A stretch of DNA of 64,000 nt from Escherichia phage GoldenSnicker: the sequence record OR896832.1; one strand, written 5' to 3'. The notes below the pieces were generated by a model. The model searched no databases, was not told where the DNA came from, and worked only from the letters and a program-made list of their open reading frames with translations. The translations under genes and the position numbers were made by a program. Numbering within the stretch: position 1 is the first letter of the stretch; each line of letters begins with the position of its first letter. Below, piece by piece: positions 1-64,000 of the stretch.

Positions 1-977
1 CATATAATTTAAACACTGTCACTGTTAAACTATCGGTTGATTCGAAATTAATTGCAAGGGAACGTGATTTAATTAATTTTGATGCGACTAAGATCTATTA
101 TGGTAACGTTCTTGATACGTTGGTCTTCCGAAGTAAAGATGAGCCTACCATTTTTGTTAATGGCAGAGAAGGTCGTTTTTATCACACCAACAATAAACCA
201 ACTAAAGCCGATGTTGGACTAGGTAATGTCACCAATGATGCGCAGGTTAAACGTGCTGGTGATATTATGGAAGGTAACTTGCAAGCGCCTAGAATGTTGG
301 CGACAAACGATCCTGCTGGTCCTAATGAATTGGTTCGTTTGAGCTACTTTGAGAGAAAATCAATGGTAGCAAATCCAACCATCATTGGAAACGTTGATTG
401 GAACACTCTTATTAATCGCGGTATCTATCGTGTGGAAAATGCTGGGTCGGGTACTAATAAACCGTCTGATAGCTATTATAACGGCGTTTTGATGGTATAT
501 CGCCCAGAAGATGCGGTCGGTACTCGTCGAATTGTTCAGGTGTATTATCCTGAATCTATTGACCATCCGATGTGCTGGCGTTCGTGTTCTAATGAATCAT
601 GGACTGCATGGAACTATGTAGATCACCGTAAATTGGCTGATATTCGCTATGTTAACGTAACTGGCGATACCATGACAGGACCGTTAACTGTTCCGGCTGC
701 AAATGGCGTTAGAACAGCTAAAACTAACTATAACGGGGATAACTGTTATGCGGCGTTAAGCGGTGCTGATGGTACTGCTATGATTCACCGCATTAGTGAT
801 ATTAAAGGGACCGAAAAGCTGGGGATCACCCACGACTCAAAGGTCGTGTTTTTCCGTTCTAGAAACAATACTCAAACCGTGGACCGCTATCAGCTTTATC
901 ATGAAGGTAATAAACCTACTCCGGCTGATGTTGGCGCGGTTCCACTTAATGCGGTGATTGATTTTGGTACTTTCTAA
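1..977 (+). CDS. long tail fiber protein, gp36-like (5' partial; frame open to window start)
   Basis: Frame of ORF 120..977 has no stop back to nt 3 (track start is an internal TTG); NKPT-x-ADVG motifs shared with downstream gp37; immediately upstream of gene 37. Confidence 0.6.
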   Translation, partial: YNLNTVTVKLSVDSKLIARERDLINFDATKIYYGNVLDTLVFRSKDEPTIFVNGREGRFYHTNNKPTKADVGLGNVTNDAQVKRAGDIMEGNLQAPRMLATNDPAGPNELVRLSYFERKSMVANPTIIGNVDWNTLINRGIYRVENAGSGTNKPSDSYYNGVLMVYRPEDAVGTRRIVQVYYPESIDHPMCWRSCSNESWTAWNYVDHRKLADIRYVNVTGDTMTGPLTVPAANGVRTAKTNYNGDNCYAALSGADGTAMIHRISDIKGTEKLGITHDSKVVFFRSRNNTQTVDRYQLYHEGNKPTPADVGAVPLNAVIDFGTF

Positions 978-981
978 TTTT

Positions 982-1010
982 AGCGGGGATTATCTCCCCG
1001 CTTTTCTAAA
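982..1010 (+). terminator. stem-loop/terminator-like element between gp36-like gene and gene 37
   Basis: 8-bp perfect stem AGCGGGGA-ttatc-TCCCCGCT followed by TTTTCTAAAT. Confidence 0.5.
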
Positions 1011-1047
1011 TAATATTATTCTAATAACCGTTTAAGGATTTTATAAA

Positions 1048-3951
1048 ATGGCAGATTTAAGCAGAATCCAATTTAAACGTACTAGCACTAAAGGCCGTCG
1101 ACCTGATGCTGGTACGATGAATCCGGGGGAATTGGCAATCAACCTTGCGGATCAATATCTTCTTACTAAAAATGATTCCGGTGCTATTATCAATTTAAGT
1201 TGTCCTCCGGTTTATGACAGCGATGTTACAATGGCGGGTAAGGTTAAAGGAAATAATTATATTTTAAGTAAAACCGCTAATTATTTTGAAGACCAAACCG
1301 CGCGAGATCTTAATTATTTTGGTGCGTTTCGACCGAATAATGCTGATGGTTGGTCTAACTTGATTCTGAACATTCCTCATCCCAGCGGTAAAGCACACGG
1401 TCGCGGGTTTGAATTTGAATATGGTTCTAGTTCCTCTCAGGTTAAAACCTATGGCTTTGATAAGGATGGTAACAAGAGATTCAGCTTTCGCATGTATCAC
1501 GAAGGTGATAAACCTACTCCCTCAGAATTGAACGTCTATAGCAAACAAGAAATTGACCGTATGTTTGTTAAGAACGTTAAAATGTCCACTCCTTCCGGTG
1601 AAGCAACCCGTGGTTATTTTAAAATTGCATCCGCAATGATCCCGCAGAGTGGTCGGATGGCGTTTCTGCGAATCTATGGTGGGAACGGATTTAATGTTAA
1701 CTCCTACGATCAGGTGGATTTCCTTGAAATTGTGATTCGTAGTGGTAATAATAACCCTAAAGGCGTTAGTATTGCTGCATATCGTCGAAATTCTTTGAAC
1801 GTCCATGAAGTATTTGCAATTAATACTTCCGGTGATAACTATGACATTTATGTTAACTATGGTCGCTTCACCGATAACGTTATTGTAGAGTTTGGAAAAA
1901 CTGTTGATGTTGCATTGACTGTTCACGATGTTCCTGAATTTTCGGCGACTAAACCAGAAACCGGAACTAAATTTGATGCTCGTGTTATTACCATGTTCAA
2001 CACCGAAAACAAAGCAGGAACGTTGATGTTTGATAATAACTCACAAGCAACCTATGATATTGTGAGCCTTAGCAATGCACCTGATAATAGCCGAAATTAT
2101 CTGCGTAAATTCCGTAGCAAAGCGAATGAAACAATATGGCATGAAACTGTTCAAGGTGATGTGTATCGTTTGGCTACTGGTTCCACCGACCAAAAAGAAG
2201 TATTAAAAATTGTTGGTAGTGATGGTTTATTTGTCAATAGACTTCATCTGCAAGGCAATAACGCGATTCGTATGTGGCGTCCTACTGGTTGTAGTAACTA
2301 TTTTGAATATATGGATCAGCGAGACGGGGCTAATAAACGTCAAGGGTGGTTTGGTTTTGGTTCTACAGAAACCAACGATTTTCAATGGTATAGTGACGAA
2401 GGTAAAAACTTTGTTAAGCTAGAAGCAAGTGGTCAAGTATCTTTAAGCGCAGGTGCAACCAAAATTGTATACACTAATGGTCAATATGTAGCTGCCAATT
2501 CTGATGCATACCGTATGATCTTTGGTAATTATGGTGCATTCTGGCGTAATGACGGCACTAAAGTTTATCTTATGTCTACTGCCGAAAATGATAGATTTGG
2601 TGGCTGGAATGCCTATCGTCCATTCATTTATGATTTAACTTCCGGTAACGTTCAATTAGGCGGTGATGGTAACGAAGATGCATTAACGTTAGAAAGTGCT
2701 TCTCGTGCCGCTCGCTTTAGTAATGACGTTTACATTAAGAAAGGGCTTTTGACTTTCGACGCTGGACGATTAGGATCTCGTGATTTCTTTAAAATCAACC
2801 ATTGGGGTGATAGCAATAACGCCCGTGATAACATTTTGCAGTTTGAAGACAGTCAGGGCGCACATTTTACCACTGAACGTGCTATGGGTACTGGTAACAT
2901 AACAGCACGTTTTAAAGGCTTTGTTCGTGTAGAATCTGGCGAAATTGCATTTGATGCTAATCGGGGGTCGCAGTCTCAATTTACCTTACACACATGGGGT
3001 AACGAGCAACGCAAACAGGTTTTTGAATGTAAGGATGCTACAAGTTATCACTGGTATACTGAACGTACTCAGGGTGGCACTGGACCTATTCTGTTCTGTA
3101 TGGCTGGTAGTCTAAACGTTGGTAGCAATATCACAACAACTGGTGCTGATATTACGTTTAAACGCGCTGGCAATAAGCACATCTGGTTTAGAGATCCAGA
3201 CGGTTTAGAGTTGGGCTTGATGTATTGCGATGACGCTGGTGTTATTCGCTTCCGTGGTCAGAAACAAGCCCAGGCGTGGAAATTTGCAGATAAAATGATC
3301 CAGTTGGAATCTGGTACTGTATCTGGTGGCGGTAATGGCCTGATTCGTGGTGAAGTTGCTGGCGGTAGTTGGGCTAGCTGGCGTGACCGTGCTGCTGGCC
3401 TTATGGTTGGGTGTCCTCAATCAACCGATTCCGCTCATAACATCTGGAAAGCTACTCATTGGGGTAAATATCACATCGCAGCAATGGGTGTACACGTTCC
3501 TAGCGGTACTATCGGTAATGCTATAGCTCGCCTAAACGTTCATGACGCCAACTTTGAATTTAGCGCCTCCGGTGACATGTCGGCAGGGCGTAACGGTTCG
3601 TTTAACGATGTTTATATTCGTTCTGATACTCGCCTTAAAATCAATAAGGAAGAGTATAAGGAGAATGCCACCGATAAAGTTAATCGCTTGACGGTATACA
3701 CCTATGACAAGGTTAAATCTTTAACCGACCGTACTGTCATTGCTCATGAAGTTGGTATTATTGCTCAGGATCTTGAAAAAGAATTGCCGGAAGCCGTAAC
3801 AACTTCTAAGATCGGCGATCCTGATAAGCCAGAAGAGATCTTAACAATTTCTAACTCTGCTGTCAACGCTCTTTTAATTAAGGCGTTTCAGGAAATGAGC
3901 GAAGAACTTAAAGCCGTTAAAGCTGAACTAGCGGAACTTAAAAAGAATTAA
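1048..3951 (+). CDS. 37: long tail fiber distal subunit gp37 with C-terminal intramolecular chaperone-like domain
   Basis: 967 aa; N-terminus MADLSRIQFKRTSTKG..GELAINL matches T4 gp37 N-terminus; C-terminal ~110 aa (..VIAHEVGIIAQDLEKELPEAV..ALLIKAFQEM..coiled coil) resembles S74-type auto-cleaving chaperone domains; RBS AAGGA. Confidence 0.88.
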   Translation: MADLSRIQFKRTSTKGRRPDAGTMNPGELAINLADQYLLTKNDSGAIINLSCPPVYDSDVTMAGKVKGNNYILSKTANYFEDQTARDLNYFGAFRPNNADGWSNLILNIPHPSGKAHGRGFEFEYGSSSSQVKTYGFDKDGNKRFSFRMYHEGDKPTPSELNVYSKQEIDRMFVKNVKMSTPSGEATRGYFKIASAMIPQSGRMAFLRIYGGNGFNVNSYDQVDFLEIVIRSGNNNPKGVSIAAYRRNSLNVHEVFAINTSGDNYDIYVNYGRFTDNVIVEFGKTVDVALTVHDVPEFSATKPETGTKFDARVITMFNTENKAGTLMFDNNSQATYDIVSLSNAPDNSRNYLRKFRSKANETIWHETVQGDVYRLATGSTDQKEVLKIVGSDGLFVNRLHLQGNNAIRMWRPTGCSNYFEYMDQRDGANKRQGWFGFGSTETNDFQWYSDEGKNFVKLEASGQVSLSAGATKIVYTNGQYVAANSDAYRMIFGNYGAFWRNDGTKVYLMSTAENDRFGGWNAYRPFIYDLTSGNVQLGGDGNEDALTLESASRAARFSNDVYIKKGLLTFDAGRLGSRDFFKINHWGDSNNARDNILQFEDSQGAHFTTERAMGTGNITARFKGFVRVESGEIAFDANRGSQSQFTLHTWGNEQRKQVFECKDATSYHWYTERTQGGTGPILFCMAGSLNVGSNITTTGADITFKRAGNKHIWFRDPDGLELGLMYCDDAGVIRFRGQKQAQAWKFADKMIQLESGTVSGGGNGLIRGEVAGGSWASWRDRAAGLMVGCPQSTDSAHNIWKATHWGKYHIAAMGVHVPSGTIGNAIARLNVHDANFEFSASGDMSAGRNGSFNDVYIRSDTRLKINKEEYKENATDKVNRLTVYTYDKVKSLTDRTVIAHEVGIIAQDLEKELPEAVTTSKIGDPDKPEEILTISNSAVNALLIKAFQEMSEELKAVKAELAELKKN

Positions 3952-3992
3952 GGAAACTCCCAGGGAAGGGGAACTACTAAGGAGAAACGGCT

Positions 3993-4232
3993 ATGGTCTA
4001 TAATATCGTCATTGGTGCTTTGTCTAATTTCGGAATGAAATTATTGTCAAAGTTAATTAGTGAAAAGATGCTCACTAAAATTTTCTTCTATTGCGCTCGT
4101 CGTCTTGCGGCTTATACCAATACGCCAATTGATGATCGTTTTGTGGAAGAACTTTATAAGGAGTTTAATAAAGATCAGTCAGAAGATAGTAACGAGCAAG
4201 ATAAACCTAGTGATAGTCAACTACCTAAATAA
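3993..4232 (+). CDS. hypothetical small protein (hydrophobic N-terminus, acidic C-terminus)
   Basis: 79-aa ORF with AAGGAG RBS 9 nt upstream; sits between gene 37 and holin where T2/T4 carry gene 38. Confidence 0.5.
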   Translation: MVYNIVIGALSNFGMKLLSKLISEKMLTKIFFYCARRLAAYTNTPIDDRFVEELYKEFNKDQSEDSNEQDKPSDSQLPK

Positions 4233-4265
4233 GAGTACACTGTCATAGTTATCTTAGGGCATTAT

Positions 4266-4922
4266 ATGCAAGTTTCTGAAAAAGGGAAAGACTTTGCTAT
4301 CTCAAATGTCCTGCGCGCTATTTTCACAACTAAAAGCACGGAGTTGCTCGTACTTCGTGTTTTTGCTGCCGTCGTGTTGTCCATATTGGCATTTGTCGTT
4401 TATAGTAAAAACGAGTTATTTGCGCTTTATAAAGAGACTCGTTATGAGACTTATGCTCACATTCTCCAGGTAGAGAAAGACCGCAATTTTGATAATGCAG
4501 CACAGGAGCAGTTACAGATAGTTCATGTGTCGGCTGATGCCGATTTTTCTGCTGTTTTTAGTTTTCGTCCGAAAAACCTAAACTATTTTGTTGATTTGGT
4601 GGCATATGAAGGAAAGCTACCACACACAATCGATGAAAAAAATTTAGGCGGATTCCCTATCAATAAAACGAGTGAAGAATATCGTAGGCATCTTTTAGGT
4701 AAATCATATTTTACCGATAAAGATTTCCAGTATATTCCATCAAGAGAAAAGAAATTAGAGAATATCGATATAGGTTTCATGTATTCTTGTCCTATATTCA
4801 ATCTCGATAATGTCTATTCTGGTAGTATCGCCATTTCATGGAAGAATAAACCGGATATTGACATTGAGAATTTAGATACTCTTTGCAATCAATCTGCCAG
4901 AATCCTCGGAAGGATTAGATAA
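4266..4922 (+). CDS. t: holin T
   Basis: 218 aa, single N-terminal TM segment; EQLQIVHVSADADFSAVFSFRPKNLNYFVDLVAYEGKLP nearly identical to T4 holin T; same length as T4 T. Confidence 0.92.
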   Translation: MQVSEKGKDFAISNVLRAIFTTKSTELLVLRVFAAVVLSILAFVVYSKNELFALYKETRYETYAHILQVEKDRNFDNAAQEQLQIVHVSADADFSAVFSFRPKNLNYFVDLVAYEGKLPHTIDEKNLGGFPINKTSEEYRRHLLGKSYFTDKDFQYIPSREKKLENIDIGFMYSCPIFNLDNVYSGSIAISWKNKPDIDIENLDTLCNQSARILGRIR

Positions 4923-4928
4923 CTTAAA

Positions 4929-4960
4929 GGGGAAGCCTTTCGGCCTCCCCTTCTTTTTAT
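4929..4960. terminator. bidirectional rho-independent terminator between convergent holin and minus-strand operon
   Basis: Hairpin GGGGAAGCC-TTTC-GGCCTCCCC followed by TTCTTTTTATT on + strand; A-rich on other side. Confidence 0.7.
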
Positions 4961-5205
4961 TGGCGCATAGACGCGCCTGAATCGCATTTTGACGCTGTAT
5001 GATGAAAACAGGTAGCGTACCAGTCATTGGCTTGTTTGTCTTCGTCAGAAAACGCGTAATTGCGTTGTATGCCGTTTTCTACTTTGACCAGTGCAATAGC
5101 TGTTTCTGGAAGATCAATCAATCGGACAAAATCACCATCTTCCCACTCTACACGAGCAATATCATAGCCCATCTCAAAGTATACAATCGCTTGTTCTAAT
5201 TTCAT
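4957..5205 (-). CDS. hypothetical protein (82 aa)
   Basis: Track ORF; last gene of minus-strand operon, followed by terminator 4929..4960. Confidence 0.5.
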   Translation of the reverse strand: MKLEQAIVYFEMGYDIARVEWEDGDFVRLIDLPETAIALVKVENGIQRNYAFSDEDKQANDWYATCFHHTASKCDSGASMRQ

Positions 5206-5531
5206 TCTGGAAACTTCCCGTAAACATTCTCTGCCAGCTTACGTGCATCTTTTACAATATCTTTCATGTAATGACTATAATTTTTAGCTAGATCAATGAT
5301 GCAGTCAACAAAGAAGTAATAGCGTCGCAGTGCTACCAGCTCAACATCTTCAAGATGACCATTTTCTCCAATCGCTGAAATATGTTTAAATTCCTTTTGG
5401 ATCGCGTCCATCGCTACATTAACTTCTTTTATAATATCTTTCGTATTATATGCACCTCGACTAATCAAAATTTTGGTTAGGTCTTCTGCTTTTTCGTGAA
5501 AGTTGTCAATTTCAAACTCGATCATAATCAC
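5202..5531 (-). CDS. hypothetical protein (109 aa), paralog of 5640..5972
   Basis: Track ORF; shares helical pattern and C-terminal ..AENVYGKF motif with neighbour. Confidence 0.55.
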   Translation of the reverse strand: MIMIEFEIDNFHEKAEDLTKILISRGAYNTKDIIKEVNVAMDAIQKEFKHISAIGENGHLEDVELVALRRYYFFVDCIIDLAKNYSHYMKDIVKDARKLAENVYGKFPE

Positions 5532-5639
5532 CTCTCATAATTTCACGCTGTTGTTTCAACATTTTTTCGTGGTTTGCTAATTCTATACCTTGTAATAGCA
5601 TAACCAGTGCAATTTTCAATGATTCATCATCTTTCATAA

Positions 5640-5972
5640 TCAAAATTTACCGAAAATATTCTCTGTCATAATTCTTGCTTCGTCGATTATTTTCGTCATG
5701 TTCATGGTGTAGTTATGATCATTTAGTGCCTTAATGACAACGAGCAAGGAATCTAAAAACACTCGATACCGGGTATATTCTACGCTATTTGTGAATACCG
5801 ATGTTTTCTCTACTTTATCGATCAGATAGCCTAAAACCGATAGCGCCTCGTTTACTTCCCTTGTTACTTTATCTGCGCTAAACAACACCGGATAAAGACG
5901 CGGTGTGATTAACCGCGCTGCCTCTTTCAATTCTGTCGCTTTCCATGATTCATATTTGTCATAGTTAAACAT
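5640..5972 (-). CDS. hypothetical protein (110 aa), paralog of 5202..5531
   Basis: Track ORF; C-terminal ..TENIFGKF similar to neighbour. Confidence 0.55.
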   Translation of the reverse strand: MFNYDKYESWKATELKEAARLITPRLYPVLFSADKVTREVNEALSVLGYLIDKVEKTSVFTNSVEYTRYRVFLDSLLVVIKALNDHNYTMNMTKIIDEARIMTENIFGKF

Positions 5973-5984
5973 TGTATAATCTCC

Positions 5985-6317
5985 TTACAGATGAAAACCT
6001 GTTACGATCACCGCATCGATCATACCGCTAGGAATAAACGGTTCACCCTCTTTTATTTCAACTTTGAATTGATGCCATTTCGCTAATACTTCTTCCGGTA
6101 CACCCAGCGATTCGGCGTCTGCTTTAGTTTCATCCATAATCCAACTAGGCTGCATGAGAGCATAGTTTACATAGTCCATTTCTGGGGTCATGTCATCAAT
6201 GTTAATATATTTGCAGTTGACGCGTTTCAGAATTTCAAATTCTTTATTGTCAACCTGTACCATGTATAATTCAGTAGTTTCTGGAATCAGTTCCCACACA
6301 ATCAGTACATTTTTCAT
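5985..6317 (-). CDS. hypothetical protein (110 aa)
   Basis: Track ORF; AAGGAG RBS; tightly packed in operon. Confidence 0.55.
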   Translation of the reverse strand: MKNVLIVWELIPETTELYMVQVDNKEFEILKRVNCKYINIDDMTPEMDYVNYALMQPSWIMDETKADAESLGVPEEVLAKWHQFKVEIKEGEPFIPSGMIDAVIVTGFHL

Positions 6318-6325
6318 AGTTCACC

Positions 6326-6694
6326 TCACTTAACAAAGATTTTCTTTAATGCTTTCAGGATCGTTGCTTCCGGCGCTTCTTCCGGTGGAGGAAGCAATTC
6401 TACCACTTCCTCTTCCAACTCGATATAGTCTACCAGATATTCTACATAGAATGCAAGTGCTTCCATGAAATTAAATGCTACATCCGATTCACCACAAGCG
6501 CCTACATGCATTGTATAAACATCACTGCGATCAAGTTTGTGGATGCTTCCCAGATAGTTCCGGTTATACCAGACTTCCCACACTTTCAGCTTTCCGGTTT
6601 TGGTTGCTGTTTTATAATCGGTTTCGTAATGATGCAATTGACGTTGCAGATCATTGATAATAACACATTTTTCGTAATTATTTTGAATTTCCAT
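6326..6694 (-). CDS. hypothetical protein (122 aa)
   Basis: Track ORF in co-directional array. Confidence 0.5.
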   Translation of the reverse strand: MEIQNNYEKCVIINDLQRQLHHYETDYKTATKTGKLKVWEVWYNRNYLGSIHKLDRSDVYTMHVGACGESDVAFNFMEALAFYVEYLVDYIELEEEVVELLPPPEEAPEATILKALKKIFVK

Positions 6695-6704
6695 GATGTA
6701 ATCC

Positions 6705-6896
6705 TCACTTATCGTTAAGAAGTTCTAAAACTTTCTGTCGTACTTTGTCAATATTAGTTGATTCAAAAACTGTACGGTATCCCCAGCTTTGACCGTATGA
6801 GCGGTTGCAATCTCCATATCCCCATTGTTCAACCTGATAGTATTCAAGGAATGGGTGCTGCCGAACTATGATACCATCGCGATTAAAAATTACCAT
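6705..6896 (-). CDS. hypothetical protein (63 aa)
   Basis: Track ORF in co-directional array. Confidence 0.45.
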   Translation of the reverse strand: MVIFNRDGIIVRQHPFLEYYQVEQWGYGDCNRSYGQSWGYRTVFESTNIDKVRQKVLELLNDK

Positions 6897-6919
6897 AATA
6901 TAATCCTCACGTCAACAAC

Positions 6920-7207
6920 TTATTTTCGGTTGTGGTCGCGATATGTTTTAAAATATCCCTCGTACCACGGTAAAATATCTGGATTTTTACCACTATACAG
7001 ACCTTTAACCATCATGTCAATAAGGCCATCTGGTGTTTGATAGTTTCCAGCTTTTATAAGCTCTCTGATTAAAATCTCTCTGTATATGTCTTTCGGATCT
7101 TCGTAATCAACTTGTATTGTGGTTGTGGTCTCATTCAATTTGGTTTCTGGAGTATCTCGCATTGCATCCCACCAATCTTTTGTGACCTTCATGTTATTGA
7201 ATTGCAT
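6920..7207 (-). CDS. hypothetical protein (95 aa)
   Basis: Track ORF in co-directional array. Confidence 0.5.
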   Translation of the reverse strand: MQFNNMKVTKDWWDAMRDTPETKLNETTTTIQVDYEDPKDIYREILIRELIKAGNYQTPDGLIDMMVKGLYSGKNPDILPWYEGYFKTYRDHNRK

Positions 7208-7218
7208 AATTTAACCTC

Positions 7219-7977
7219 TTACTTGCAAACGTATTGATCTACATCAATTGCGCCACCGAATGTAGGGTGACGTTTTTCAAATCGAATAGTTCCGTCGTTT
7301 GGTTCGAAAACGGAGTATTCATATAGATCTTTCTTGCCAACATTCTTATAAAACCCGCCTTTAGTCATAACGGTTTCTTGTACGTTTGCTTTGTGTACGT
7401 TGTATTCATCAATGTATACAAAATCAACCATCTTCCCATTTTTAATGGTTACTTTAAGATCCCCTGGCTTGTTTCCATATTTTGCATACAGTGGAGCTTC
7501 TTTAATTTTGGTGGAAATTCCATCTTTCATACTCCACTCATAACGAACGGTGCATTGATAGGTAAAAGTTTCGACCTTCTGTTCTTCCACCATTTTTTCT
7601 TCCTGTTTCGGTTGTTCTTCGTCAACCTTCACAGAAGTCTCTGAATCGCTTTCTGACGCGGTTTCTTCTTTAGGTAATACATTCATCAAGTTTTGGATTT
7701 GAGCGTTGTATACAGCCTCCAGTGGCTGAATCTGCCCGATATTGATCATTGTATCACGAACAGTTTTATTCCAGTTGCGTTGCTCTTGTTTCAGAGACGG
7801 ATCAATCTTAACAGCCTTAACATATACTTCATGAAGTTTAGAATCCAGTGCGGAGATTGACTCATTAGCACAAATAAACTTCTCTGATTTTGTAGTGGCT
7901 TTAGCGCAATCAAAGGACGCAGCATTAGCACCGAAAGCAGTAGCGGAAAGAACGATAGCAGCGATAATGTTTTTCAT
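7219..7977 (-). CDS. secreted protein with N-terminal DUF1311/LprI-like (lysozyme-inhibitor-like) domain
   Basis: Signal peptide MKNIIAAIVLSATAFGANA; FDCAKATTKSEKFICANESISALDSKLHEVY..QEQRNWNKTVRD fits C..A.T..E..IC..L..LD..L..Y..QR.W...RD pattern; first gene after promoter 8014..8042. Confidence 0.6.
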   Translation of the reverse strand: MKNIIAAIVLSATAFGANAASFDCAKATTKSEKFICANESISALDSKLHEVYVKAVKIDPSLKQEQRNWNKTVRDTMINIGQIQPLEAVYNAQIQNLMNVLPKEETASESDSETSVKVDEEQPKQEEKMVEEQKVETFTYQCTVRYEWSMKDGISTKIKEAPLYAKYGNKPGDLKVTIKNGKMVDFVYIDEYNVHKANVQETVMTKGGFYKNVGKKDLYEYSVFEPNDGTIRFEKRHPTFGGAIDVDQYVCK

Positions 7978-8013
7978 AATATATTCCTCAGTGTTTTTTG
8001 TCTTGATGGGAGT

Positions 8014-8042
8014 ATCTTACTACTCCCTTAATCCGGTGTCAA
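8014..8042 (-). promoter_or_regulatory. sigma70-type early promoter (TTGACA-17-TAAGAT) with hairpin GGGAGTA-N6-TACTCCC overlapping -10
   Basis: Minus-strand TTGACACCGGATTAAGGGAGTAGTAAGATACTCCC; ~35 nt upstream of ATG at 7977. Confidence 0.6.
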
Positions 8043-8049
8043 CTACTTT

Positions 8050-8205
8050 TTAAATTTCTTCTACAGTAAAGTCTTCAATGTTGTTGTGCTCGGAGAACGT
8101 TGCCAGACCAGCATTCCATGCATCATCCTCAGAGAAGAATACACCGTAACGTTCATATCCTTTAGCGCCTTCAAATTTAATCATTAATTTGTGAGTATGT
8201 TTCAT
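8050..8205 (-). CDS. hypothetical protein (51 aa)
   Basis: Start moved to internal ATG preceded by AAGGAGAATCAAA leader; downstream of promoter 8237..8265. Confidence 0.55.
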   Translation of the reverse strand: MKHTHKLMIKFEGAKGYERYGVFFSEDDAWNAGLATFSEHNNIEDFTVEEI

Positions 8206-8236
8206 TTTGATTCTCCTTCGTTGTCTTGATGGGTTT

Positions 8237-8265
8237 AGTATAGGGGATCGCCGATCCCCTGTCAA
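8237..8265 (-). promoter_or_regulatory. sigma70-type early promoter (TTGACA-17-TATACT) with palindromic GATC-containing spacer
   Basis: Minus-strand TTGACA GGGGATCGGCGATCCCC TATACT; spacer is a perfect inverted repeat with two GATC sites. Confidence 0.7.
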
Positions 8266-8275
8266 CAACTATTTT

Positions 8276-8488
8276 TTAATTTTTACCCGCTCGTGCATTA
8301 ATACGCATTTTCTGCATAGCCATGATCTGGCTTACTGCTTCTTCTTTACGTTCTTGCGTGATAACGTGACCAGATTCCGCAAACTCTCCCGCAACTTCTT
8401 CTACGATCTCGCGAACTTGAGAACGTCCAAAGATGCGGTTTCCTTCGTAGCTCATAAATTCAGTCACTACTTGCTCAATAGATTTCAT
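8276..8488 (-). CDS. hypothetical protein (70 aa)
   Basis: Track ORF; GGAGAATCAC leader upstream of ATG. Confidence 0.55.
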   Translation of the reverse strand: MKSIEQVVTEFMSYEGNRIFGRSQVREIVEEVAGEFAESGHVITQERKEEAVSQIMAMQKMRINARAGKN

Positions 8489-8517
8489 GTGATTCTCCTT
8501 TCGTTTGGTATGGGAGT

Positions 8518-8546
8518 ATGTTACTACTCCCTTATCTTTACGTCAA
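8518..8546 (-). promoter_or_regulatory. sigma70-type early promoter (TTGACG-17-TAACAT) with hairpin GGGAGTA-N6-TACTCCC
   Basis: Minus-strand TTGACGTAAAGATAAGGGAGTAGTAACATACTCCC upstream of ATG at 8488. Confidence 0.55.
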
Positions 8547-8549
8547 CAA

Positions 8550-8711
8550 CTATTTTAAATTATTTTCGACCTTCACCCATTCCGCGTATTCTTGCGCGGC
8601 TACTTTCGGATTTAGTCCGTCTTCGTACATTGCATCAAGTAATTCTTTGTCGGTGGGCTTATACCCTAGATAAGCCTCCACCTGATTTTTCCAAATTTTA
8701 TACCAGTTCAT
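8550..8711 (-). CDS. hypothetical protein (53 aa)
   Basis: Track ORF trimmed to ATG 5 nt after upstream stop (TGA-TAAT-ATG). Confidence 0.45.
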   Translation of the reverse strand: MNWYKIWKNQVEAYLGYKPTDKELLDAMYEDGLNPKVAAQEYAEWVKVENNLK

Positions 8712-8715
8712 ATTA

Positions 8716-8988
8716 TCACCAGTCAAGAGCGCGTGTCTCTGCGTCTTCCCATGCTTGATCCATAACAGCCTTGAAAACATATTCTAGAGTATCATCTTTA
8801 GAGAATCCGAAGACTTTAGACGGAATATCTTCGATTGCTACTCCCGCAACTTCTGCATTACGCGCTTGGCAATAATGCAACTCTAAGTTATCGAGATAGC
8901 GACCGCCTAATTTCTCCATATCATCCCAACATTTCCAGTAACCTACTTTATCTGCAATTGCCAACACTTTGCTGTTTTCGTTGTTCAT
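8716..8988 (-). CDS. hypothetical protein (90 aa)
   Basis: Start at internal ATG preceded by AAGGAGAATCAAAG; downstream of promoter 9020..9048. Confidence 0.55.
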   Translation of the reverse strand: MNNENSKVLAIADKVGYWKCWDDMEKLGGRYLDNLELHYCQARNAEVAGVAIEDIPSKVFGFSKDDTLEYVFKAVMDQAWEDAETRALDW

Positions 8989-9019
8989 CTTTGATTCTCC
9001 TTTTGTTTGGTATGGGTGT

Positions 9020-9048
9020 ATTATGCAATGCTGGATTATGGAAGTCAA
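9020..9048 (-). promoter_or_regulatory. sigma70-type early promoter (TTGACT-17-CATAAT)
   Basis: Minus-strand TTGACTTCCATAATCCAGCATTGCATAAT immediately after terminator 9060..9089. Confidence 0.55.
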
Positions 9049-9059
9049 ACAACTTTTCA

Positions 9060-9089
9060 AATAAAAAAAGCCGACCACAAGGATCGGCT
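9060..9089 (-). terminator. rho-independent terminator
   Basis: Minus-strand AAGCCGATCCTTGTGGTCGGCTTTTTTTATTT after stop of 9100..9495. Confidence 0.75.
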
Positions 9090-9099
9090 TAATAGTCAG

Positions 9100-9495
9100 T
9101 TACTTACTAAATTTCTTTTTGGCTTCGTCTACTGCATGAGATGCCAGCACCGCTGCCGCATGTGCACTTTTATCTGTGTTGCATAGAACACCCAGATAAA
9201 CATCACGCCAAAGTTTAATCATCTCGTAGATCATATCAATATCATTTTCTTGTTTGTTGGCGATGCTATTCGTCGTTATCTGGTAAGGCAACGGCTTGAT
9301 CTGTACTGGTTCCGCCATCGGGCTAATCGGTTTCGGATCAGTCATAATAGGTGCTGTTGTTGGTGGTGTTTTCCATACATCATTATTCCACGGTTTAATC
9401 GTTGTATCGTAAAGTTTATAAGGATTTTTGTCTGGATTAACCATCCAGGCATGATGAGTACCCAAACCATTTGAAGTAATGCGTCGTTCAGTCAT
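9100..9495 (-). CDS. hypothetical protein (131 aa)
   Basis: Track ORF; followed by terminator. Confidence 0.55.
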   Translation of the reverse strand: MTERRITSNGLGTHHAWMVNPDKNPYKLYDTTIKPWNNDVWKTPPTTAPIMTDPKPISPMAEPVQIKPLPYQITTNSIANKQENDIDMIYEMIKLWRDVYLGVLCNTDKSAHAAAVLASHAVDEAKKKFSK

Positions 9496-9697
9496 ACTTT
9501 CCCTCCAAAAATTCTTTCATCAAATAGTCTATCGTTGCTCTGTGTTCTGGTGTGTTTGTTATCTCTGCTAACTTGTTCAGAGATTCAATAGTGATCCGGT
9601 TGGCTTCTTCCATAGTCTCAAAGACCATCGGTACAATCTTTTTATTGTTGTACACGAAAGCCACATAACCGCCTTCTGGATATTCTTTCATAATCAA
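9488..9697 (-). CDS. hypothetical protein (69 aa)
   Basis: Track ORF; overlaps stop of gene 52 (translational coupling). Confidence 0.5.
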   Translation of the reverse strand: MIMKEYPEGGYVAFVYNNKKIVPMVFETMEEANRITIESLNKLAEITNTPEHRATIDYLMKEFLEGKYD

Positions 9698-11055
9698 CCC
9701 TTCTTAAGTTCTTTAAGATCTTTCTTATATTCCTTCATTGCGGTCGTCTTTGTCCAATACTCATATTCACTATGATGTTTATCGGCATCTTTGACCAGTC
9801 GATCATACTCTTCTTGAGTAACGCTATACAATGGCATAGAAACTAGCTTATCGGCGTATGGACGCAGTTTTTCATGTCCATTGATGGATTGCATTACCTC
9901 GGCCTTTTTCTTTCCCTGTAGCTCGATTTCTCCCTTAATTACGCGATCGATAAATTCGGCTTTAGCCATTGCATAATTGTATGCTTCCAGCGTTTCCGCT
10001 TGCATCAATTCAATGCGTTTATCGACATACCCTAAGCGAATTTCGACGAATCGACGGATCAGATCGCTCGCTTTCTCGAATACTTCAACTAAACCACGTT
10101 CATTAACCACTACGATATTCTGGGCTACTAACTGCGTTAGTTTAAAATCCTTCATGATTTGCTCATGTCGAGCGGATTCATCTTCACTTTTGAAATAATC
10201 GCGTTTCAGTGTTACTTCAAATCTGAATCCATCCTTAGAGCAACGGTCATTATATGAGACAATCAGATCTTTTTCTTCCAGTGCATCCAGTACCGCTACA
10301 TATTCTTCACGGTCGAACTTATAAGGAACTTCTGATATTGTCAGTTTAGTCTTGCCGTTTAGTTCATATGTACCCTCAAGAATCACACCATCGCGATCAT
10401 CTCGCGGGATAACTTTACCCGTGAATTTCGGGAATTGAACACTAGGTTCTTTATCCAGTTTTCCGGCAAGTGCTAGCTCTGTGCATTCAATAAGGCTTTC
10501 CAGTGAATGCGGTAAAATGTCAGTTTTATACCCTGTAGCAATACCACTAATACCATTAGCCAATACCATTGGCACAACTGGCAAGTAGAACGCTGGCGGG
10601 ATGTGTTCCAGATCTTCGTGCTTGGGTGCGCAATTCATATCTTTATAGATTTTAAAGAAGTTTTCATGCACGCGAGCAAAGATATAACGTGCCGCACCTG
10701 CTTTCTGGACTAAACGCGATCCGAAGTTACCTTGACCGTCAAGCAGTGGAGTATTATTGCTCCATGTATTCGCCATGAGTGATCCGGCTTCTACGGCATT
10801 AGTTTCCCCGTGGTGATAACCCAACTCAGCAACACCAGATCCAATATCTGCCATCTTACGGAATTTCTTACGGTCGCCTTTACTCTTTTGTAAAGCACAT
10901 TCCATAACAAAGCGTTGCACTGGTTTAAGCCCATCCACTAATTGAGGAATCCCGCGTTCCTCGGCAGAATAGATCGCATATTCCTTAGCTTCATTATGTA
11001 CAATGCTTTCAAGGCTGCGGTAAGTAACTGATTTATTCATCTTCACCTCATACAC
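9694..11055 (-). CDS. 52: DNA topoisomerase II medium subunit gp52 (GyrA-like)
   Basis: 453 aa; N-terminal ..RGIPQLVDGLKPVQRFVM.. topoisomerase IIA motif; size and position as T4 gp52. Confidence 0.88.
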   Translation of the reverse strand: MYEVKMNKSVTYRSLESIVHNEAKEYAIYSAEERGIPQLVDGLKPVQRFVMECALQKSKGDRKKFRKMADIGSGVAELGYHHGETNAVEAGSLMANTWSNNTPLLDGQGNFGSRLVQKAGAARYIFARVHENFFKIYKDMNCAPKHEDLEHIPPAFYLPVVPMVLANGISGIATGYKTDILPHSLESLIECTELALAGKLDKEPSVQFPKFTGKVIPRDDRDGVILEGTYELNGKTKLTISEVPYKFDREEYVAVLDALEEKDLIVSYNDRCSKDGFRFEVTLKRDYFKSEDESARHEQIMKDFKLTQLVAQNIVVVNERGLVEVFEKASDLIRRFVEIRLGYVDKRIELMQAETLEAYNYAMAKAEFIDRVIKGEIELQGKKKAEVMQSINGHEKLRPYADKLVSMPLYSVTQEEYDRLVKDADKHHSEYEYWTKTTAMKEYKKDLKELKKG

Positions 11056-11410
11056 GCTTACAAATCACATTCTTTACTTTATCAGATTTATCAGCCCAAT
11101 CCAATAGCCATTTTAACGGAAGGATTGACACAATAAACGGGGCAGCAATCAAAGCAAACATGATACACCTGATAATCAGGAAAACGCAAGTGACAAAACT
11201 AGCGATAGTGATCCCGACAAAACAAAATACCATAGAAAACAGAGTAATGATATAGAAAGGCCAGAATACCCACTCCCGCATCTTAACGCCTTTGTATTCT
11301 CTGAATTGCTTAAAATCTACAAACAACTCTCGGATAGACGCGTACAGGACCGAAAAATCATCTTTCATTGCTCTGAATGAGCAATCTTCTATTTTAGAAT
11401 GACCTAGCAT
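11048..11410 (-). CDS. hypothetical membrane protein (120 aa)
   Basis: Track ORF; two long hydrophobic segments. Confidence 0.5.
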   Translation of the reverse strand: MLGHSKIEDCSFRAMKDDFSVLYASIRELFVDFKQFREYKGVKMREWVFWPFYIITLFSMVFCFVGITIASFVTCVFLIIRCIMFALIAAPFIVSILPLKWLLDWADKSDKVKNVICKRV

Positions 11411-11412
11411 TA

Positions 11413-11706
11413 TTAACCGCCTTTCATCATTGATACTGGAATTGTTTTCTGATTTGTGTATAACTGGCCTACTTCAATTTTTTCTTGAATCAACACGACG
11501 TTACAATATCCACTGTCTTTAAGTTTTCTGATAATGACTCGCTTTTGTTCGTCGGTGATAGGATTGACTGTTCTCACCAATTCACCGCAAATAATAGCAC
11601 CATCTTTACAATTGCCAGTAACTTTCATGCTACGACCGTGAACAACAACCACATCACCGTAAATCACATTTTCGTCGTCGTATTTGGTAATAACCGTGAC
11701 CGTCAT
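11413..11706 (-). CDS. hypothetical protein (97 aa)
   Basis: Track ORF; RBS GAGGGAATACATT. Confidence 0.5.
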   Translation of the reverse strand: MTVTVITKYDDENVIYGDVVVVHGRSMKVTGNCKDGAIICGELVRTVNPITDEQKRVIIRKLKDSGYCNVVLIQEKIEVGQLYTNQKTIPVSMMKGG

Positions 11707-11726
11707 AATGTATTCCCTCTAAGAAA

Positions 11727-11744
11727 GGCCGCGCAAAGCGGCCT
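11727..11744 (-). terminator. stem-loop (possible weak terminator/attenuator)
   Basis: AGGCCGC-gcaaa-GCGGCCT between 11752..12078 and 11413..11706; weak T-run. Confidence 0.4.
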
Positions 11745-11751
11745 ATGTTTA

Positions 11752-12078
11752 TTATTGTTCTACAGTATAACTGTTGTTTTCAAGCCATGCAATAACAATC
11801 TTTTCGCCAATTTCATCGAGCATTTCATCAGAGCCATATTCTTTGATGAAAATCGATGGATCGTTATTGCTTACTACGTGCTGGATCACAACATGTTCAG
11901 GAATTGCGTCTAGCAGTTCGCTATGATCATACTCATTAACGATATCTTCAACACTAACATTATTAACCAAATCAACATCATCCATAGTCACAGTAACGCG
12001 ACCGGACGGACGCAATGAATATTGGCTACTTTCAACTTCAACATGTGCACTTTCGCAAGTAACTTTCATATCAACCAT
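11752..12078 (-). CDS. hypothetical acidic protein (108 aa)
   Basis: Track ORF in co-directional array. Confidence 0.5.
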   Translation of the reverse strand: MVDMKVTCESAHVEVESSQYSLRPSGRVTVTMDDVDLVNNVSVEDIVNEYDHSELLDAIPEHVVIQHVVSNNDPSIFIKEYGSDEMLDEIGEKIVIAWLENNSYTVEQ

Positions 12079-12092
12079 AATTAATTCCTCTG

Positions 12093-13094
12093 TTAGTAAT
12101 GGCTAAAACCTTCGGTTACATCTTCAACCACATAGTAACGATGACAGCGCATTTTGGCATTCGCATAATCTTTCGGGATACTTACAACGTGACGCGGATC
12201 AACTTTACATTTAATGATTCGGCCTCGTCCACCGCCATAGTGCGGAATATAGTGTTTCGCTGCAACGTGGAGGCCATTAGAGCAAGTGCGATCATCATCT
12301 GGGTCCACGTCTTTACGCTTCATTTTAACCGTGCGCCCTGGGCTATTATCAAACGTATGCGTAAAGAAATCTTTATAATCAACATCAACACGTTTCCATG
12401 CATAGAAGCAACCATCTTCCCCGATCTCAATGTCGTTGTGCTCTAAGAAGTCAAATAGACGATCTACGGCCTTACGGCTAGGGTTTTTCTTGCACTTCTC
12501 AAAGAAGTTCAGATAGTGCGTATATGGCTTATTCTCTTTAATCGACTCCACAACTCGACGAGTCAGATTATTATCAAGAACAATATTATGATAATACACA
12601 ATACCATTTTCGATACGGAAAGCGCCGTGATAATATACTTCAACCGCTTTCTTAATGTCAATCAGCGTAATTGCTTTAATAAAATCATTCTGCTTAACTG
12701 CTTCCAGTGCTTCATTAAAGTTAACATGTGATGGATCAGCAGTATAAACAATGTCACCACATGTAATAGTAATAAACTTAGTTGAGGCTATGGCTACGAT
12801 TTTTGAGGAAGTAGTCACGGGCTTTTTTGCGCGTTCACCGCCTTTTCCTTTACTGGTTTTACGGCGTGCTTTACGTTTTTCTAGTGCCTTGCGGCCTTCC
12901 GCTACTGCGTCTTTCTGAATCAGTAATACACGGGAAGCAGTGCGACGAGATACACCAAATGCTGCCGCAAGTGCTTCGCGGGTAGTAAACTTACCTTCAC
13001 CCCACTGTTTAGCCAGTTTGATTTGTTTCGCAGAATCCAGGCATTGAACGTTACGGTCAGAGACGGTGATTTTTGCTTTAGTCATAGTATTCAT
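12093..13094 (-). CDS. rIIB: rIIB lysis-inhibition/RexAB-exclusion protein
   Basis: 333 aa; C-terminal SRLFDFLEHNDIEIGEDGCFYAWK..FDNSPGRTVKM..DDDRTCSNGLHV..DPRHVVSIP.DYANAKMRC..YVVEDVTE closely matches T4 rIIB; N-terminal HTH. Confidence 0.88.
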   Translation of the reverse strand: MNTMTKAKITVSDRNVQCLDSAKQIKLAKQWGEGKFTTREALAAAFGVSRRTASRVLLIQKDAVAEGRKALEKRKARRKTSKGKGGERAKKPVTTSSKIVAIASTKFITITCGDIVYTADPSHVNFNEALEAVKQNDFIKAITLIDIKKAVEVYYHGAFRIENGIVYYHNIVLDNNLTRRVVESIKENKPYTHYLNFFEKCKKNPSRKAVDRLFDFLEHNDIEIGEDGCFYAWKRVDVDYKDFFTHTFDNSPGRTVKMKRKDVDPDDDRTCSNGLHVAAKHYIPHYGGGRGRIIKCKVDPRHVVSIPKDYANAKMRCHRYYVVEDVTEGFSHY

Positions 13095-13147
13095 TCCTCT
13101 ATTAGTTGGGCGACTCTCGCCGCCCGATTCACATCATTATACCAGAA

Positions 13148-13279
13148 TTATTTTGCTTCTACAACCTTGCGGATTGTGCGGTCTGATACATTATAGATTC
13201 GTGCCAGTTCGCCTTTAGTCAAGCCGCGAGCGTATTGTTTACGGATGGTTTCTTTCTGGATATCGGTCAGTTTAGTCAT
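13148..13279 (-). CDS. small HTH protein (43 aa), not in ORF track
   Basis: Translated by hand: MTKLTDIQKETIRKQYARGLTKGELARIYNVSDRTIRKVVEAK; strong RBS GAGGTGATATT; between rIIA stop and rIIB start. Confidence 0.5.
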   Translation of the reverse strand: MTKLTDIQKETIRKQYARGLTKGELARIYNVSDRTIRKVVEAK

Positions 13280-13290
13280 AATATCACCTC

Positions 13291-15399
13291 TTAAAATTTA
13301 ACATTCTTAACCAGTTTCATAAAGTCTTGTGCGCGTTTGTCATTATGCAGAATACGATACCAGTTATCTACAATATCATACAGTAACGGGCTATTCTCTT
13401 TAAACTTCGCACAAACTGCTTTAATTCGTTCGTTTGCTGCCGTGAATTTTTCATCACAGATCTTTTTAGTTTCTTCGTCCATAATCCAACGAGTACGAAG
13501 GAGTAACTTGGAAACCTCTTTATTATAATGACGACCGTACAGTCTGTCAATAAATTCTGGAACACAGCGTTCTAGTTCATCGTCATGAAACAACATAGTG
13601 ATCACACCAAGATATTCGCCATACCCCAGATGATTGGTCTTAACCTTCTTAGCCAGACCAGCCAGCTTACCGCGAACAAATTCTAGCGCACATTCCAATT
13701 GTTCGTCAACGAGATATTTTTGTGTCTCGTTACGAGTAATAATATACTTTGTTACCCCGAAGTAGTCAAGCGCCGTGTGTAATGTATTTTCACTATGGAT
13801 CGATTTACGACTACGGCTTTCGAATGCATCACCTACGCGGAACATGTGCAAGCCTGATAACTCGCGAATCTCTGCCGCTTTCATGTGATGGCTGGTTTTA
13901 TGCCAACTGTCACCAATCTTTTCCATGATATACACGTTAGGCAGCTTAGGAGTCGCTTCACGTTGTGTACGCTCGGTCTTCTCCGGTTTAACTGCTTTAG
14001 CACGCAGATCATCGGCCTCAGACACTTTAATCACGGTCATTTCAGAATCATCATAATACTGTTTGATGTACTCGAAAGTCTCCATATGTTTTTCGTTGCG
14101 CTGACGGAACACAAGTACCTTTTTATTGATGCCGTATTCCTGGACCATGCCGTTAAGAGTCAGTGCACGCAGTTTCGGTTTATCGGTATCATCAATAAGA
14201 CACGTAATATCTTCTTTATGCATCCATACAAAATGCGTAATGTTGTATTGACTGCTAACGAAAGCAGGGCGCAATTTACTTATTGTGTGACGAGTACGAT
14301 ACAGAGTATACACCTGACCTTCTACGTCATTAGGCGAATCTTTACCCGCATTCACAAACTTATTATAGATTGCTACCGGATCATCCCACTTCCCGATCTT
14401 ACCCATCTTGCTAATAATATTGCGTTGAGTCGATGAATACTCGCTCATAAATTGCGCAAGTTTACGCTCTGTTTTAATGTTGGCGATCTTCTCTTTAACC
14501 TTTTCCAACATCATTTCATTGATTTCTGCAATGCGTTTTTCGATGTTCGCTTTAGTCTCAATTGACAAGTGAACTTCTTCACGCGATGGCATCAGGTCCA
14601 GATCACCCAACTCAAAATTAATGTAAATGGTCTGGTGCTGGCGGTTTACAGCTTCTAACCATGTTCCGCGAACATATTCATACGGGATCGGATACTGGAT
14701 CTTACCCATGATTGCATATACTACATAGGAATCGTTATCACGCCCATTACAAACATAATAATTATCAAAGCTAGGGAAATAATTAATTTCGATTGCATTG
14801 ATATTAGGTTTGTGTTCCCCAAAATGACGCAGTACAAATTGCGCTTCTCGATGCCATGTCTGAATATCTTTTTCTTTCACTGGAATAGTGATTTTCAGAC
14901 CATTGTCTTCATCAGTCGGTTCGTCGAAAATCTGCACCATTTTCGGCATCGAGTTTTGCACAAATGCCGTAAAGCCATAAGCGCGACCATTGTAATAGTT
15001 TACGATTGTAAAGGTGTCGGTATAGCTATAAGCAGACTTCGCACCCAAACCAAAAGACCCGATATAGTCATTAGTCTGGTCTTTTGTTGATTCAAAGTAA
15101 ACCGTAAACAGTTGTTCTAATTCTTTCTTAGACGGAATACCAGTACCATAATCACGCACAGAAAAATACGGTTCGATTGCAGTCGGTAAATGAATATCAA
15201 ACGGACGATCTAAGGTTCCGGCTTCTTTGTGAGTGTCGGTAGCATTGCACGAATACTCACGGACGCAAGCACGCTCACAATATTGATAAGTGTTCTTAGA
15301 AAGCACCATAAAAGCCTTGCTACTTGCTTTCAGTGAAAAATCAACCGCACCGCTCAAGTCACTGCCAAATACTTCTTCATTATCAATATGCATTTTCAT
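13291..15399 (-). CDS. rIIA: rIIA protein (GHKL/HATPase-like ATPase domain)
   Basis: 702 aa; N-terminal ATPase-like motifs (..DYGTGIP.., ..GSFGLGAKSAY..); size and position upstream of rIIB as in T4. Confidence 0.85.
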   Translation of the reverse strand: MKMHIDNEEVFGSDLSGAVDFSLKASSKAFMVLSKNTYQYCERACVREYSCNATDTHKEAGTLDRPFDIHLPTAIEPYFSVRDYGTGIPSKKELEQLFTVYFESTKDQTNDYIGSFGLGAKSAYSYTDTFTIVNYYNGRAYGFTAFVQNSMPKMVQIFDEPTDEDNGLKITIPVKEKDIQTWHREAQFVLRHFGEHKPNINAIEINYFPSFDNYYVCNGRDNDSYVVYAIMGKIQYPIPYEYVRGTWLEAVNRQHQTIYINFELGDLDLMPSREEVHLSIETKANIEKRIAEINEMMLEKVKEKIANIKTERKLAQFMSEYSSTQRNIISKMGKIGKWDDPVAIYNKFVNAGKDSPNDVEGQVYTLYRTRHTISKLRPAFVSSQYNITHFVWMHKEDITCLIDDTDKPKLRALTLNGMVQEYGINKKVLVFRQRNEKHMETFEYIKQYYDDSEMTVIKVSEADDLRAKAVKPEKTERTQREATPKLPNVYIMEKIGDSWHKTSHHMKAAEIRELSGLHMFRVGDAFESRSRKSIHSENTLHTALDYFGVTKYIITRNETQKYLVDEQLECALEFVRGKLAGLAKKVKTNHLGYGEYLGVITMLFHDDELERCVPEFIDRLYGRHYNKEVSKLLLRTRWIMDEETKKICDEKFTAANERIKAVCAKFKENSPLLYDIVDNWYRILHNDKRAQDFMKLVKNVKF

Positions 15400-15413
15400 A
15401 ATATAATCCTCAC

Positions 15414-15671
15414 TTAATTAAAATCTTCTTTGTCCATCTCTGCGTAGATTACATCCCACGCCCATAAATCAATAAACGCATTATATGTCACGGTGCAATC
15501 GTTGTCAATCACTTCTTTCGCATATTTCTTGATGTTTTCGTAGGAAACTTGCGGGTCAATTTTGTGTTTACGAAGGTGCGCATATTCATATCTCAGACAT
15601 TTCATAAATAGGTCCATCGATTTCTTTTCTCGATGACACTTGGCGATCATAAAATCAAAACTTCGACTCAT
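15414..15671 (-). CDS. hypothetical protein (85 aa)
   Basis: Track ORF; RBS GGAG. Confidence 0.5.
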   Translation of the reverse strand: MSRSFDFMIAKCHREKKSMDLFMKCLRYEYAHLRKHKIDPQVSYENIKKYAKEVIDNDCTVTYNAFIDLWAWDVIYAEMDKEDFN

Positions 15672-15682
15672 TTTTCTACTCC

Positions 15683-15877
15683 TTATACATTTTCAATTAC
15701 CCATTGCAGATGGGCTTCTGCGTCAACCAGTTCAGCGCGGCTTTTCTCTAAGCACTTGCTGTATTCTTTACGTTCCCACTCGGCAATTTCGTTTTTCAGG
15801 ACTTCTTCATAGTAAGCAATTACGCCTTTCAGGTCTGAAACTTTACGGCTTGCCAATTCGATGTAATGGTTACGCAT
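15683..15877 (-). CDS. hypothetical protein (64 aa)
   Basis: Track ORF. Confidence 0.5.
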   Translation of the reverse strand: MRNHYIELASRKVSDLKGVIAYYEEVLKNEIAEWERKEYSKCLEKSRAELVDAEAHLQWVIENV

Positions 15878-16064
15878 TTTGATTCTCCTTTGTTACTAGA
15901 TAACGAATTTGGTCTTGCATTGCGATCAGTTCCCAGCGTGCTACTTTCATCATGGAAACTGACTCTTTGAACATAATATTAGCTTTTTCCTTATCCCCTG
16001 TCAAGTAGATTTCTGCAATTTTTTCACAAAATTTTTGAGTTTCTTCATTCTTAAACGGTTTCAT
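15870..16064 (-). CDS. hypothetical protein (64 aa)
   Basis: Track ORF trimmed to first ATG (track start is TTG); downstream of promoter 16095..16123. Confidence 0.5.
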   Translation of the reverse strand: MKPFKNEETQKFCEKIAEIYLTGDKEKANIMFKESVSMMKVARWELIAMQDQIRYLVTKENQNA

Positions 16065-16094
16065 ATAAGTCAACCTTTTGTTTTCTATGGGGAT

Positions 16095-16123
16095 ATTATG
16101 ATATATCCCCGATCCAGTGTCAA
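16095..16123 (-). promoter_or_regulatory. sigma70-type early promoter (TTGACA-17-CATAAT) with palindrome GGGGATAT-N6-ATATCCCC
   Basis: Minus-strand TTGACACTGGATCGGGGATATATCATAATATCCCC. Confidence 0.55.
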
Positions 16124-16131
16124 CGGATTTT

Positions 16132-16431
16132 TTAATCTTTTTTCAGTGCATCCATTACTCGCTCTGCGATCAGTTCTCTTAAGCACTGATAACCATGATA
16201 TTTGATGGCAATGTCACGCAGATCATTAACCAGTTCCCGTACTTCATGGTCTTTCAGATCGTCTCTGTATTTCGATTTAATCGTATCTTTAGGTGGATTG
16301 CGGATAACCTGAAAACCTTGTTCTGCAATCACTGCGGCTTCGCGCTGGCGTTCATGTTGTACTGTATTTTTGATCAGGTCTGCTTCCATGAACTTTGCCA
16401 TACTCATCATCATGTTATTCTTTTTGCTCAT
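16132..16431 (-). CDS. hypothetical protein (99 aa)
   Basis: Start moved to ATG preceded by GAGGATTTAATA; downstream of promoter 16466..16493. Confidence 0.5.
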   Translation of the reverse strand: MSKKNNMMMSMAKFMEADLIKNTVQHERQREAAVIAEQGFQVIRNPPKDTIKSKYRDDLKDHEVRELVNDLRDIAIKYHGYQCLRELIAERVMDALKKD

Positions 16432-16465
16432 TATTAAATCCTCATAAAAGAAAAGGGAGACTCCC

Positions 16466-16493
16466 ATTATAGAGAATCTCCCTTGTATGTCAA
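16466..16493 (-). promoter_or_regulatory. sigma70-type early promoter (TTGACA-16-TATAAT) followed by GGGAGTCTCCC palindrome
   Basis: Minus-strand TTGACATACAAGGGAGATTCTCTATAATGGGAGTCTCCC just after gene 39 stop. Confidence 0.6.
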
Positions 16494-16496
16494 GTG

Positions 16497-18320
16497 TTAT
16501 GATTGCATCCAAATTTTGCGCTGATCTGCATCTTCACTATAGAGCAAATCGAATAGCTCTTTATAGTTTTCCGGTAACGTGATGATCTCCATGACAGGAT
16601 CGTTGATCACGCGATGATAGTCTGATTCTGTGAGCGATGCTAAACCTTTTATATATCGAATGTTGTAACCTTTGATATTATCTCGGTCGTTCTCGAAATC
16701 TTCTAGGTCATAATACCATCGAACATCATCACCTTTCTTTGGTTCAGCAATGATAATAGGTGTTTTGATAAACCGGATTCGTCCATCTTCGAACAATTCA
16801 GGCCAACGTGCAAAGAAAGAGATCAGACTAGGCTTAATAGACCCGATCCCGTCGGTATCAGCGTCTGTCATAATCGCAATATTTTTGTATTGCATAACTT
16901 CCAATGCATCAACACCAAATTGCAAACCAGTGATCGCCATGATGTTAAAAATTTCGGCGTTCTTAACGATCTTTGCCTCTGGTTGCTCCCACGTTGTAAG
17001 AGTTTTACCTCGCAACGGGAAACCTCCATGTAAATCTTGATCACGTACAGAGATCAGATAGTTGATCGCGGAATCACCTTCCGTCAAAAACAGGGTAGTT
17101 TCTGCGTCAGTTCCAATAAGGTTAGCTTTAACGTGTTTTGCTACCTTAGCCCGTTTTGCTGCCTTTGCTGCCTTAGTCGCTGCCGCTTTATCTGCTGCCT
17201 CTTTGCGTGCCAGGACTACAGCAATAATAGGCATGATAATGTTTTCTTTCTTCGCAATGACTTTAGCCAGTTTTTTAAAGTCCAGATCAATGTGTCGCTT
17301 GATATCACCAGTTGGATTAGTCAAGCGTTCTTTTGTCTGTGAATCAAAGCGCAAGTTAGGCAATTCACGAACAATAAGAATACAGGTCAATCCAGACTTA
17401 ACCGCAGCTTTAGTAACATCAACCTTATATTCTTTCTTGATTCGTTTTACAATCTCTTCACAAAGATCATCTGTCACGTAGTCTACGTGTGTTCCCCCGT
17501 TTTTGGTAAACAGACCATTAGCAAAGGATACTGATTTAAAACCTTCTCCCTCGACCGCCGGAACTAGAGCAAGTGAAAAGTTTTTATCTTCAATGACAAA
17601 CGGATCATCATTGTATAGTTTAGCATAATCCTTGAACTTACTAACAATACGTTTACCATTAAACTTAAACGTGATCTTAGGAAAGATTACGCTCAATGAT
17701 TGCAGACGATCATGAACAATATCTAAAACAGAGTTGTCCATCATATAACCTTCGAAGTGGTCGAAGTCTGGGCAAAATGTAACCTTTGTTCCCTTCAATT
17801 TTGATGGTTTTGACGACCATGTGATATTTTCAGCGCCGTTTGTGCACTGTACGGTCATTTCTGTTTCGCCGTCACATGTTACACCAGTAAACCAATCGCT
17901 AAAGAAATTTGACAACGACGACCCCACACCGTTCATCCCTTGCGTTAATCGATTGGTATCATCAAAGTTAGACCCTGCTTTTGTTCGTGTCCATGCGGCT
18001 ACAGGTTGCGGAATCTGCGTACCCTCTGGGGTAGTAACCATATGTTGAGGAATACCGCGACCATTGTCTGTTACCGTAACAATATTGTTTTGGATATCGA
18101 CGCTAATCACATTGGCAAATTCAAAGTTAGTGCGGATCGCCTCGTCTACAGAGTTGTCGATGATCTCATCAATGATTTTAACCAGTCCAGGAACATATGA
18201 AATTTTTGTCCACTTACCGAACAGGAAACGTTGATGTTCTTCGTAAGTTGTTGATCCTATATACATTCCTGCACGCTTAAGGACATGTTCACGATCAGAT
18301 AAAATGCGAAACTCACTCAT
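16497..18320 (-). CDS. 39: DNA topoisomerase II large subunit gp39 (GyrB-like ATPase), unsplit
   Basis: 607 aa; GHKL ATPase/toprim motifs (..GDSAINYL.., ..DADTDG..); single ORF covering T4 39+60. Confidence 0.9.
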   Translation of the reverse strand: MSEFRILSDREHVLKRAGMYIGSTTYEEHQRFLFGKWTKISYVPGLVKIIDEIIDNSVDEAIRTNFEFANVISVDIQNNIVTVTDNGRGIPQHMVTTPEGTQIPQPVAAWTRTKAGSNFDDTNRLTQGMNGVGSSLSNFFSDWFTGVTCDGETEMTVQCTNGAENITWSSKPSKLKGTKVTFCPDFDHFEGYMMDNSVLDIVHDRLQSLSVIFPKITFKFNGKRIVSKFKDYAKLYNDDPFVIEDKNFSLALVPAVEGEGFKSVSFANGLFTKNGGTHVDYVTDDLCEEIVKRIKKEYKVDVTKAAVKSGLTCILIVRELPNLRFDSQTKERLTNPTGDIKRHIDLDFKKLAKVIAKKENIIMPIIAVVLARKEAADKAAATKAAKAAKRAKVAKHVKANLIGTDAETTLFLTEGDSAINYLISVRDQDLHGGFPLRGKTLTTWEQPEAKIVKNAEIFNIMAITGLQFGVDALEVMQYKNIAIMTDADTDGIGSIKPSLISFFARWPELFEDGRIRFIKTPIIIAEPKKGDDVRWYYDLEDFENDRDNIKGYNIRYIKGLASLTESDYHRVINDPVMEIITLPENYKELFDLLYSEDADQRKIWMQS

Positions 18321-18382
18321 TATTAAACCTCTTCATAACATAACCATAACTTACTGCAACCGCCACAAAGACGGCTGCAACA

Positions 18383-18410
18383 ATCATATTAAAAATTGAG
18401 TGATTGTCAA
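18383..18410 (-). promoter_or_regulatory. sigma70-type promoter (TTGACA-16-TATGAT) upstream of gene 39
   Basis: Minus-strand TTGACAATCACTCAATTTTTAATATGAT ~60 nt upstream of gene 39 ATG. Confidence 0.45.
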
Positions 18411-18419
18411 GTATATGAC

Positions 18420-18593
18420 TCATGACACGCGCACATTTTTATCGTAATACCCGCCATTAATCCCGCGCGGGGCAGTCAATCCCTGTTTGCATTCTTTACC
18501 GCATTCAGGGCATTCTGCCTTTTCACGCTCGGAAATTTTGCGGATTTTCTGAAATTGACCGTGTTCTTCACAAGAATAATCGTATAATGGCAT
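18420..18593 (-). CDS. small zinc-ribbon protein (57 aa)
   Basis: Track ORF trimmed to ATG after dexA stop; CxxC..CPECG motifs. Confidence 0.5.
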   Translation of the reverse strand: MPLYDYSCEEHGQFQKIRKISEREKAECPECGKECKQGLTAPRGINGGYYDKNVRVS

Positions 18594-18594
18594 A

Positions 18595-19263
18595 TTATCC
18601 CCTTTGTTTCTTAACTGAATTTGGATCTGGATTTTCTGGTAGGTCTTCCAGACCCATAGCATAACGTTGTGCATAGATTAGCATAAGAATATCGCGAGCG
18701 CAATCATGAATTGCATCATGTGCGATAAAACCATCTAGCGTACCCATTGGTAACGGACACTCACACATCCCGCGATGCATCAATGTACGCTCAATGGCGG
18801 TGCGAACATCTCGGATATTCCAGAATCGCACAGGTTCAAGGCTGAACGTCTCTCGTGTATTGTGTGCACGGCGGATCATATCAACTAGTAACGGAATATC
18901 AAACGCATTACCGCGTGACCACAATACGGATTTAACCGGATCTACTCCTACGGCTTCACAGAATGCGTTAAAACGCGCTAAACCTTCTTTAGTTGATACT
19001 TCCGTACCATTTGTGATTAATTGCTTTCTCATGCCTTCTGAGGCGGTATTCTTCCACCATTCAACCACACCATGATCAAACACCCTTACACCTTTCTGGG
19101 AAGGAATATCAAATTTTACCAGAAAGGAATTGTCAACCAGTTCTTTAAATGTAGGTGGATTGTGCGGATCTTCTTTAAATCCGATTGCCGCCATATTGAT
19201 AACCGCCCCATCAGGCGGATAACCTAAACTTTCAAAGTCAATCATTAAATCCACTGGAAGCAT
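18595..19263 (-). CDS. dexA: exonuclease A (DexA, DEDDh 3'-5' exonuclease)
   Basis: 222 aa; N-terminal ..IDFESLG.. exonuclease motif; size and position as T4 dexA. Confidence 0.8.
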   Translation of the reverse strand: MLPVDLMIDFESLGYPPDGAVINMAAIGFKEDPHNPPTFKELVDNSFLVKFDIPSQKGVRVFDHGVVEWWKNTASEGMRKQLITNGTEVSTKEGLARFNAFCEAVGVDPVKSVLWSRGNAFDIPLLVDMIRRAHNTRETFSLEPVRFWNIRDVRTAIERTLMHRGMCECPLPMGTLDGFIAHDAIHDCARDILMLIYAQRYAMGLEDLPENPDPNSVKKQRG

Positions 19264-19264
19264 T

Positions 19265-19504
19265 TTAAATATCCTCCGCGATATGCCGGAACAACTCCAG
19301 ATCGTTTTTATCTAACACTAGATTGCATTTGGTTGACCGATAATTGCAAACATTAATCAGTAAACTTTCCATCGCCTGTACCGACTGTACTTTATGTCGA
19401 AAAGACATTACATGTTGTGCATAATCAGCGTGAATTTTATCACGATGGAATGTTACGATGGCATCTAAACATAACAGTTTATCAAGTTCATCAATAATCA
19501 TCAT
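19265..19504 (-). CDS. hypothetical protein (79 aa)
   Basis: Track ORF between dda and dexA. Confidence 0.5.
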   Translation of the reverse strand: MMIIDELDKLLCLDAIVTFHRDKIHADYAQHVMSFRHKVQSVQAMESLLINVCNYRSTKCNLVLDKNDLELFRHIAEDI

Positions 19505-19505
19505 A

Positions 19506-19688
19506 TCAGTAACCCCGCTTAGTGAAGTGATCTATCATGGAATTAATACAATCGGCCTCGCTGATTCCAGATATACCCCATCCGTAGTTACCCCACCTGA
19601 AATGCATGTATACACATTCGCCATGATACGATACTTTCACTTCGTCAAATTCTGGGATACTTCGCATAATCATAATAATATTCCTCAA
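19506..19688 (-). CDS. hypothetical protein (60 aa)
   Basis: Track ORF; overlaps dda stop. Confidence 0.45.
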   Translation of the reverse strand: MRNIIMIMRSIPEFDEVKVSYHGECVYMHFRWGNYGWGISGISEADCINSMIDHFTKRGY

Positions 19689-21076
19689 ATATAGTCTACA
19701 CGATACCGTGCACGGGTAACACCCACATATAATAACTGCATTGCCAATTCAAAGTCAACATTATCTGTACACATGCAAGGGGTATACAGGAACACGCGGT
19801 CTACGCTGATTCCTTGTGACTTATGAATAGTGCAAGCTGGTAATGCTTTTACATTCAAGAACATACGCTTCATCGTCCAGAAAGAATCCCAATCCGGTTT
19901 AAATTTTGGATTCTCTTTCTTCATTTCGCGATATTGTCCGGCGACCGTATTCAGATAGATAGAGAAAATGTTCTTCTGACGTTGTTCTGTCAGAATGTTG
20001 ATTTCTACTAAATCTGGTTTATCTGTAGTGATTCCGACTGCATCTAACCCTACTTTCTGATTTAGGATTTCTTTGTCTTCGTCATCATCGACGCTTTCCA
20101 CTTTCAGAGTATATCCTAAAACTGGTTGCGGATCTACCCCCGTGCAACGTAATGTAAATTCACGCGGGATGACCTCTTTAACTCGGATCATCTCACCATT
20201 GTTAAAAATAACATTGGGAATCTTCTTCCCGCGTTCATCTCGCAGATATTCGATCAATGGTTCCTGAGTAACCAGAATTTCATCTACAATCACTGGTTCA
20301 TCGGTGTTATAAACGCGCTTACGTACAATTTCATTGAGTTTTTCGACGCTCTTGTTAGTGTAAGCCAGAATACGGTTTTCTAGAAGGTCTTCCGGCGTTT
20401 TAACGGTTTCGAAATAATGCTTCATAAACTCCGGCAGAGTTGAGCTATGGAATACACCCTCGTTACCGCACTGCTTTTCGAATACCCATTTACCATTACG
20501 GACAGCGGTTGCAACGTCAATTATTGGTGCATTGGACCGTTTAATCTCTGTGAGTTCTACATTCTGGAAATTTTCATCCGTGAAGAAAGGAGAGATCGAC
20601 GTTGCACCGCTCGGATCAACTGGTCGTAACTGGTGAGGATCGCCAACTGCAATAACAACAATTCGACCGTTGATACTCTTCATGAGAATATCAAATAGTT
20701 TCTTATCGACCATACTCGCTTCATCAACAATGATGATCTGAACATCATCTAGCTTAGGAGTATCTTTTTGCTCAAATACTTGAGTATCTTCATAGTTGGT
20801 CGGGTTAAGACGCAATAAAGCATGTAAAGTAAATGCTTGACGACCTACCGCTTTACTCAAAACTTTTTTAGCCTGGTGGGTAGGCGTTGCCAAAACCACA
20901 CCAGTTACACCACGGCGGACCATTTCCTGAACAATGAATTTCATCATTGCGGTTTTACCAGTACCCGCCGCACCACGGACAGTTGTATGCTTCTTTTGTT
21001 CAATGCGTTTCATTAGAACATCAAAAGCATGTTTTTGCCCGTCTGTTAACATATCGAAAGTTAATACTCTGCTCAT
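19685..21076 (-). CDS. dda: Dda SF1 DNA helicase
   Basis: 463 aa; Walker A GAAGTGKT, Walker B IIIVDEASMV; position as T4 dda. Confidence 0.85.
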   Translation of the reverse strand: MSRVLTFDMLTDGQKHAFDVLMKRIEQKKHTTVRGAAGTGKTAMMKFIVQEMVRRGVTGVVLATPTHQAKKVLSKAVGRQAFTLHALLRLNPTNYEDTQVFEQKDTPKLDDVQIIIVDEASMVDKKLFDILMKSINGRIVVIAVGDPHQLRPVDPSGATSISPFFTDENFQNVELTEIKRSNAPIIDVATAVRNGKWVFEKQCGNEGVFHSSTLPEFMKHYFETVKTPEDLLENRILAYTNKSVEKLNEIVRKRVYNTDEPVIVDEILVTQEPLIEYLRDERGKKIPNVIFNNGEMIRVKEVIPREFTLRCTGVDPQPVLGYTLKVESVDDDEDKEILNQKVGLDAVGITTDKPDLVEINILTEQRQKNIFSIYLNTVAGQYREMKKENPKFKPDWDSFWTMKRMFLNVKALPACTIHKSQGISVDRVFLYTPCMCTDNVDFELAMQLLYVGVTRARYRVDYI

Positions 21077-21390
21077 TATCCTAAAATCCTCACCTTGCGA
21101 ACACAGATAGTATTGAGTTCTCGCCGTACCCGTTCTTTCTCATATTCAGGAATTTTGTATTCTATACCATCCCGAACAATTTCAGAAGACCGGATTATAC
21201 CAAATTTTCGTTTAGGCACAACCTTGTATTTCGGTTCACCTGCCAATAGACTCTCACAATAATCTATCTGATCACACATTGACGCTAACGCAGCATCATG
21301 TGTTTCGCAAGTTAGGACGCGACCCTTCGCGTCCACTGAGTATTGAAAGAATCCGTCTTTATCACGATAACATACAGCAAATACATGCAT
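21076..21390 (-). CDS. hypothetical protein (104 aa)
   Basis: Track ORF. Confidence 0.5.
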   Translation of the reverse strand: MHVFAVCYRDKDGFFQYSVDAKGRVLTCETHDAALASMCDQIDYCESLLAGEPKYKVVPKRKFGIIRSSEIVRDGIEYKIPEYEKERVRRELNTICVRKVRILG

Positions 21391-22145
21391 TATAAACCTA
21401 CCTTCGCTTTCATCAATTCAATCCACGACGCATCAATCGGAAGCCCGTATTTCACGCGTTCTTTTTGTGCTGGCGTTAAGTTCTCATACTTAGAAAGAGA
21501 TTCAATCAAAACGCTGGTATATTTTAGCACGATTTCGGTATTGTTTGCAATAGCCTTAAGTTTTTCTTCTTTCTTGTTGATTTCGCTAAGGGCTTGCTTG
21601 AGATCTGCAATTTTCTGATAACGTTCTTCCATACGGAAGAGAGTATTTTTAATCGCTCGCTCGGCTGCCTCTGCTTTCTCCGGTTCGTTGTGCTTTTTGT
21701 GGCGCTCGATTGCTAATTTCTTTTCTTCGATTGCCATTTCCTGATTTTTGATGCGATTCTCGTTAAGTTCGATCCACTCGATGTACTTCGCACGTAGGGC
21801 AATTTCATCATCAGAAAGTTTACCGTTAGTTCCTAGTTCCTGGATCTCTTTAAGAGATTCGATAGTGTGATTGCCACGGAAAGAATTGTATTTCAGTTTA
21901 ACCGGAATTACATTGCCATCAACATATCCCAGATTGCAATCAATGCGCTCTAAGGAGAGTCCGTCATCACCTTCACCGAAAGCCTCACCTGAATAGGCAC
22001 AATGAGTCTGGCGGTAAATGTTACGAACAGTGACTAAGCTCATAGAGAAGTCTTTGTTGCGACGTGAAGCACCAGCCATGATAGAGTTCAGCCGGAAAAC
22101 AACCAGCGCCAATTCTTCGTTAGATTTAAAAGCAAACAGTTTCAT
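21390..22145 (-). CDS. hypothetical protein with C-terminal coiled coil (possibly Srd-like by size and synteny)
   Basis: 251 aa; sits between dda and Mod-like gene where T4 has srd; no motif-level confirmation. Confidence 0.4.
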   Translation of the reverse strand: MKLFAFKSNEELALVVFRLNSIMAGASRRNKDFSMSLVTVRNIYRQTHCAYSGEAFGEGDDGLSLERIDCNLGYVDGNVIPVKLKYNSFRGNHTIESLKEIQELGTNGKLSDDEIALRAKYIEWIELNENRIKNQEMAIEEKKLAIERHKKHNEPEKAEAAERAIKNTLFRMEERYQKIADLKQALSEINKKEEKLKAIANNTEIVLKYTSVLIESLSKYENLTPAQKERVKYGLPIDASWIELMKAKVGL

Positions 22146-22174
22146 AATTGATTCTCCTTAGTTGGCATGTGTGT

Positions 22175-22203
22175 ATTATTGTCTATCTGGTTTGTGCTGT
22201 CAA
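22175..22203 (-). promoter_or_regulatory. sigma70-type early promoter (TTGACA-17-AATAAT)
   Basis: Minus-strand TTGACAGCACAAACCAGATAGACAATAAT then conserved ..AAGGAGAATCAATT ATG leader. Confidence 0.5.
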
Positions 22204-22206
22204 CAC

Positions 22207-22710
22207 TTAAATTAAAGAAAATTTGTAAATCTCTATCAGATCGCCGTTACACGCGTAAACTTCCTCGATCTCATCAAGGATCATGGTCGTCCCTGTCTTG
22301 TATATGCACTCGCGCTCATCTGCCAACATAGCATACAAAGACAGTCGAGTAGTCGGATTGTCATACTCTTTAGACACCACTCGGTCAATAGCATGTTCGT
22401 AATAATTCATGCAAGGCTTGGTAGGTTTTATTGCAATAATCTTTCCTGTTGCATAAACATCGGTTGCAAAGTCCTCTGCTGTTGATTGTAGTGGCGTAAA
22501 GCTCATAGGACGCTCTACAACGAAAGAATCACCCACAATTAAGGTATCCAGCTTACGGCCTTCTCTTTTGCTCACACCGCGATACAAGGCTTCATGATGC
22601 ACTAACCGTTCAGTCTTTTCGATCAATCCATTAAGGATCGACATATCGATATTTTCTTTAGAGTTCATCACTTCATCAATGATGTTAAGTTCTTCTGGTG
22701 TAAATTGCAT
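22207..22710 (-). CDS. putative ADP-ribosyltransferase (ModA/ModB-like)
   Basis: Start at ATG after GGAGGC RBS; candidate R (LYRGVSK), S-x-T (MSFTPLQS) and E-R-E motifs; position of T4 modA/modB. Confidence 0.45.
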   Translation of the reverse strand: MQFTPEELNIIDEVMNSKENIDMSILNGLIEKTERLVHHEALYRGVSKREGRKLDTLIVGDSFVVERPMSFTPLQSTAEDFATDVYATGKIIAIKPTKPCMNYYEHAIDRVVSKEYDNPTTRLSLYAMLADERECIYKTGTTMILDEIEEVYACNGDLIEIYKFSLI

Positions 22711-22742
22711 AATAAAAAGCCTCCAATCTTTCGACGGGAGGC
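22711..22742 (-). terminator. terminator-like hairpin whose 3' arm is the downstream RBS
   Basis: Minus-strand GCCTCC-CGTCGAAAGATT-GGAGGC followed by TTTTTATT ATG. Confidence 0.45.
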
Positions 22743-22778
22743 ATAATAAAACCATTATAGAGTAGTGTCAACTAATTT

Positions 22779-23303
22779 TTAGTAGCCGCGTTCTTGACGG
22801 GCGAAGTTTTCAGCATTTTTCAGATAGTACAGAATAAAGAGTTCTTGAGCGTCAATACCCAGCGGGATCATCTTTGACAGAATGAAGTGGATCGCGTCCA
22901 CAAATTCAAATTTCACTTCAAGCTGATCTTCTGGTGACAGTTCAGAGAATTTACGCGCTCGCGCTTCCCCGTGGTTCTTTTTCCACATTTTCCAGATTGC
23001 ACTTGCATCTTTACCATTGGACATTCCACCCAGCGATGTGTAAAGCTCTCGTGTTTCGTCTGCGATAGCGTCATCCATCCGTTGCATCCAATCCAGCATT
23101 TCACCGCAAGTCTCTAGCTTAGTTGGATTTGGGACCCAATCAAATTTTTCGGATAATGCAACCTGCAAACCAGTTTGCATTTCGAGCATCACCTGAAACG
23201 GATCTTTACCTTCTGCAATAGCGTGATGATATGCGGCGATAGCCGCGTTAATATCTTTTTCGTTAACCAGACCAGCACAAGAATTAAATTCTGACATATT
23301 CAC
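22779..23303 (-). CDS. 56: gp56-like dCTP/dNTP pyrophosphatase (MazG-like)
   Basis: 174 aa; acidic E-x-x-E ... E-x-x-x-D helical motifs; immediately downstream of gene 61 as in T4. Confidence 0.6.
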   Translation of the reverse strand: MNMSEFNSCAGLVNEKDINAAIAAYHHAIAEGKDPFQVMLEMQTGLQVALSEKFDWVPNPTKLETCGEMLDWMQRMDDAIADETRELYTSLGGMSNGKDASAIWKMWKKNHGEARARKFSELSPEDQLEVKFEFVDAIHFILSKMIPLGIDAQELFILYYLKNAENFARQERGY

Positions 23304-23311
23304 CTCATTAA

Positions 23312-24340
23312 TTAAAATTTACAATATTTCATAAACCGCATTTTAGCCATCAGACCTTGTACGGTGTTCTCTTTGATGTATTCCATGATCTGGTCGCGTG
23401 TAGCGCCCTCGTCCTGAATCATGGCGTTAACGTCTTTAGAATGCCACGGGCAGCGATCCCACAAAACAATCTTTTCCCCTGCATTGATAAACTTTTCCAG
23501 TCGGTGCATTGTATCGGCAGACCGTGGTTCCGCATCAAGTACAAACACTCGCTGATCAGGGAAAGGAATTTCATCTAATCCCAAAGTACCGCCAGTAATT
23601 GCACACCCGTTATCAATAAACAATGAATCGATCGGACCTTCTAAGAAATACACTGGCCTACTCGGATCGGCGCGTTCAAGACCATAGACCTTACTCGCTA
23701 ACTCATGAGTTTTAATCGTCATATATTTGGTCTTTCCGTAATCCTTTCTCAATGCTCGCCCCTGAATGGATTCTATCTTGTTCTCGCGGTTAAAGATAGG
23801 AATCACTAAACGCGGTTCAGGTTGTGGATTCTTGAAAGTATCAGCCTTAATGTGATTTGCTACCTTTTGCCATTCTCTCGTGAAATACAGAAGATCCCAT
23901 TTATCGTGGGGAATGCAACGATCACTGACATACTTTATTATAGGATGATTAGCCGGAAGAGTATCTAATCTCTCGCAGAAAGGCAATGTTTGCACTTTCT
24001 TAATCTCCGGCTTTTCTACCTTTTTCAGTGGCTTGAACGTGGTGTTCTTGTGGTCGCCTTGTTCCTTCCGTCGTTCCATAAGCCATTCCCTGAATAGGTC
24101 CGGCTTATATTGTTTAAGAAATTCACCTAACGGCTGATTGTAGTTACAGTTGAAACAACCACAACGCAAACTATCCTTATAGGTATAGATACGGAATCGC
24201 GCTTGAGTATGATTTTTCTTTGAGTCACCGCAGATCGGACAACTACAGACCAGCGTAAATGAGCTAGTATGCAACCGTTTAAAATTTCGTTCGCCGTATA
24301 TGGCTTTTTCCGCTATTTCATAATCTGCGTAGTAAATCAT
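23312..24340 (-). CDS. 61: DNA primase gp61
   Basis: 342 aa (same as T4 gp61); N-terminal zinc ribbon CSCPICGD..CGCFNC; toprim-like C-terminal region. Confidence 0.85.
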   Translation of the reverse strand: MIYYADYEIAEKAIYGERNFKRLHTSSFTLVCSCPICGDSKKNHTQARFRIYTYKDSLRCGCFNCNYNQPLGEFLKQYKPDLFREWLMERRKEQGDHKNTTFKPLKKVEKPEIKKVQTLPFCERLDTLPANHPIIKYVSDRCIPHDKWDLLYFTREWQKVANHIKADTFKNPQPEPRLVIPIFNRENKIESIQGRALRKDYGKTKYMTIKTHELASKVYGLERADPSRPVYFLEGPIDSLFIDNGCAITGGTLGLDEIPFPDQRVFVLDAEPRSADTMHRLEKFINAGEKIVLWDRCPWHSKDVNAMIQDEGATRDQIMEYIKENTVQGLMAKMRFMKYCKF

Positions 24341-24349
24341 AATAACCTC

Positions 24350-24553
24350 TTATAGCTCAAATTTCATGAAAGTTCCTACACTTTCATTTTCATTCTCTCC
24401 GTTTTCATCTAAGCCAAATTTATAGACACTACCATCTGGCGATGTGTAAGAGAATACACGAAAACGGCCTACCGGGTCAAGTTCTGTAAATTCATATTCT
24501 TTTCCGGCTTCAAAAAGTGCATATGTGCTTTTAAGACATTTCATCGTAATCAT
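24350..24553 (-). CDS. hypothetical protein (67 aa)
   Basis: Track ORF; ATG overlaps stop of upstream small ORF (ATGA). Confidence 0.5.
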   Translation of the reverse strand: MITMKCLKSTYALFEAGKEYEFTELDPVGRFRVFSYTSPDGSVYKFGLDENGENENESVGTFMKFEL

Positions 24554-24693
24554 TTAAGTGCCACCGACAACAGAATGAGAACTACACCAACATACATTGT
24601 GATCTCGGATAACTTTTCTGTTTTTGTTTTGTGTCCAGATAATCCGAAAACAACAACACCGACAATAGCGGACAGCAAGCCAACGATAAACAT
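24550..24693 (-). CDS. small membrane protein (47 aa, two predicted TM helices), not in ORF track
   Basis: Hand translation MFIVGLLSAIVGVVVFGLSGHKTKTEKLSEITMYVGVVLILLSVALK; stop overlaps next ATG. Confidence 0.4.
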   Translation of the reverse strand: MFIVGLLSAIVGVVVFGLSGHKTKTEKLSEITMYVGVVLILLSVALK

Positions 24694-24700
24694 GATGATA

Positions 24701-24877
24701 CTAAGCACCGTCTTTCTCCTTTTTGCGTTTTTCTTTACCCGCTACACTAGGTCCACGATTGGTAATAGATCCGCTCGTTTCACCTGCTGCGATCTTCTCA
24801 GGATTGCCGCCAGCATCGCCAGCGGTCATATCTTCTTTGAGTTTATTTTCTTCAACAAACTGTTTAAATCCAATCAT
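24701..24877 (-). CDS. small hydrophilic protein (58 aa), not in ORF track
   Basis: Hand translation MIGFKQFVEENKLKEDMTAGDAGGNPEK..; ATG overlaps stop of 24874..25251 (ATGA). Confidence 0.35.
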   Translation of the reverse strand: MIGFKQFVEENKLKEDMTAGDAGGNPEKIAAGETSGSITNRGPSVAGKEKRKKEKDGA

Positions 24878-25251
24878 AGAATAATCTCTTTCAGTAAGTC
24901 AACAATCTGGTCTTTCGTCAGTTTATCCTGATTCTCTACAATCTTGATAACACAAGCGTTAACATCTTTGCGAGTCACTCGGGAGATCGTTTTAATACGA
25001 TGAAACGGTTCGTAGAAATATACTGCTTCATTATAGAGCGCAGCAATTTTTCGACGCATTTGATCTTTATCTGACAAGAAAACAAGTGCTGTTTTATGAC
25101 CTTCTACACCCGCCACGTTATATAGTTCAGCAACACCCCAGCGACCTTCCGGTTCAATCATTCCGGCGTGTTTACCGTCGATAAAAATAAGAATATCTCC
25201 GTTGAATGCGGTTTTGAATGCTACATCTTCCGGCGTAATCATATTTTTCAT
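24874..25251 (-). CDS. hypothetical protein (125 aa)
   Basis: Track ORF. Confidence 0.5.
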   Translation of the reverse strand: MKNMITPEDVAFKTAFNGDILIFIDGKHAGMIEPEGRWGVAELYNVAGVEGHKTALVFLSDKDQMRRKIAALYNEAVYFYEPFHRIKTISRVTRKDVNACVIKIVENQDKLTKDQIVDLLKEIIL

Positions 25252-25281
25252 AATATCGTCTCCTTAGAGTTTCATTATAGA

Positions 25282-25917
25282 TCAAGCGAATGTAGAAAGC
25301 AAACGTTTTGTTTCTTTCAGTTGTCGTTCAAGATCTTTGCGTTTCTCTTTAAGTTGCATTTTAGCATTATTTCGCTGTTTTTCAACATCTTTATCAATGC
25401 TCTTATTCCAGTTATCAATATCAGAATAAGTTGGTATACCCAATTCTAGACCTAATGCGGTTGGATACAGGGTAACAGTCCATAAACCGCTAATCTTCTT
25501 AAATAGGTCGGGGTGTAGTGTACTATCTACATCTTCCGGTGTCAACTCTTTTTCTTCTTTCAGTGGTGGGATCTCGTCATATGGTTCCAGTGCATTTACT
25601 TTAATATCAGATACCTCATCAAAGAATCCGCGTACATCCGCAGGAAATACACAAGCAATTTCCCAACCGTGATCACGCAGAGAAGTAATATTTTTCACTC
25701 CCCCACCATGTGTGATGATTGATGTGACATTGCCATCAAGGTCCACCGAATTTACGAGAAATGGCTTATCGTCTGTCAGATCATTATAAAACTGTGCTTC
25801 GGCTGTAGTCATCTCCAGAAACAGATCTCGGATCGGACGACCATCAGGTGCGTTACCTTCCTTGAGAGTATAAAAGCGACTTACGATCCATTTTGGCGGT
25901 AAAGCATTAGCGATCAT
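25282..25917 (-). CDS. hypothetical protein (211 aa)
   Basis: Track ORF; RBS AGGAGATAT. Confidence 0.5.
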   Translation of the reverse strand: MIANALPPKWIVSRFYTLKEGNAPDGRPIRDLFLEMTTAEAQFYNDLTDDKPFLVNSVDLDGNVTSIITHGGGVKNITSLRDHGWEIACVFPADVRGFFDEVSDIKVNALEPYDEIPPLKEEKELTPEDVDSTLHPDLFKKISGLWTVTLYPTALGLELGIPTYSDIDNWNKSIDKDVEKQRNNAKMQLKEKRKDLERQLKETKRLLSTFA

Positions 25918-25967
25918 GTTATATCTCCTATCAAATCATTCACCAGCGCCCCGCAGGGCGCATTTTA

Positions 25968-27380
25968 TTAGAAAGTCATGTTATTTGCTAGCTCGTCGAG
26001 TTTTTCTCGTTTCTCGGCTTGCTGTGCGCTTTGTGGTTTAACTTGTGCATTCTCCTGATCTGCGATCTGGTTTGGTACTTCATACCAACGCTGATTGCCT
26101 TTTTTCACACCAACGTTAAACCGTGAATAATAGTTCTTATCACCGTAACGAGACTTGATCTGCTTCATGAGTTGGACGCCCATTTTAGCCAGGTCTTCGG
26201 TTTCGATAACACCCAACATAAAGTCGGCAGTAGCCGGAAGACCTGCTGATTCAGCGGTATCACTCATGTTAAGGTCGGAAGCATCCCAACCCGCGCGGGT
26301 AGTCTGTGCCGCAGTCCAACCAACAACATCCCACTTAACAAAAAATCCTCGCAGTTCTTCCGCAATCGCCTTAACTAGTGTGTAACTATTTTCAGAGTAT
26401 ACACGCAAGCGAGACGATGCGCAAATCCCCAGATAGTCAACAATCACAACATCAGGTTTAAACTGTTTCTTGAGTCGCAATTCATTCATTAACGCCTCAA
26501 AGTGATTGGAGTTCGCGCCACCAGTCGGATACTGCTTGATCATCAATTTTCCAACCGGACGATCTCCGATCTTCTTATTCTTAACACGCTTCATACGTGC
26601 GGAATATTCCGCAAAAGAAACATTACCATTATCCAATTCATCTAATGTAATGTCAAGCAAGTTTGCGTCGATACGTTTGGCTACGACATGCTCTGCCATC
26701 TCCATTGAGATATACAATACATCATAACCACATTCCATATAATCCGCAGCAAGAGAACATAATCCAAGCGATTTACCAACATTTACACCAGCAAGCAACA
26801 CATTTAGCGTTTTTCTTTCCGCACCTCCTTTCGTGATTTTATTCAACATCGGCAGCTTAAACGGGATCTTATTCGCCTTAGTCTGATATAGCAAGAATCG
26901 TTTTTCAAAGTCATTAAACCAGTCATGACCTACATCAGAATCAAACGTAATGGATAGTGCTTCCTGCATGATCTCAGGAATAGCACCCTCACTCGGCAAT
27001 TTCTTATTCTGTTTCTCTTTTGGTAGTTGTGCGTTCGCCTGAATCTCTAGCGCCCGTGACATTGCATTATACATGGCACGGTCACGAATAAATTTTTCGG
27101 TTTCCTTCATTAACCAATCAAGGTCTTCCGGTGTATTCTCAAGCGAATCAAGAAGAGTTTTAGCCCCTTCATATGTTGTCTGATTGCCTCTCTCCTTGTC
27201 TAAAGCAATCTGTAATGCAGTTGGCGTAGGAATGTTGGAATATTCGTCTACGTGCTTTTTAATCAGCTTATAAATCAGTTTTTCTTCGTCTTCGGTGAAG
27301 TAGTCCGCTTTAAGGTGAGGCCATACATTCGTAAAGAATGCGCCATTGTAAATCAACTGTGAAAAGATAGTTTTAATCAT
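25968..27380 (-). CDS. 41: replicative DNA helicase gp41 (DnaB-like)
   Basis: 470 aa; Walker A LLAGVNVGKS; RecA-like C-terminal domain; position between 61 and uvsX. Confidence 0.9.
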   Translation of the reverse strand: MIKTIFSQLIYNGAFFTNVWPHLKADYFTEDEEKLIYKLIKKHVDEYSNIPTPTALQIALDKERGNQTTYEGAKTLLDSLENTPEDLDWLMKETEKFIRDRAMYNAMSRALEIQANAQLPKEKQNKKLPSEGAIPEIMQEALSITFDSDVGHDWFNDFEKRFLLYQTKANKIPFKLPMLNKITKGGAERKTLNVLLAGVNVGKSLGLCSLAADYMECGYDVLYISMEMAEHVVAKRIDANLLDITLDELDNGNVSFAEYSARMKRVKNKKIGDRPVGKLMIKQYPTGGANSNHFEALMNELRLKKQFKPDVVIVDYLGICASSRLRVYSENSYTLVKAIAEELRGFFVKWDVVGWTAAQTTRAGWDASDLNMSDTAESAGLPATADFMLGVIETEDLAKMGVQLMKQIKSRYGDKNYYSRFNVGVKKGNQRWYEVPNQIADQENAQVKPQSAQQAEKREKLDELANNMTF

Positions 27381-27694
27381 ACATAGCCCCCAACTACACG
27401 CATAACAAAGGTCTTGAGTTTATACCAGAAAGTTTCTTTTTTCAACTTTTCTTCTGCTTCTTTGATCTGCGCGGTTAACGCCTTAATGACGTGTGGATAT
27501 ACCACATCACGATCTGACGGCGTGGAGTAGTCGACCACAATACCTTTAGTGTCTGGATCGTATTCAACATTATGAATATAGACAATATGATGCTCTCCCT
27601 CTTCATCAACAATTATCAATTCCTGAATAACTGTCTTCATTGCTTCTTGAATCAAGCCGTGTGCTTCTTCTAAACTTGTTGGTTTCTTATCCAT
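27377..27694 (-). CDS. hypothetical protein (105 aa), in the position of T4 gene 40
   Basis: Track ORF; conserved leader GAGAGGATTATATT ATG; overlaps gene 41 start. Confidence 0.45.
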   Translation of the reverse strand: MDKKPTSLEEAHGLIQEAMKTVIQELIIVDEEGEHHIVYIHNVEYDPDTKGIVVDYSTPSDRDVVYPHVIKALTAQIKEAEEKLKKETFWYKLKTFVMRVVGGYV

Positions 27695-27714
27695 AATATA
27701 ATCCTCTCTAGATA

Positions 27715-27740
27715 TGAAAAAGGGGCACGTAGCCCCTTTA
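27715..27740 (-). terminator. rho-independent terminator after uvsX
   Basis: Minus-strand AAAGGGGCTACGTGCCCCTTTTTC. Confidence 0.7.
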
Positions 27741-27749
27741 CTACCATTG

Positions 27750-28820
27750 TTATGCTAACATATCTTCGATTTCTTTGTCAACTGCTTCGTCGCTGATCAC
27801 TTGCCCCAGCTTATAATGATCGTTGATTGCTTCGTTAAACTTATCGTTTGTCAGAAGCGGTTTCCAGAACTCAATGCTATTGGTTTCTTTAGCACGGAAC
27901 TTGCGTTCTTCGGTTTCCATCTCTCCGGTCTCAGTATTCAGGATTGAACGAGAATACCAGCCGTTTGACGGTTTCACTACCCAACCTAACTCTACAGCCA
28001 ACTCCAGCAAACCGGAATAAGGATCGATGCCACCGCTAAATGTTACGCTAATCGGGAACTTAGATTTTTCTTTAACGGTTCGTGATTTTTCCGCATTCAG
28101 GATAAAATCATAACCAGTAATTTCGGTTCCTTCTTTCTGCTGACGACGACCAATAATGAAAACTTCATTGGCTGAATACATCGCGCCCGTACCGCCGGAC
28201 ATAACGGTCTTACTAAACATTTCTTGTGTTTCGTAAGTGTGGTTAATAGCGATGCACGGGATATCATTCATAGTCAGATATGGCGTCACCATACGGAACA
28301 AGCCTTTAAGTGCTTTAGCTCGCGTCATATCCTGTGCAGATTTCTCATTAATCGCGTCTTCAACTTCTTTTTTACTTGCTAAGTTACCGATTGAGTCAAT
28401 AAAGATGATCACTTTATCTTCACGGGTAATTTGCTCAAGCTGGTTCATGATTTCAAATTTAAGTTCTTCGATGTTCTTGATTGGAACATGCACCACGCGA
28501 TCAGGGTCTACACCCATAGACTCCAGATATGCGGAAGTAATACCAAACTCAGAATCAAAGAACAAGCACGCCGCATCAGGATTCTGTTTCATGTATGCAC
28601 TAACGCAAGTTAATCCCATGTTTGATTTAAAGTGCTTAGACGGACCAGCAAAGAAAATCAGACCAGATTGAAAGCCTTTTTTAAGATCACCTGAAAACGC
28701 AATATTCAGCATCGGGATCTTAGTGCGAGTATTTGTTTTTTCGTTAAAGAAGCTGGATTTAGACAGTACCGCAGTAGTTTTCAGGGTAGAGTTCTTTTTC
28801 AGTTTTTCCAGTACAGACAT
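27750..28820 (-). CDS. uvsX: UvsX recombinase (RecA/Rad51-like)
   Basis: 356 aa; RecA-fold motifs (..IFFAGPSKHFKSN.., ..VIIFIDSIGNL..); position as T4 uvsX. Confidence 0.88.
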   Translation of the reverse strand: MSVLEKLKKNSTLKTTAVLSKSSFFNEKTNTRTKIPMLNIAFSGDLKKGFQSGLIFFAGPSKHFKSNMGLTCVSAYMKQNPDAACLFFDSEFGITSAYLESMGVDPDRVVHVPIKNIEELKFEIMNQLEQITREDKVIIFIDSIGNLASKKEVEDAINEKSAQDMTRAKALKGLFRMVTPYLTMNDIPCIAINHTYETQEMFSKTVMSGGTGAMYSANEVFIIGRRQQKEGTEITGYDFILNAEKSRTVKEKSKFPISVTFSGGIDPYSGLLELAVELGWVVKPSNGWYSRSILNTETGEMETEERKFRAKETNSIEFWKPLLTNDKFNEAINDHYKLGQVISDEAVDKEIEDMLA

Positions 28821-28831
28821 TATTAATACCT

Positions 28832-29020
28832 CTATTCAGTTAATCCGTAATACTTTAATTGCTTCATTGTTATTCGATCTTTGTAGTGCTCTTGAATTAA
28901 CTTTTTCATCGCATCAACATCGATCGTCACAAATACTTCGTTGCTGTGATTTCCGTGAACTTTCTTGAAATGCTCTATGCCTTCCTCACGTTCACGTTTA
29001 ATCTTTTCAATGTCTCTCAT
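28832..29020 (-). CDS. hypothetical protein (62 aa)
   Basis: Track ORF trimmed to first ATG; only gene between gp43 and uvsX. Confidence 0.45.
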   Translation of the reverse strand: MRDIEKIKREREEGIEHFKKVHGNHSNEVFVTIDVDAMKKLIQEHYKDRITMKQLKYYGLTE

Positions 29021-29064
29021 CGTATATTTCTCACGTTGGCGGGTATCGTCACCCAACACCCGCC

Positions 29065-29092
29065 ATTATACACACTTTATCTTAAATGTCAA
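29065..29092 (-). promoter_or_regulatory. sigma70-type promoter (TTGACA-16-TATAAT) overlapping 3' end of gene 43
   Basis: Minus-strand TTGACATTTAAGATAAAGTGTGTATAAT; -35 lies within last codons of gene 43; followed by GGCGGGT..ACCCGCC stem-loop. Confidence 0.55.
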
Positions 29093-31760
29093 ACAGGTCA
29101 GTCAGAGAAGCAACTTTCTCATATTGCAGCTTTGCAGCCGTGGTAATGTTCTCCAGTGGTTTGACGAAAGTCTTATTAAACAACAAAGGCCAGTCTAACC
29201 ACTTTAACACCTCTGATTCAATTTCTGGTGGAATACGAGTACCGGACAACCAACCAAAACAGATTTCTCCAAACGGATTTCGATCTTTCAGCGGTACAAT
29301 CATAACCTTCTCGCCCTCACGAATCGGATCTAGTCCAAATTTTCGAGCATTACGATTATAACACAATACACTCTTAACCGCATACGGACAACCCTTAATC
29401 GGATACCCGTTTGAATCGCTGTATTTCTGTAGGTTGTTTGCAGATGATACCGCAGCAACATCAAGATAGTCAAGTTTTCTAAATTCTTGCTCAAAAATAC
29501 CGTAGTATTCCTGCAATGACTCTTCCCCTTCCTGCAACATACGGCGAATACATTCTTTCAGTGATTTCTGACATGCTTTAGGGGTGGAGCTACGTTGCGT
29601 TTCCAAGCCCATGATTTTTAGCTTAGGTTCAGCAAAGCGCGTTCCTTCCATATCCCAAACATTAAGAGCATAACGTTTTTTGCCAGTCCAGAATCCACCG
29701 ATACCCGCAGATTTCAACGGAGGACCAGCAATTGCCTCGCGGTCCATAAACATCAAGTGCTCATAGTTGTTCATGTACTCGCATAACTCGCGATATCCCT
29801 TGTCGATAATAGGTTCCATTCGATGTTTACCGAAATTATCAAGGAAGTCAACAAGTTTTTCGGTATCGTCGAAACGGTCTTCCCCGCCAACCTTATCAAC
29901 AACATTGTTAACCAGCACATAAACGGAGTCAGTATCACAATAACGAACATATGCAAAATCGGTTGTTCCGCAAAGCTCGTTTAAGTATTCGTTAATCTTA
30001 CGCTCAATCCACTGAATTGCAAGCTGACCAAACAAGGTGATCGCACTAGCGTTACGGAGATCATAAAAACGGAATTTAGGATTCCCCAACGCACCATAAA
30101 GGGAGTTGATCAAAACTTTACGAGAAAGCTGGTTTGTATTGCACAAGATCGACTCGTCTTTACATTCTTCCAGCAATTTCTCTAAGGCATCTTTACTTAA
30201 TTCAGAAAGCATCGATTTAAACGCTTCATCAAAGTCGTGACGCACTTCAACGCTATAGCTAATGGTCCCCCCATAAACATGATTTTCATCGTGTAGAATC
30301 GCTTTACATAGTTCAGCATTGCGATCACATGCCAACATCATGTTTTTGTACTGCTTACGCTGATCGAATACCTTTTTAATCTCAATCGGTACGATACCAT
30401 GAATATCTTTTCGATACATCCATCCGTTAGGCGAGCAAGAATACTCATCACTCGGACGTGGTGCAGTTTTATTGATATACTCGTGCATCGGTGCAGCATC
30501 AAAAGATCCGGCGATTGTTTCCGGCGAAATATTAACCTGTCGAATAATAGATGGATACAGACTTGTTAAGTCAAAGCTCATCATCCAACGGTAAGCATTA
30601 GGTACTGGCTCTTTTACAAATGCGCCCGGATAAGTCTGCTTAGGCTGTATCTTGTTCTCCGGTACTACTTTACCCTCAGCTTTCAGAGATCCGAAAATAA
30701 TAGCATCCCATACTTTCATCGGGTTATAAACATGGTTAAATTTAATCTTTGCATAGAAACATAGACTATACACAAGATCGATAAATCCACGCTTTTTATC
30801 AATCGCCAGCACACGATCAACGTCGCCGATGTTATAATCGATGTAAAGTTGATGGTTATCATCACGCAATTTCTTTAACGGACCATCATAATCAACCTTA
30901 CCGATTCCTGTCTCATATTCAGCAACATAATCTAATGCATATGTTGGTTGAGTAGTAAAGCTAAATTTCTTGTACAGGTCAATATAATCAAGGCTTTCGA
31001 TCCCCATGATCGTAAATGCTTCACGCTCGTTGCCAAAATCATCCTGTGAGATTCGGGATTTAATCTTACCGCACGGGCTTAGACGGTTAGCGGTTCTACT
31101 TCCGAACTTATTGCTGATACGTTTAATGATATATGGAATATCGAATGTTTCTGTGTTCCAGCCAGTGAAACCAACTGGTCGGTTTTCCTCAAAGAATCGG
31201 ATGTATTCTAACAGCAATTCATCTTCTGTGTCATAGACGTTATAAACAACGCGCTCTACAATATCAGGTCGAAGAATAGACTTGCTTGCTTCCCAGATTT
31301 CACCGTTTTTTCCTTTCAAATCAAATACAAAGAAACGATCATGTACGGAATCATAATGCGTAATTGCATCGATAGGATATTTCGCTTCTTCTGGTTTAGG
31401 AAATTCCGGTGCAGTGACCTCGATATCAACCCATGCTACACGGATTTTATTTCGGTCATATCGAATCTCGCCTTTATATGTATCGGACAGATAGGAGATG
31501 ATAAAATCATCCATCCCTAGTGCCTCCTGCCCCATTTCTCCCATCTTTTTACGCCATTTGTTGGCCTCGTTCATAGATGGGAATTTTTTAGCAATGCAAG
31601 GCTTGCCGTAGATATCTTTATAATTCGTAACCATACCAGGCGCGGCATGATGAAATAAAGTTGGCGTATATTCAACGTAACGCTCTTGTTCTTGTCCAGC
31701 ATCATCAATATAACGCTCGTAGATCTTATCACCCACTCGCTCACATGACAGAAAATACAT
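29082..31760 (-). CDS. 43: DNA polymerase gp43 (family B)
   Basis: 892 aa from ATG preceded by GAAGGAG; exo and pol motifs (..YCDTDS..); position between uvsX and regA. Confidence 0.92.
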   Translation of the reverse strand: MYFLSCERVGDKIYERYIDDAGQEQERYVEYTPTLFHHAAPGMVTNYKDIYGKPCIAKKFPSMNEANKWRKKMGEMGQEALGMDDFIISYLSDTYKGEIRYDRNKIRVAWVDIEVTAPEFPKPEEAKYPIDAITHYDSVHDRFFVFDLKGKNGEIWEASKSILRPDIVERVVYNVYDTEDELLLEYIRFFEENRPVGFTGWNTETFDIPYIIKRISNKFGSRTANRLSPCGKIKSRISQDDFGNEREAFTIMGIESLDYIDLYKKFSFTTQPTYALDYVAEYETGIGKVDYDGPLKKLRDDNHQLYIDYNIGDVDRVLAIDKKRGFIDLVYSLCFYAKIKFNHVYNPMKVWDAIIFGSLKAEGKVVPENKIQPKQTYPGAFVKEPVPNAYRWMMSFDLTSLYPSIIRQVNISPETIAGSFDAAPMHEYINKTAPRPSDEYSCSPNGWMYRKDIHGIVPIEIKKVFDQRKQYKNMMLACDRNAELCKAILHDENHVYGGTISYSVEVRHDFDEAFKSMLSELSKDALEKLLEECKDESILCNTNQLSRKVLINSLYGALGNPKFRFYDLRNASAITLFGQLAIQWIERKINEYLNELCGTTDFAYVRYCDTDSVYVLVNNVVDKVGGEDRFDDTEKLVDFLDNFGKHRMEPIIDKGYRELCEYMNNYEHLMFMDREAIAGPPLKSAGIGGFWTGKKRYALNVWDMEGTRFAEPKLKIMGLETQRSSTPKACQKSLKECIRRMLQEGEESLQEYYGIFEQEFRKLDYLDVAAVSSANNLQKYSDSNGYPIKGCPYAVKSVLCYNRNARKFGLDPIREGEKVMIVPLKDRNPFGEICFGWLSGTRIPPEIESEVLKWLDWPLLFNKTFVKPLENITTAAKLQYEKVASLTDLFDI

Positions 31761-31792
31761 AATATAAACTCCTTCACTTACGAAAGACACTC

Positions 31793-31821
31793 ATTATAGG
31801 GGAATCGACTTAGTTTGTCAA
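31793..31821 (-). promoter_or_regulatory. sigma70-type promoter (TTGACA-17-TATAAT) for gene 43, flanked by inverted repeat ATAGGGG/CCCCTAT
   Basis: Minus-strand GGGATAGGGGTATTGACAAACTAAGTCGATTCCCCTATAAT. Confidence 0.6.
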
Positions 31822-31842
31822 TACCCCTATCCCATCAGTATC

Positions 31843-32205
31843 TTAGCGTCCGATCTGATATTTCTCGATCAGAGTCCACTCTTCTTTCTGTTTGAAAGAC
31901 AGTACACGGAAATTATTAACTTCGGTAGTTTCAAAATCACTATCAATCAGGGTACACAGATTCCACTGCGCCAGAAGTTTTGCAATGTTATTACGGCGTA
32001 ATTCATCTTCCCACGTCATTTTAACACTACGACCATCTAATTTCAACAACTCCTTGAAATGAACGATGTAATAGCGCCCTTTCTTCTGGAGAATATGACA
32101 AGACTGATACAGTGTCTTGTCTCGATTGTTGGCAATGCCGCAGCGGGTTAAAGTCTCCTTAATTTTAAGGAAGTTTTCAGGACTAATCAAATTAATTTCA
32201 ATCAT
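31843..32205 (-). CDS. regA: translational repressor RegA
   Basis: 120 aa; MIEINLISPENFLKIKETLTRCGIANNRDKTLYQSCHILQKKGRYYIVHFKE closely matches T4 RegA. Confidence 0.9.
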   Translation of the reverse strand: MIEINLISPENFLKIKETLTRCGIANNRDKTLYQSCHILQKKGRYYIVHFKELLKLDGRSVKMTWEDELRRNNIAKLLAQWNLCTLIDSDFETTEVNNFRVLSFKQKEEWTLIEKYQIGR

Positions 32206-32206
32206 T

Positions 32207-32785
32207 TTACCACCTTTCTATAATCTTTTTAAGTCGTTTCCTTTCTGTCTGATTCTTCGTAACACCCGCCAAAAGTTCATCGGTCGCATACGGTTTAATG
32301 TGCTTCAATAACTTGTCCATATATCCCTTTTCATTAGCCAAATCGAGATAAAACCGGGCGTCATCCATATTTACACAATATGCTTTCGCCACTGCCATTA
32401 AAACCAATTTTTGGTCCAATTCTTCTGTTAGTTTAGCCCATTTACCGTATCGTTTCCCCTTAGAAATACTCTGTAAGAGATAATCAAAATGCATTTGATC
32501 TGGGAGGCCATGACCGATTAAATTCATCACATACGCGCTATATAGACAATCTGCGTGCTGCGAAAGAGCGGTATTAATCCATCTCTGATTGTATGCAGAA
32601 TTGTTTCCCACATTAACGCGCTGTTTATCTAAGGTGATATGATCCATCAGAGCAAATAATGCATTGTCGGTTTTCTCGGTGAATGTATCCGCTAATTCAG
32701 ACACTTTTTCCCAATCACGAGAGCGCCATGCAATTTCATGCTCGTTTAATTGTGTATCATCTTCACCGAAAAATTGACCTAACAT
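32207..32785 (-). CDS. 62: clamp loader small subunit gp62
   Basis: 192 aa; size and position between regA and gene 44 as in T4. Confidence 0.75.
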   Translation of the reverse strand: MLGQFFGEDDTQLNEHEIAWRSRDWEKVSELADTFTEKTDNALFALMDHITLDKQRVNVGNNSAYNQRWINTALSQHADCLYSAYVMNLIGHGLPDQMHFDYLLQSISKGKRYGKWAKLTEELDQKLVLMAVAKAYCVNMDDARFYLDLANEKGYMDKLLKHIKPYATDELLAGVTKNQTERKRLKKIIERW

Positions 32786-33759
32786 TATACGAACTCCAAT
32801 TCAACCATTAATTGCATTAACAAAAAGACAATGTGAATCTCTTTATCAGCCGCGTGCGCAAACATCTGATTATTTTCACCGATAATCTCAGTGAGACGAA
32901 TAATAGACGCTGGCTTAACTTGAGTATACAACTCATTATAAAGTTTCTTGACAAATTGAGCGTATGTATTGGTATAGCGTGGTGCGAGTTTACGCACATT
33001 AGCAAACTGTTTAGTTTTAAGTGCTTCCACCACATCGGTTACTTCGGTATTGCTACTTTCGATAACCATGCTCAATACGCCAGCATCAATTTTACCATGT
33101 TTAGCGTAGCGGTCCAAAAGTTTCATTACGCGTCGGAAGTCTGGGAAGTTCTGCTTAACCAGTTCCGCCAATACGCGCATTTCTTCTACTGGCACACCTT
33201 CTTTATCAAGAATTGCTTTACACCGGACGATCATTTCTTTCATCATGCGAAGCTGATCATCTTTAGTAGGAGATCCAAACGTGATGGGATCAAATCGAGA
33301 TCGTAACGCTGGGATAATACCTTCTAGATCGTTTGCTGTGATAATGAATGTCACGTTGTTTGAGTATGCCTCAGAGAAACTACGCAAGTGTCTTTGAGCG
33401 TCAGCCAAACCCGCTCGGTCATACTCATCGATAATAACAACTTTGCCTTTTTCTCGTTTTTCTTCATCAAGTGATACACTCTGCGCAAAGCGTGTAATCT
33501 CATCGCGGATAAAATCAATCTTACAATCTGCGCCGTTAACAAACAGATAATCGACACCCACATCTTCGCAAAGCGCCTTAGCAACGGTTGTTTTACCAGT
33601 ACCCGGCGATGGGCTATGCAGAATCATTGAAGGGATTCGGCCTTGCTTAACAATCTGCGCGAAGATCTTTTTATCTGCTTCCGGCAGAATACATTCAGAA
33701 ATTGATTTCGGACGGTATTTCTGTTCCCACTGAAACTCATTTTCATTAACACTCAGCAT
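32785..33759 (-). CDS. 44: clamp loader large subunit gp44 (AAA+)
   Basis: Start at ATG after GAGGTGAT RBS; EQKYRPKSISECILP and Walker A GTGKTT as in T4 gp44. Confidence 0.88.
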   Translation of the reverse strand: MLSVNENEFQWEQKYRPKSISECILPEADKKIFAQIVKQGRIPSMILHSPSPGTGKTTVAKALCEDVGVDYLFVNGADCKIDFIRDEITRFAQSVSLDEEKREKGKVVIIDEYDRAGLADAQRHLRSFSEAYSNNVTFIITANDLEGIIPALRSRFDPITFGSPTKDDQLRMMKEMIVRCKAILDKEGVPVEEMRVLAELVKQNFPDFRRVMKLLDRYAKHGKIDAGVLSMVIESSNTEVTDVVEALKTKQFANVRKLAPRYTNTYAQFVKKLYNELYTQVKPASIIRLTEIIGENNQMFAHAADKEIHIVFLLMQLMVELEFV

Positions 33760-33785
33760 ATAATCACCTCTCACAAATTACATCA

Positions 33786-33812
33786 TTAAAACGGGGAGTA
33801 TTTACACTCCCC
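33786..33812 (-). terminator. rho-independent terminator/attenuator between genes 45 and 44
   Basis: Minus-strand GGGGAGTGTAAATACTCCCCGTTTTAAT. Confidence 0.6.
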
Positions 33813-33824
33813 ACAAACATTATA

Positions 33825-34511
33825 TTAGTCGGTGTAGCTGGAGTCAAGGTCACACGCGATCATATAAGATACGGTTTCACTTGCCAGCCATACAGCCTTA
33901 CGGCGAGTGAAGCTCAGTTTGTAATCGCCAAAGTCAGTAGCAACCAGTTTCATGTTATCTTTACGAATAAAGAAATGGAAGTCTGCGGTTCCGGTATATT
34001 CGCCCATATCAAGACAAAACATCTCATTAGGATTATTTTTGTCAATCTCTTCCCAACCTTTGATCATCAGACGACCATCAATCGGAAGAAATTCAAGGCG
34101 GTCCACTTTAAGCTGATTGCTCATTTTCATAAGCTGTTTCAGATCGTCGTTGCTCAGTTCGTAATCTACATCGCTTGCAGGTGGAGTAACTCGGCCTTTC
34201 GGTGATACGATAGCAGCAGCACTAGCACCAGGATAATTAATTTTCAGACGATCATTAGACACACGAATGTTACCAGTGCGGTTATCAACCGTAATATCTG
34301 CTTCATCGCCTACCAGATTCAGAATACCCAAGAAAGAGTTAAGATCATAGATCCCAATTTCGTGTTCCAGTTCTTGATTCAGAGTCGCTTCACCATATAC
34401 AACGTTTGTCATGTTTTTGGTGATCAGGACGTTTCCTTTTTTCAGGATGATACCTGGGTTAATAGCGGAAAAGTTTTTCAGGGTAGCAATGGTTTCTTTA
34501 GTCAGTTTCAT
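33825..34511 (-). CDS. 45: sliding clamp gp45
   Basis: 228 aa from second Met; MKLTKETIATLKNFSAINPGIIL matches T4 gp45 N-terminus. Confidence 0.9.
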   Translation of the reverse strand: MKLTKETIATLKNFSAINPGIILKKGNVLITKNMTNVVYGEATLNQELEHEIGIYDLNSFLGILNLVGDEADITVDNRTGNIRVSNDRLKINYPGASAAAIVSPKGRVTPPASDVDYELSNDDLKQLMKMSNQLKVDRLEFLPIDGRLMIKGWEEIDKNNPNEMFCLDMGEYTGTADFHFFIRKDNMKLVATDFGDYKLSFTRRKAVWLASETVSYMIACDLDSSYTD

Positions 34512-34541
34512 CAAATCACCTTTATCATGTTAATCAATTAA

Positions 34542-34940
34542 TTACGGGTTTACTTCGTGCTCATTTTGAATCTTTAGCATTCTTTCGATAAATTTTTTCT
34601 CGGCTTCCTTATCGGATGAGTGAGTATACTTCAATCCAATGTAAGCTGTCAAGTATTGTTGCAGAGCATAGACAGTAACAGGATTCTTTGCGGTCTTTTT
34701 TCCGTCGAGATATACCAGATCACCACGAACATCAAACGCAAGTTTACGACGAATCACATCATCAACAAATTTATCTAGGACAAAATACCACTCAATACAC
34801 TCTATCCCGTGACGGTAGTTCATTACATCATTATCTTTGATATAGTCAAACGGAATATGACATAATTTACTATTTTGTAGGATGAATAGCATTTGTTCTT
34901 TTAAGCTCATACGTTTCATTCTATCACTTCCCATCAGCAA
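34542..34940 (-). CDS. hypothetical protein (132 aa); RpbA candidate by synteny
   Basis: Track ORF immediately upstream of gene 45. Confidence 0.45.
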   Translation of the reverse strand: MLMGSDRMKRMSLKEQMLFILQNSKLCHIPFDYIKDNDVMNYRHGIECIEWYFVLDKFVDDVIRRKLAFDVRGDLVYLDGKKTAKNPVTVYALQQYLTAYIGLKYTHSSDKEAEKKFIERMLKIQNEHEVNP

Positions 34941-35316
34941 TTGCGATCAGACGAGTTACTACTACGCTAGCGGCTTCAATCAGCAGTTCATCAGTGTCAA
35001 TCTGATAACCCTTTTCGAGAATATCTTTACCTCGAATAGTTTTAGCACCTTTAGCAATTGAATCATCGTAATACTTGCGCATTGCCGCGATCCATTCTTT
35101 TTGCACCATATCATCAATATGCGCGTACAGTTCAAAGCGTGCTTGCTGCGGGATAACCTTCATTTTAGCTTTCTCGCTTTCTGGCATTTGTAGTACCCAC
35201 GCTTTACGGATCTTGTTCATTGCTCGGTCAAATTCGAGACTGGTTTTCTTGTTCTGAATGTCTGCTACAGTAATTTTAGCCAGGTTTGCGGAAGTAGTCA
35301 TAATATTAATCTCCAA
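34924..35316 (-). CDS. hypothetical protein (130 aa); alternative RpbA candidate
   Basis: Track ORF between gene 46 and 45. Confidence 0.45.
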   Translation of the reverse strand: MEINIMTTSANLAKITVADIQNKKTSLEFDRAMNKIRKAWVLQMPESEKAKMKVIPQQARFELYAHIDDMVQKEWIAAMRKYYDDSIAKGAKTIRGKDILEKGYQIDTDELLIEAASVVVTRLIAIADGK

Positions 35317-35331
35317 AATAAAATCAGTATA

Positions 35332-35562
35332 TCACGTTCTAAAGTTTGTTGCAACCCCAGCATCAGGGTAATCAAGTTTATCAAAGTTGGGGACCAGCAT
35401 AAACTCATGATGACGGCAAGACAACATTTTTGTTATGTCTTCATCGCTGTATATGCTGTTTTTCATATCCCCCATACTAACTACATATTCTTCACCGGAA
35501 TATAGATTGATTAAGGTATACAATTCTAACTCCGGCTGCGTTACTCTGTCAAATGTTAACAT
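35332..35562 (-). CDS. hypothetical protein (76 aa)
   Basis: Track ORF overlapping gene 46 stop. Confidence 0.45.
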   Translation of the reverse strand: MLTFDRVTQPELELYTLINLYSGEEYVVSMGDMKNSIYSDEDITKMLSCRHHEFMLVPNFDKLDYPDAGVATNFRT

Positions 35563-37231
35563 TCATTTCAGTGAATCGCCCACGTTTAACCATCTTGAGA
35601 TGACGGCTAAAATCATCAGGGTTATGGTCACGATGGCTGATAATATACACGTTATCATCTAACTTGTCAATGATGGAATCAAGTGCTTTTACGCCTTGAA
35701 CATCCGTAGCCCCATCATAAATTTCGTCGAGTACCAACAAAGAAATATTAGTACCAGATACTTTACCAGCAACATCACGCCATGTAAAGAGCATCGCAAG
35801 GTCAATACGTGCCTTTTCGCCTTGACTGAATGATGTATACGAAAACGATTCACGCCCCCGTGATTTGATTGTTTCGTTAAACTCTTCATCTAGCGTAAAG
35901 ATATAATCCGCTTCCATGATATCAAGATAATATGCAATCCGATCATTGAAATATGGAATATATTTCTTGACGATAGACGCCTTAACACCGGAATCCTTCA
36001 ACATTTCTGTTACAAATCCACGGTGATATTTTTCAAGAACTAGCTTTGATTTTTCATTAGTAATCTCTACCAGTTCGTGTTCCAGTTTAGCAAGTTCTTC
36101 GGAATTGTCAACCCTTTCTTTTTGTAATTCCTGAATTGCTTTCTGGATCTGTTTAGCACGACCTACAGATGCCGTTAAATTCGCTCGCTGCGACTCTATA
36201 GCGCGTTTAATTTCCAAGACCTTAGTTTGTGCTGCCTGGAAAGAATTGGCTTTCTCTGCGTATTCTACGCGTTTCTCGTCAATCAGAGACAGTTTATGTT
36301 CCGCTTGTGCTTTTTGTTCGCGTACAGCCTGATCATTACCCTGAATGATCGGTTGTGTGCACGTAGGACAGATCCCGCCTTTCTCGTGCATATGGATAAC
36401 ACGGTCAAAGTTCTGGATCTGCGCACCAATCTGTGCGATAGCAGTATTAATTTTAGCCAATGCCGCGCTAGGATCTTCCGGCATAACAACAGCCAATAGC
36501 TCATCGGTCAAGCGTGTTTCTTCGGCTTTAAATGCTTTAGCCGATTCTACCTCTTTATCATACATATTCTGTAAACGCTGGAGATTCTCGGCACTCGCCT
36601 TGCTAGCGTCTTCTATGTACTTTTTATGAGTGTTGATTTGTTGCTGAACGTGATTAGCTTTCATTTCCTGCATTTGGATATTCTGGGTAATCTCGCGCAC
36701 ATACGCTTTATTCAGTTTATCCATTTCGCCTAGCGTAGCAATATCAAGCAAATCCTCGACCAGTTTACGGCGACCCGCTGCCGGAAGACTCATAAACGGA
36801 ACATAACCAGCAGTGCCTAAAACAACGATCTGTTTGAAGCTGGCTAGGTTCATGCCTATGATACCTTCAAAATATTCCTGAAAGTCTTTGGTGCTTGCGC
36901 TCTCGTCGATCTTTTGACCGTCGCGATGCACTTCGAATACTTCCGGTTTTTGACCACGTTTTATATAAAACTCTTTCCCGTCCAGTTCAAACCAGACTTC
37001 GACTAACAGTTTCTTTTTGTTGACGCTGTTAATCAATTGGCCTTTCTTGATACTACGAAACGGTTTACCGAACAACACAAAGCAAAGCGCCTCGATCATT
37101 GTTGATTTACCAGCACCGTTAACACCAGTGATTAGTGTCTTTTTGAATCCGTCTAGCTGAATCTCAACAGGTTCAGCACCCACGCTCATTATATTTTGAT
37201 AGCGCAAGGTTTTAAAATTTAACTTTGCCAT
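35549..37231 (-). CDS. 46: recombination nuclease subunit gp46 (Rad50/SbcC-like ATPase)
   Basis: Start at MAKLNFKTLRYQNIMSVG..; Walker A GVNGAGKST; long coiled coil; ABC signature; position as T4 gene 46. Confidence 0.88.
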   Translation of the reverse strand: MAKLNFKTLRYQNIMSVGAEPVEIQLDGFKKTLITGVNGAGKSTMIEALCFVLFGKPFRSIKKGQLINSVNKKKLLVEVWFELDGKEFYIKRGQKPEVFEVHRDGQKIDESASTKDFQEYFEGIIGMNLASFKQIVVLGTAGYVPFMSLPAAGRRKLVEDLLDIATLGEMDKLNKAYVREITQNIQMQEMKANHVQQQINTHKKYIEDASKASAENLQRLQNMYDKEVESAKAFKAEETRLTDELLAVVMPEDPSAALAKINTAIAQIGAQIQNFDRVIHMHEKGGICPTCTQPIIQGNDQAVREQKAQAEHKLSLIDEKRVEYAEKANSFQAAQTKVLEIKRAIESQRANLTASVGRAKQIQKAIQELQKERVDNSEELAKLEHELVEITNEKSKLVLEKYHRGFVTEMLKDSGVKASIVKKYIPYFNDRIAYYLDIMEADYIFTLDEEFNETIKSRGRESFSYTSFSQGEKARIDLAMLFTWRDVAGKVSGTNISLLVLDEIYDGATDVQGVKALDSIIDKLDDNVYIISHRDHNPDDFSRHLKMVKRGRFTEMNVNI

Positions 37232-37475
37232 TAATCCACTCCGCAATCACACATTCCATAATATTAAATGCTAACACATCTTCATCAATATTGTAAACAC
37301 TTGCCGCCTTCACTTTAACTAATGTGTCTCTGCGATCTGGCAACATGATCACATAATCCAGTGTCGCCGGATCATATGTCATAAAGGGATCAACATAAAT
37401 CCCTTTATTCAATGCCAGATATTCGCGAAGACCTTCTATAACCCTGTGTCTAAGGTAGGTCATCGATAGAATCAT
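37212..37475 (-). CDS. hypothetical protein (87 aa)
   Basis: Track ORF between genes 47 and 46. Confidence 0.5.
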   Translation of the reverse strand: MILSMTYLRHRVIEGLREYLALNKGIYVDPFMTYDPATLDYVIMLPDRRDTLVKVKAASVYNIDEDVLAFNIMECVIAEWINGKVKF

Positions 37476-38056
37476 TTTAGTTTATGTTCCTCTAAAAATT
37501 CTTCAATTTCACCTTGCAGGTCTTCCGCTTGTTGTTCCAGAATATCGCGAAATTCACCTACAGTCAAGCGATAATCACACTTCACCAGTCGATGTGGGAG
37601 AATATACCCTTTATACATCGTCTCTGACGCTTCCAGGAATACCCCACTATGCATGACAGAGATCCAACCTGTTAGCGTCAATGGAGTATTCGGAAAATAA
37701 TATTTGCTGGATTGTTTCCACTGGACGAAAGCACCATATACAATCGGATTATATTCACCAACCACACTCTTAATAATGGATTCTACTTTGTCTTTTACAA
37801 AGTCGCCAATATCCATAGTTATCATCAACTCTTTTGGATTAATGATTTTAAGGTAACGACGGTAGCCGTCATCATACCACATCTTAACAACTGACCGATC
37901 AATATTCGCTTTCAGATAGCCATAGATCGGATTCTTGTAATATGATTGTTTTAGTGTGTATGTGTGCACCAATTTAATAAAATGTTCCATTACCAACAAA
38001 TCAGAATCAGCCGCGACCATAGTCGTATTCATAATATGTTCCTCGTTCAATCTCAT
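37472..38056 (-). CDS. hypothetical protein (194 aa)
   Basis: Track ORF. Confidence 0.5.
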   Translation of the reverse strand: MRLNEEHIMNTTMVAADSDLLVMEHFIKLVHTYTLKQSYYKNPIYGYLKANIDRSVVKMWYDDGYRRYLKIINPKELMITMDIGDFVKDKVESIIKSVVGEYNPIVYGAFVQWKQSSKYYFPNTPLTLTGWISVMHSGVFLEASETMYKGYILPHRLVKCDYRLTVGEFRDILEQQAEDLQGEIEEFLEEHKLK

Positions 38057-38324
38057 ATTGTTTCAGGTCTTCTAAAAGTTCATCCACTGCTTGTTTCAGC
38101 ACATGACGCAGCGTAAAGTAATAGCTTTCATCAAATTCTATTTCCGCGCGAGGAATAGAACGAAACTTACACTTAACAGTAGTATCAGTGAGTCGCTTTT
38201 CGACCATCATCCGAACTTCTTCATGCTCTTTGGAATACCATACATCAACGGAGATCCCCTTACGTCGAGCAAACATAGGCAATGCCGCATTAAATTCCAT
38301 TACCTTTTGTGCAAGTGTTTTCAT
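38007..38324 (-). CDS. hypothetical protein (105 aa)
   Basis: Track ORF; overlaps neighbour by ~50 nt, start uncertain. Confidence 0.4.
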   Translation of the reverse strand: MKTLAQKVMEFNAALPMFARRKGISVDVWYSKEHEEVRMMVEKRLTDTTVKCKFRSIPRAEIEFDESYYFTLRHVLKQAVDELLEDLKQYEIERGTYYEYDYGRG

Positions 38325-38572
38325 CGTACAGACCCCATAGATCCACGCGCAATAACATTCTGGGTAATATCAGCAACCTTACGGGATACAATGTTTGTTA
38401 GCCCCTCTTTGGTGATATGTTCACGATCAAATGGGATTTCGTCATGAGTCCACAAACCATAGTTAGACCGAAATGATAGCATATACTGACCATCTCGCAC
38501 AACCTCAAATACATGGATCTTAGTGAATTTCGATAAACCTTCGTTGATTTCTTTCAGTGCATTAGCAATCAT
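38321..38572 (-). CDS. hypothetical protein (83 aa)
   Basis: Track ORF trimmed to ATG after TTGGAGGTTGTT; downstream of promoter 38598..38626. Confidence 0.5.
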   Translation of the reverse strand: MIANALKEINEGLSKFTKIHVFEVVRDGQYMLSFRSNYGLWTHDEIPFDREHITKEGLTNIVSRKVADITQNVIARGSMGSVR

Positions 38573-38597
38573 AACAACCTCCAATCAATTTTTAGAG

Positions 38598-38626
38598 AGT
38601 ATACCGGGGATTTCTCCCCGCGTCAA
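38598..38626 (-). promoter_or_regulatory. sigma70-type promoter (TTGACG-17-TATACT) with palindromic spacer CGGGGA-gaaa-TCCCCG
   Basis: Minus-strand TTGACGCGGGGAGAAATCCCCGGTATACT directly after gene 47 stop. Confidence 0.6.
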
Positions 38627-39652
38627 CTAACTTTTTGCGCTATTTACTTCGGCTAAAAGTTCATCAGAAATACGCTTGACCGCCGCAAGTTCTTCCGGTT
38701 CTAGGTTTTGTTCTTCCAGATATTCATAGACCATCTGAATAGTGCTTTTAACTTCAATAACACCTGTTTCCTGTGATGCGCTACTCTCCAGTTTATGGAC
38801 CACTTTTAGCTTGTGTACAACGGCCTCTAACGCGCTTTCTAACTTAGTTAACCCATTATCAGCAACCGTTGCAATAAGACGCACACTAAGCCCCTTAAAG
38901 CGTTCTACATCGATTTTATCATCTGACGGGTAAGTGATACGCACATGATAAGTTTTGTCATTCTGGATAAACTCTTTTTTGTGTGTATCGGTATCGAATA
39001 CCCAAAAACCACGCGGATCGTTTTCGTCACCAGCCGTTAGTGTGTATGGTGTACCAATATACGTTACGTTACCGCCATCACTGATAGTATGAAAGTGACC
39101 AGAAAACACTTCACGGTATTTCTTGAGGAAGTCCGCGCTATAACCTTCTGATTTTAGCCCTTTATAGAAATAGTAACCGGACAATTCCCAATGGCCTACA
39201 CAATATTCGCTGAATGAGTTTTGAATAAACTCTAAAATCTCTGATTTATTGTCATCACAAAACCACGGGAACAGATCAAATGATACACCATCAAAGGTAA
39301 CTGTTTCCGGTTTATCAATAACTTTAATACAATCATACTGGCTTAACACTTCACGCGGTGCGTTAGGCTGGATCTTGTTTCGTTTAAACATATCATGGTT
39401 CCCGACCGTGGTATAACAAGTAATATCAGCCTCTTCCAGTAACGGGATGATTTTCGTTCTATTAAAACGCATAGTTGCATGTGTGATTGCTTTTCGGCAA
39501 TCAAACCAGTCCCCTGTCTGAATCCATGTCTTAATATTATGCTCTTTGGAGTATTCAACCGCTTTCTTGATGGTGTCAAGAATATACTCATGCACCCACG
39601 GATCATCGCCACCGATACCAGTATGCAGATCACCTAAAAGCAAAATTTTCAT
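38627..39652 (-). CDS. 47: recombination nuclease subunit gp47 (Mre11/SbcD-like)
   Basis: 341 aa; phosphoesterase motifs (MKILLLGDLH.., ..GNHD.., ..GHFH..); position as T4 gene 47. Confidence 0.88.
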   Translation of the reverse strand: MKILLLGDLHTGIGGDDPWVHEYILDTIKKAVEYSKEHNIKTWIQTGDWFDCRKAITHATMRFNRTKIIPLLEEADITCYTTVGNHDMFKRNKIQPNAPREVLSQYDCIKVIDKPETVTFDGVSFDLFPWFCDDNKSEILEFIQNSFSEYCVGHWELSGYYFYKGLKSEGYSADFLKKYREVFSGHFHTISDGGNVTYIGTPYTLTAGDENDPRGFWVFDTDTHKKEFIQNDKTYHVRITYPSDDKIDVERFKGLSVRLIATVADNGLTKLESALEAVVHKLKVVHKLESSASQETGVIEVKSTIQMVYEYLEEQNLEPEELAAVKRISDELLAEVNSAKS

Positions 39653-39684
39653 AGTCTCTTCCTCTCTTCGTTTTCGATGCTCTC

Positions 39685-39713
39685 ACTATATCACAGAAAA
39701 ATAAAAAGGGAAA
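39685..39713 (-). promoter_or_regulatory. possible extended -10 promoter (TGaTATAGT) upstream of gene 47
   Basis: Minus-strand ..TTATTTTTCTGTGATATAGTGAGAG; poor -35. Confidence 0.35.
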
Positions 39714-39722
39714 CCCCTTTAA
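39697..39722 (-). terminator. weak terminator-like hairpin
   Basis: Minus-strand AAAGGG-GTTT-CCCTTT followed by TTATTTTTC. Confidence 0.4.
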
Positions 39723-39743
39723 GAGTCTCCCTTATAAAAGCCA

Positions 39744-40031
39744 TTACAGCATACTTAATACCGTTTGCCGTGTACTAATCCACATAGCAGAAAGCAGTTC
39801 TGGCGTGTGTGGCTGTTTGTAGATATCACGTAACTTTCCGATAGCGTAGATATACGCATCACGATTATCATCGATGATAGCTTGTTCAGCCCACCGCTTA
39901 AGGCGTGCAATCTCTCGCGAGTTCTTACGCAAGATCTTTTCCGCTTTCTTAGCGGCTTTAGCCTCTAGTTCTGCTTGTACTTTGTCTACTTCATTCACTG
40001 CAATCTGGTCATGCTGTTCATCGTAAGTCAT
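39744..40031 (-). CDS. hypothetical protein (95 aa)
   Basis: Track ORF. Confidence 0.5.
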   Translation of the reverse strand: MTYDEQHDQIAVNEVDKVQAELEAKAAKKAEKILRKNSREIARLKRWAEQAIIDDNRDAYIYAIGKLRDIYKQPHTPELLSAMWISTRQTVLSML

Positions 40032-40032
40032 G

Positions 40033-40266
40033 TTATTTTCCTTCTGGGATATAGTCGATGATTAAAGAAAATTCATCTTCTGATACATTATAGCTATGTG
40101 AGATTGTACCCGTAAAGACCTCAAGATCCGGTGATTTGATATTGCACGGATCGATAATCACCGGAACGCCGCAATCTCTCAAAAATAATTTGGCGAAATA
40201 CGGCACGAGGTCAGTTTCAAACTCTGCTTCTTCCAGCAAACGGGAAATGTTAATTTTCAATCTCAT
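40033..40266 (-). CDS. hypothetical protein (77 aa)
   Basis: Track ORF overlapping gene 55 stop. Confidence 0.5.
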
Positions 40267-40783
40267 AAAATTGGTCCAGGCTAGGCAATTCCTCGGTCAA
40301 TACATCTTCAACCTTTGGCGCTTTCGGTTTATTGACCGATTCCTCGTAGTTGTTGATTTTATCGTAAATGTCCTGTATGAATGCCTCATCAGCAATCTGG
40401 CACATATCAGCGTCGCGTTCGTCATATACATGATGCACAAAATATTTGTATTTTGCGGCTGTCGCTGTTCTCTCTTTTTTAATGCGCTGTACAAAAGCAT
40501 TAAAGCACGCTTGCGTGATGTAAGCATGAGGATTTTTATACTTTGTCTCGTCAAAATTAATCAAACCCTTGACCGCCGCTTCGATTCCGTCGTCGATCAT
40601 TTCTTCGCGCCATGTTTGACTATAACCAGAAAAGTTAAAACGACGTGATAGATTTTTAGAGATTTGCATAATTGCTAGGCCGATTTGATCGCTCATTGGA
40701 ACTTGCCGACCTTGTGCTGCAATTTGTTGTTTCCAACGGCAAATTTCTTCGTAAAGCTCTTTATTGTTTACATAATCAGACAC
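40250..40783 (-). CDS. 55: late-transcription sigma factor gp55
   Basis: 177 aa (GTG start); ..[58 protein letters not shown].. near-identical to T4 gp55 core. Confidence 0.9.
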
Positions 40784-40823
40784 TTCGCACCCTCGCTATT
40801 ATTTAGGAAATAACCCTTTCGGG

Positions 40824-42293
40824 CTATTCCCCATTGCCATTATACTTTCTTTGCTTAGTTATCCACACTCTAACCATCTCTACTGATTCACCGTCAGACG
40901 GATCAAGAGTTTTTCCCTTTTTCTTCATGCGGTACTTAAATCCGTTAAATCTTGCATTCTCTTGCTCGTTAAAGTCGAACATCTTTTTAAATGATTTTCG
41001 CCCTTTACGCTCACCACATTCTAGCGGAATCATTCGGTCTGTTATTACATTGGCATTAGGTAGAAACGTTTTTAGATAATCTACCAACGCCCAATCAGGA
41101 ACATATAGATTAACATTCTCCTTGCTCTCGTTGTCTCTCAGGTTACAACGCAAACATAATTGAAATGCTGGTTCCAGATAATCAGACACATGACGCGCTT
41201 TCAAAAACTCATTTGTCGGGAGATCACAACTATTAGCAAGACCTTTTAAAATATCAATCTCCCATCGTTGAGGGTTAAAGCTGAACATCACAGCAACATT
41301 TTTATGATGAATGTAAGAGTTAAGACCATAAGACCCGTAAGGTATCCGCTCACCAATACCATTTGTACACGCTTCTCGGTCCCGATTCACGGTATAAATG
41401 AAGTCATCGCCACATTCATTTTTAACCATATCAACAAGACGTTCAAAGGTATTGTTTGTTTCTGACTGGTGACGCGACCATCGTTCAGAGTCCGTCATAA
41501 GGATGATATTAACTCTATCTGTATTTTTATACTCTTTGAAATATAGTCTGGATTCTAGCGCACTCGGAACAAAATCGCAATTTGCATAGTATCGTAGATA
41601 CTTCCCACTATATGTATCAAATAGATTTGCACATGCTATCGTAACCTTTTTAAAGTCTCCCCACGTACCGTGTTTGTTATCGTTCAAGAAAACAATTTTC
41701 GACCCATTCTTCCGGTGTCCTTCGTTATGTTTTACCATAACGTTGATTTTCTTCTCTAATAACGCCTCATAAAGCCCTCTAAGAGAAGAATCGATCATAT
41801 CAGTACCATCCTTTGCACTTTCTATCTTTTCTTTGATAGCGGCCTTCTCAGAGTCTTTTAGAACTAAGTTCTGTAGGCATTCCGATTCGTCGGCGATTGG
41901 TTCGCAATGCTTCGTGATAAGTTCAAGATTAGACTTAAACGGATACTCATTAAATTCAACCAGTTGAGGAACTTCATCAATGTAAAGAGCATATTCACCA
42001 AACATTTTTGAACGTTCCATATTAGATAACGCTGTATGTGTAATGAATATCACATCAGCACCGTCTTTAACTGATTGCATTATCGACGCTTGCACTGTCT
42101 TAAGGCTTCTTAGTCTTGTGCTATCAATCAAGACAGCACGACCGCCCATTCTTTTAAACTTATTGTAAGATTGTTCACTTAAAACACGAGATGGCGAAGC
42201 AATAACCGCTTTTTCTTTTGTCTCTAGGACGTGGGAAAGTATAGCATCAGTTTTCCCCGCCGCTGGCAATGCGATTAATGTTTCAATCTTCAT
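40824..42293 (-). CDS. P-loop NTPase of unknown function (489 aa)
   Basis: Walker A LIALPAAGKTD and Walker B-like LYIDEVPQ in N-terminal ~170 aa; ~300-aa C-terminal region without recognisable motifs. Confidence 0.6.
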   Translation of the reverse strand: MKIETLIALPAAGKTDAILSHVLETKEKAVIASPSRVLSEQSYNKFKRMGGRAVLIDSTRLRSLKTVQASIMQSVKDGADVIFITHTALSNMERSKMFGEYALYIDEVPQLVEFNEYPFKSNLELITKHCEPIADESECLQNLVLKDSEKAAIKEKIESAKDGTDMIDSSLRGLYEALLEKKINVMVKHNEGHRKNGSKIVFLNDNKHGTWGDFKKVTIACANLFDTYSGKYLRYYANCDFVPSALESRLYFKEYKNTDRVNIILMTDSERWSRHQSETNNTFERLVDMVKNECGDDFIYTVNRDREACTNGIGERIPYGSYGLNSYIHHKNVAVMFSFNPQRWEIDILKGLANSCDLPTNEFLKARHVSDYLEPAFQLCLRCNLRDNESKENVNLYVPDWALVDYLKTFLPNANVITDRMIPLECGERKGRKSFKKMFDFNEQENARFNGFKYRMKKKGKTLDPSDGESVEMVRVWITKQRKYNGNGE

Positions 42294-42580
42294 TAGAAAC
42301 CCTTACGTCGTGCTTTCTGGCATTTCTTGATCATTTTATCAGAAATTTCGCGCTTAGGTGCAATCTCTTTCACACCGAAAGCACTAATGCCAAATTCAGA
42401 GAGAATATATTCAACCAACAATTCACGCACACGCGCTTTACCGATATTCACGCCGTTATTTTTCAGATATGTCTGGCCTTCGACTTGCATCAGATCTAAA
42501 TCTGCGTCGGTAATATTGATTTCTTCCATGCGCCCAAATCGAGAATAAACCATGTGTGCGATTGCATTGTGTACTAACAT
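42293..42580 (-). CDS. hypothetical protein (95 aa)
   Basis: Start at ATG after GAGGAATATATT RBS. Confidence 0.5.
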   Translation of the reverse strand: MLVHNAIAHMVYSRFGRMEEINITDADLDLMQVEGQTYLKNNGVNIGKARVRELLVEYILSEFGISAFGVKEIAPKREISDKMIKKCQKARRKGF

Positions 42581-42601
42581 AATATATTCCTCACTCAAGA
42601 A

Positions 42602-42760
42602 TTACTTAATGATACTTACTTTACCAGATCCGTGACAATGAGCGCAACACCCATCACCGCGCAATCCTGTTCCGTTACAGTGTTTACACTTCTTCAACGG
42701 TAAAGTCATTATAGCAAATAAAGCAATAATGAACACCGAAACTAAATTCTCAATAATCAT
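42602..42760 (-). CDS. small membrane-anchored DnaJ-type zinc-finger protein (52 aa), not in ORF track
   Basis: Hand translation MIIENLVSVFIIALFAIMTLPLKKCKHCNGTGLRGDGCCAHCHGSGKVSIIK; two CxxCxGxG repeats after a TM helix. Confidence 0.45.
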   Translation of the reverse strand: MIIENLVSVFIIALFAIMTLPLKKCKHCNGTGLRGDGCCAHCHGSGKVSIIK

Positions 42761-43019
42761 AAATAGCCCTCAGTTCTTTATAGCCTCCAATGTGCTCGTT
42801 GTCAATGAATATCTGGGGGTATACAAACCGGAGGCTCTTTGAGTTTAGCCTCCCCGCCAGTTCTTCAATCATATCACGGTCGGGAATAATGTCAACCCCA
42901 ACCTGCTTGAATACTGGTTTAAGTGTATACGGAATACCCAGATCATCCAGTAGCTTCATTGCACCAATACAACCATAACAATGATAAGCCTCTTTCGGTA
43001 TACCGTATATCTCGATCAT
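42750..43019 (-). CDS. nrdH: glutaredoxin-like protein (NrdH-like)
   Basis: 89 aa; CYGC redox motif near N-terminus; position of T4 nrdH upstream of nrdG. Confidence 0.6.
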   Translation of the reverse strand: MIEIYGIPKEAYHCYGCIGAMKLLDDLGIPYTLKPVFKQVGVDIIPDRDMIEELAGRLNSKSLRFVYPQIFIDNEHIGGYKELRAIYDY

Positions 43020-43492
43020 TTCTCAGCCTTTAATCTTTCTAGTTCTTCTTCCAGTTCCTTGATCCGTTGGTCACGTTCAAAGTCACGCTGTAACTTAGTG
43101 GCGAATACTCGTTTAAACTGATTGTAATCATCGATTTTAAACACTTCTTCTTCGCCATAGCGACGCACAGAAACTTCGTAGTTATTGAAGAATTGTTGCA
43201 TCATTGCTTCGGATGATAGCTCTGCTGATACCACTTTAAAATATTGATCTTCTGTAGGCGAAAACCAATTACAAGCATAAAGATAAACCTTTTCATTGTC
43301 TGGACACTGGTAAGCCTTACCATCGATTTCAATCACAGAAACATATTCAGGTATACTAGATGAATCAATAGCTAAGACTTTAAACGCACGGTCCCCGATA
43401 AACTCGGAGATCACACGATTCGCATCACTGGTTGCAAATGCTTTACGCGCTTGTTCGTTTTTCCACTGATAGGTCATACCAACAACAAACAT
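43016..43492 (-). CDS. hypothetical protein, member of W-x-GKTY paralog family
   Basis: Start at MFVVGMTYQWKNE.. after GAGGA RBS; shares ~90-aa domain (..FKVL..IEIDGK.Y..F..EV) with 43494..45327 and 49703..51791 genes. Confidence 0.55.
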   Translation of the reverse strand: MFVVGMTYQWKNEQARKAFATSDANRVISEFIGDRAFKVLAIDSSSIPEYVSVIEIDGKAYQCPDNEKVYLYACNWFSPTEDQYFKVVSAELSSEAMMQQFFNNYEVSVRRYGEEEVFKIDDYNQFKRVFATKLQRDFERDQRIKELEEELERLKAEK

Positions 43493-43493
43493 A

Positions 43494-44318
43494 TTACCAT
43501 CCTCGCTCTTTACCAATCAAAAATTCAACTTCACGACGTTTAATGTCTTCTTGAAGGTCTTTAATCTTCTGGCGATCTTGCATGATTTCATCCATCTTGT
43601 CAAGTGCCGCAATGAAATCATCGAAACGTTCAAAGGTTTTACCTTCATTTGCTTCGCCAAATTTAACCATTGTCAGGCCGTAACGACTACTAAACAGACG
43701 TTTCAACTGTCCAACGATTTTAGAATCAGTGGTTATAACTTCCAATTCTTCTACTTCACGAAAGATTTTTCTATCAGAATCAATAAACCAGCTAGTTCCT
43801 TTATGGTCTCTATCTTCGGTTGCGCTCATTAGAGTATGGTCTTTACCATCAATTTCAATTACATCAATTTGCCCACATGGACTAACATTTTTAACAGTAA
43901 AAGGTCTATAATTTATTGCTCGTGCAATAACATAATTAAGGTTAGATACGTTTTCAGCATAATGGCAGAAGTCGGTCATAGCATTCGCATCTTTCCAAGT
44001 ATAAGTTTTACCAACTTCCCATTTCTGGGGAACTTCTTCAACTTCACGAAAGAATTTTCTATCGAATGGACTAAAGAAATATGTTGCCGTCCAAATGTCT
44101 TTTCCTGTAGCAGTTTTCGCCGTATGATAAACACCGTCTAGCTCTATTGCATCAATCCAACCGTTACCATCGATCTCGATGATGGTAAATGGCTTGTCAC
44201 CAATAGCTGCACTAATATCGCTGTTAAGTGGAGAAAGAACACCTTCTCCGTTAGTAATAAACTCAGTTTTAGCGTTTTCGTCTTTCCAGGTGTAAGTTTT
44301 ACCAATTTCCCATTTCAT
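43494..44318 (-). CDS. hypothetical protein with two tandem copies of the W-E-x-GKTY-x-WKD domain
   Basis: 274 aa; MKWEIGKTYTWKDENAK.. and internal ..QKWEVGKTYTWKDANAM.. repeats, each followed by ..IEIDG..F.REVEE. Confidence 0.6.
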   Translation of the reverse strand: MKWEIGKTYTWKDENAKTEFITNGEGVLSPLNSDISAAIGDKPFTIIEIDGNGWIDAIELDGVYHTAKTATGKDIWTATYFFSPFDRKFFREVEEVPQKWEVGKTYTWKDANAMTDFCHYAENVSNLNYVIARAINYRPFTVKNVSPCGQIDVIEIDGKDHTLMSATEDRDHKGTSWFIDSDRKIFREVEELEVITTDSKIVGQLKRLFSSRYGLTMVKFGEANEGKTFERFDDFIAALDKMDEIMQDRQKIKDLQEDIKRREVEFLIGKERGW

Positions 44319-44330
44319 AATATATTCCCC

Positions 44331-44795
44331 TTAACCGATTTTATCAAGTTCGTTTAATGCTTTCTCTGCTTCCTGTATAGCTTGCACCCTTTCCGGCATT
44401 TTGTCAAGAAAATCTTTCAACTCTTCAAAACTGGAGATATGACGCAATGCGTTAGCACCGATAGCCGCATGTGATTTGCATTCAAAGCGGATTTTATAAT
44501 TATCCATCGCCAACTTGAGAAGATCAATTAATTTAGATTCTTCTGGAATAATAATTTCTTCAAATCTGCTACGGTCATGATCCAGAAACCAACAAGATAG
44601 ACCTACATCGGTTGAACTCATATAAGTTCCATCATGAAGATAAACAGACCGCACGTATCCTTTTTTCGCATCAACCGACGCAACTTTAAACGGTAATCGC
44701 AGATATTTCAAATAATCAACATCATACCATTTAAAAAATTGGTTTGCATCTTTTACATCTTTCCACGCATAGGTCTTACCAGCTTCCCATTTCAT
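44331..44795 (-). CDS. hypothetical protein, W-E-x-GKTY paralog family
   Basis: Start at MKWEAGKTYAWKD; C-terminal coiled coil. Confidence 0.55.
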   Translation of the reverse strand: MKWEAGKTYAWKDVKDANQFFKWYDVDYLKYLRLPFKVASVDAKKGYVRSVYLHDGTYMSSTDVGLSCWFLDHDRSRFEEIIIPEESKLIDLLKLAMDNYKIRFECKSHAAIGANALRHISSFEELKDFLDKMPERVQAIQEAEKALNELDKIG

Positions 44796-44799
44796 AATA

Positions 44800-45327
44800 T
44801 CATCTCTCATTTTTGATACGTGATTCTAATTGGATCATACGGTCGCGCGTTTGTTTGTATTCTCGGATAGCACCGATCCGGCTAGGCATACCATCCAGTA
44901 CGCTCTTAATACCTTCTAGGGTAGTAATTTTGGCAATGCTATTATGTAACCCCATCTTATCGATCAACTGAATGTCGTAGGCTTCCATAAGCAGACCCAG
45001 GTGTTCTAAAGTTAGGTCTTCTTCTTTTTCTTCCGAATCTGGAATCTTAGGTTCAATAATAACTTCGGTAAAGAAACGACGCTCACCCGACCAAAACCAC
45101 ACACCGGAACAGCCAATAGGGGATTCTTTTAACGTCATAGAGTCGAAATCACTACCAATAATAGTAATTTCTCTAACATCACCATCATCGTCAAGGTCTT
45201 CTACCCTAAACGGGCGACCAGCCAACAAGTCAACAATACATCTGTTAATAGACGACGAAAATTTAGTCAGTTCGGCTTTCGACGCTTCGCATTCAATCTT
45301 GTAAGTTTTACCAACTTCCCATTCCAT
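44800..45327 (-). CDS. hypothetical protein, W-E-x-GKTY paralog family
   Basis: Start at MEWEVGKTYKIE after GAGGTGATTATT RBS. Confidence 0.55.
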   Translation of the reverse strand: MEWEVGKTYKIECEASKAELTKFSSSINRCIVDLLAGRPFRVEDLDDDGDVREITIIGSDFDSMTLKESPIGCSGVWFWSGERRFFTEVIIEPKIPDSEEKEEDLTLEHLGLLMEAYDIQLIDKMGLHNSIAKITTLEGIKSVLDGMPSRIGAIREYKQTRDRMIQLESRIKNER

Positions 45328-45337
45328 AATAATCACC

Positions 45338-45847
45338 TCAAATAATTTTCACTGGAATACTATTAACAATCTTGTATTGTACTTGATTGTCAGACCCCCG
45401 CCACGGCTTCTTCGTTGGCATATCTTTAATATAACGCCCATCGATGAACATGTCAACTGATTCTACAATTTTTCTTTGCTCATCATTCAATTGGTCAAGG
45501 GTATAACCAGACCATAGCCAAATATCTTTATTTGGCATCCATGATTTTACTTCATCGATGATCCGCTGTACACCCTTTAAATTGCGTTTATACAGTGGAT
45601 CGCCACCTAAGAATGTTAGCCCCTGAATAAAATCAGGTCTAAGCAGGTCCAGAATCAATCCCATTGTATCATCGGTGAATGGTTCCCCGTTCTTAGGATT
45701 GAGTAGGCTAGCATTAAAGCAACCATCACATGCGTGTGAACATCCGGTAACGTAAAGGGAGACTCTCACTCCCTCACCGTTAACCATATCACAATCTTTA
45801 ATATCGGCATAGCGTAGTTTGCCGTATGTATCAGAACTCATATTCAA
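45338..45847 (-). CDS. nrdG: anaerobic ribonucleotide reductase activating protein NrdG (radical SAM)
   Basis: 169 aa; radical-SAM cysteine cluster GCSHACDGC; upstream of nrdD. Confidence 0.85.
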   Translation of the reverse strand: MNMSSDTYGKLRYADIKDCDMVNGEGVRVSLYVTGCSHACDGCFNASLLNPKNGEPFTDDTMGLILDLLRPDFIQGLTFLGGDPLYKRNLKGVQRIIDEVKSWMPNKDIWLWSGYTLDQLNDEQRKIVESVDMFIDGRYIKDMPTKKPWRGSDNQVQYKIVNSIPVKII

Positions 45848-45983
45848 TTACCCCGAACTCGTTTACAATCTGCGCTTTATAGTAACCACCGCGAGATGCT
45901 AATAGATAAGCTGGGCTTAGGTATTCGTATTCACGGATTTCTACTTGTGCGTTTTCAGTTTCCCAAATCAGTAAAGTCCACAT
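45831..45983 (-). CDS. hypothetical protein (50 aa)
   Basis: Start at ATG preceded by CAGGAGAATCAAAT; downstream of promoter 46026..46054. Confidence 0.45.
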   Translation of the reverse strand: MWTLLIWETENAQVEIREYEYLSPAYLLASRGGYYKAQIVNEFGVIEYEF

Positions 45984-46025
45984 ATTTGATTCTCCTGTAA
46001 AGTTGTATCTCGTCTTGATGAATAT

Positions 46026-46054
46026 AGTATAGGGGATCTCGCGATCCCCGTCAA
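46026..46054 (-). promoter_or_regulatory. sigma70-type promoter (TTGACG-17-TATACT) with palindromic GATC-containing spacer
   Basis: Minus-strand TTGACGGGGATCGCGAGATCCCCTATACT. Confidence 0.65.
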
Positions 46055-46058
46055 GCAT

Positions 46059-46592
46059 TTATTTTAACTTTTTTCGAATGTATTCAGACCATTCCTTCCC
46101 TGTCATTTCGGACCCGTTCTGGAAACTGAAATATTCATACGGCATCGAGTCAAGATAAAACAGGATCATACATCGCGCCATATAATACCAATCACGATTA
46201 AAGTAAACTACGTTATCACCAGTACCTTCAACCCCTTTATCATAACCATCGCGGGTACGGGCGACCCATTGAATAGTATCATTTTTCTCGCGGATCGTAA
46301 CAGGTTCCCAATATCCAGCACATCCAGCATGACCACACGAACAAGTCAGGAAATATTGACCTTTTGCTTTGTTGTCATCCCATTCACGATGGATTGGTTC
46401 GATCTCGTGAAACAGTGCTAAGCAATCATGATTATGCAACACTGGCTTACCATCAATCAATGCATGGAATGTATACAAACGACCAGTAGACAAATAGCTA
46501 TCCTCACGCTCAACCAGTTCAATAGCAATCTTTTTAGCTCGTTCTTTGTGTCGTTGTGCTTTACGCTTACGGTTTAATGATTTCATAGTCAC
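46059..46592 (-). CDS. hypothetical protein (177 aa)
   Basis: Track ORF; basic N-terminus, Cys/His-rich core. Confidence 0.5.
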   Translation of the reverse strand: MTMKSLNRKRKAQRHKERAKKIAIELVEREDSYLSTGRLYTFHALIDGKPVLHNHDCLALFHEIEPIHREWDDNKAKGQYFLTCSCGHAGCAGYWEPVTIREKNDTIQWVARTRDGYDKGVEGTGDNVVYFNRDWYYMARCMILFYLDSMPYEYFSFQNGSEMTGKEWSEYIRKKLK

Positions 46593-46603
46593 CTCACATT
46601 ATT

Positions 46604-47146
46604 TCAAAGATCGCGATATTGTACATTATGAAAATGAGAACTTGCATTACCAATATTGTAGATAACAAATTCTTCATCCGGCGCTTGCGCTACAAATTGA
46701 GTATGAGCAACCGCTACGACTTTAAAAATACGATCCGTGATCTTGTGCTTAATTTCTGCCCCTACTTCCATAGGAACATATTCATTTGTTTCTGTTTCAG
46801 TCGCAAAACAGCCATCTTCTTCATAAGCACGAACAAATCGGTCGCAATCAGTACGCTTAACAAATTCAAGAGTATATAATTCTCGTGAATTGTCGGTATA
46901 GACCAATACAGAATTATTATGATAGCGAATCACATACAGGTTATTATCATCGTCAATTACGCAAAAGCTACGGATTCCTTCGCCTTGACTCCAGCAGATA
47001 TTAACCACCGTTCCTCTAATAAAAAAACTTTCCTTTAAATTAAAACTAGCCAATGTGCTAGCGTGCATTTTAACAACAACACCATCGCCAATTTCCAGTT
47101 TACGAAGTTTAACTTCTTTGCTCAGTACACAAAACATCATCATCAT
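46604..47146 (-). CDS. hypothetical protein (180 aa)
   Basis: Track ORF; RBS GAGAGGACAAC; downstream of promoter 47176..47203. Confidence 0.5.
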   Translation of the reverse strand: MMMMFCVLSKEVKLRKLEIGDGVVVKMHASTLASFNLKESFFIRGTVVNICWSQGEGIRSFCVIDDDNNLYVIRYHNNSVLVYTDNSRELYTLEFVKRTDCDRFVRAYEEDGCFATETETNEYVPMEVGAEIKHKITDRIFKVVAVAHTQFVAQAPDEEFVIYNIGNASSHFHNVQYRDL

Positions 47147-47175
47147 GTTGTCCTCTCGTTGTTTTCGATGTGAGC

Positions 47176-47203
47176 ATTATACATTAGATAATCATGTTGT
47201 CAA
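47176..47203 (-). promoter_or_regulatory. sigma70-type promoter (TTGACA-16-TATAAT)
   Basis: Minus-strand TTGACAACATGATTATCTAATGTATAAT immediately after nrdD terminator. Confidence 0.6.
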
Positions 47204-47210
47204 CACCCCA

Positions 47211-47241
47211 AAACGAAAAAGCCGACCCTTTCGGATCGGCT
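47211..47241 (-). terminator. rho-independent terminator after nrdD
   Basis: Minus-strand AGCCGATCCGAAAGGGTCGGCTTTTTCGTTTT. Confidence 0.7.
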
Positions 47242-47246
47242 GAAAA

Positions 47247-49109
47247 TTACATGTGCTTAACGCGGTTTACCATCTCGGAGTGTTTCCCGTGGTTAAATGG
47301 ACGCAGATCAACAGATCCAAGATATCCACTAACGCGGCGGATAACATTCATCTTTTCCAGATTGTCGTTGCCGCAATCAGGACAAACAAAACCAGACTCG
47401 GTCGCTCTCATTTCCTTATTAGATCCGCATACATGACATACATCAGAAGGAGTATTAACACCGAAGTAGTGCAATTTATCCATTGCATAGTCTACTACAG
47501 TTTCAAGACCTTTCAGGTTGTTTTTCATGTCTGGGAACTCAACATAAGAGATCATGCCACCGGACGCCAGCCAGTGATAATCTTTCTCAAAGTCAATTTT
47601 CTCAAACGGTGTAACCTTCCGGTCTACGTCAAGGTGGAATGAGTTGGTGTACCAGTCTTTATCGGTAGCACCCTTAACAATACCAAATTGCTCTCTGTCC
47701 AGTCGATTAAATCGATAGCAAAGGCTCTCGGCTGGCGTACCGTAAAGACTAAACCCAAGTCCGGTTTCGTCCTTCCATTTTTCAGTATAATGACGCAAGA
47801 TCTTAAGAATATGTTTACCGTATCGCTGCGCATCTTCCGAATCAAACGGATGAACACCAAACAGGACGCTCAATACCTCATGTAAACCAATATATCCAAG
47901 AGAGATACTAGCGCGACCATCTTTCAGCACTTCCAAAATTTCATCGTTTTGATGAATACGGAAAAATGCACCTTCTGTATACAGCACCGGAGCAACATTG
48001 GCTTTAGCCCCTTTTAAAGCGTCTACGCGACTCATGAGCGCATCAAAGCAAATAGGCATACGATTAGCTAGCTCTTGTTCGAATAGCTCAATTCTGCGCA
48101 TTACAGACGCTTTACCAGCACGACGAGCGGCAATAAGGGCAATACGCGGAAGATTCAGAGTCACAACACCTAAGTTATTGCGTCCGTCTAATACTTCCTC
48201 GCCTTTCTCATTATGCCACACACCCAGGAAGCTACGACAACCCATCGGGCTAACCGGAACACTAGATCCAGTGATGCTACGGTTATTCTTCGCAGAGATA
48301 TAATCAGGGTAAAGACGCTTACTCGAACATTCCAATGCAAGTTGCTTAATGTCGTAGTTCGGATCTTCCGGTTTAAGGTTTAATCCTTCTTCTAAGAACA
48401 TCACCAGCTTAGGAAACACCGGAGTTATACCATCTTTACCTAAACCTTTAGTTCGAACTTTCAGGATCGCTTTCTGAATCAGTTTTTCTTCCCAGCTAGT
48501 ACCCATACCAAAGGTTAAAGTCACAAAAGGCGTTTGACCGTTGGTGGAGAACAAAGTGTTGATTTCATATTCCAACGCTTGATACCCGTCTAACGTTTCT
48601 TTTTCTGTCTTCTCTTGTGCATAGAGAGTATCAGCTTTGATTCCGTAGGTTTCGGCATCAGCAAGGTGTTTATGATATGTTTTCTCAACGTATGGCGCTA
48701 AAACCTGATCGATGTTTGCAATTGTGGTCCCGCCATATTGATGACTTGCCACCTGTGCGATAATTTGAGCGGTTACAGCACATGCAACACCGATCGATTT
48801 AGGACTTTCGATTTGTGCGCTACCCAATTTAAAACCATTCTCTAGCATGTCTTTAAGATTAACAAGACAGCAGTTAGTAAACGGCATAGCGGGTGCATAA
48901 TCCATATCATGATAATGAATATCACCGTCTACATGCGCTTTATAGATGTGCTCAGGTAACACGGTTTTAGCAATCTGTTTAGACACAGCACCAGCAATCA
49001 GGTCTCGACGTGTCGGGAATGTTCGCGCGTCTTTGTTCGCGTTCTCTTTGCTTACTTCGTTTTCTTTACCCGTTGCGATCTCTGTAATGTCTTTGATTAG
49101 TTTTTCCAT
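47247..49109 (-). CDS. nrdD: anaerobic ribonucleoside-triphosphate reductase NrdD
   Basis: 620 aa; C-terminal glycyl-radical region ..RVSGYLG.. and zinc-ribbon cysteines; uninterrupted ORF. Confidence 0.9.
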   Translation of the reverse strand: MEKLIKDITEIATGKENEVSKENANKDARTFPTRRDLIAGAVSKQIAKTVLPEHIYKAHVDGDIHYHDMDYAPAMPFTNCCLVNLKDMLENGFKLGSAQIESPKSIGVACAVTAQIIAQVASHQYGGTTIANIDQVLAPYVEKTYHKHLADAETYGIKADTLYAQEKTEKETLDGYQALEYEINTLFSTNGQTPFVTLTFGMGTSWEEKLIQKAILKVRTKGLGKDGITPVFPKLVMFLEEGLNLKPEDPNYDIKQLALECSSKRLYPDYISAKNNRSITGSSVPVSPMGCRSFLGVWHNEKGEEVLDGRNNLGVVTLNLPRIALIAARRAGKASVMRRIELFEQELANRMPICFDALMSRVDALKGAKANVAPVLYTEGAFFRIHQNDEILEVLKDGRASISLGYIGLHEVLSVLFGVHPFDSEDAQRYGKHILKILRHYTEKWKDETGLGFSLYGTPAESLCYRFNRLDREQFGIVKGATDKDWYTNSFHLDVDRKVTPFEKIDFEKDYHWLASGGMISYVEFPDMKNNLKGLETVVDYAMDKLHYFGVNTPSDVCHVCGSNKEMRATESGFVCPDCGNDNLEKMNVIRRVSGYLGSVDLRPFNHGKHSEMVNRVKHM

Positions 49110-49120
49110 TGTATCACCTA

Positions 49121-49144
49121 TTAAAAAGCGGGATTTCTCCCGCT
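49121..49144 (-). terminator. rho-independent terminator
   Basis: Minus-strand AGCGGGAGAAATCCCGCTTTTTAAT after stop of 49154..49648. Confidence 0.65.
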
Positions 49145-49153
49145 CGTTGATAG

Positions 49154-49648
49154 TTATTTTACCAGTTCTGCTAATTCTTTTTCTTTAGCTTCTAGTTCAG
49201 CTTTAAGCTGTTTAATCTCTTGTCGCTTCTTATTAGCGGCTTCCTGCTTACTATTTCGGATAATCTGATCTAGATACAACTCCCAATCCTGAATATTTTT
49301 GATAATGTAACCGTCAACATTAATTGGTCGTAGATTCAGTACAGCTTCCAGTTTAGTTGCAAAAACTTTAATTGCTGGGGTGAAGTATTCATATTCGTTA
49401 TCTTCAAACCAATAACCTAGACTTGCATTCTCAATACGAAGATGAAGTTTAAGATCAAGGTCTTTATCATCGGTATATAGGTCTTTTACACAACCCATAG
49501 AATTAACAACAACTTTAAAACGAATTTTATCTACACCACCAAAAACATCTTCAAGAATATCAGCAATTGAGCTATTAGCGCAAGATTGGTCGCTGAATGC
49601 GTCAAGGTTTTCTTTAGTTACAGTATACCAAACATCTTGTACCCACAT
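49154..49648 (-). CDS. hypothetical protein (164 aa) with C-terminal coiled coil
   Basis: Track ORF; conserved leader GAGAGGATTATATT ATG; downstream of promoter 49679..49706. Confidence 0.55.
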   Translation of the reverse strand: MWVQDVWYTVTKENLDAFSDQSCANSSIADILEDVFGGVDKIRFKVVVNSMGCVKDLYTDDKDLDLKLHLRIENASLGYWFEDNEYEYFTPAIKVFATKLEAVLNLRPINVDGYIIKNIQDWELYLDQIIRNSKQEAANKKRQEIKQLKAELEAKEKELAELVK

Positions 49649-49678
49649 AATATAATCCTCTCGTTGTTAAGTGGGAGT

Positions 49679-49706
49679 ATTATAGCATACTCCCTTCGCA
49701 TGTCAA
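49679..49706 (-). promoter_or_regulatory. sigma70-type promoter (TTGACA-16-TATAAT) with hairpin GGGAGTA-N-TACTCCC
   Basis: Minus-strand TTGACATGCGAAGGGAGTATGCTATAATACTCCC; -35 overlaps upstream stop codon. Confidence 0.65.
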
Positions 49707-50881
49707 GCACTAACTTTTTTCTTTACTGCTTTCACCTTCTGGCGAATTGCTCGAATCTCTTCGATCTCTTTTTCAGTCTCTTTAACAATTTCTTTGCGAT
49801 TCTGAATATCTGTATCGAGATTATCATCAAGTTTAGGCAGCATGTCAATCAAGAACTTTTTAAAGTCTTTCAGGTTTCGAATAACAGCACCTTCGCCCAT
49901 TACCGCAACACCCACACCATCCGGCAGATCACCAAACAGCTTAACCAGTTCAGACAGATGATCATGATCTTCTAGTGCTTCTTCCGGTTCAGATGGCAGT
50001 TCAACAAAGTTATAACGTTCATCATTGCTGATCAAGTGATACCAGCAAAGCCCGAAAGATTTCGGTGTATATTCTACACCATCAATTTCAACCGCGTCAA
50101 CACTTCCATAATCATCTACTTTAGTTACCTTAAATCCTTGTCCCAGCTTTTGAACAATTTCAACAACATGACTTGATACAGTTTCAGCGGTAAACCAATA
50201 TGGCAAATTATGCTGATTTGGTTTGTAGCGTTCACCTACTTTAAATCTCTGACCATCCGCTTGCATAGAATGAAATTGTTGTTTCGTGATTTCCGCGAAG
50301 TATTCAAATTCGCTACCGTCAAACAAGCAATTCCATTGATCACAAAAACGGTCCGCCTTAACAGTTTCACCTTTCGCGGTGATCATGGTAGCCGATCCAT
50401 GAAATTCTTCTTCAACCAAAAAGCCATATTCGACAAAATCAACAAGTTTCATGGCTTCTTTGTGCTCTGGGTCATGCTCTCCCCAGAATCGCTTAAATTC
50501 TTGCAAACCTTCTGGTGTAAACGAATAACATTTACCTTTTTCAAAGTAAGTCGGCATTGCATCCTCTTTCTTGTTCATCGCTTCGTATGCCTCTTTTGAG
50601 ATACGTTTAAAGTATTTGCGCTCATTGTGCATAATCATAGTAGCCCAATAATAAACGATATCCTCAGCGGAATAAACTACATCTCCAGCTTCAATAGTAA
50701 TAACATGACCGTGGTCATCTTTTTCTAATACTTTAAAGCCCTTTTCTACGATTTCAGCAACCCGAATATGACCACGGCGCGAAGCATCGGTCAGAATAAT
50801 TGAATAGCGAGAAAAGTCTAGAAACTCATCTTTACCGCCTTCACGGAATGCATAGTAATGACCTTCAAAGAATTTAGCCAT
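49703..50881 (-). CDS. hypothetical protein (392 aa), multi-domain member of the paralog family
   Basis: Shares NERKYFKRI[ST]K motif with 50938..51504 and ..FKVTKVDDYGSVDAVEIDGVEYT.. with the 43-45 kb family; acidic/coiled-coil C-terminus. Confidence 0.6.
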   Translation of the reverse strand: MAKFFEGHYYAFREGGKDEFLDFSRYSIILTDASRRGHIRVAEIVEKGFKVLEKDDHGHVITIEAGDVVYSAEDIVYYWATMIMHNERKYFKRISKEAYEAMNKKEDAMPTYFEKGKCYSFTPEGLQEFKRFWGEHDPEHKEAMKLVDFVEYGFLVEEEFHGSATMITAKGETVKADRFCDQWNCLFDGSEFEYFAEITKQQFHSMQADGQRFKVGERYKPNQHNLPYWFTAETVSSHVVEIVQKLGQGFKVTKVDDYGSVDAVEIDGVEYTPKSFGLCWYHLISNDERYNFVELPSEPEEALEDHDHLSELVKLFGDLPDGVGVAVMGEGAVIRNLKDFKKFLIDMLPKLDDNLDTDIQNRKEIVKETEKEIEEIRAIRQKVKAVKKKVSA

Positions 50882-50912
50882 AATATAATCCTCTCGTTGT
50901 TTAGACGGGAGT

Positions 50913-50941
50913 ATCTTACTACTCCCGTTTCATCATGTCAA
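50913..50941 (-). promoter_or_regulatory. sigma70-type promoter (TTGACA-17-TAAGAT) with hairpin GGGAGTA-N6-TACTCCC
   Basis: Minus-strand TTGACATGATGAAACGGGAGTAGTAAGATACTCCC. Confidence 0.6.
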
Positions 50942-51504
50942 GCGTTAAATGACTTTTGGATCTCTTTCAGTTCAGCTACTTTATCGGCGCTGAATTTAGC
51001 GTAGGTATCATGTCGAATAATTTCACTTTCAAGAAAGGTTTCCAGCCGAGATCTATTTTCAATAAGGAACTCTTTCAGGTCTTCCGCGTTCTTGATAAAG
51101 ATTTTATTGTCGGTAATGTCATCTTCAATCGCAAAGGAGATAGAGCGAACTTTACCAAACAAGTTAATCAGATCTTCCAGAGATTCTTCTTTCTTAATTG
51201 GTTTCATTTCTTCAAACTGCTTTTTAGTGATGCGTTTAAAGTATTTGCGCTCGTTTGCAGCAATCAGAACAGATGCACCTTCATACTCATGAGTTTCTAC
51301 CAGATACACACGCCCCATCGCATCAACAGTGAGAACTTTAAAGCCGTTACAAAGCACGTCATGCAAGAACTTATTATGTTGCGGACATCGTTTGATAAAT
51401 TCTGCGACTGTTTCTGCACTACGGAAAGTATAGTAACGACCTCGTTCAAAAACAGCATCATTTGAAGACTTAGCCGGATACAATTTATACGTTTTCTGTA
51501 CCAT
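50938..51504 (-). CDS. hypothetical protein (188 aa), paralog family member
   Basis: Start at MVQKTYKLYPAK after GAGGATTATATT; NERKYFKRITK motif. Confidence 0.55.
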   Translation of the reverse strand: MVQKTYKLYPAKSSNDAVFERGRYYTFRSAETVAEFIKRCPQHNKFLHDVLCNGFKVLTVDAMGRVYLVETHEYEGASVLIAANERKYFKRITKKQFEEMKPIKKEESLEDLINLFGKVRSISFAIEDDITDNKIFIKNAEDLKEFLIENRSRLETFLESEIIRHDTYAKFSADKVAELKEIQKSFNA

Positions 51505-51518
51505 AATATAATCCTCTA

Positions 51519-51791
51519 TCATTTCACTAATTGAACAGCACGAAACAGAATGCGGTCACACGGAAGAAGCATAAATTCCCAACGCGGATCAAAGTCTTTA
51601 GCGGTATATGTTTTCCCATCAACCGAGATTTCACTTACATAACCAATAGGTGACACTTTAAGAACAGTAAACCCATTCTTGATGGCTTCGTAGGTATCTT
51701 TCAATCCTTCGTAGTCATCCTCTAGGAAGTCTTTACGTGCTTGCTCAGATTTAAAAACATAGGCAACACCGGATTTAAACATCTTACGCAT
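51519..51791 (-). CDS. hypothetical protein (90 aa), paralog family member
   Basis: Start at ATG after AAGGAGAATCAACA; ..FKSEQARKDF..FTVLKVSPIGYVSEISVDGKTY.. resembles 43016..43492. Confidence 0.55.
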   Translation of the reverse strand: MRKMFKSGVAYVFKSEQARKDFLEDDYEGLKDTYEAIKNGFTVLKVSPIGYVSEISVDGKTYTAKDFDPRWEFMLLPCDRILFRAVQLVK

Positions 51792-51822
51792 TGTTGATTC
51801 TCCTTCTTGATTAGATGGGAGT

Positions 51823-51851
51823 ATTTTACTACTCCCATTTCTTATTGTCAA
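51823..51851 (-). promoter_or_regulatory. sigma70-type promoter (TTGACA-17-TAAAAT) with hairpin GGGAGTA-N6-TACTCCC
   Basis: Minus-strand TTGACAATAAGAAATGGGAGTAGTAAAATACTCCC. Confidence 0.6.
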
Positions 51852-51854
51852 CTA

Positions 51855-52328
51855 CTATCTTAATCTTTGTATAAATTGTTTCTTATACTTCTTCGTGATC
51901 TCTTCTCGTGTATCAGCGTCGCAGTAATCGAAACCTTCTGCGTCCATAATAGCAACCATCTCCGCGCGTGTCAAGCGTGAAAATCGTTTTACTTTATCAA
52001 CAGCATATTGAGGATGTAAATGATTGTTGGTGTAGTCTCCTTTGATGTAATTAACATAGTTTGTAGCCCAAACAACGAAATCAGCACCTAAAGCACCAAC
52101 ACCAAACCGTTTAAAGTCTCCGGTCAACGATCCTTCTAGGCGGTTGCAACACGAATGAAGCAATCCCCTTACGCGGCCTTGCCCTTTACCATCTAGATCG
52201 TGGTCGTGGTCAAGATGGTTTTTGCTCATATCCTCAAAAAGTGGCAATTGACAAAGGGGGCAAATGCCCCCCTGTTTTTCGAATAGTTCTTGTTTGTACT
52301 CTTTAGCACTATTAGCAGTCAGTAACAT
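51855..52328 (-). CDS. 49: recombination endonuclease VII (gp49)
   Basis: Start at MLLTANSAKEY after GGAGGGTG; ..NHLDHDHDLDGKGQGRVRGLL..CN..EG.. H-N-H/zinc motifs closely match T4 endo VII. Confidence 0.88.
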   Translation of the reverse strand: MLLTANSAKEYKQELFEKQGGICPLCQLPLFEDMSKNHLDHDHDLDGKGQGRVRGLLHSCCNRLEGSLTGDFKRFGVGALGADFVVWATNYVNYIKGDYTNNHLHPQYAVDKVKRFSRLTRAEMVAIMDAEGFDYCDADTREEITKKYKKQFIQRLR

Positions 52329-52352
52329 AAATTCACCCTCCAAAGAAGGTAT

Positions 52353-52634
52353 TTAACCATTAATCTTGTTTTTGACTACAAAGGATCGGAACTCATCAAA
52401 GCCACCGATATAATCACCATCATAGAAAATCTGCGGCATGGTGGCAATAACTTCTACCCCTGCGCGATCCTGAATGTCGGCAATGATAGAATCAATCTTT
52501 ACCGGACGACCGTTTTCGTCCACACCATCATTGACAGGAATATAGATGTAAGGGATCTTACGCGATTCACAAAGGCGCTTTGCATTCTGGCAATACTTAC
52601 AGTTGTAACCTTCAAAACCAAAAATTTCTACCAT
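52353..52634 (-). CDS. nrdC: thioredoxin/glutaredoxin NrdC
   Basis: Start at MVEIFGFEG; CKYCQNAKRL redox motif and ..MPQIF..G..IGGFDEF.. match T4 NrdC. Confidence 0.75.
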   Translation of the reverse strand: MVEIFGFEGYNCKYCQNAKRLCESRKIPYIYIPVNDGVDENGRPVKIDSIIADIQDRAGVEVIATMPQIFYDGDYIGGFDEFRSFVVKNKING

Positions 52635-52642
52635 GTTGTACC

Positions 52643-53455
52643 TCAATCTACGTTAGTTACATAAACTTCTTGTGTATCAGAAGACTTACCACCTGAACGA
52701 TCTAGGCAATAGGTCTTATTCAACAGGACGCAGTTTAAATCATTCCGCTTGATAAAGTCAAGAAGATGATCATTTACCTTTCCCTTATGATGTGTGACAT
52801 TACTGATACCAAACTGAAAACCACGCGCCATAATAGATTCTACCCACTGATAGAATTTAATCTCTTCCTCGTCACTCCAGAACTTATTATATTCCGCAGA
52901 AGTGATAAGGTACGGCGGGTCCAAATAAACGAAATCACCTGGCAAGATCTCGATCTCGTCATAACGACCAGACGTAAAACTGATTCGACCGTCTTTGTTT
53001 TCTTCCTTAAAATTCAGGACACGCTCTACCGCGTTTTCGTTAAAAGTCCGGCGACCAAAATTAGCATTAAATTCGCCCTTCCGGTTATGGCGGTTAAGGT
53101 TGCTAAAACTGTGCTGAATCAACACAAACAGCGATAGCGGATCTGGATTCTCGTTATACTTCTTACGGAATGCCATGTAAGCATCTTTATCATCGCGAGA
53201 CAAACCATTTTCGGCAATAATCCGCTTGATCGTAAAAACCGGATCAGGACACTCGTCAATGGCCTTGTAAGCATCAATTAAGCGGTGATCATAGTCATTA
53301 GCCAGAACATCCCCTTCGACGTACAGAGACACGCTCAAACCGCCACAAAAGGCATCGACAAAGCGGTTATAGTGCTTAGGGAAATATTTACTAACACCGG
53401 GCAATAACTTTTCCTTATTGCCCGTATAGGGAATTAAACCTAATGCTTTCTTCAT
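52643..53455 (-). CDS. dam: DNA adenine methyltransferase Dam (GATC N6-A MTase)
   Basis: 270 aa; AdoMet motif FVDAFCGGLSVSL and catalytic DPPY (GDFVYLDPPYLITSAEYNKFWS) closely match T4 Dam. Confidence 0.88.
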   Translation of the reverse strand: MKKALGLIPYTGNKEKLLPGVSKYFPKHYNRFVDAFCGGLSVSLYVEGDVLANDYDHRLIDAYKAIDECPDPVFTIKRIIAENGLSRDDKDAYMAFRKKYNENPDPLSLFVLIQHSFSNLNRHNRKGEFNANFGRRTFNENAVERVLNFKEENKDGRISFTSGRYDEIEILPGDFVYLDPPYLITSAEYNKFWSDEEEIKFYQWVESIMARGFQFGISNVTHHKGKVNDHLLDFIKRNDLNCVLLNKTYCLDRSGGKSSDTQEVYVTNVD

Positions 53456-53886
53456 TATCCCTTCCTCAAATAAGTTCGTTCAATCTCTACCAGTTCGAAA
53501 AATTCTTGCCAATCACACGGAAAGTTGCAGTTTCCAAAATGGTCTTCGTTATAGAGTTCTTTACCGGATGGCAACTTAATATCTGTTACAGTATACCAAC
53601 CGCAACAATCGCAATCACCCTCAGCAACAGAAACCTTCGTAGGAATTTGCATCATTGCCAGATAGGTTGGCACGTCAGACTGTTCAAAGATCATGTAACC
53701 TTCATGGTCAAACGAGACAAAATTGTCATCACCCAAAAAAGGAATGTAATGGTCATAATCGGTTACATATTGACCGTGCAATTCCCACTCTACAATTTTA
53801 ACATTACCGCTAAACTTGATACCCATAATTTCAACAAGAAAATGAGTATCGTCAATGTAAATCTTACTAGGAGTTGGATAAACCAT
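53455..53886 (-). CDS. hypothetical protein (143 aa)
   Basis: Track ORF; Cys-rich segment DCDCCGW. Confidence 0.5.
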   Translation of the reverse strand: MVYPTPSKIYIDDTHFLVEIMGIKFSGNVKIVEWELHGQYVTDYDHYIPFLGDDNFVSFDHEGYMIFEQSDVPTYLAMMQIPTKVSVAEGDCDCCGWYTVTDIKLPSGKELYNEDHFGNCNFPCDWQEFFELVEIERTYLRKG

Positions 53887-53896
53887 TATATAATCC

Positions 53897-54193
53897 TCAT
53901 ATCTCAGAGAATAGAATCTCTGTTAGCTTCACTGACTGCTCTCTGAATGTTAGCGTATACTCGAAAGGAAAGTCAACACCCAACTTCAAAAGAGAATAGC
54001 CTACCGCCTCTTTATGCTTATCGGTTAGGGCGATCCTAACCAATTCCCGTTGAATCTCTTTAGGCGGTGAATGGATAGTAACACGGGTATCATGTAATGT
54101 CCAATCACCATTTCGAATTAAGATTAACGGTTTATCATCATTGAAGATCACCGACCCCTTTCCGGTCGGTGAATGTTTTATATTAATCATCAA
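53897..54193 (-). CDS. hypothetical protein (98 aa)
   Basis: Track ORF. Confidence 0.5.
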   Translation of the reverse strand: MMINIKHSPTGKGSVIFNDDKPLILIRNGDWTLHDTRVTIHSPPKEIQRELVRIALTDKHKEAVGYSLLKLGVDFPFEYTLTFREQSVKLTEILFSEI

Positions 54194-54404
54194 ATTCTAA
54201 GAAATATTCTGGAACGATATAACCGTTAAAGTCATTGCACTTATAAAAATGTGGTGCATTTAATGCTGGGTGAGCGTTTGTAAACCGCACGTCAGCCAGA
54301 AACAGAACGTAATTAATAGGTCTAATACCGACAGAATCAGGGTCTAAACCTTTTTCTTTCAGTTCAGCCAGCGTTAAAACTCGTCCAGATCGTAACTTAG
54401 CCAT
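54183..54404 (-). CDS. hypothetical protein (73 aa)
   Basis: Track ORF. Confidence 0.45.
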   Translation of the reverse strand: MAKLRSGRVLTLAELKEKGLDPDSVGIRPINYVLFLADVRFTNAHPALNAPHFYKCNDFNGYIVPEYFLEFDD

Positions 54405-54690
54405 GATTTACCCCCAATTCATCAAGATTATGTCGCAGCATTTCAGAGTATTTTTCTACTTCCTTGATCTTAGTGTGGATCTCCACGATCTCATCTTCAC
54501 TATCAGAAAGTTTAATGGTAATAGGGGTGCTGCTTTTACCCGCCTTGATCGCTTCTTTCAGTTCAACCAACATGTCCGCGTGTTTCAATAGTAATTCTTC
54601 ACGCTGAACATAAGCGACGGTCAAAGCCTCATCAGCAATTTCTAAAGCATTTTCAGCGACACCAACAACCATTTTACGAGTAGACAGCAT
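54397..54690 (-). CDS. hypothetical protein (97 aa)
   Basis: Track ORF. Confidence 0.5.
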   Translation of the reverse strand: MLSTRKMVVGVAENALEIADEALTVAYVQREELLLKHADMLVELKEAIKAGKSSTPITIKLSDSEDEIVEIHTKIKEVEKYSEMLRHNLDELGVNHG

Positions 54691-54704
54691 AAATTCACCT
54701 CACA

Positions 54705-55013
54705 TTATTTCACGTTAACGCCGTCATCAATCCAGCCGACGCTATTTGGTTTAACAGTTTTACCATAGGATGCATACTTAATCAAGCATGGTTTAACATC
54801 GTTATCAAATCTTCCTAAGCGTACTCCAAAGTCAGGAATATCCATGTAAGCGGCTTTATATCCCCATGTACCATATTCAGAATCAATCTCAACCGGACGG
54901 CCTTTAAAAGCATACACTACACCGTGACGGTCAACGATAACATAGCAATAGCCAGCCGGAAGATACACAGTTTCACCGTAAACTTTAACTGGAGTAGCAG
55001 AAGAGATAAACAT
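54705..55013 (-). CDS. hypothetical protein (102 aa)
   Basis: Start at ATG after GAGGATTATATT leader; downstream of promoter 55048..55076. Confidence 0.5.
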   Translation of the reverse strand: MFISSATPVKVYGETVYLPAGYCYVIVDRHGVVYAFKGRPVEIDSEYGTWGYKAAYMDIPDFGVRLGRFDNDVKPCLIKYASYGKTVKPNSVGWIDDGVNVK

Positions 55014-55047
55014 AATATAATCCTCACATCGTTCATTTGATGCGGTC

Positions 55048-55076
55048 ATTATATGATAACCGCATTTTCATGTCAA
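55048..55076 (-). promoter_or_regulatory. sigma70-type promoter (TTGACA-17-TATAAT)
   Basis: Minus-strand TTGACATGAAAATGCGGTTATCATATAAT. Confidence 0.6.
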
Positions 55077-55082
55077 CAGTTT

Positions 55083-55391
55083 TTAAAAATCTTCTTCCGG
55101 TTTATATCGACCGTCGTCTTCTTGTTTTGGAGTAAATCCTTTATGCGTGCGCGGCTTCGCTTCCGGTTTCCCCGCGATCGATAGTCCAAGCCATTTAAGA
55201 AGTTTGTATGAGTAAGCGATGATCACAACTACCCACGTTAAAGGCCATACAATAGAACAAATGGCATATGCTCCAGTATCGACCTCTTTGGTGTCCTTAT
55301 CGAATCTGGCATACAAGCAAATTATAAGATAGGTGATCATTGCACCAGTAGGCCAGATATAAAGAACATTAACAATATCTTGTGTTGTCAC
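55083..55391 (-). CDS. hypothetical membrane protein (~102 aa, start uncertain)
   Basis: Track ORF trimmed to GTG preceded by GGAGGA directly after upstream stop; two hydrophobic segments. Confidence 0.4.
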   Translation of the reverse strand: MTTQDIVNVLYIWPTGAMITYLIICLYARFDKDTKEVDTGAYAICSIVWPLTWVVVIIAYSYKLLKWLGLSIAGKPEAKPRTHKGFTPKQEDDGRYKPEEDF

Positions 55392-55401
55392 GTTATCCTC
55401 C

Positions 55402-55680
55402 TTACATGTCTTGCAGTGCATAAAAGCATTTTTCTTCGTAGTCATAGAAAATGTCAAAGTATGCTTTTTCTACATACTCGCCATTGATCCAAGCGGCAGT
55501 AACAATCAGAGTGGTCCAGTTAGAACCGCTCTCAACCGTGAAGGTTTTAATACCCAGCTTCGCTGCCAAGTCGAACGCAAACCGGACGCAACCACGGCAG
55601 GAAGTGATATTGGAAGTTTTGATTTTAAAGCCACCGCGAGTTTTAGAAATTTCTACTTTAGCGAAAGACAGGTTGCTCAT
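55402..55680 (-). CDS. hypothetical protein (92 aa)
   Basis: Start at ATG after AAGGAGAATCAAA; downstream of promoter 55723..55751. Confidence 0.5.
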   Translation of the reverse strand: MSNLSFAKVEISKTRGGFKIKTSNITSCRGCVRFAFDLAAKLGIKTFTVESGSNWTTLIVTAAWINGEYVEKAYFDIFYDYEEKCFYALQDM

Positions 55681-55722
55681 TTTGATTCTCCTTAAGAAAG
55701 TGTGTTTCGTTTTGATGTGTGT

Positions 55723-55751
55723 AGTATAGGGGATCACCGATCCCCTGTCAA
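55723..55751 (-). promoter_or_regulatory. sigma70-type promoter (TTGACA-17-TATACT) with palindromic GATC-containing spacer
   Basis: Minus-strand TTGACAGGGGATCGGTGATCCCCTATACT. Confidence 0.7.
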
Positions 55752-55759
55752 CAACTTTT

Positions 55760-56023
55760 TTATGATTTTAGTGAATTAACTACTACATCAAAATGATGTA
55801 CAGAGTACACCTTATTAAACACATACTCATCGTGTTTAGGAATAGCCCCTAATCGCTCTATTTCGCTCGCTAACACGATAAACTGTTTATCCGGTGCATT
55901 TACCTTATATGCTTCAACAACGCACGGGAAACGCGTTTCAGAGAGTTCTGGATAGTTTTCTGAATCCATCAGGACAATGAATACCCTGTTACATTGATTG
56001 TAGAATCCTGTTTTTGATTTCAT
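55760..56023 (-). CDS. hypothetical protein (start uncertain; overlaps upstream ORF)
   Basis: Track ORF 55760..56089 overlaps 55989..56330 by ~100 nt in another frame; trimmed to internal ATG. Confidence 0.35.
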   Translation of the reverse strand: MKSKTGFYNQCNRVFIVLMDSENYPELSETRFPCVVEAYKVNAPDKQFIVLASEIERLGAIPKHDEYVFNKVYSVHHFDVVVNSLKS

Positions 56024-56330
56024 CAAGTTTTCTTCTCTGTACAATTCGTGAAATCTTCCTTTCATGATTTCGTTGGTTCTTGTCTTCACAGTTTACCCAC
56101 TCAACAAGATCTTTACCTAACTCGAAAGCCCATTCTCGGTCTTGCTTTACGTTTTGTAGGTATGGACTTTCTGACACTCTACGAAGTGATGTTGTCGTAA
56201 CAAGAATGATCCCAGGAATGGTCGGATGTTCCTTTCCATATACAATAGGACGCGAGTCACTATCAATACCTTGTAAGAAGGTGTATCCTGAATCACTTAG
56301 AATCATATACTTTTTCATTTCACACATCAC
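55989..56330 (-). CDS. hypothetical protein (113 aa)
   Basis: Track ORF. Confidence 0.45.
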   Translation of the reverse strand: MMCEMKKYMILSDSGYTFLQGIDSDSRPIVYGKEHPTIPGIILVTTTSLRRVSESPYLQNVKQDREWAFELGKDLVEWVNCEDKNQRNHERKISRIVQRRKLDEIKNRILQSM

Positions 56331-56584
56331 AGTTTCCTCAACCAGTTATTCAAGCGAGTAAACCATGATGCTTTTCGTGCTTCTTTTACTTTATGTGCAC
56401 GTAAACCACTGAAACACCATTCATAATCATCACTGAAACATGATTCAACAGGAACACCCGCATTTCGTAGTTCTCTGGTCGTTATCATGAATCCTTGACA
56501 TAATGGGCGACCTTCAACAATGATAGGAAGTTTAACTTTTTCCATGAAAGTATACCCAGCACGGTCAATAATTTCAATCTTCAT
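56327..56584 (-). CDS. hypothetical protein (85 aa), KIEIID paralog
   Basis: MKIEIIDRAGYTFMEKVKLPIIVEGR.. near-duplicate of 56603..56800 N-terminus. Confidence 0.5.
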   Translation of the reverse strand: MKIEIIDRAGYTFMEKVKLPIIVEGRPLCQGFMITTRELRNAGVPVESCFSDDYEWCFSGLRAHKVKEARKASWFTRLNNWLRKL

Positions 56585-56602
56585 AATATAATCCTCAATT
56601 AG

Positions 56603-56800
56603 TTATACCGCCCAGGCTTCATTTGCACGAAAACACCATTCATACTCAGGAAAATAACCTTTAATTGGTACGCCAGCTTTTTGTAGTTCCTGCGTTTCTA
56701 CAAGATAATCAAGCCCATATCGACGACCTTCCACGATGATAGGAAGTTTAACGCCATTCATGAAAGAAAATCCACCGTCATCAATAATTTCAATTTTCAT
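56603..56800 (-). CDS. hypothetical protein (65 aa), KIEIID paralog
   Basis: MKIEIIDDGGFSFMNGVKLPIIVEGR.. Confidence 0.5.
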   Translation of the reverse strand: MKIEIIDDGGFSFMNGVKLPIIVEGRRYGLDYLVETQELQKAGVPIKGYFPEYEWCFRANEAWAV

Positions 56801-57044
56801 TTACATTATCTCCATAGATCTTTCCAGCAATATCAATTTCACCAGCGCGAACATCTAGGATAAGATGCGGTAGGTGTATGCAGTTTTCCCACCCTACGCG
56901 CTTCATTTCTGAAACAGTGACGTAAGCCCACCCGTTCGCTGTAATAAAGTCTACTTCAACCTTGAGAGGAAAGCAAGACTTTTCTATGTCTTCGAATCCG
57001 ACAATGTGTTTTGTCGTTGAATATGGAATATATCCGGTGATCAT
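56790..57044 (-). CDS. hypothetical protein (84 aa)
   Basis: Track ORF. Confidence 0.45.
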   Translation of the reverse strand: MITGYIPYSTTKHIVGFEDIEKSCFPLKVEVDFITANGWAYVTVSEMKRVGWENCIHLPHLILDVRAGEIDIAGKIYGDNVNEN

Positions 57045-57475
57045 TTTGTGATCTCCTTATACTCAACACACCATAAGCGGGTAGCCCATGATAAACGCTC
57101 ATAACGCTGGCAGAAATCGGACCATAGATATTGTGTACCGTCTTGCATGGTTGAAATATGCGTTTTCTCACCTACTTTCACGAAAGAAGTATTCGATTTT
57201 GTGATCTCGACCGGAGTATATCCGAAAGCGGGTTCCAAGTCAACATCTGAACTAAATGCCAGTTTAACAGAATTTGTTTTTCTGACCGCTGTCCGGTTTC
57301 CTTCTGGGTACAGCACAGCAGGTTTAGCGCCTAAGCGGATAAACTCAGCATTTTTAATGAACAGAATATCATGATAACCGTCATATTCCGACACTTCCAT
57401 AGTAACAGGAAAATCGATATGTGCTAAACCTGGTAGATCTCGCATATCATGAAATGTAGCCATAATCTTTTTCAT
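57041..57475 (-). CDS. hypothetical protein (144 aa)
   Basis: Start at ATG after GAGGAATATAGA RBS. Confidence 0.5.
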   Translation of the reverse strand: MKKIMATFHDMRDLPGLAHIDFPVTMEVSEYDGYHDILFIKNAEFIRLGAKPAVLYPEGNRTAVRKTNSVKLAFSSDVDLEPAFGYTPVEITKSNTSFVKVGEKTHISTMQDGTQYLWSDFCQRYERLSWATRLWCVEYKEITK

Positions 57476-57485
57476 TCTATATTCC

Positions 57486-57683
57486 TCACTCTTCTGTTTC
57501 ATTTCTTTTATATGGTACTATAACAGGATTAATACAGCAAGCACCAATTACGTTATGAGCACCACAATTTAAACATTTATAGTCATGGAACTTATTAAGG
57601 AATCGACCAAACTCATAGCCGACTAACGCCGCATGTACTTGAGTCTCGATCTCATCCATATCAGCCAATGTTTTAACCTTCAT
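57486..57683 (-). CDS. small zinc-ribbon-like protein (65 aa)
   Basis: Start at ATG after GAGGATTATATT; CLNCG..GACC cysteines. Confidence 0.45.
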   Translation of the reverse strand: MKVKTLADMDEIETQVHAALVGYEFGRFLNKFHDYKCLNCGAHNVIGACCINPVIVPYKRNETEE

Positions 57684-57693
57684 AATATAATCC

Positions 57694-57984
57694 TCAAATT
57701 GTAGTTTTGCGAAGATGGTCATTACATGCTTTTAATGCATCGGTCGCGGTGTCATAGCGAGTATTATCATAGCACCAATAACCATCTGTCAACTGATAAA
57801 TTAATCCATCCTTTTTAGCTTCAATGAAAGACAATTCTTTGAAAGTTTCTACTTTCTTTGCTGATACTCCACGGTCACGGCGCTTATAGAGTTTAGCCAA
57901 AATGCGTTCAGCTTGTTCCTCTTTATCACCAGACAGATCCCAGATGATGTTTCGGATATGCTTGATTAATTGTTCAGTGGTCAT
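57694..57984 (-). CDS. hypothetical protein (96 aa)
   Basis: Track ORF; AAGGAGAATCAAAG leader; downstream of promoter 58014..58041. Confidence 0.55.
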   Translation of the reverse strand: MTTEQLIKHIRNIIWDLSGDKEEQAERILAKLYKRRDRGVSAKKVETFKELSFIEAKKDGLIYQLTDGYWCYDNTRYDTATDALKACNDHLRKTTI

Positions 57985-58013
57985 CTTTGATTCTCCTTAG
58001 TTGGTATGCGTGC

Positions 58014-58041
58014 ATTATAGCATTGTGATTATCTTTGTCAA
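58014..58041 (-). promoter_or_regulatory. sigma70-type promoter (TTGACA-16-TATAAT)
   Basis: Minus-strand TTGACAAAGATAATCACAATGCTATAAT right after terminator 58052..58079. Confidence 0.6.
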
Positions 58042-58051
58042 CACACAAAAA

Positions 58052-58079
58052 CAAAAAAGGCTACCCCGAAGGATAGCCC
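58052..58079 (-). terminator. rho-independent terminator after gp38-like gene
   Basis: Minus-strand GGGCTATCCTTCGGGGTAGCCTTTTTTGTTTTTG. Confidence 0.7.
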
Positions 58080-58085
58080 ATAAAA

Positions 58086-58865
58086 TTACACGCGAGCACC
58101 GTAGATCGTGCCTACTTTATCCCAGCGAGGGGCATTGCCAGTAACAGCCTTACCAGCCGCTCCGCCATTATATTCCGATCCCTGTCCACGGATATTACAT
58201 TTACCACCAGCGCCACCAGCATCACCACCGTTACCGCCATTATATACACCGTTGACAGACCCTTTACCTGGAGCGGAAATAGTACCAGCAGTAGCACCCT
58301 GTTCCATATTAGCAGACCCACCAGCAGCGCCAAATGGACGACCGCCGCCACCTCCAAAAGTCAATTTCATTTGTGGAAAAGGAGACCAGTATCCTCCGCC
58401 ACCACCGCCACCGCCACCGCAAATAGCGCCGTTATTTGTGATGCGTAAGCGTGTGCCTATACCGTTGTTAATTGCATTACCACCAGCACCACCAGCGGAG
58501 TTATTGCCACCATTACCACCACGCCCCCAAACATGAACACCTGCATTAATGATCAATGTTACATATTCGTTTGTTAACGAGCTAGGGAAGTCAAGACAAG
58601 GAACGCCAGTAGATTGGGAAACAATATTACCCGTGATAGTAATTACTACAGGAGTAGATCCTTGTGCTTTCATCCAGTTAATAAGAGTGTCTTTATTGTA
58701 AGAGTTACTAGCACCAATGCTATAATGAATCTCTTTAGAGCGTCCGACCATCGCGGACATATACGCCGGACGACCTAAGCGAACAGCTTGCATTGCGGCG
58801 CTCATCCACCGTTGACCAGTCTCGGACACAGCAGATGATCCTACCCATCCAGAAGATATTGCCAT
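58086..58865 (-). CDS. 38: gp38-like glycine-rich receptor-binding adhesin (T2/T6 type)
   Basis: 259 aa; N-terminus MAISSGWVGSSAVSETGQRWMS.. and glycine-rich motifs (GRGGNGG, GGGGGGGGG, GGGGGRPFG, GGNGGDAGGAGG) ending ..TIYGARV, matching recalled T2 gp38 architecture; RBS GAGGAAATTTT. Confidence 0.7.
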   Translation of the reverse strand: MAISSGWVGSSAVSETGQRWMSAAMQAVRLGRPAYMSAMVGRSKEIHYSIGASNSYNKDTLINWMKAQGSTPVVITITGNIVSQSTGVPCLDFPSSLTNEYVTLIINAGVHVWGRGGNGGNNSAGGAGGNAINNGIGTRLRITNNGAICGGGGGGGGGYWSPFPQMKLTFGGGGGRPFGAAGGSANMEQGATAGTISAPGKGSVNGVYNGGNGGDAGGAGGKCNIRGQGSEYNGGAAGKAVTGNAPRWDKVGTIYGARV

Positions 58866-58878
58866 AAAATTTCCTCAC

Positions 58879-58901
58879 AAGAAAAGCCCCATTTAAGGGG
58901 C
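58879..58901 (-). terminator. rho-independent terminator immediately upstream of gp38-like gene
   Basis: Minus-strand GCCCCTTAAATGGGGCTTTTCTTG after stop of 58920..59141. Confidence 0.65.
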
Positions 58902-58919
58902 ATTGATTGATAATATTAC

Positions 58920-59141
58920 TTAGATGATCTCTGCTTCACCATTCAGGAAGAAAGACCATGTTTTGTTAGGATAGCGAAGCGCCCATGATTCAGCGGTTTT
59001 AACACCAGCTTCGAACAATTGACGGCTGGTTACTTTAGCCATACCATCTTCGATGGCAACGTTTTCAATAATCATCGGGTACTTAGCGCCACGCATGAAA
59101 CCGAAGCCAGCGGAAGATTTGATAATTTTAACCGTTGCCAT
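58920..59141 (-). CDS. hypothetical protein (73 aa), distant KIEIID-family relative
   Basis: MATVKIIKSSAGFGFMRGAKYPMIIENV.. ; AGGAGAATCAAAA leader; downstream of promoter 59183..59211. Confidence 0.5.
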   Translation of the reverse strand: MATVKIIKSSAGFGFMRGAKYPMIIENVAIEDGMAKVTSRQLFEAGVKTAESWALRYPNKTWSFFLNGEAEII

Positions 59142-59182
59142 TTTTGATTCTCCTAGAAAGTGTATCTCGTTTCGATGTGTGT

Positions 59183-59211
59183 ATTATGCAATAACACCGG
59201 ATCGCTGTCAA
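59183..59211 (-). promoter_or_regulatory. sigma70-type promoter (TTGACA-17-CATAAT)
   Basis: Minus-strand TTGACAGCGATCCGGTGTTATTGCATAAT. Confidence 0.55.
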
Positions 59212-59230
59212 CACTTTCTAAGAAAAATTT

Positions 59231-59515
59231 TTAAACTAATCGAATATAGCCCAGAATTTCAGCACCTTTAGCCAGTCCTAAAACTTCCCATTCAAGGTCT
59301 CCATAGTCATAATTTGCAACCATCAACTGACCATTTTTCATGCAGCAATCATGAGAGAAAATTTGCCCCGCATAAACTACGATAGTGATAAACTTTCCTG
59401 ATTCTGGCGGTGTGGAAGACAAAGCGACCATATGACCATTCAGCTTAGTCACCAGTGATGGAACAATAAAATTCGGGCTTACCTTAATACCGTTAAATTC
59501 GTTTGTGTCTTTCAT
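59231..59515 (-). CDS. hypothetical protein (94 aa)
   Basis: Track ORF. Confidence 0.5.
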   Translation of the reverse strand: MKDTNEFNGIKVSPNFIVPSLVTKLNGHMVALSSTPPESGKFITIVVYAGQIFSHDCCMKNGQLMVANYDYGDLEWEVLGLAKGAEILGYIRLV

Positions 59516-59862
59516 GCCAGACCTCGCAAAACACTAATAGCATAATCATGCTGGTTATTCATAATATCAATTGCATTGTGATAACGAGCTAAACCATCAA
59601 GGATAAATTCTTGTTTATCTTGTTTCAGTTTGGTATCACGCGCAGCCATAAGAGCATCAAGAACAGGTCCAAAGTGATTATCTAATTCATCTTCGGTTGC
59701 AATGTTTCCTATTGCCTCGTCGATCCGTGATTCTAATGCTTGCTTTTCGTTGATCACTTGCTGGGTATATTCCAACACATCAAGAATATCGCGGGTAACG
59801 TCGCCATGATAAGGTATTCCCGCATGAAGATGATCAATTAGTCGTTGAATGTCAATGTTCAT
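59512..59862 (-). CDS. hypothetical protein (116 aa)
   Basis: Track ORF. Confidence 0.5.
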   Translation of the reverse strand: MNIDIQRLIDHLHAGIPYHGDVTRDILDVLEYTQQVINEKQALESRIDEAIGNIATEDELDNHFGPVLDALMAARDTKLKQDKQEFILDGLARYHNAIDIMNNQHDYAISVLRGLA

Positions 59863-60197
59863 TTGTAACCCTCCTCTGAAAGCACATCCCAGATCGTTGA
59901 GTCAAGGTGCATTAAATTCCACATAATAGAGTCATAACTACCGAAGCCAGAAGTAAAAATTACATCACACTGGCGATAGGTCTTATGAAAATCGGTGGCT
60001 GTCTCTGCATCAATAGGCATATCGTCACCGGAAAGCACCAGACATTTAAGAATCATAACTCTGTTAGCCGTTGGCGCTTGCTTAGTCTTTTCAGCATATT
60101 TTTCGATGATCCGTTTTGCCTTTTCTTCTTTGATACGTCCAGACCAAATCCGGTTTCTATATTGATTCATAATAATTTCAATCACATCATTTTGCAT
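59859..60197 (-). CDS. hypothetical protein (112 aa)
   Basis: Track ORF. Confidence 0.5.
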   Translation of the reverse strand: MQNDVIEIIMNQYRNRIWSGRIKEEKAKRIIEKYAEKTKQAPTANRVMILKCLVLSGDDMPIDAETATDFHKTYRQCDVIFTSGFGSYDSIMWNLMHLDSTIWDVLSEEGYK

Positions 60198-60396
60198 TCT
60201 TCACGGTCTCCATAATTGTTTTGTAAGCCAGTTTAAGATGATCACCGAAAAACTTTGCGGTGTTACCCTTCGGATCGCGGAGCATGGTTTCTACGATCTC
60301 ATCGGCAGTAACAATTTCTCCTTTCTTTGCTGCATGTTCTACCATATACTTCAAAGTTTCTTCGGAAGCAAGTGCTGCGGCTACTGGATTAATCAT
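60187..60396 (-). CDS. hypothetical protein (69 aa)
   Basis: Track ORF; AAGGAGAATCAAA leader; downstream of promoter 60426..60454. Confidence 0.5.
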   Translation of the reverse strand: MINPVAAALASEETLKYMVEHAAKKGEIVTADEIVETMLRDPKGNTAKFFGDHLKLAYKTIMETVKNAK

Positions 60397-60425
60397 TTTG
60401 ATTCTCCTTTGTTGTCGATGTGTGC

Positions 60426-60454
60426 ATTATGCTATACCCTATTCCGGTTGTCAA
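60426..60454 (-). promoter_or_regulatory. sigma70-type promoter (TTGACA-17-CATAAT)
   Basis: Minus-strand TTGACAACCGGAATAGGGTATAGCATAAT just after terminator 60461..60496. Confidence 0.55.
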
Positions 60455-60460
60455 CACCTA

Positions 60461-60496
60461 AAAACGAAAAAGCCACCCTTTCGGATGGCTTTTTGA
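60461..60496. terminator. rho-independent terminator (symmetric A-run/T-run)
   Basis: AAAAACGAAAAAGCCACCCTTTCGGATGGCTTTTTG; ~230 nt downstream of stop of 60725..61123. Confidence 0.7.
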
Positions 60497-60724
60497 TTAT
60501 ATTTTATTCACGTCCATTTGTATAGTAGTGTTTGAATCGACCTTTGCTAAACTAGTTAAACATAGTAACCAATTCACCATCCCTTTCCAATGATAACACT
60601 TCCTCGTCTTAGACGGGTCTTCCGATTCGGCAGTAATTGAACACGCGAAAGTATGAGGAAGCCAAATAGTTGTGTTAATGCTAGTATTCTTTTACTTCTG
60701 GTATGCATCCCACGGTGACTAACA

Positions 60725-61123
60725 TTAAGACAGTCGAGTGAGTTTATAAATTGTTTTAAAACATAGAGCTTTGATATCGTCTAAAACGCTCTGTAACGAG
60801 CTATCAACATCATTATAAATCTCACTAGCCATTTGCGTTAACTCTTGCAAATAGGCAATTTCGCTAATCTCCTTGCGGACGACCAACGTTGGCTGATAAC
60901 GACCAGTGATCCCAATATTGGTTTCAGTGAAATCATCAACCAATTCTTGCATTTCAAGATAGAACTCTTCTAGAGCCTTATGTTTTGCATAAGATCCAGG
61001 ACCAGTTACCCCAAAATGCGCAGAATGCATATAAGTAACACTCATCAGACATTCACCGATAAAGCGGTCAACTTTATTAGCTTTCCCCTCTTCGGACGTC
61101 TTTCGAAAATCACTGAATTTCAT
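60725..61123 (-). CDS. Dps/ferritin-like four-helix-bundle protein (132 aa)
   Basis: Start at MKFSDFRK after GGAGAATCGAGAAC; ..YMHSAHFGVTGPGSYAKHKALEEFY..ELVDDFTE.. resembles Dps signature H..W..G..F..H..EE. Confidence 0.45.
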   Translation of the reverse strand: MKFSDFRKTSEEGKANKVDRFIGECLMSVTYMHSAHFGVTGPGSYAKHKALEEFYLEMQELVDDFTETNIGITGRYQPTLVVRKEISEIAYLQELTQMASEIYNDVDSSLQSVLDDIKALCFKTIYKLTRLS

Positions 61124-61412
61124 GTTCTCGATTCTCCATATTATGCAACATAACAAACTGTTGTGCGGCATATTCCCCCATAATAAAACACTGCTTAGAA
61201 TCCATACATTTACTACGAGCATACATCTTCATAATATGGGCATGAAATTTCTGGCTGGTTTCAATGGAAGGAGATATTTTGTTTACATATACTATCATTG
61301 CACCGTCGAAATAATCAGTAAAATCACCAGTTGGATCATATTGATCAGCACTGACACTTCCGACCGCAGTCAAGCATATTGCCGCTGTTAGAGTTTTACG
61401 AATAAATGACAT
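61110..61412 (-). CDS. secreted/periplasmic protein (100 aa)
   Basis: Signal peptide MSFIRKTLTAAICLTAVGSVSA; TATAAATA late-promoter-like motif ~33 nt upstream. Confidence 0.5.
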   Translation of the reverse strand: MSFIRKTLTAAICLTAVGSVSADQYDPTGDFTDYFDGAMIVYVNKISPSIETSQKFHAHIMKMYARSKCMDSKQCFIMGEYAAQQFVMLHNMENREHEIQ

Positions 61413-61445
61413 AAGTCATTCCCCCAGATTAAAAATATTCAGTTA

Positions 61446-61453
61446 TATTTATA
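61446..61453 (-). promoter_or_regulatory. T4 late-promoter-like TATAAATA box
   Basis: Minus-strand TATAAATA (plus tatttata) 33 nt upstream of ATG at 61412. Confidence 0.4.
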
Positions 61454-61480
61454 ATCTGGGGCTTTATTTATGATTAACTC

Positions 61481-62077
61481 TTATTTGGTAGTACCGTCAA
61501 TAAAATGTTTACGGCACACAGAGACATATTTATCCTCTGCACCAACTTCTATTTGAGCACCATCGCGAATAACATTACCCTCTTTATCTACACGAAGGAC
61601 CATTGTTGCTTTCTTGCCACAATGACAAATACCCTTCATTTCGACCAGTTTATCAGCAAATGCCATTAATGCCGCAGATCCTTCAAATAGATTGCCCTGA
61701 AAGTCGGTGCGAAGGCCATAGCACAGTACAGGGATATTTGCATCATCGACAAGCGCACACAAGCCTAAAACATGCTCTTTAGTCATAAATTGGGCTTCAT
61801 CTACAAATACAGCATCAGGACGCCATCGATCCGGTCTACGCTTACCTAACGATTCACGATAAACCAAATCGAAAAGATCATCCGATTTAGTGAAGGTGAT
61901 CGCTGGAGCACTTAGACCAATTCGGGAAACAACTTCACTTTCTGAATCTCGATTATCAATCGCTGGCTTAAGAATTAATACTCGCATATCACGTTCGGTA
62001 TAGTTATAAGCACTTTGTAACAGAGAAGTTGATTTGCCAGCGTTCATAGATGCATAGTAGAAATATAGTTGCGCCAT
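61481..62077 (-). CDS. tk: thymidine kinase
   Basis: 198 aa; Walker A MNAGKST, C-terminal CHCGKKA zinc ribbon; size as T4 Tk. Confidence 0.88.
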   Translation of the reverse strand: MAQLYFYYASMNAGKSTSLLQSAYNYTERDMRVLILKPAIDNRDSESEVVSRIGLSAPAITFTKSDDLFDLVYRESLGKRRPDRWRPDAVFVDEAQFMTKEHVLGLCALVDDANIPVLCYGLRTDFQGNLFEGSAALMAFADKLVEMKGICHCGKKATMVLRVDKEGNVIRDGAQIEVGAEDKYVSVCRKHFIDGTTK

Positions 62078-62370
62078 TAATTAATCTCCAAAAATCCAGC
62101 AAGACCTAAACCGATATAAGTCCAGATACAAAGGAAAAAGAAGCAAACACCCATAGCAAAGATAAATCCGCGTAGTGTCTTTGGATAACCTACCCAATAT
62201 TCCCGACCATCTTCTAACCGGATCAGCTTATTTCCTTGAGAGTCCATATCAATTACAACATGTTTATTTCTGGATTGTAACAGATATTGCTTGACAATCT
62301 CAATACCCGCCATAATAACAATAACGAAATTGAAAGTCCACATAACAAGGTTAATGGTAGTCTCAAGCAT
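62077..62370 (-). CDS. hypothetical membrane protein (97 aa)
   Basis: Track ORF; two hydrophobic helices. Confidence 0.5.
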   Translation of the reverse strand: MLETTINLVMWTFNFVIVIMAGIEIVKQYLLQSRNKHVVIDMDSQGNKLIRLEDGREYWVGYPKTLRGFIFAMGVCFFFLCIWTYIGLGLAGFLEIN

Positions 62371-62605
62371 TTTCTATCACCTCCACCCAATCAGGCGTTT
62401 CCTGAAATACTCCTTCGCCTTCGTGGTGGATGCATCCTTTATTGCTACAATACATCCACCAATCCCACATTCCCCACGGTAAACGCTGCATATCGTCGTT
62501 ACAGCAAGTGAAGACAATAGGCCAACCACATCTAACACATCGGCAGTTTTCCTTCATGTGAGCGGTATTAGGCTTCTTCATAGATGACTCCAATATAATC
62601 GACAT
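62363..62605 (-). CDS. Cys-rich small protein (80 aa)
   Basis: Track ORF; CRCVRCGW..CCNDD..C..GC. Confidence 0.45.
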   Translation of the reverse strand: MSIILESSMKKPNTAHMKENCRCVRCGWPIVFTCCNDDMQRLPWGMWDWWMYCSNKGCIHHEGEGVFQETPDWVEVIENA

Positions 62606-62772
62606 TTACATTTAGGGCAATGCGGTTCTTTAATATAATACCCGTCTGTCTTTGGAACACTAACAGGAGCGGTTTTTATATTGTATTCCGTGAAACAACG
62701 AAAACAAGTTACGTTTTCCACAGACTGACGTTTCACCCAATAACCGGAATAGAGGTCATTTTTATTTGTCAT
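62578..62772 (-). CDS. small zinc-ribbon-like protein (64 aa)
   Basis: Start at internal ATG after GGTGGTGG; CFRC..CPKCKC motifs. Confidence 0.4.
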   Translation of the reverse strand: MTNKNDLYSGYWVKRQSVENVTCFRCFTEYNIKTAPVSVPKTDGYYIKEPHCPKCKCRLYWSHL

Positions 62773-63217
62773 ATTCCACCACCACAATGTTAATGTCTGG
62801 AGTAGCAATATTAATGATTTCTTCTACACATTCCCACTCAAGGCCACCGATACCGCAACCGATTTTAGGGATATAGAAAGGCTGTATAGCACCTTCAAAA
62901 ACATCATTGAGAGTCTCAAATCCTTTCAGGATAGCACCATATTCAGCATTTGGACCCGGTCGGAATTGGGTATAGAGATTCACCCCGCACCAGTTATAAC
63001 CATTAACTTGATGCGTCCAGACACTAAACCCACCCAACTTTTCTACCTTACCGCGAGAAGTTTGCTTGTCAATCTCTAACGCTTGCGGGAACTCTTTCGC
63101 GATATCCGCAGCAATACCAGCGCCCATAGTATGAAAACAATTACAACCATGAATTAAATGACCGTTTCCTTGTTTAAACAGGGCGATGAGATCGCCCTTT
63201 ACAGTATCAATAATCAT
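62762..63217 (-). CDS. macro-domain protein (ADP-ribose binding/hydrolase-like)
   Basis: 151 aa; ..HGCNCFHTMGAGIAADIA.. and ..IGCGIGGLEW.. match macro-domain glycine-rich pockets; RBS AGAGGTTTATAAT. Confidence 0.7.
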   Translation of the reverse strand: MIIDTVKGDLIALFKQGNGHLIHGCNCFHTMGAGIAADIAKEFPQALEIDKQTSRGKVEKLGGFSVWTHQVNGYNWCGVNLYTQFRPGPNAEYGAILKGFETLNDVFEGAIQPFYIPKIGCGIGGLEWECVEEIINIATPDINIVVVEYDK

Positions 63218-63232
63218 ATTATAAACCTCTAA

Positions 63233-63592
63233 TTAGTCACGGGAAGACAACCCAGCCATAAAACGGCTTAACAGTGTGTCGCGATAAGCAAAGCATAATT
63301 GCTTATCAGGGGCAGTATCACAAAGGTTGCGTTTTGTTTTAGCAAAGCTGGCAATACTCAGATCCCACGCTCGATTTTTTCGTTTTTCGTCTCGACCTTG
63401 TTTGTATGCTTCATCAAGTTCGAGCGCGATAAAATCACTACACATGTTATCATCATCACAGAAAGTTTTAATGATCTTTTTGTTGATCTCAAATCCTTTG
63501 TATTCAAACTTTGGATAAGGGCGCTCATTACTAGCAAGCGCACCAGCAGAGAACATCATAGCAATCATAGCAATTATTGTCAACTTTTTCAT
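63233..63592 (-). CDS. secreted/periplasmic protein (119 aa)
   Basis: Signal peptide MKKLTIIAMIAMMFSAGALA; four cysteines; directly downstream of SLT-like gene. Confidence 0.5.
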   Translation of the reverse strand: MKKLTIIAMIAMMFSAGALASNERPYPKFEYKGFEINKKIIKTFCDDDNMCSDFIALELDEAYKQGRDEKRKNRAWDLSIASFAKTKRNLCDTAPDKQLCFAYRDTLLSRFMAGLSSRD

Positions 63593-63599
63593 ATATTCC

Positions 63600-64000
63600 T
63601 CAATAGCGTTTAGTTTTAAGAATGCCTTTACTCTTTAGATGGTTAGCCTTTTTTAGTACGTCATCAGCATAGCCTAACCCAGCTTTATAGTTCCATCCAG
63701 CATTGTAAGAAGCTAGCGCGAGTCGGATATTACCGTTTCTAACATCCAGCCAGTATGCTAACTCATCCATCGCGTAGAATGCAGAAACCTCGCGATTCAT
63801 GATAAAGTTGATAGTCTGGAGATCACTCATTTTAACACCGCGCTTTGCATTTTTCGCTTTCACCGTTTTAAGGTAATTTTGAAATAATCCATAAGCATGA
63901 TGATTTTTCTTTGGTGCTAAGTTTGCACCCGCGCTTGATTCTTGCCATGCGATACCCGCCAGGATGTGACCTAAACCCTTTCCGTTATAGCGAATATTCG
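63600..64000 (-). CDS. lytic transglycosylase-like protein (SLT domain), N-terminus beyond window end
   Basis: Frame open from 64000 to stop at 63600; ..WQESSAG..YGLFQ..SYNAGWN.. SLT catalytic motifs (E-S, GLxQ, AYNxG). Confidence 0.6.
   Translation of the reverse strand, partial: NIRYNGKGLGHILAGIAWQESSAGANLAPKKNHHAYGLFQNYLKTVKAKNAKRGVKMSDLQTINFIMNREVSAFYAMDELAYWLDVRNGNIRLALASYNAGWNYKAGLGYADDVLKKANHLKSKGILKTKRY

Follow-up and report, generated by a model that had tools for sequence, protein, structure and literature searches.

The window analysed here, a stretch of 64,000 nucleotides of Escherichia phage GoldenSnicker (sequence record OR896832.1), carries a small minus-strand ORF in a variable region bounded by gene 55 and nrdG; its predicted product of 52 residues combines a hydrophobic N-terminal helix with two CxxCxGxG knuckles (Table 1). 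The start of this ORF (ATG, 42760-42758) shares 11 nt with the end of a glutaredoxin-like ORF of 89 aa (Pfam Glutaredoxin, E 2e-4; NCBIfam glutaredoxin 3, E 1.8e-7), which agrees with the overlap with an nrdH-like stop described in an earlier note on this DNA, and such an arrangement of start and stop implies the translational coupling of both genes. The N-terminal transmembrane helix proposed in the same note is borne out by a mean Kyte-Doolittle hydropathy of 2.36 over residues 2-20 and by a modelled helix at residues 2-19, which is flanked by Glu4, with no Lys or Arg, on its N-terminal side, and by Pro21 and Lys23/Lys24 after it. The two knuckles, CKHCNGTG and CAHCHGSG, had also been noticed previously, and they turned out to be the only stop-free CxxCxGxG matches in the six frames of the whole window, which indicates that they are not a chance pattern. 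On the minus strand, no terminator-like sites were found between positions 40000 and 47000. The T4 late promoter consensus TATAAATA has a single occurrence in the window, away from the zinc-finger gene. A near-consensus match to a sigma70-type promoter (TTGACA-16-TATGAT, with an upstream TG) was detected at 42868-42895 of the minus strand, inside the glutaredoxin gene and about 108 nt 5′ of the zinc-finger ATG, but it is no more than a match to the consensus, and conserved codons occupy the same stretch.

Table 1. Features of the zinc-finger gene and its immediate neighbours in the 64,000-nt window.
Feature	Position	Strand	Remarks
52-aa ORF	42602..42760	minus	ATG start; stop (42602-42604) included; translation MIIENLVSVFIIALFAIMTLPLKKCKHCNGTGLRGDGCCAHCHGSGKVSIIK
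Shine-Dalgarno GAGGG	42767..42771	minus	7 nt 5′ of the ATG, within the last glutaredoxin codons
Overlap of ORF start with glutaredoxin stop	42750..42760	minus	11 nt, ATGATTATTGA
Hydrophobic transmembrane helix (predicted)	42695..42757	minus	residues 2-22
First CxxCxGxG knuckle, CKHCNGTG	42665..42688	minus	Cys25, Cys28, Gly30, Gly32 invariant in the family
Second CxxCxGxG knuckle, CAHCHGSG	42623..42646	minus	Cys39, Cys42, Gly44, Gly46 invariant in the family
Upstream coupled nrdH-like glutaredoxin	42750..43019	minus	89 aa; CYGC active site
Downstream gp55.2-like gene, DUF7570	42293..42580	minus	95 aa; starts 21 nt past the zinc-finger stop; own GAGGA Shine-Dalgarno

The earlier note regarded this ORF as unannotated, which does not hold, since it is annotated in phages RB49, W115 and other Krischvirus records. 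The protein is identical in sequence to RB49p046 (NP_891617.1), a 'hypothetical protein' located between nrdH and the gp55.2-like gene of RB49, while in phage W115 the same ORF is labelled as a 'putative membrane protein'. A 100% identical entry, UniProt Q7Y3T0, is also present in the BFVD structure library. Databases already list both the gene and its family under names such as hypothetical or membrane protein. The modest additions made here are the explicit placement among single-centre knuckles of the DnaJ/anti-TRAP type, the predicted topology, the conserved translational coupling with nrdH and the mosaicism of the alleles. Literature searches on phage DnaJ-like zinc-finger membrane proteins, small-protein expression in RB49, Krischvirus zinc fingers and small proteins in phage/FtsH interactions returned nothing specific.

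Similarity searches with the 1.8 kb surrounding the ORF retrieved 58 phage records with a DNA identity of at least 90%, all of them Krischvirus or RB49-like T4-type coliphages, with phage kvi as the closest one (99.4% DNA identity over the region) and RB49 at 99.1%. A tblastn search with the protein gave the same number of phage records at 90% amino acid identity or more, and the ORF is kept in 58 of 58 Krischvirus records, so that the loss or disruption in close relatives that the earlier note had named as the observation to count against the gene did not appear. Six divergent metagenomic lineages (P0003, P0004, P0005, P0006, P0009 and P0013) keep the same slot, with amino acid identities of 48-85% over the aligned residues, a constant gene order (glutaredoxin, zinc finger, the 55.2-like DUF7570 gene and a gene for a 489-aa DEAD-like protein) and, in each of them, 8-11 nt shared by the start of the zinc-finger gene and the end of the glutaredoxin gene. 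The Shine-Dalgarno motif is retained despite differences in the overlapped glutaredoxin residues, and reads AAGGAG in one of the related contigs (L009). Values of dN/dS for the ORF against three metagenomic contigs were 0.18, 0.21 and 0.36 (Nei-Gojobori), and the zinc-finger half shows four synonymous changes and one non-synonymous change when compared with contig L004. The helix part has undergone substitutions and a 3-residue insertion among relatives, with its hydrophobicity preserved. Low dN/dS, the excess of synonymous changes and the maintenance of a hydrophobic helix together show a real gene held by purifying selection, with the signature of a translated one.

Regarding its relatives, the protein matches PHROG 3931 (E 4.4e-10, 40.5 bits) through residues 9-48, which align with positions 16-56 of the 59 in the profile and cover both the helix and the knuckles, a significant full-length match that places it in this family. 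Full-length homologues of 54-59 aa, about 42% identical (42% over 50 residues), occur in the Ounavirinae: gp113 of Felixounavirus EC6, Felix01p243 of Felix O1 ('hypothetical membrane protein'), a protein annotated as 'dnaJ chaperone' in Kolesnikvirus Panisse, and gp080 of Suspvirus SUSP1, the first knuckle of which is degenerate (CDECEGSD). When 1.84 billion representative proteins were scanned exhaustively with HMMER, only 27 hits reached E ≤1e-3: small proteins with a helix and two knuckles, and bona fide DnaJ co-chaperones with their J, cysteine-rich (CR) and C-terminal domains. Several other matches were set aside. Partial tblastn matches in Synechococcus phage S-RIM2 and in Pseudomonas Pbunavirus fall inside proteins of 285 and 323 aa, respectively, and lie outside the small family; those to lambdoid Q antiterminators are shared zinc-motif noise; a second match within the window (45722-45811) is the radical-SAM cysteine cluster of NrdG; and a related-locus search with the P0005 allele led to one viral contig, with a single knuckle inside an unrelated soluble ORF. 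BFVD contains many other small uncharacterised phage proteins with the same knuckle, which indicates that the motif is common in phages.

The only invariant positions in the family alignment are Met1 and the eight cysteines and glycines of the knuckles (Cys25, Cys28, Gly30, Gly32, Cys39, Cys42, Gly44 and Gly46), while Cys38, which forms a 'CC' motif with Cys39, is frequent but replaceable. Four invariant cysteines would provide the four ligands of one zinc site and, together with the homology to solved zinc sites, they point to a Zn(Cys)4 centre made up of Cys25, Cys28, Cys39 and Cys42. The zinc-finger signature of DnaJ type, as the earlier note had read it, finds support at several levels. 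The family profile matches the cysteine-rich domain of E. coli DnaJ (1exk, E 3.8e-12), human DNAJA3 (2ctt, E 3.1e-7) and 6jzb (E 1.7e-5), as well as the anti-TRAP protein 3lcz (E 1.9e-6), and DnaJ proteins are among the hits of the HMMER search described above. The AlphaFold2 model (mean pLDDT 76) consists of the N-terminal helix followed by short beta-hairpins, and its best PDB superpositions by Foldseek are with anti-TRAP structures 3ld0 (probability 0.97, rmsd 0.9 Å, 29 columns) and 3lcz (probability 0.95, rmsd 0.7 Å, 27 columns), followed by DNAJA2 and the DnaJ cysteine-rich domain, with poor E-values (0.4 or worse) attributable to the tiny size of the domain. The predicted fold is that of an anti-TRAP-like single knuckle, as seen on a predicted model of pLDDT 76.

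By formal thresholds, the protein belongs to neither the DnaJ nor the anti-TRAP family. Its own match to Pfam DnaJ_CXXCXGXG (PF00684) stays at 14.6 bits (E 0.042) versus a gathering score of 32.7, while 12 of 14 family members match that entry (best E 4.7e-5), and the relationship with the DnaJ repeat unit is detectable through the family profile. Two repeats and four invariant cysteines differ from the four repeats and two zinc centres of DnaJ, and no J domain was found in the 52-aa protein by Pfam or NCBIfam comparison, its N-terminus being a hydrophobic helix. Similarly, the score against the RtpA family model (NF058604) is 13.4 bits versus a cut-off of 65, Pfam Anti-TRAP (PF15777) gives a weak match in only 2 of the 14 members, and the helix, which in a soluble TRAP-binding protein would be a C-terminal trimerisation element, is here N-terminal and hydrophobic. 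Judged from its sequence, the protein is best described as a membrane anchor that carries a zinc knuckle of DnaJ type, half the usual size and with a single centre.

The distribution of charges around the helix allows a prediction of the topology. Both the window protein and six of the seven Krischvirus-type alleles lack any Lys or Arg before the helix and have a conserved Glu at position 3-4, and in all of them the net charge goes from 0 to -1 before the helix to +1 to +4 in the 15 residues after it. According to the positive-inside rule, which relates flanking charge to membrane topology, this bias would place the knuckle in the cytoplasm, a location that is also appropriate for a Zn-thiolate site. 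In the Ounavirinae homologues and in the P0009 allele, this bias becomes weak or reversed. Neither an n-region like that of signal peptides nor an AxA cleavage site is present in the window protein.

A different picture of variability emerges when the zinc-finger gene is compared with its neighbours in three Krischvirus-like contigs (Table 2).

Table 2. Amino acid identity between proteins of the window and their counterparts in three related contigs.
Contig	NrdH	Zinc finger	55.2-like	DEAD-like, 489 aa	gp55
L008	94%	49%	99%	100%	99%
L017	99%	73%	96%	69%	97%
L004	98%	85%	98%	71%	97%

At the DNA level, identity to L008 falls to 45-70% across 42602-42760, whereas the flanks (42761-43240 and 42000-42596) keep about 80-100%, and dS reaches 0.5-1.2 in the zinc-finger gene versus 0.13-0.43 in both neighbours. 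On this comparison the zinc-finger slot is mosaic: higher dS than in the flanks, together with the drop of identity, indicates alleles that predate their present flanks and were exchanged by recombination, independently of every phage gene nearby. This exchange is weak evidence that the partner of the protein is not among the neighbouring phage genes, fits with a host-interacting accessory factor, and suggests an interaction with something variable. In more distant phages, no homologue was obtained at the same locus: after translating every ORF between 55.2 and nrdH in RB51 (T4-type Tequatrovirus), Mineola (Jiaodavirus) and Merlin (Moonvirus), none showed a transmembrane helix plus CxxC motifs, and unrelated small ORFs are found there instead. 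In Felixounavirus, Kolesnikvirus and Suspvirus, the homologous gene overlaps a hypothetical gene of 111 aa directly upstream of rIIA-rIIB, away from the glutaredoxin gene that those phages also encode. The 111-aa ORF was considered as a partner gene in common with the Ounavirinae, and has no counterpart in the window.

Other elements of the region deserve a mention in their own right. The 489-aa DEAD-like protein (40824-42293, minus strand; PHROG 2467, with a weak Pfam DEAD match) is mosaic as well, with dS above 2 in L004 and L017, next to gp55 and 55.2 genes that remain at 96-99%. A further recombination patch lies at 43240-43470 of the minus strand, where DNA identity to L008 is 40-77% inside a gene for a 166-aa protein, with flanks at 90-100%. 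This protein is one of four tandem paralogous ORFs (166, 274, 159 and 178 aa; 43016-45336, minus strand), which have in common a module of about 95 aa (W-E-x-GKTY-W-K ... WF ... F-x-EV) that continues into a charged C-terminal tail; the 274-aa ORF contains two copies. The 166-aa paralogue matches PHROG 5347 and, weakly, PHROGs that carry the name 'goF mRNA metabolism modulator'. The coupling of small ORFs to nucleotide-reductase genes seems to recur in the nrdG region, with examples overlapping the nrdG start in the window (45831-46058) and in RB49 (33112-33264, corresponding to L001 6532-6684; a hypothetical protein of 50 aa), and a DUF7170 protein overlapping nrdG in related contigs. In SUSP1 (NC_028808; L021 47422-47857), the glutaredoxin gene gp064 is followed by an overlapping hydrophobic ORF of 66 aa without a Cys motif (gp065), which adds an unrelated second example of translational coupling between a phage glutaredoxin and a small membrane protein.

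Some data on the requirement for this family are offered by a transcriptome-wide CRISPRi-ART screen of phage SUSP1, in which the homologue AVU07_agp080 is listed as PHROG 3931 and 'Not Fit', with row values of 1.05 and 0.11 (PMC11879866, supplementary files 8 and 16). This result indicates that the family is dispensable for plaque formation on laboratory E. coli, at least in SUSP1, where the gene is a distant homologue in another phage family, and the zinc-finger gene of the window is probably non-essential. A comparison of the 52-aa ORF with the PADLOC defence models gave no match.

Altogether, the reading that we tentatively prefer, plausible rather than probable, is that of a zinc knuckle anchored in the membrane and exposed to the cytoplasm. 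Early in infection it would hold or block a partner close to the membrane, and the phage would benefit under certain conditions only. The ORF would be a genuine, translated accessory gene of the early region of Krischvirus (RB49-like) phages, and its product a single-pass protein of the inner membrane, with a four-residue N-terminus in the periplasm, a spanning helix at about residues 2-22, and the 30 C-terminal residues on the cytoplasmic side, where one zinc ion would be bound by the four invariant cysteines of both knuckles to give a compact beta-hairpin knuckle of the DnaJ CR/anti-TRAP type. Stand-alone knuckles such as anti-TRAP and the plant protein FIP work by stoichiometric protein binding, and the same mode of action may apply to the phage protein, whose partner would more likely be a host protein than a phage one. 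An effect limited to certain conditions would explain both the dispensability on a laboratory host and the shuffling of alleles between otherwise near-identical phages.

The main rival looks at the co-translated glutaredoxin instead, so that the partner could be the phage NrdH rather than a host protein. The small protein would then act as a thiol-disulfide switch, a disulfide-isomerase-like module, or a membrane anchor or recruiter of the glutaredoxin, with NrdH reducing or reading it. Plant DnaJ-like zinc-finger proteins have been reported to show disulfide-isomerase-like activity, and an overlap of 8-11 nt with the Shine-Dalgarno motif inside the glutaredoxin gene occurs in every Krischvirus-type lineage, down to 48% aligned amino acid identity. 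The extra Cys38 of the 'CC' motif is common, and the SUSP1 glutaredoxin also precedes an overlapping small membrane ORF, which nevertheless has no Cys motif. The best single-sequence Pfam match of the window protein is the Cys-rich C-terminal domain of GRXCR1/2 (PF23733, E 0.0036), proteins in which a glutaredoxin domain is fused to such a motif, but this match stays below threshold (17.6 versus 26 bits), involves only the 12 residues 22-33, and recurs in 4 of the 14 family members. Moreover, the Ounavirinae homologues adjoin rIIA and no glutaredoxin, and the zinc-finger alleles swap while NrdH stays 94-99% identical, with no co-variation between them, which makes such a link with the glutaredoxin rather unlikely. 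The rIIA neighbourhood in Felixounavirus, Kolesnikvirus and Suspvirus raises in turn the idea of a helper of membrane integrity or lysis timing, working with rII-type proteins or in superinfection exclusion, as could be expected of a small single-pass membrane protein. This role is unlikely, given that the Krischvirus gene sits in the nrdH-gene 55 region without an adjacent rII, that knocking down the SUSP1 homologue left fitness unaffected, and that Pfam, PHROG and PADLOC comparisons revealed no resemblance to any known holin, antiholin or exclusion protein.

The clear sequence relationship with the central domain of DnaJ could also be taken to mean that a mini DnaJ-type finger mimics or competes with the host DnaJ, and so targets the DnaK/DnaJ system at the membrane, in line with the suggestion of the earlier note that the target may be a host chaperone or an envelope process, but beyond the common motif nothing specific points to it. 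Annotations of some homologues as 'dnaJ chaperone' or 'heat shock protein' go in the same direction, but they are name transfers only, and the protein has no J domain, keeps two of the four repeats and one putative zinc site instead of the two-centre V-shaped domain of DnaJ, and scores well under the Pfam gathering threshold. As stand-alone modules of this kind (anti-TRAP, FIP) act on non-Hsp70 partners, an action on DnaK/DnaJ seems quite unlikely. Even less is to be expected from an exported Cys-rich peptide, with the hydrophobic N-terminus as a signal peptide or N-in anchor and periplasmic disulfides instead of zinc. A few loosely related proteins (P0015, P0030) do have positively charged N-termini or a lipoprotein-like signal, but the window protein and its close relatives combine a conserved Glu4 and no Lys or Arg before the helix with Lys/Arg straight after it and no AxA-type cleavage site, and in every solved relative the CxxCxGxG fold forms a zinc site, which makes export highly improbable. 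Finally, the very short length of the ORF and its lack of an above-threshold Pfam match are what could be expected of a chance or non-functional overlapping frame, a notion with practically no credit left, effectively refuted by the comparative data: conservation across two phage families, invariant cysteines and glycines, dN/dS well below 1, and preserved Shine-Dalgarno motif and overlap.

A more daring version of the tethered, partner-binding knuckle, which we consider a long shot, would combine it with the glutaredoxin link. The protein would be a membrane-tethered inhibitor similar to anti-TRAP, whose rapidly exchanged alleles track a variable inner-membrane target of the host, such as a membrane-bound defence or abortive-infection component or FtsH, and whose Zn(Cys)4 site is kept functional or switched by the co-translated glutaredoxin. 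If true, such a redox-gated inhibitor would represent a type of small-protein counter-measure so far undescribed in phages. In its present status, this is a catalogued accessory gene and no new kind of element, but it makes a tractable example of a tiny gene, with an anchor and a zinc knuckle in 52 residues and homologues in two unrelated groups of coliphages. Finding the partner would reveal how phages have turned the DnaJ zinc motif into a minimal binding module located at the membrane, and the reason for the conserved coupling with the glutaredoxin might then become clear.

Among known systems, the closest ones are the PHROG 3931 proteins themselves, such as Felix01p243 and SUSP1 gp080, which share family, length and layout with the window protein, whereas the Ounavirinae genes differ in their position upstream of rIIA, the overlap with a 111-aa gene and the absence of glutaredoxin coupling. 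The DnaJ cysteine-rich domain (PF00684, 1exk) has the same CxxCxGxG repeat with the same Gly spacing, and each of its halves aligns to the phage profile, but it comprises four repeats with two zinc centres within a J-domain co-chaperone, while the phage protein has two repeats and a single predicted centre on a membrane anchor, with neither the J domain nor the C-terminal domains. A closer analogue in size is anti-TRAP (RtpA of Bacillus; 2bx9, 3lcz and 3ld0), with about 53 residues and two adjacent CxxCxGxG-like knuckles, derived from the cysteine-rich motif of DnaJ, that form one Zn(Cys)4 site. It is also the best fold match to the phage model, and acts purely through protein binding to block TRAP. 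In contrast, anti-TRAP is a regulator of Bacillus and no phage protein, soluble, with the knuckle at the N-terminus and a C-terminal helix for the assembly of trimers and dodecamers, whereas the phage protein starts with the helix, which would serve as a membrane anchor. E. coli, the host of the phage, is not known to have a TRAP.

The same architecture is found in plants, where the FtsH5-interacting protein FIP (At5g02160) has a transmembrane helix plus two CXXCXGXG repeats facing the stroma, and binds the membrane protease FtsH5 (PMC5915565). Once its transit peptide is removed, FIP shows the same layout as the phage protein: one hydrophobic anchor, then a C4 finger at the C-terminus built from two CXXCXGXG repeats, no J domain, and the finger on the stromal side, which is the equivalent of the cytoplasmic side predicted here. 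Unlike the phage protein, FIP is eukaryotic, chloroplast-targeted and reported only in mosses and higher plants, and the likeness between them is one of shared motif and layout. In any case, the fold class of this small phage protein is a known one, and its membrane-anchored layout has a precedent in plants.

Follow-up and report, generated by a model that had tools for sequence, protein, structure and literature searches.

The feature under study lies on the minus strand of the window, by which we mean the whole 64-kb stretch of DNA that was analysed. At 58086..58865 an ORF with an ATG start codes for a 259-aa product which ORF, Pfam, PHROG and PDB matches identify as gene 38 (g38), the tip adhesin of the long tail fibre of the T2/T6/S16 type. 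As read from the sequence, a Shine-Dalgarno motif (SD), GAGGA, stands 6 nt before the ATG (58872..58876, minus strand). The neighbours of g38 are small minus-strand ORFs behind sigma70-type promoters. On its upstream side lies a 73-aa early ORF, the homologue of RB49 ORF080 (58920..59141, minus strand; phrog_7345, of unknown function and hypothetical in GEC-3S and Phi1), and further upstream on the same strand are rI (61110-61412) and tk (61481-62077); the next ORF on the downstream side occupies 57694-57984.

The N-terminus, the Gly-rich runs and the terminal ..TIYGARV, from which a T2/T6-type gp38 architecture had been proposed, are all present in the sequence, and this assignment was borne out by the database comparisons. 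The Pfam family GP38 (PF05268) matched aa 45-259 over its whole model (profile 1-218/218, E=6.3e-73), and Gp38_N (PF21721), the N-terminal gp37-attachment domain, matched aa 1-40 over profile positions 1-40/40 (E=3.9e-18). Furthermore, PHROG 2056 ('tail fiber protein; host specificity') aligned end to end with E=2.9e-102, the solved structure of Salmonella phage S16 gp38 (6F45_D) aligned with aa 1-257 (E=2e-50), and the structure of a GFP-gp38 fusion (9v85) aligned with aa 35-259. In a three-way alignment of gp38 proteins the Gly-rich motifs were invariant and the intervening segments variable. The similarity to S16 gp38 is significant beyond the Gly runs and is not a low-complexity artefact, as the match extends over the non-glycine N-terminal half. 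With S16 gp38 (6F45 chain D) the product shares the order of domains, N-terminal attachment followed by a Gly-rich receptor-binding domain, although the loops differ and the coliphage alleles are clearly closer to the product than S16.

The fibre locus is found at the other end of the window and on the opposite strand, 54.1 kb from g38, in line with the distance of about 54 kb given in the original prediction. Gene 37 (1048..3951, plus strand; PHROG 1699, E=3e-182) encodes the distal half-fibre of 967 aa, the partner of gp38, with Gp34_trimer and Peptidase_S74 domains. The usual position of g38, immediately 3' of gene 37, is taken here by the 79-aa ORF known from RB49 as Dc5 (3993..4232, plus strand; phrog_402, unknown function), and the holin gene t follows (4266..4922, plus strand; PF11031, E=4.5e-61), so that the order of gene 37, 79-aa ORF and holin had been described correctly. 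A small ORF in place of g38 in RB49 was already remarked by Trojet 2011 (PMC3157838); in Krischviruses with g38 adjoining g37 the 79-aa ORF stays downstream of g38. For comparison, the best gp37 C-terminal match ended no more than about 110 nt upstream of gp38 in 30 of 34 gp38 loci from IMG/VR.

The chaperone-like domain that had been noticed on gp37 is indeed there, namely an intramolecular chaperone of the Peptidase_S74 type at aa 859-918 (3622..3801, plus strand; PF13884, E=9.8e-11). Its reading as an alternative to gp38 did not stand, since gp37 proteins with an adjoining g38 share the domain. The C-terminal 110 aa of gp37 align with gp37 of Tequatrovirus IME339, in which g38 directly follows g37, and it has been described that the S74 domain is cleaved off gp37 first and that gp38 then caps the fibre (PMC9569957). 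The S74 domain is thus the normal partner of gp38 and not its substitute. Among solved structures gp37 matched gp34-like trimerisation domains only, and not the S16 gp37 tip of 6F45.

Only one gp38 homologue exists within the window, and in related records 791 places were counted in 783 records, i.e. one gp38 per genome as a rule. The proposal of a second receptor-binding module consequently had to be given up. In its most explicit form, gp38 would be an auxiliary receptor-binding protein of a fibre with dual specificity, the other receptor-binding domain being carried by gp37 itself; this would agree with the 79-aa ORF, rather than g38, coming after the gp37 gene and with the earlier view of the gp37 C-terminal domain as self-sufficient. 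However, that C-terminus is a Peptidase_S74 chaperone and not a needle of the T4 type, the same domain is found where g38 adjoins g37, and gp38 of RB49 is the fibre adhesin to which host range maps, by the mutations E230K and Y231S (Efimov et al. 2022, PMC9569957). Together with the count of one gp38 per genome this makes an auxiliary role very unlikely. The gp38 of the window is best read as the sole adhesin of the fibre tip.

Two hairpins bracket g38, as had been predicted. Downstream of the gene a strong rho-independent terminator with a 9-bp stem and a T-run was found at 58079-58058 (58058..58079, minus strand; -14.7 kcal/mol, z=-3.92, 0/200 shuffles folding as well); upstream, the terminator scan gave a weak GC hairpin of five GC pairs, GCCCC-ttaaat-GGGGC, followed by TTTTCTT, at 58901-58886 (58886..58901, minus strand; -13 kcal/mol, z=-1.46). 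Both hairpins have been tabulated as terminators in RB49, the downstream one as 'ORF078c<--38' with confidence 100 and the upstream one as '38<--ORF080c' with confidence 90 and a stem of 5 bp (Nolan et al. 2006). A search with Rfam at gathering thresholds over the whole window returned 0 matches. The upstream hairpin ends 20 nt before the ATG, and since this gap also holds the SD there is no room for a promoter, which agrees with the earlier remark that none was recognisable between the hairpin and the ribosome-binding site.

For comparison with this hairpin, g37-g38 junctions and other ORF starts of the same loci were scanned. A GC hairpin whose end lies 10-18 nt upstream of the g38 start codon, with an SD behind it, was present at 20 of 32 junctions, as against 22 of 432 (5%) other ORF starts; most of the 12 junctions lacking it leave hardly any spacer, or none, between g37 and g38. 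The g38 leader of the window resembles the Tequatrovirus g38 leader AAGGAttttTAATG, and the leader of the promoter-early stem-loop (PeSL) elements, GGAGAATCAAA, is absent from it. Judged from the junctions, the upstream hairpin is probably the inter-cistronic g37/g38 hairpin, kept at the new site. We infer that it attenuates transcription and does not insulate the early array.

The nearest upstream promoter, TTGACA-17-CATAAT (59183..59211, minus strand), matches the consensus at 11 of 12 positions and is an annotated promoter in GEC-3S. The late-promoter motif TATAAATA occurs in exact form only once in the 64-kb window (5.7 expected), before rI and 2.6 kb upstream of g38 (61446..61453, minus strand; motif search). 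On the minus strand within these 2.6 kb neither (T/A)ATAAATA nor TATAAATA, exact or with one mismatch, was found nearer to g38. The counterpart of the rI site in RB49, Pl:48756, is the only minus-strand one among 12 of the 17 late promoters predicted there. Inspection by eye gave nothing convincing as a MotA-box middle promoter for g38. RB49-type phages are without MotA, and AsiA is not listed for RB49; in Tequatroviruses the genes of both lie between t and gene 52, and among seven ORFs tested in that interval of the window Pfam gave no match to AsiA or MotA.

This arrangement suggests that transcripts of g38 would start at the sigma70-type promoter (59211-59183) and run through the weak hairpin ahead of the gene; late in infection the late promoter of rI may contribute as well. 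Read-through has to be assumed, as the upstream hairpin with its T-run was scored as a terminator by two programs, and we regard the early promoter as the source of g38 transcripts with evenly balanced confidence; the other candidate source is the late promoter of rI, likewise by read-through. Since only six gp38 copies per virion are needed, early read-through should suffice. A relic, silent or in decay and shut in by its two terminators, would present the same features: flanking hairpins, a stretch from hairpin to ATG that is free of promoters, and no late promoter within 2.6 kb. That g38 is such a relic is still less probable than an auxiliary role, given that an intact ORF with a good SD is kept in 43 genomes, that it varies mainly in the receptor loops, as an adhesin in use should, and that RB49 gains hosts by point mutations in gp38 (PMC9569957). 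Furthermore, g38 or a matching extra length stands beside g37 in eight of the 13 genomes without the displaced gene that are described below; in one more the literature places gp38 near the holin, and three possess another small-ORF module.

In the GenBank annotations of GEC-3S, JSE, teqsoen and others the gene product is named 'distal long tail fiber assembly catalyst', which would make gp38 an assembly chaperone of the T4 type. We attach next to no probability to this function, because a Pfam scan at E<=1 gave GP38 and Gp38_N only and no tail-fibre assembly or chaperone family, the S16 adhesin structure matches the product along its whole length, and the adhesin is unrelated to the T4 version of the gene (Trojet 2011, PMC3157838); the label goes back to the numbering of genes in T4. 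At the same locus of Phi1 the annotation reads '38, gp38 distal long tail fiber adhesin'.

Comparison of the 3-kb segment 57000-60000 with phage records gave 75 matches; in 43 of them collinearity extends across 80% of the query or more, with identities of 93.9-98.4% among the matches listed for GenBank genomes. The best matches are all Krischvirus: Shigella phage Sf20 (98.4%), JEP8 and GEC-3S, then RB49 and JSE (~94%). The gp38 proteins of Sf20, JEP8 and GEC-3S, at the same locus, are 98.5-99.2% identical to that of the window at the aa level and carry the same chimeric allele; they differ by a few substitutions only and represent in practice the same gene. In RB49, Phi1 and JSE the locus between ORF080 and ORF078, downstream of tk/rI, is likewise shared, with flanks of 97-100% nt identity, the same N-terminal domain, the two hairpins and the g37-Dc5-t arrangement, but g38 itself is only ~85% (nt) and 87% (aa) identical and its loops (aa ~160-240) belong to another allele class. 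The T2/T6-type g38 genes of Tequatroviruses such as IME339 and Sf21 are of the same family (IME339 gp38 is 88% identical) and have a GC hairpin and SD before the gene; unlike the gene of the window, they are on the late strand, with g37 and t as immediate neighbours, and the first ~45 residues of their products differ, matching another gp37 tip.

Counts of informative sites resolved the allele into two parts. Over nt 480-719 of g38, 76 sites were IME339-like and 8 Phi1-like, and identity to IME339 at the nt level reached 98% in windows of 60 nt, whereas nt 0-299 and 720-779 gave 93 Phi1-like against 3 IME339-like sites. The hypervariable receptor-loop patch at 58146..58386 (minus strand) is hence of the IME339 type in an otherwise RB49/Phi1-type gene. 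A Tequatrovirus-like patch might be expected of a misassembly in which a T2-like fragment had been joined to an RB49-like backbone, an explanation with virtually no remaining probability: both flanks and both gene ends are continuous and 95-100% Phi1-like, the same chimeric allele occurs in at least 14 independent genomes at ≥95% aa identity, the patch borders lie in or near Gly-rich motifs, which the literature proposes as recombination sites, and the segment is collinear in 43 independent GenBank genomes.

Similar combinations are found in gp38 proteins that adjoin g37, that of kvi joining a T2-type N-terminus to RB49-type loops and that of MIZ4 having loops of the window type. Given these two cases and the mosaic allele of the window, the sequences suggest that loop sets move between genera and between both loci and that the N-terminal ~45 residues stay with the matching gp37. 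Recombination sites in the adhesin gene have been proposed at its Gly-rich motifs. A model of motif-mediated swapping was reportedly put forward in 1998 by Tetart. The movement of loop sets fits the motif-mediated swapping model (Tetart 1998, Trojet 2011).

The displaced position of a genuine T2/S16-type adhesin gene in the early-gene array, away from gene 37, as stated in the original prediction, is thus real. It is also already known, in the literature since 2002, and ordinary for this phage group: Trojet 2011 (PMC3157838), citing Desplats 2002, describes g38 of RB49 as displaced with a small ORF in its slot, both terminators are on record for RB49, and gene 38 is annotated at the Phi1 locus. 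Among Krischviruses, gp38 was furthermore reported away from the holin in FL37 and FL38, and not so in FL04, FL15 and FL20 (Lutz et al. 2025, PMC12032242).

The borders of the displaced segment could be derived from relatives in which it is missing. The IMG/VR contig 3300045988_033703, of Krischvirus backbone, has no g38 at the displaced site: its positions 3-1526 correspond to 60436-58920 of the window and positions 1564-2101 to 57471-58008 in reverse order (58008-57471; ~97%). Between the matched flanks it has 37 nt, forming one PeSL (TTGACA CGGGGAGAAATCCCCG TATAAT). As the flank matches stop at 58920 and 58008, the unit that is polymorphic in this empty-site comparison is 58009..58919 (minus strand), 911 bp comprising the hairpin, SD, g38, terminator and promoter. 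The uninterrupted empty site was also found in at least 13 GenBank Krischviruses, and the cassette splits it in ~43. The left break lies directly after the stop codon of ORF080, the right one 3' of the -10 box and ahead of the start codon of the next ORF.

The promoter at the right end, for the next ORF (57694-57984), is a perfect, TG-extended early promoter of the sigma70 type, TTGACA-16-TATAAT (58014..58041, minus strand; 12/12 match), and is annotated as a promoter in GEC-3S. Together with the terminator 3' of g38 it constitutes a PeSL, which aligns with the other PeSLs of the window and has the common leader AGGAGAATCAAAgATG; the PeSL leader GGAGAATCAAA, with 11 minus-strand occurrences where 2.1 were expected, is shared by the right end of the unit. 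Shuffling of PeSL cassettes has been described in RB49 and Phi1, with crossovers mapped between the -10 box and the ATG (Arbiol et al. 2010, PMC2839356). Like those cassettes, the 911-bp unit stands in a hyperplastic early array, ends in a terminator, sigma70 promoter and shared leader, has its right break between -10 and ATG, and is found in some close relatives and missing from others, the empty site holding one PeSL in the contig as in the 13 GenBank genomes. In contrast to them, it carries an essential virion gene and not an ORFan, and this gene has retained a leader of its own that is not of the PeSL type. A full PeSL forms the right border; because the left flank has a stem-loop and no promoter, the unit is not a textbook two-PeSL cassette. 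The suggestion that g38 was possibly moved by cassette-mediated shuffling gained plausibility from the indel polymorphism and the single PeSL at the empty site, and g38 sits in the hyperplastic early-gene array as a 911-bp unit which, we propose, behaves like a PeSL-bounded cassette. All in all, we hold with high confidence that 58086..58865 is gene 38 of an RB49-like (Krischvirus) coliphage, encoding its single receptor-binding adhesin of the long tail fibre, in a displaced 911-bp unit that resembles a PeSL cassette.

None of the 13 empty-site sister genomes carries the displaced g38, and most have an imported g37-g38 module in its stead; eight of them show g38 or a matching extra length beside g37. 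In kvi and MIZ4 the fibre locus has the same order as in contig 3300045988_033703, i.e. g36, g37' (926 aa in the contig, with S74 domain), g38' (266 aa), the 79-aa ORF and t. An adhesin or a second tail-fibre protein is annotated at the g37 locus of G5211, G2494, KMB43 and FL20, the unannotated LF73P4 has a matching extra 0.7 kb there, and FL04, whose empty-site match ends at the end of the record, also shows an adhesin or extra length at this locus. For a ninth genome, FL15, gp38 was reported near the holin (Lutz 2025, PMC12032242). Three of the 13 carry a different trio of small ORFs, and Skers was left out of this examination.

These three are the Krischviruses G37-3, G2248 and UPWr_E1, which have the empty site and no gp38 beside g37; in G37-3 tblastn at E<=1 did not find gp38 anywhere in the genome. 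Between g37 and the 79-aa ORF they carry three tandem paralogous ORFs of ~100 aa (24-40% identity), with no Pfam match and one marginal PHROG match (E=0.02). The trio was met in 3 of 50,697 phage records, and KFS-EC has a fused remnant of it together with a displaced g38. It may be a new fibre-tip module.

In the contig, the C-terminal part of g37' and g38' are 88-91% identical at the nt level to phages such as Tequatrovirus Sf21 and are therefore regarded as an import. In the empty-site genomes with g38 beside g37, homology to the window resumes at 3938-3940, and 3' of the g38' stop codon stands (CCGTT)AAAAAGAATTAA, the 3' end of the RB49-type gene 37 (final 12-14 nt, counting the stop codon; window 3938-3951). 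On the strength of the sequence this remainder may be read as a scar: a g37C-g38 module would have replaced the body of a gene 37 that already adjoined the 79-aa ORF, and the redundant displaced g38 would then have been lost. We consider it likely that the 'normal' g37-g38 order in these Krischviruses is secondary.

With regard to the fibre itself, homology and the published work on S16 and RB49 point to the following steps. The gp37 protein would form trimers assisted by the Peptidase_S74 chaperone domain at its own C-terminus, and this domain would later be cleaved off; one gp38 molecule would then dock on the exposed gp37 tip via its N-terminal domain (aa 1 to ~45), and the loops between the Gly-rich motifs would be presented to a receptor of the outer membrane. 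For the RB49 allele of gp38 this receptor is OmpA along with some O-antigens. More tentatively, and in our view rather doubtful, hairpin, SD and g38 could form a self-contained, relocatable adhesin cassette whose expression is uncoupled from the late tail-fibre operon via sigma70 read-through. Krischviruses would then switch among at least three solutions for the fibre tip: g38 in its displaced position; a g37C-g38 module imported from a Tequatrovirus, in genomes that have lost the cassette; and the gp38-less trio of paralogous ~100-aa ORFs.

In most T-even-like phages, a group that supplies several members of therapy cocktails, host range is determined chiefly by gp38, and RB49, Phi1, JSE and GEC-3S are relatives of the phage in this window. 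Annotation pipelines or receptor predictors that search beside gene 37 would miss an RB49-type adhesin or mislabel it as 'assembly catalyst'. To the known displacement the present analysis adds the borders of the cassette, the empty-site genomes, the scar and the retained hairpin. Together these provide an example, concrete and testable, of a virion gene that is essential and seems to behave as shuffled cassettes do.

Comparison of the displaced adhesin gene g38 (58086-58865, minus strand) with related phages unveiled a mosaic gene, whose receptor-loop region (58146-58386) is of the Tequatrovirus type represented by IME339, while the surrounding gene is of the RB49 type. The same loop sets, paired with another N-terminus, were found in the g38 genes located next to gene 37 in the Krischviruses kvi and MIZ4. 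Furthermore, in Krischviruses with g38 beside gene 37 the final 12-14 nt of an RB49-type gene 37, including its stop codon, persist as non-coding sequence directly 3' of the g38 stop codon. This remnant, which corresponds to 3938-3951 of the window, is located at 5780-5800 in locus L019 and at 4831-4860 in both L040 and L041. Read as a recombination scar, it suggests that the canonical g37-g38 order in those Krischviruses is secondary.

At the displaced site, small early ORFs around g38 (56327-56584, 56603-56800 and 58920-59141, all minus strand) resemble paralogues in a comparison made by eye alone (MKIEIID..G(Y/F)(T/S)FM..KLPIIVEG.., MATVKIIKSSAGFGFMRGAKYPMIIEN..); the last of them adjoins g38 upstream. 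The leader GGAGAATCAAA of the promoter-early stem-loop (PeSL) element, comprising the SD and spacer, occurs 11 times in the window versus 2.1 expected, exclusively on the minus strand (8206, 8488, 8990, 15878, 22147, 45985, 51793, 55681, 57986, 59143 and 60397), and is a marker of GoldenSnicker's repeated early-promoter cassettes. The late-promoter octamer TATAAATA is depleted in the window as a whole, with one exact copy versus 5.7 expected and 74 one-mismatch variants versus 127 expected. The sole exact copy lies in front of rI (61446-61453, minus strand). A stretch of ~230 nt (60495-60724, minus strand), flanked on one side by the ORF that follows rI and on the other by a strong terminator (60494-60467), is free of listed minus-strand ORFs of at least 80 aa and gave no Rfam match; it could correspond to an extended 3' UTR or to a small RNA.

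In Tequatroviruses the genes for AsiA and MotA are both located between the holin gene t and gene 52, whereas no Pfam match to either protein was obtained for the seven ORFs tested from the corresponding part of the window (4923-9693). This result is consistent with the published lack of MotA-dependent middle-mode transcription in RB49. Separately, an 82-aa ORF directly after the holin gene (4957-5205, minus strand) gave a match that passes the curated cut-off (E=4.4e-6) to PF11195, a domain of Tad2-like type (Thoeris anti-defence 2), and a 252-aa ORF (7219-7977, minus strand) matched the domain of the lysozyme inhibitor LprI (PF07007, E=3.1e-5).

In the Krischviruses G37-3, G2248 and UPWr_E1, gp38 is absent from both the g37-adjacent and the displaced locus, and for G37-3 (MK327941.1) tblastn at E<=1 detected it nowhere in the genome. 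In these three phages gene 37 is separated from the 79-aa ORF by a tandem trio of paralogous ORFs of ~100 aa (4811-5717 in the G37-3 locus), which share 24-40% identity and a common FDIPNGW motif. The trio ORFs gave no Pfam match and a single marginal PHROG match (E=0.02), and were found in just 3 of 50,697 phage records. We regard the trio as a candidate for a new fibre-tip (adhesin) module. In KFS-EC (MH560358.1), paralogues 1 and 3 are fused into one 107-aa ORF (4049-4372 of its locus), and the same genome carries the displaced g38 cassette. With both features combined, KFS-EC may be an intermediate or a recombinant between fibre-tip types.

Follow-up and report, generated by a model that had tools for sequence, protein, structure and literature searches.

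The ferroxidase centre of Dps proteins consists of His31 of one subunit and Asp58 and Glu62 of its neighbour, and is probably the sole site kept in all Dps proteins (PMC8389677). Canonical, Dps-like proteins are also borne by phages, including Lactobacillus plantarum myoviruses, 'Gratiaviridae', and other gut phages, and have been proposed to make infected cells more tolerant of iron and peroxide stress; they have been counted as rare (7 + 36 genomes), in counts that did not include proteins of the DUF5856 family (PMC6669764, PMC8008677). Infection in a different phage-host pair puts the host's own dps among the genes with the highest induction (PMC7354516).

RI.-1 of phage T4 is known from the genetics of lysis inhibition. 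Expressed from a plasmid, T4 rI.-1 made lysis inhibition slightly longer in wild-type T4 infection, strongly boosted the effect of RIII (synergy), relieved RIII toxicity, and was ineffective in an rIII mutant (Golec et al., 2010; PMC2962797). In a later review, the role of RI.-1 was given as 'as yet undefined' and its genetic effects as slight (Abedon, 2019; PMC6832632). Dps is mentioned in neither of these two papers (PMC2962797, PMC6832632). A homolog from Vi01-like phages was termed 'ferritin' in print in 2024 (PMC10892097). In this study, we describe a Krischvirus member of the same family and compare it with Dps.

The window, that is, the whole 64-kb stretch of DNA analysed, was assigned by nucleotide identity to a Krischvirus genome (RB49/ECD7-like; T4-like Straboviridae): over the 2.1 kb flanking the gene, identity to more than 50 Escherichia and Shigella phages of this genus is 98.4-99.7%. 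Krischvirus relatives of the window include RB49, JSE, ECD7, and W115. The Dps-like open reading frame was confirmed at 60725-61123 on the minus strand, with 132 codons and a stop. The features of the gene and its surroundings are as follows.

60457..60494, minus strand: terminator-like hairpin with a 12-bp stem and a GAAA loop, followed by a T-run
60725..61123, minus strand: coding sequence of the Dps-like protein, the T4 rI.-1 ortholog (Pfam DUF5856, PHROG 858, homologs)
61110..61412, minus strand: rI antiholin gene, 100 aa (PF24205 Antiholin, 1.6e-23; PHROG 1246, lysis inhibition)
61124..61137, minus strand: Shine-Dalgarno GGAG (61137-61134) and 10-nt spacer, inside the 3' end of rI
61422..61461, minus strand: RNA hairpin, inside the 71-nt stretch 61405-61475
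61446..61453, minus strand: T4 late-promoter motif TATAAATA (motif search)
61481-62077: thymidine kinase gene tk

Translation of 61123-60725, from the ATG at 61123-61121 to the TAA stop at 60727-60725, gives MKFSDFRKTSEEGKANKVDRFIGECLMSVTYMHSAHFGVTGPGSYAKHKALEEFYLEMQELVDDFTETNIGITGRYQPTLVVRKEISEIAYLQELTQMASEIYNDVDSSLQSVLDDIKALCFKTIYKLTRLS. The leader before the ATG reads ...ATATGGAGAATCGAGAAC-ATG, and the peptide SVTYMHSAHFGVTGPGSYAKHKALEEFYLEMQELVDDFTE corresponds to residues 28-67 of the product. The leader, start codon, 132-aa product, and peptide quoted in the original prediction are all present, on the minus strand. An in-frame ATG further upstream at 61222 would give 165 aa in the open reading frame listing; this reading was ruled out by homolog starts and annotations at MKFSDF. 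The 132-aa reading is correct because the homologs start at MKF(S/N)DF, an N-terminus common to the T4-type, Jiaodavirus, and Krischvirus proteins, and because the RefSeq annotation of ECD7 has the same 399-nt coding sequence. Two plus-strand ORFs inside the gene (60845-60973 and 60980-61153) were set aside, since the strongly supported minus-strand gene already explains that stretch. The product is a soluble, acidic protein of 15 kDa with a pI of 5.2.

The protein matched Pfam DUF5856 (PF19174) with 75.7 bits against a cut-off of 34.6, and PHROG 858 with an E-value of 1.7e-43 over residues 1-131 of 132. An NCBIfam search of the protein gave no match, PADLOC returned only noise, and Rfam matches around the gene were all sub-threshold. 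Identity was 97-100% to other Krischvirus proteins (100% to the protein encoded by phage FL38), 45% to a Jiaodavirus protein, and 33% over residues 1-129 (E 1e-25) to AIT73387 of the T4-type phage RB6, annotated 'mobD.6; rI.-1'. T4 RI.-1 (rI.-1, also listed as mobD.6; 129 aa) belongs to the same family and occupies the same tk - rI - rI.-1 locus. By these comparisons the 132-aa protein is assigned as the Krischvirus ortholog of T4 RI.-1, and every feature of DUF5856, PHROG 858, and T4 RI.-1 that was checked was found in it. It carries a 3-residue GPG insertion (residues 41-43, in the A-B loop) that most relatives are without.

Homologs were detected using tblastn in 1,415 of 50,697 phage records. 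The records come from phages of Escherichia, Klebsiella, Salmonella, Shigella, Enterobacter, Aeromonas, Yersinia, and other hosts, and span Straboviridae, Ackermannviridae, and other groups. When 1.84 billion cluster representatives were searched by profile, 1,909 clusters (50% identity) were recovered at E <= 1e-3. The Pfam and PHROG matches and these homolog counts lie well outside what chance would give. Given the 1,415 records and 1,909 clusters, a phage-encoded protein of the DUF5856 kind is common. The original prediction had regarded a phage-encoded Dps-like protein as unusual; the number of phage records with a homolog refutes this claim, and the Dps-derived PHROG label and the Vi01-like 'ferritin' of 2024 also contradict it (PMC10892097). 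About one quarter of the DUF5856 representatives are longer than 200 aa, and many of them combine an N-terminal DUF5856 with unrelated C-terminal extensions; a Pfam scan of 35 long members found no partner domains.

A phmmer search against all PDB chains retrieved only Dps-family proteins at E < 1. The best matches were 1jig (Dlp-2; 2.9e-5) and 2d5k (S. aureus-type Dps; 3.8e-5), followed by Dlp-1 (4.4e-5), B. brevis Dps (6.3e-5), and HP-NAP (7e-4); 1ji5 and 1n1q were also among the matches. Profile comparison was performed using hhalign with a 61-sequence family alignment and a 31-sequence Dps alignment. The two profiles aligned with an E-value of 1.3e-5 and a probability of 80.5% over 55 columns in helices A-B only (family residues 18-75 against residues 13-70 of Listeria innocua Dps, LiDps). 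The probability was just 2.9% when the family profile was compared with one Listeria Dps sequence. Three ordinary bacterial Dps proteins carry precomputed matches to both PF19174 and PF00210. The AF2 monomer model had a pLDDT of 93.5 and a pTM of 0.87, and the protein is predicted from it to be a ferritin-like four-helix bundle. The likeness to Dps is supported by four independent lines of evidence, including sequence, profile, and reciprocity; the matches to Dps in sequence, profile, and fold were significant.

LiDps, for which a reference sequence identical to 1qgh_A was used, was aligned with the window protein. H33, H36, H48, E52, Y55, D63, and E67 of the window protein aligned with H28, H31, H43, D47, Y50, D58, and E62 of LiDps, respectively, and alignment with HP-NAP gave the same register. 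H36 and H48 lie on one face, and D63 and E67 lie on helix B. The codons are positioned as follows.

60923..61027, minus strand: Dps-type ferroxidase-centre motif, codons H33 to E67 (Dps alignments, family conservation)
61016-61018, minus strand: H36 codon
60980-60982, minus strand: H48 codon
60935-60937, minus strand: D63 codon
60923-60925, minus strand: E67 codon

The Y55 codon is also inside 60923..61027. Conservation was scored in 149 family representatives, each from a different 50%-identity cluster. H36 and E67 are each conserved in 148 of the 149, H48 and D63 each in 147, and the four together in 147; the four-ligand set is incomplete only in a 48-residue fragment and in one divergent sequence. 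Y126 is conserved in all 149, Y55 in 144, and D115 in 137. The residues under the strongest selection in the DUF5856 family are the Dps metal ligands, and this is the main argument that metal would be bound in the Dps manner. The site could hold Zn, Co, or Mn instead of iron, or be purely structural. A Dps/ferritin-like protein with a resemblance to the ferroxidase site had been proposed in the original prediction, with structure modelling as a check. The phmmer and profile matches and the ferritin-like bundle of the AF2 model bear out the first part, and the alignment of H36, H48, D63, and E67 to the LiDps ligands, together with their retention across the family, bears out the second.

The Dps comparators were Listeria innocua Dps (1qgh), Bacillus anthracis Dlp-2 (1jig), H. 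pylori NAP (1ji4), and M. smegmatis Dps2 (4m32). The Dps spacing His-x11-His-x14-Asp-x3-Glu is identical in the window protein, which also shares the Tyr seven residues past the second His and the acidic character of Dps. The window protein is about 25-35 residues shorter than Dps; the median length is 122 aa in the DUF5856 family and 156 aa in the Dps set, and the family median pI is 5.6. In Dps, the BC helix lies in the long B-C loop and contributes to the two-fold interface at which the metal site is formed. This helix is absent from the AF2 model, in which residues 74-87 are coil, the B-C loop is approximately 12 residues shorter than in Dps, and helix C has just 16 residues. The Trp after the first ligand His of Dps (LiDps Trp32) is replaced by F37; at this position, L is found in 116, F in 23, and W in 8 of the 149 representatives. 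The C-terminal half of the window protein is not alignable by profile with that of Dps, and PF00210 (Ferritin-like domain) gave no match to the protein in Pfam even at E 10. The window protein is Dps-homologous but should not be filed as a canonical Dps, because the PF00210 match, the BC helix, the Trp, and alignability over the full length are all missing.

Other differences concern DNA binding, the class of metal site, and ancestry. The Lys-rich DNA-binding tail of the E. coli type, which is not universal in Dps, is absent from the window protein. Residues 1-17 include 5 basic and 3 acidic residues (net charge about +2), and this N-terminal segment is absent from the 117-aa Ackermannviridae homologs. 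No feature supporting the originally suggested DNA binding was found. A classical intra-subunit di-iron site of ferritin or bacterioferritin (paired E...ExxH) was ruled out because H33, H36, and H48 are the only histidines and none has a Glu at -3. Unlike Dps, the window protein is viral and late-expressed and has homologs in virion preparations. Canonical phage Dps proteins are recent captures of bacterial PF00210-type Dps; in contrast, DUF5856 is an old, divergent, virus-wide lineage.

The gene order tk - rI - rI.-1 is found in the window and in ECD7, RB6, and ValerieMcCarty03, and the rI/rI.-1 arrangement is shared by T4-type RB6 and Jiaodavirus. The rI.1 gene, located between tk and rI in T4, is absent in Krischvirus, where the gap is 68 nt. 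The first 14 nt of the Dps-like gene are shared with rI; hence, the two genes form one transcription unit. The 64-kb window has a single copy of TATAAATA, against 5.7 expected by chance; it precedes the rI ATG by 34 nt. In T4, too, the interval between tk and rI carries a late promoter (PMC2962797). The 71-nt stretch 61405-61475 folds at -25.2 kcal/mol (z -6.1). The hairpin within it contains the late promoter, and its 3' arm pairs with the G-rich ribosome-binding site of rI; we infer that it can be formed by read-through transcripts from upstream only, not by late-promoter transcripts. Several T4 late genes have a comparable arrangement of hairpin and late promoter. The terminator-like hairpin at 60457-60494, approximately 230 nt past the stop codon of the Dps-like gene, is probably the end of the rI/rI.-1 transcription unit. 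With the late promoter upstream and this hairpin downstream, the Dps-like gene is the last of a small rI unit with a late promoter. A near-consensus sigma-70-type promoter (TTGACA-17-CATAAT) follows the terminator-like hairpin. The original prediction had not included the 14-nt overlap with rI, the late promoter, or the virion-proteome detections described below.

The explanation that we favor, with a probability of roughly 0.55, is a late-expressed viral mini-Dps, that is, a virus-specific, shortened Dps that binds and oxidises iron. We infer the following scheme, with or without a cage. Two subunits would pair on a two-fold axis, and H36/H48 of one and D63'/E67' of the other would bind Fe(II). 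H2O2 or O2 would oxidise the bound Fe(II), Fe(III) would be retained, and Fenton reagents would be removed at late stages of infection and during lysis inhibition, which lasts for hours. The role would be the protection of phage DNA and the infected cell during prolonged lysis inhibition, a stage at which the host would no longer be able to induce dps and the cell would be full of phage DNA. The small RI.-1-dependent prolongation of lysis inhibition in T4 would be explained by such an iron-protection role. Part of the mini-Dps may end up in, or adhere to, virions. Several observations weigh against a viral mini-Dps. The profile alignment to Dps is limited to the N-terminal half and PF00210 is unmatched; relative to Dps, about 35 residues and the BC helix are missing and the Trp is replaced; lysis inhibition was studied solely through plasmid overexpression, which had small effects; and carry-over of an abundant late protein into the preparations could account for the virion detections.

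It is possible, although we consider it unlikely, that the protein is mainly a virion component, head-internal or DNA-associated, and that its metal site serves the particle rather than the cytoplasm of the infected cell, for example by shielding packaged or freshly ejected DNA from iron damage or by stabilising assembly. The chemistry would be the same as that of a mini-Dps; the place and time of action differ. This reading draws on three independent data sets, covering two phage families, in which homologs were detected in CsCl-purified virions. LIMEstone1 ORF78, labelled 'unknown structural protein', was detected at 13.15 kDa with 28% coverage and 3 peptides (PMC3296691), and the calculated mass of the LIMEstone1 homolog is exactly 13.15 kDa. 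Sajous1 gp217 was detected with 10 spectra and matched 'ferritin' in Phyre2 with 96.7% confidence (PMC10892097). ValerieMcCarty03/04 gp108/gp100 were detected with 26/27 PSM, within the range of neck and baseplate proteins (PMC13119998); this homolog is 45% identical to the window protein and likewise overlaps rI. The LIMEstone virion list also includes rIIB and DNA ligase (PMC3296691), and such obvious non-structural proteins in mass-spectrometry lists speak against a structural assignment.

Genome context bears on the virion reading in both directions. Sajous1 gp217 and LIMEstone1 ORF78 have the same ligand set as the window protein (44% identity), but they are 117 aa long, are without the N-terminal 15-residue segment, and have no adjacent antiholin gene; they lie in a virion-detected gene cluster upstream of primase, the Ackermannviridae homolog being within a run of four virion-detected genes. 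In P22-like metagenomic contigs (L007-L009, L014), the gene comes right after the portal gene with a 4-nt overlap, before scaffold and coat, and in another lineage (L010) it follows the major capsid gene. BFVD includes Dps-like domains in fusion with prohead proteases, as well as crAss-like 'DpsA/DNA-binding' proteins. The late promoter upstream of the gene in the window is in line with the virion reading. However, contexts vary, since the gene lies within the nin region of a lambdoid contig and beside DnaJ, near the RNR small subunit, in an algal-virus-like contig, and the linkage in T-even phages is to rI, not to head genes. An assembled 12-mer would be too large for passage through the tail tube. 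To our knowledge, RI.-1 has not been reported among T4 virion proteins, which also argues against this reading.

A wider proposal, which is speculative and which we hold to be improbable as a whole, is that DUF5856 proteins are virion-carried mini-ferritins in or on T4-like, Vi01-like, and P22-like heads and shield the packaged or newly injected genome from iron radicals. In T-even phages they would, in addition, link the duration of lysis inhibition to the cell's redox and iron state, and in a sub-lineage the domain would be an N-terminal carrier for variable C-terminal domains.

It is quite doubtful that the protein is an accessory of lysis inhibition that works through protein-protein contact with RIII in the cytoplasm and thereby affects the RI-holin complex indirectly, with the fold as a scaffold and iron irrelevant. 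The tight rI/rI.-1 operon is kept in Krischvirus, Tequatrovirus, and Jiaodavirus, and the effect of RI.-1 requires RIII, is synergistic with it, and relieves its toxicity (Golec et al., PMC2962797), all of which would suit such a contact. However, the family is widespread without an annotated rI nearby (Ackermannviridae, P22-like, and lambdoid contigs), its most conserved residues are metal ligands that a mere scaffold would not need, and the genetic effects are slight and come from overexpression (PMC6832632).

A 'Ferrojan horse', in which virion-held iron baits siderophore receptors at adsorption, was proposed for Vi01-like phages from the Phyre2 'ferritin' match and virion presence of Sajous1 gp217, but it is very improbable here. 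It is already largely refuted for one host: plating was unchanged on tonB, feoB, and tonB feoB Salmonella (PMC10892097). In addition, the window phage has a conventional gp38 adhesin, and exposure of the protein on the tail is unsupported. A regulator that binds DNA sequence-specifically and controls phage or host genes, as implied by the label 'starvation-inducible transcriptional regulator' of PHROG 858 and RefSeq copies and by a weak match (8.5e-07) to PHROG 3636 'DNA binding protein', is hardly credible, because the window protein has no DNA-binding domain in Pfam (DUF5856 only) or NCBIfam (nothing), is a predicted ferritin-like bundle, and is acidic (pI 5.2), the N-terminal segment of about +2 being missing in the 117-aa homologs.

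The gene is a real, conserved, and catalogued phage accessory gene and, as a finding of a genome scan, an ordinary one; the feature is already known, because the entity and its ferritin/Dps likeness are present in databases and in one paper. A literature search found no papers naming 'DUF5856' and no published assay of Fe(II) oxidation or iron-core formation in a member of the family. Three points were absent from the literature searched: an explicit link of T4 rI.-1 to a Dps ferroxidase site that is fully conserved; how broad the DUF5856 family is, a 2021 survey having counted Dps in only approximately 43 phage genomes; and the recurring association of DUF5856 with virions and head gene modules. 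Dps-like proteins are far commoner in phages than surveys of canonical Dps implied. The conserved ferroxidase ligands provide a concrete and cheap hypothesis on iron binding and oxidation and on lysis inhibition. The label 'starvation-inducible transcriptional regulator' is spreading through phage annotations without support; the ECD7 copy is labelled 'starvation-inducible transcriptional regulator; rI.-1 conserved hypothetical protein'.

The interval between the thymidine kinase gene (tk) and the antiholin gene rI contains a strong hairpin. The 71-nt stretch 61405-61475 (-) folds with a free energy of -25.2 kcal/mol (z-score of -6.1); the hairpin encloses the late-promoter motif TATAAATA (61446-61453, minus strand), and the ribosome-binding site of rI is base-paired within it. 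In T4, a comparable device leaves late transcripts translationally active and early read-through transcripts silent. By analogy, the tk-rI hairpin looks like the T4 device for silencing early read-through transcripts. TATAAATA occurs once in the 64-kb window versus 5.7 copies expected from shuffled sequences; therefore, the window is essentially an early/middle region, with one late promoter serving rI and the Dps-like gene rI.-1. Distinct from T4 and RB6, in which rI.1 lies ahead of rI, the phage has no rI.1 in the tk-rI interval, where the gap (61413-61480) is just 68 nt.

Downstream of the Dps-like gene, 328 nt (60397-60724) carry no annotated gene. The elements of this stretch are, in order:

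about 230 nt, 3' untranslated RNA
60494-60467, terminator hairpin with a 12-bp stem and a GAAA loop
60454-60426, near-consensus promoter, TTGACA-17-CATAAT

No family match was found for a 44-aa ORF at 60574-60708. All Rfam matches to the 328-nt stretch were far below threshold, and the fold z-score of the whole stretch was only -1.9.

The Dps-like protein belongs to the DUF5856 family (PHROG 858). PHROG 858 is the source of the label "starvation-inducible transcriptional regulator", which is now spreading among RefSeq phage records. The label appears to be a garbled transfer of the Dps name, and no support for a regulator role of the DUF5856/PHROG 858 protein was found in the present analysis.

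DUF5856 genes were also located at other loci (coordinates within each locus):

5001-5363 / 6001-6366, DUF5856 gene in four P22-like metagenomic phage contigs (L007-L009 and L014)
5001-5372, DUF5856 gene of another lineage (L010), after the major capsid gene in order

In the P22-like contigs, the last 4 nt of the portal gene are shared with the DUF5856 gene, and the scaffold and coat genes come after the DUF5856 gene. A 45-kb contig (L013) carries a DUF5856 gene together with a chlorophyll a/b-binding-like gene, DnaJ, the RNR small subunit, and DUF5754/DUF5872; this gene content suggests that large viruses of algae also carry the family.

In one sub-lineage (P0143, P0147, P0150, P0155, P0187, P0220, P0267, and about 14 further proteins), the DUF5856 domain sits at the N terminus and is extended on its C-terminal side by unrelated segments of 100-190 aa, for which no Pfam match was found. 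A constant head joined to a variable tail recalls carrier-plus-cargo or polymorphic proteins. Among BFVD matches, prohead proteases of uncultured Caudovirales are fused to ferritin/Dps-like domains (A0A6J7XDU5 and A0A6J7WIS1), and "DpsA/DNA-binding" proteins of crAss-like phages share the ferritin/Dps-like fold.

Approximately 1.9 kb downstream of the Dps-like gene, surrounded by small early-type ORFs, lies one further gene:

58086-58865 (-), gp38 long-tail-fibre adhesin gene (PF05268, 6e-73; glycine-rich motifs)

The long proline-rich mirror ORF on the opposite strand is probably spurious.

Follow-up and report, generated by a model that had tools for sequence, protein, structure and literature searches.

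Tk.4 of an RB49-like Krischvirus phage, a macrodomain protein that probably belongs with the AdfM-type factors countering DarTG2

Escherichia phage GoldenSnicker (OR896832.1), of which a stretch of 64,000 nucleotides was analysed here (the window), encodes a small protein with macro-domain signatures and also a putative ADP-ribosyltransferase (ART). The question raised by this locus is which ADP-ribosylation, if any, the macrodomain protein would reverse: that of an ADP-ribosylating host defense, or that by which the phage itself modifies its host, both of which were proposed in the initial annotation. The window is DNA of a Krischvirus, i.e. an RB49-like T4 relative, with 97-99% identity to W115, RB49 and about 55 other phages of that genus. 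The locus itself comprises the following features:

62762..63217, minus strand: tk.4 / adfM ortholog, a 151-aa single-domain macrodomain protein, predicted ADP-ribosyl glycohydrolase
63226..63230, minus strand: Shine-Dalgarno AGAGG, read from the sequence, 8 nt 5' of the tk.4 ATG and directly past the vs stop codon at 63233..63235
63233..63592, minus strand: vs, valyl-tRNA synthetase modifier (PHROG 1256, 1.8e-33), the neighbour upstream of tk.4

The tk.4 open reading frame is intact and starts with ATG, and its stop is overlapped, by 11 nt, by the ATG of the next gene. The Shine-Dalgarno sequence placed right after the vs stop, together with this overlap, makes tk.4 a link in a tightly packed array, and the vs-tk.4-tk array is probably translationally coupled. 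A scan of 61300..64000 for sigma70-type promoters and for terminators gave 11 sites against 7.7±2.6 expected, which is not above background, and no dedicated tk.4 promoter is claimed from it. A near-consensus sigma70 promoter (TTGACA-17-TATGAT with TG, 63583..63555) falls within the first codons of the vs reading frame, an odd position for the annotated start. Two small zinc-binding proteins are encoded between tk.4 and tk, at 62578..62808 (minus strand; Pfam Phage_zn_bind_2, 1.7e-23) and at 62363..62605 (minus strand; Phage_zn_bind, 1e-33); the true start of the former is probably the ATG at 62772 and not the TTG at 62808. In T4, no gene was depleted more strongly than vs in minimal medium (HIDEN-SEQ preprint, bioRxiv 10.1101/2025.11.20.689424).

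The order tk, small genes, tk.4, vs is common to the window, T4 and RB49, and the window Tk.4 matches T4 Tk.4 over its full length with 44% identity (E 5e-45). On identity and gene order taken together, the window gene is the syntenic ortholog of T4 tk.4/adfM. The two proteins have the same size and the same slot between vs and the tk.x/tk genes, and they share N26, the N-L-Y-T-Q-F motif and the glycine loops; however, they have diverged by 56%, and the second loop reads GCGIGGLEW in the window protein and GAGIGKGNW in that of T4. Gene and family are already known, since an A1pp or macro motif was annotated in RB49 and T4 two decades ago: the RB49 gene is listed as tk.4, "contains A1pp phosphatase motif", that of W115 as "macro domain protein", and a translated match of 100% identity in phage Delraymugoa as "phosphatase".

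Homologs of the tk.4-type macrodomain occur in 2,734 phage records from many host genera, including Pseudomonas, Vibrio and rV5-like phages. The nearest relatives outside Krischvirus are macrodomains of the rV5-like Vequintavirus (Murica, EduardKellenberger), with 67-69% identity, and the T-even Tk.4 proteins are 44-50% identical to the window Tk.4 despite its T4-syntenic slot. Since the rV5-like proteins are nearer than those of the T-evens, yet the slot is that of T4, the sequences suggest that the tk.4 allele has been laterally replaced between phage families. More distant homologs (32-40% identity) in some Acinetobacter and Vibrio phages adjoin genes for nicotinamide phosphoribosyltransferase or ribose-phosphate pyrophosphokinase, a hint of some connection with NAD+ salvage in these phages. 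Around a chromosomal homolog in Pelagimonas, neither DarT nor any other informative neighbour is encoded.

That the window Tk.4 is a macrodomain can be stated with confidence. It matches Pfam PF01661 (Macro) with 28.1 bits against a gathering cut-off of 22, over profile positions 1-118 of 118, and PHROG 335 at 2.5e-62, and its PDB sequence matches include DarG, BT1257, TARG1, SCO6735 and Poa1p. An AlphaFold2 model, built from 65 homologs with the T4 row left out, has a pLDDT of 96.2 and a pTM of 0.90; Foldseek aligns this model with 188 PDB macrodomain entries at E<=0.001, with top TM scores of 0.78-0.84, among them 0.78/0.84 to TARG1 and 0.79 to Thermus aquaticus DarG. Model, structural matches and alignment agree on a three-layer alpha/beta macro fold with two glycine-rich ADP-ribose-binding loops, and both the GxG loop (31-36) and the loop at 119-125 are invariant in the family alignment. 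The initial annotation had called a macro-domain protein from the motifs HGCNCFHTMGAGIA (residues 23-36) and IGCGIGGLEW (residues 119-128); both are found in the product, and the call is borne out by profile, PDB and model evidence alike.

Within the macrodomains, the sole NCBIfam (NF048014) and PADLOC match of the window Tk.4 is to the N-terminal macrodomain of DarG (2.9e-13 and 1.5e-14), covering positions of about 2-141 of the 338 in the DarG model. As it has no counterpart of the C-terminal half that binds DarT, its NF048014 score (49.8 bits) falls far short of the equivalog cut-off, 250. The protein has the same fold as the DarG macrodomains of T. aquaticus (5M31/5M3E) and M. tuberculosis (5M3I), with TM scores of 0.72-0.79, and has in common with them the conserved Asn (DarG N22) and a GxGxGGL[DE]W-like loop. 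Unlike DarG, it carries Gln in place of Lys80 and lacks the C-terminal DarT-binding domain, and the gene has vs and small zinc-binding protein genes, not darT, as its neighbours. By these comparisons the window Tk.4 looks like an orphan antitoxin catalytic domain, and as such would parallel AdfN (T4 30.3), the published NADAR protein that counters DarTG1.

The features that bear on its catalytic chemistry are three short groups of codons within tk.4:

63110..63151, minus strand: codons of H23-A36 (HGCNCFHTMGAGIA), the first ADP-ribose-binding loop, including H23, N26 and the GxG motif
62966..62980, minus strand: codons of N80-L-Y82-T83-Q84, with Q84 at the catalytic Lys position of TARG1 (K84) and DarG (K80), equivalent to SCO6735 Gln85
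62834..62863, minus strand: codons of I119-W128 (IGCGIGGLEW), the second (phosphate-binding) glycine-rich loop, with G120/G122 equivalent to SCO6735 G126/G128

In an alignment of 116 Tk.4 homologs, residues G24, N26, C27, M31, G34, A36, D50, N80, Y82, P117, I119, G120 and G122 are invariant, H23 is present in 112 and Q84 in 114, and G125 and W128 are kept in at least 90%. The position of Q84 was assigned by profile-versus-PDB alignment, MAFFT and BLASTP against SCO6735; in the profile alignment its column is that of TARG1 K84, and it is also that of the first Lys of the DarG sequence PTKKHW, which is K80 of T. aquaticus DarG by chain numbering. With Gln in the Lys column, the Tk.4 clade, including T4 Tk.4 (NLYTQF), is thus without the catalytic lysine of DarG and TARG1. 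Human TARG1/OARD1 (4J5R) is the best structural match and aligns without gaps through the catalytic strand, but its catalytic dyad K84/D125 corresponds to Q84/G124 in the window Tk.4.

A glutamine at the catalytic Lys position is found in SCO6735 (PDB 5E3B) and in BT1257 (2FG1), which are stand-alone single domains of the ALC1-like class. SCO6735 was reached in the PDB search with BT1257 as the query and not with a DarG fragment, and its sequence was rebuilt from PDB alignments, in which the numbering agrees (H24, K34, Q85, K89, G126, G128). In direct alignment, at 26% identity by BLASTP, H23, N26, Q84, G120 and G122 of the window Tk.4 correspond to SCO6735 H24, N27, Q85, G126 and G128, so that the Asn and His partners of the glutamine and the two loop glycines are kept; N26 is the counterpart of T. 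aquaticus DarG N22 as well. SCO6735 differs in being cellular and not viral, in having a 5-6-residue insertion after the Gln, and in the lysines K34 and K89, which contact DNA phosphates and in place of which the window Tk.4 has A33 and the G88 region. The SCO6735 paper reports that the enzyme hydrolyzes thymidine-linked ADPr-DNA and, in vivo, gives protection from DarT, and that mutation of H24, N27, Q85, G126 or G128 abolished or strongly reduced dT-ADPr-DNA hydrolase activity: Q85A and Q85E were inactive, the correct rotamer of Q85 is fixed by N27, G128E lowers activity, and the loss in H24Y was put down to disrupted structure. In its residues the active site of the window Tk.4 is accordingly of the SCO6735 (Gln) type and not the Lys type, from which it is predicted that point mutants of Q84, N26 and G122 should abolish counter-defense. 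Two further residues of the Tk.4 clade, D50 (116/116) and K60 (K or R in 115/116), with codons at 63068..63070 and 63038..63040, have no counterpart in SCO6735, DarG or TARG1. BT1257 of Bacteroides thetaiotaomicron (PDB 2FG1/2AFC, "unknown function") is a close SCO6735 ortholog (E 2e-52) and, since it shares the NMIGQH motif, is probably also a thymidine-ADPr-DNA hydrolase.

Experiments on function come from relatives. In a November 2025 preprint a T4 transposon library was grown on DarTG2-expressing E. coli, and only tk.4 emerged as a significant hit; clean deletion of the gene made T4 sensitive to DarTG2, the defect of tk.4 mutants was seen under DarTG2 only, and the gene was renamed adfM, for anti-DarT factor Macrodomain (bioRxiv 10.1101/2025.11.20.689424). 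This T4 evidence, in preprint form, is of a purely genetic kind. A PhiKZ-like macrodomain, independently named AdfM, strips DarT2-made ADP-ribose from ssDNA thymidine in vitro (Cell Rep 2026, PMC13309987). This protein, PhiKZ gp104, resembles Tk.4 as a phage-encoded single macrodomain, one that defeats DarTG2, but it is imported into the phage nucleus (PMC13309987) and is of the Lys type (FPTKDNW in the PhiKZ-like ortholog, which is 28% identical to the window Tk.4). Given Gln as against Lys, and the 28% identity, the two proteins named AdfM seem on their sequences to form distinct lineages that differ in the catalytic residue. The searchable text of either AdfM-naming paper contains no mention of SCO6735, TARG1 or glutamine; the distinction between the two published lineages appears unremarked, and is the only modestly new point here. 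A tentative reading, to which we give slightly less than an even chance, is that phages have recruited anti-DarT2 macrodomains at least two times, once as the Gln-type, water-mediated Tk.4 clade and once as the Lys-type PhiKZ AdfM. On this reading the very large Gln-type clade of T-even, Krischvirus, rV5 and Felix-like phages would be a hydrolase of the SCO6735 kind that works without a lysine intermediate, whereas cellular DarG, like PhiKZ AdfM, is Lys-type. With a different catalytic chemistry, the Gln-type clade might have its own preferences among DNA-T, RNA-U and protein Glu/Asp as substrates, or might inhibit by binding as well.

On this evidence the window Tk.4 is likely, in our view, to be an orphan ADP-ribosyl glycohydrolase of the AdfM type, one that uses a Gln-type site to clear phage DNA of DarT2 marks. 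Krischvirus tk.4 would supply a stand-alone macrodomain enzyme, made early in infection from within the vs-tk.4-tk array. DarT2, the toxin of a host DarTG2 system, ADP-ribosylates thymidines in TNTC motifs of the phage ssDNA and so blocks replication; Tk.4 would take up the ADP-ribose in its glycine-rich cleft and hydrolyze the ribose-thymine bond, with Gln84, held by Asn26, positioning the distal ribose for attack by water, and normal DNA would be restored. The protein would thus act as an "orphan antitoxin" without the toxin-binding half of DarG. Fold, orthology, synteny and active-site residues were established on the window Tk.4 itself. The anti-DarTG2 phenotype is known from T4 and the Gln-type hydrolysis of dT-ADPr-DNA from SCO6735, and both would extend to the window protein by analogy. 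Because tk.4/adfM is the single gene that T4 needs against DarTG2, the idea in the initial annotation that the macro domain may counter an ADP-ribosylating defense is supported through the ortholog. Against this reading count the replaced DNA-contacting lysines; moreover, since the clade has no catalytic Lys, dT-ADPr catalysis is an extrapolation from the 26%-identical SCO6735, and since macrodomains often accept several kinds of substrate in vitro, the physiological substrate of the window Tk.4 could differ.

The ART proposed as a partner of Tk.4 lies elsewhere in the window:

22207..22710, minus strand: ModA/ModB-type mono-ADP-ribosyltransferase, 167 aa, identified by PHROG 832, tblastn, motif alignment and synteny

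It matches PHROG 832, "RNA polymerase ADP-ribosylase", at 5e-21, and annotated modA/modB genes by tblastn at E 4e-8 to 4e-10 (4e-8 in a local tblastn with T4 ModB); it has no match in Pfam or among PDB sequences. Residues R44 (YRG), S70 (SFT) and E132-R-E134 are the same in T4 ModA and ModB, so the R-S-ExE motif is intact, and the gene order dda-dda.1-srd-mod is that of T4. By profile, motif and gene order it is a genuine Mod-type ART, as the initial annotation had supposed. It is similar in size to the T4 proteins but only 25-27% identical to them, and the window has one gene where T4 has the modA-modB pair. The longest reading frame (182 aa) begins at 22755 and so has 15 further codons (22711..22755, minus strand) at its 5' end; homologs and annotations start at the ATG at 22710, and similarity to other phages begins around residue 13-16.

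A pairing of this ART with Tk.4 as writer and eraser within the phage is tempting but unsupported. The two are "alongside" one another in being encoded by the same genome; they are not neighbours, as about 40 kb and dozens of genes separate them and they belong to different gene arrays. The marks of a paired module, adjacency or co-transcription and co-distribution, were accordingly not found for mod and tk.4: against the 2,734 records with a Tk.4-type macrodomain, 1,016 have a ModB-type ART and 1,222 an Alt-type one, and the macrodomain occurs without detectable Mod or Alt in 184 Pseudomonas and 134 Vibrio records, with 294 macrodomain records against 30 in Salmonella; Pseudomonas, Vibrio, most Salmonella and the rV5-like phages are macrodomain-only. 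Mod and Alt ADP-ribosylate arginine, a linkage that is cleaved by ARH/DraG-type enzymes and that no known macrodomain hydrolyzes. Although a Mod-type ART with an intact motif is present, and Alt and another Alt-like ART occur in RB49, distance, distribution and linkage together leave the tuning of the phage's own host modification without support; the T4 mutants, moreover, were defective under DarTG2 only, and we regard it as very improbable that the window Tk.4 reverses or tunes ADP-ribosylation by Mod or by an Alt elsewhere in the genome. The same DarTG2-specific score of tk.4 in the T4 screens bears on the proposal that Tk.4 counters, instead of or besides DarT2, some other defense based on ADP-ribosylation or NAD-derived signals, such as RNA ADP-ribosylation or a Thoeris-like system. 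ALC1-like macrodomains are often promiscuous, SCO6735 acting on protein substrates too, and the very wide phage distribution suggests a common threat; but CmdTAC, an mRNA ADP-ribosyltransferase, is known from the literature to still strongly block wild-type, tk.4-bearing T4, so Tk.4 is not a universal eraser, and this proposal is quite unlikely.

Two other explanations concern what the protein does at the molecular level. Neutralization of DarT2 might be mainly by binding of the toxin or of the modified DNA, as a stoichiometric inhibitor and not by catalysis, and for this speak the Tk.4 clade's lack of the canonical catalytic Lys, the inhibition of DarT in vitro by the dead SCO6735 Q85A, which exceeded that by dead DarG or TARG1 (SCO6735 paper), and the published case of ICP1 AdfB, which counters DarT by direct interaction. 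A protein of 151 aa that matches DarG positions 2-141 of 338 has, however, no toxin-binding domain, and near-invariant N26, Q84, G120 and G122 fit a catalytic pocket better than an interface co-evolving with diverse toxins; inhibition chiefly by binding is therefore unlikely. A housekeeping enzyme for ADP-ribose-1''-phosphate, O-acetyl-ADP-ribose or the like, perhaps tied to NAD+ recycling, would agree with the "phosphatase, A1pp motif" annotation in RB49 and T4, with the likeness in sequence and structure to yeast Poa1p, with the Nampt or PRPP-synthase genes that adjoin some distant homologs, and with a 2022 survey that proposed soluble ADPr derivatives as the preferred substrates of viral macrodomains. 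We consider such a role improbable, since no NAD-salvage or Tpt1/KptA gene is found near the window tk.4, the T4 phenotype is specific to DarTG2, and the "phosphatase" label was carried over from the domain name without experiment. Phosphatase as a function was rejected on this last ground, and AdfM-type anti-DarT2 factor would be the better label for Krischvirus tk.4.

If Tk.4 does erase DarT2 marks, as we prefer to think, RB49-like phages that encode it would be expected to resist E. coli carrying DarTG2, which is of interest for phage therapy; a literature search found no study of Krischvirus phages against DarTG. The DarT2 motif TNTC is not avoided in the window (2,485 sites, O/E 1.04 from analytic expectations), so that the genome would be fully exposed and an eraser useful, a weak circumstantial argument. 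Homologs of T4 AdfA (61.2), AdfN (30.3) and Alt were not found within the window by local tblastn. In RB49 (NC_005066) three intervals outside the region covered by the window (11489..12313, 12391..14442 and 25609..26088) hold between them alt, a second ART that resembles Alt in its C-terminal part, and a homolog of 30.3. With tk.4 and a 30.3 homolog together, RB49-type phages are probably equipped to erase the marks of DarT1 as well as those of DarT2, and to make three ARTs besides.

Among the tetranucleotides of the whole window, depletion is strongest for the palindromes GGCC (O/E 0.57), AGCT (0.60) and GTAC (0.73), and enrichment for CCAG and CTGG (1.44). The bias suggests that restriction sites are avoided; the cytosine of this phage, in contrast to that of T4, is presumably unmodified.
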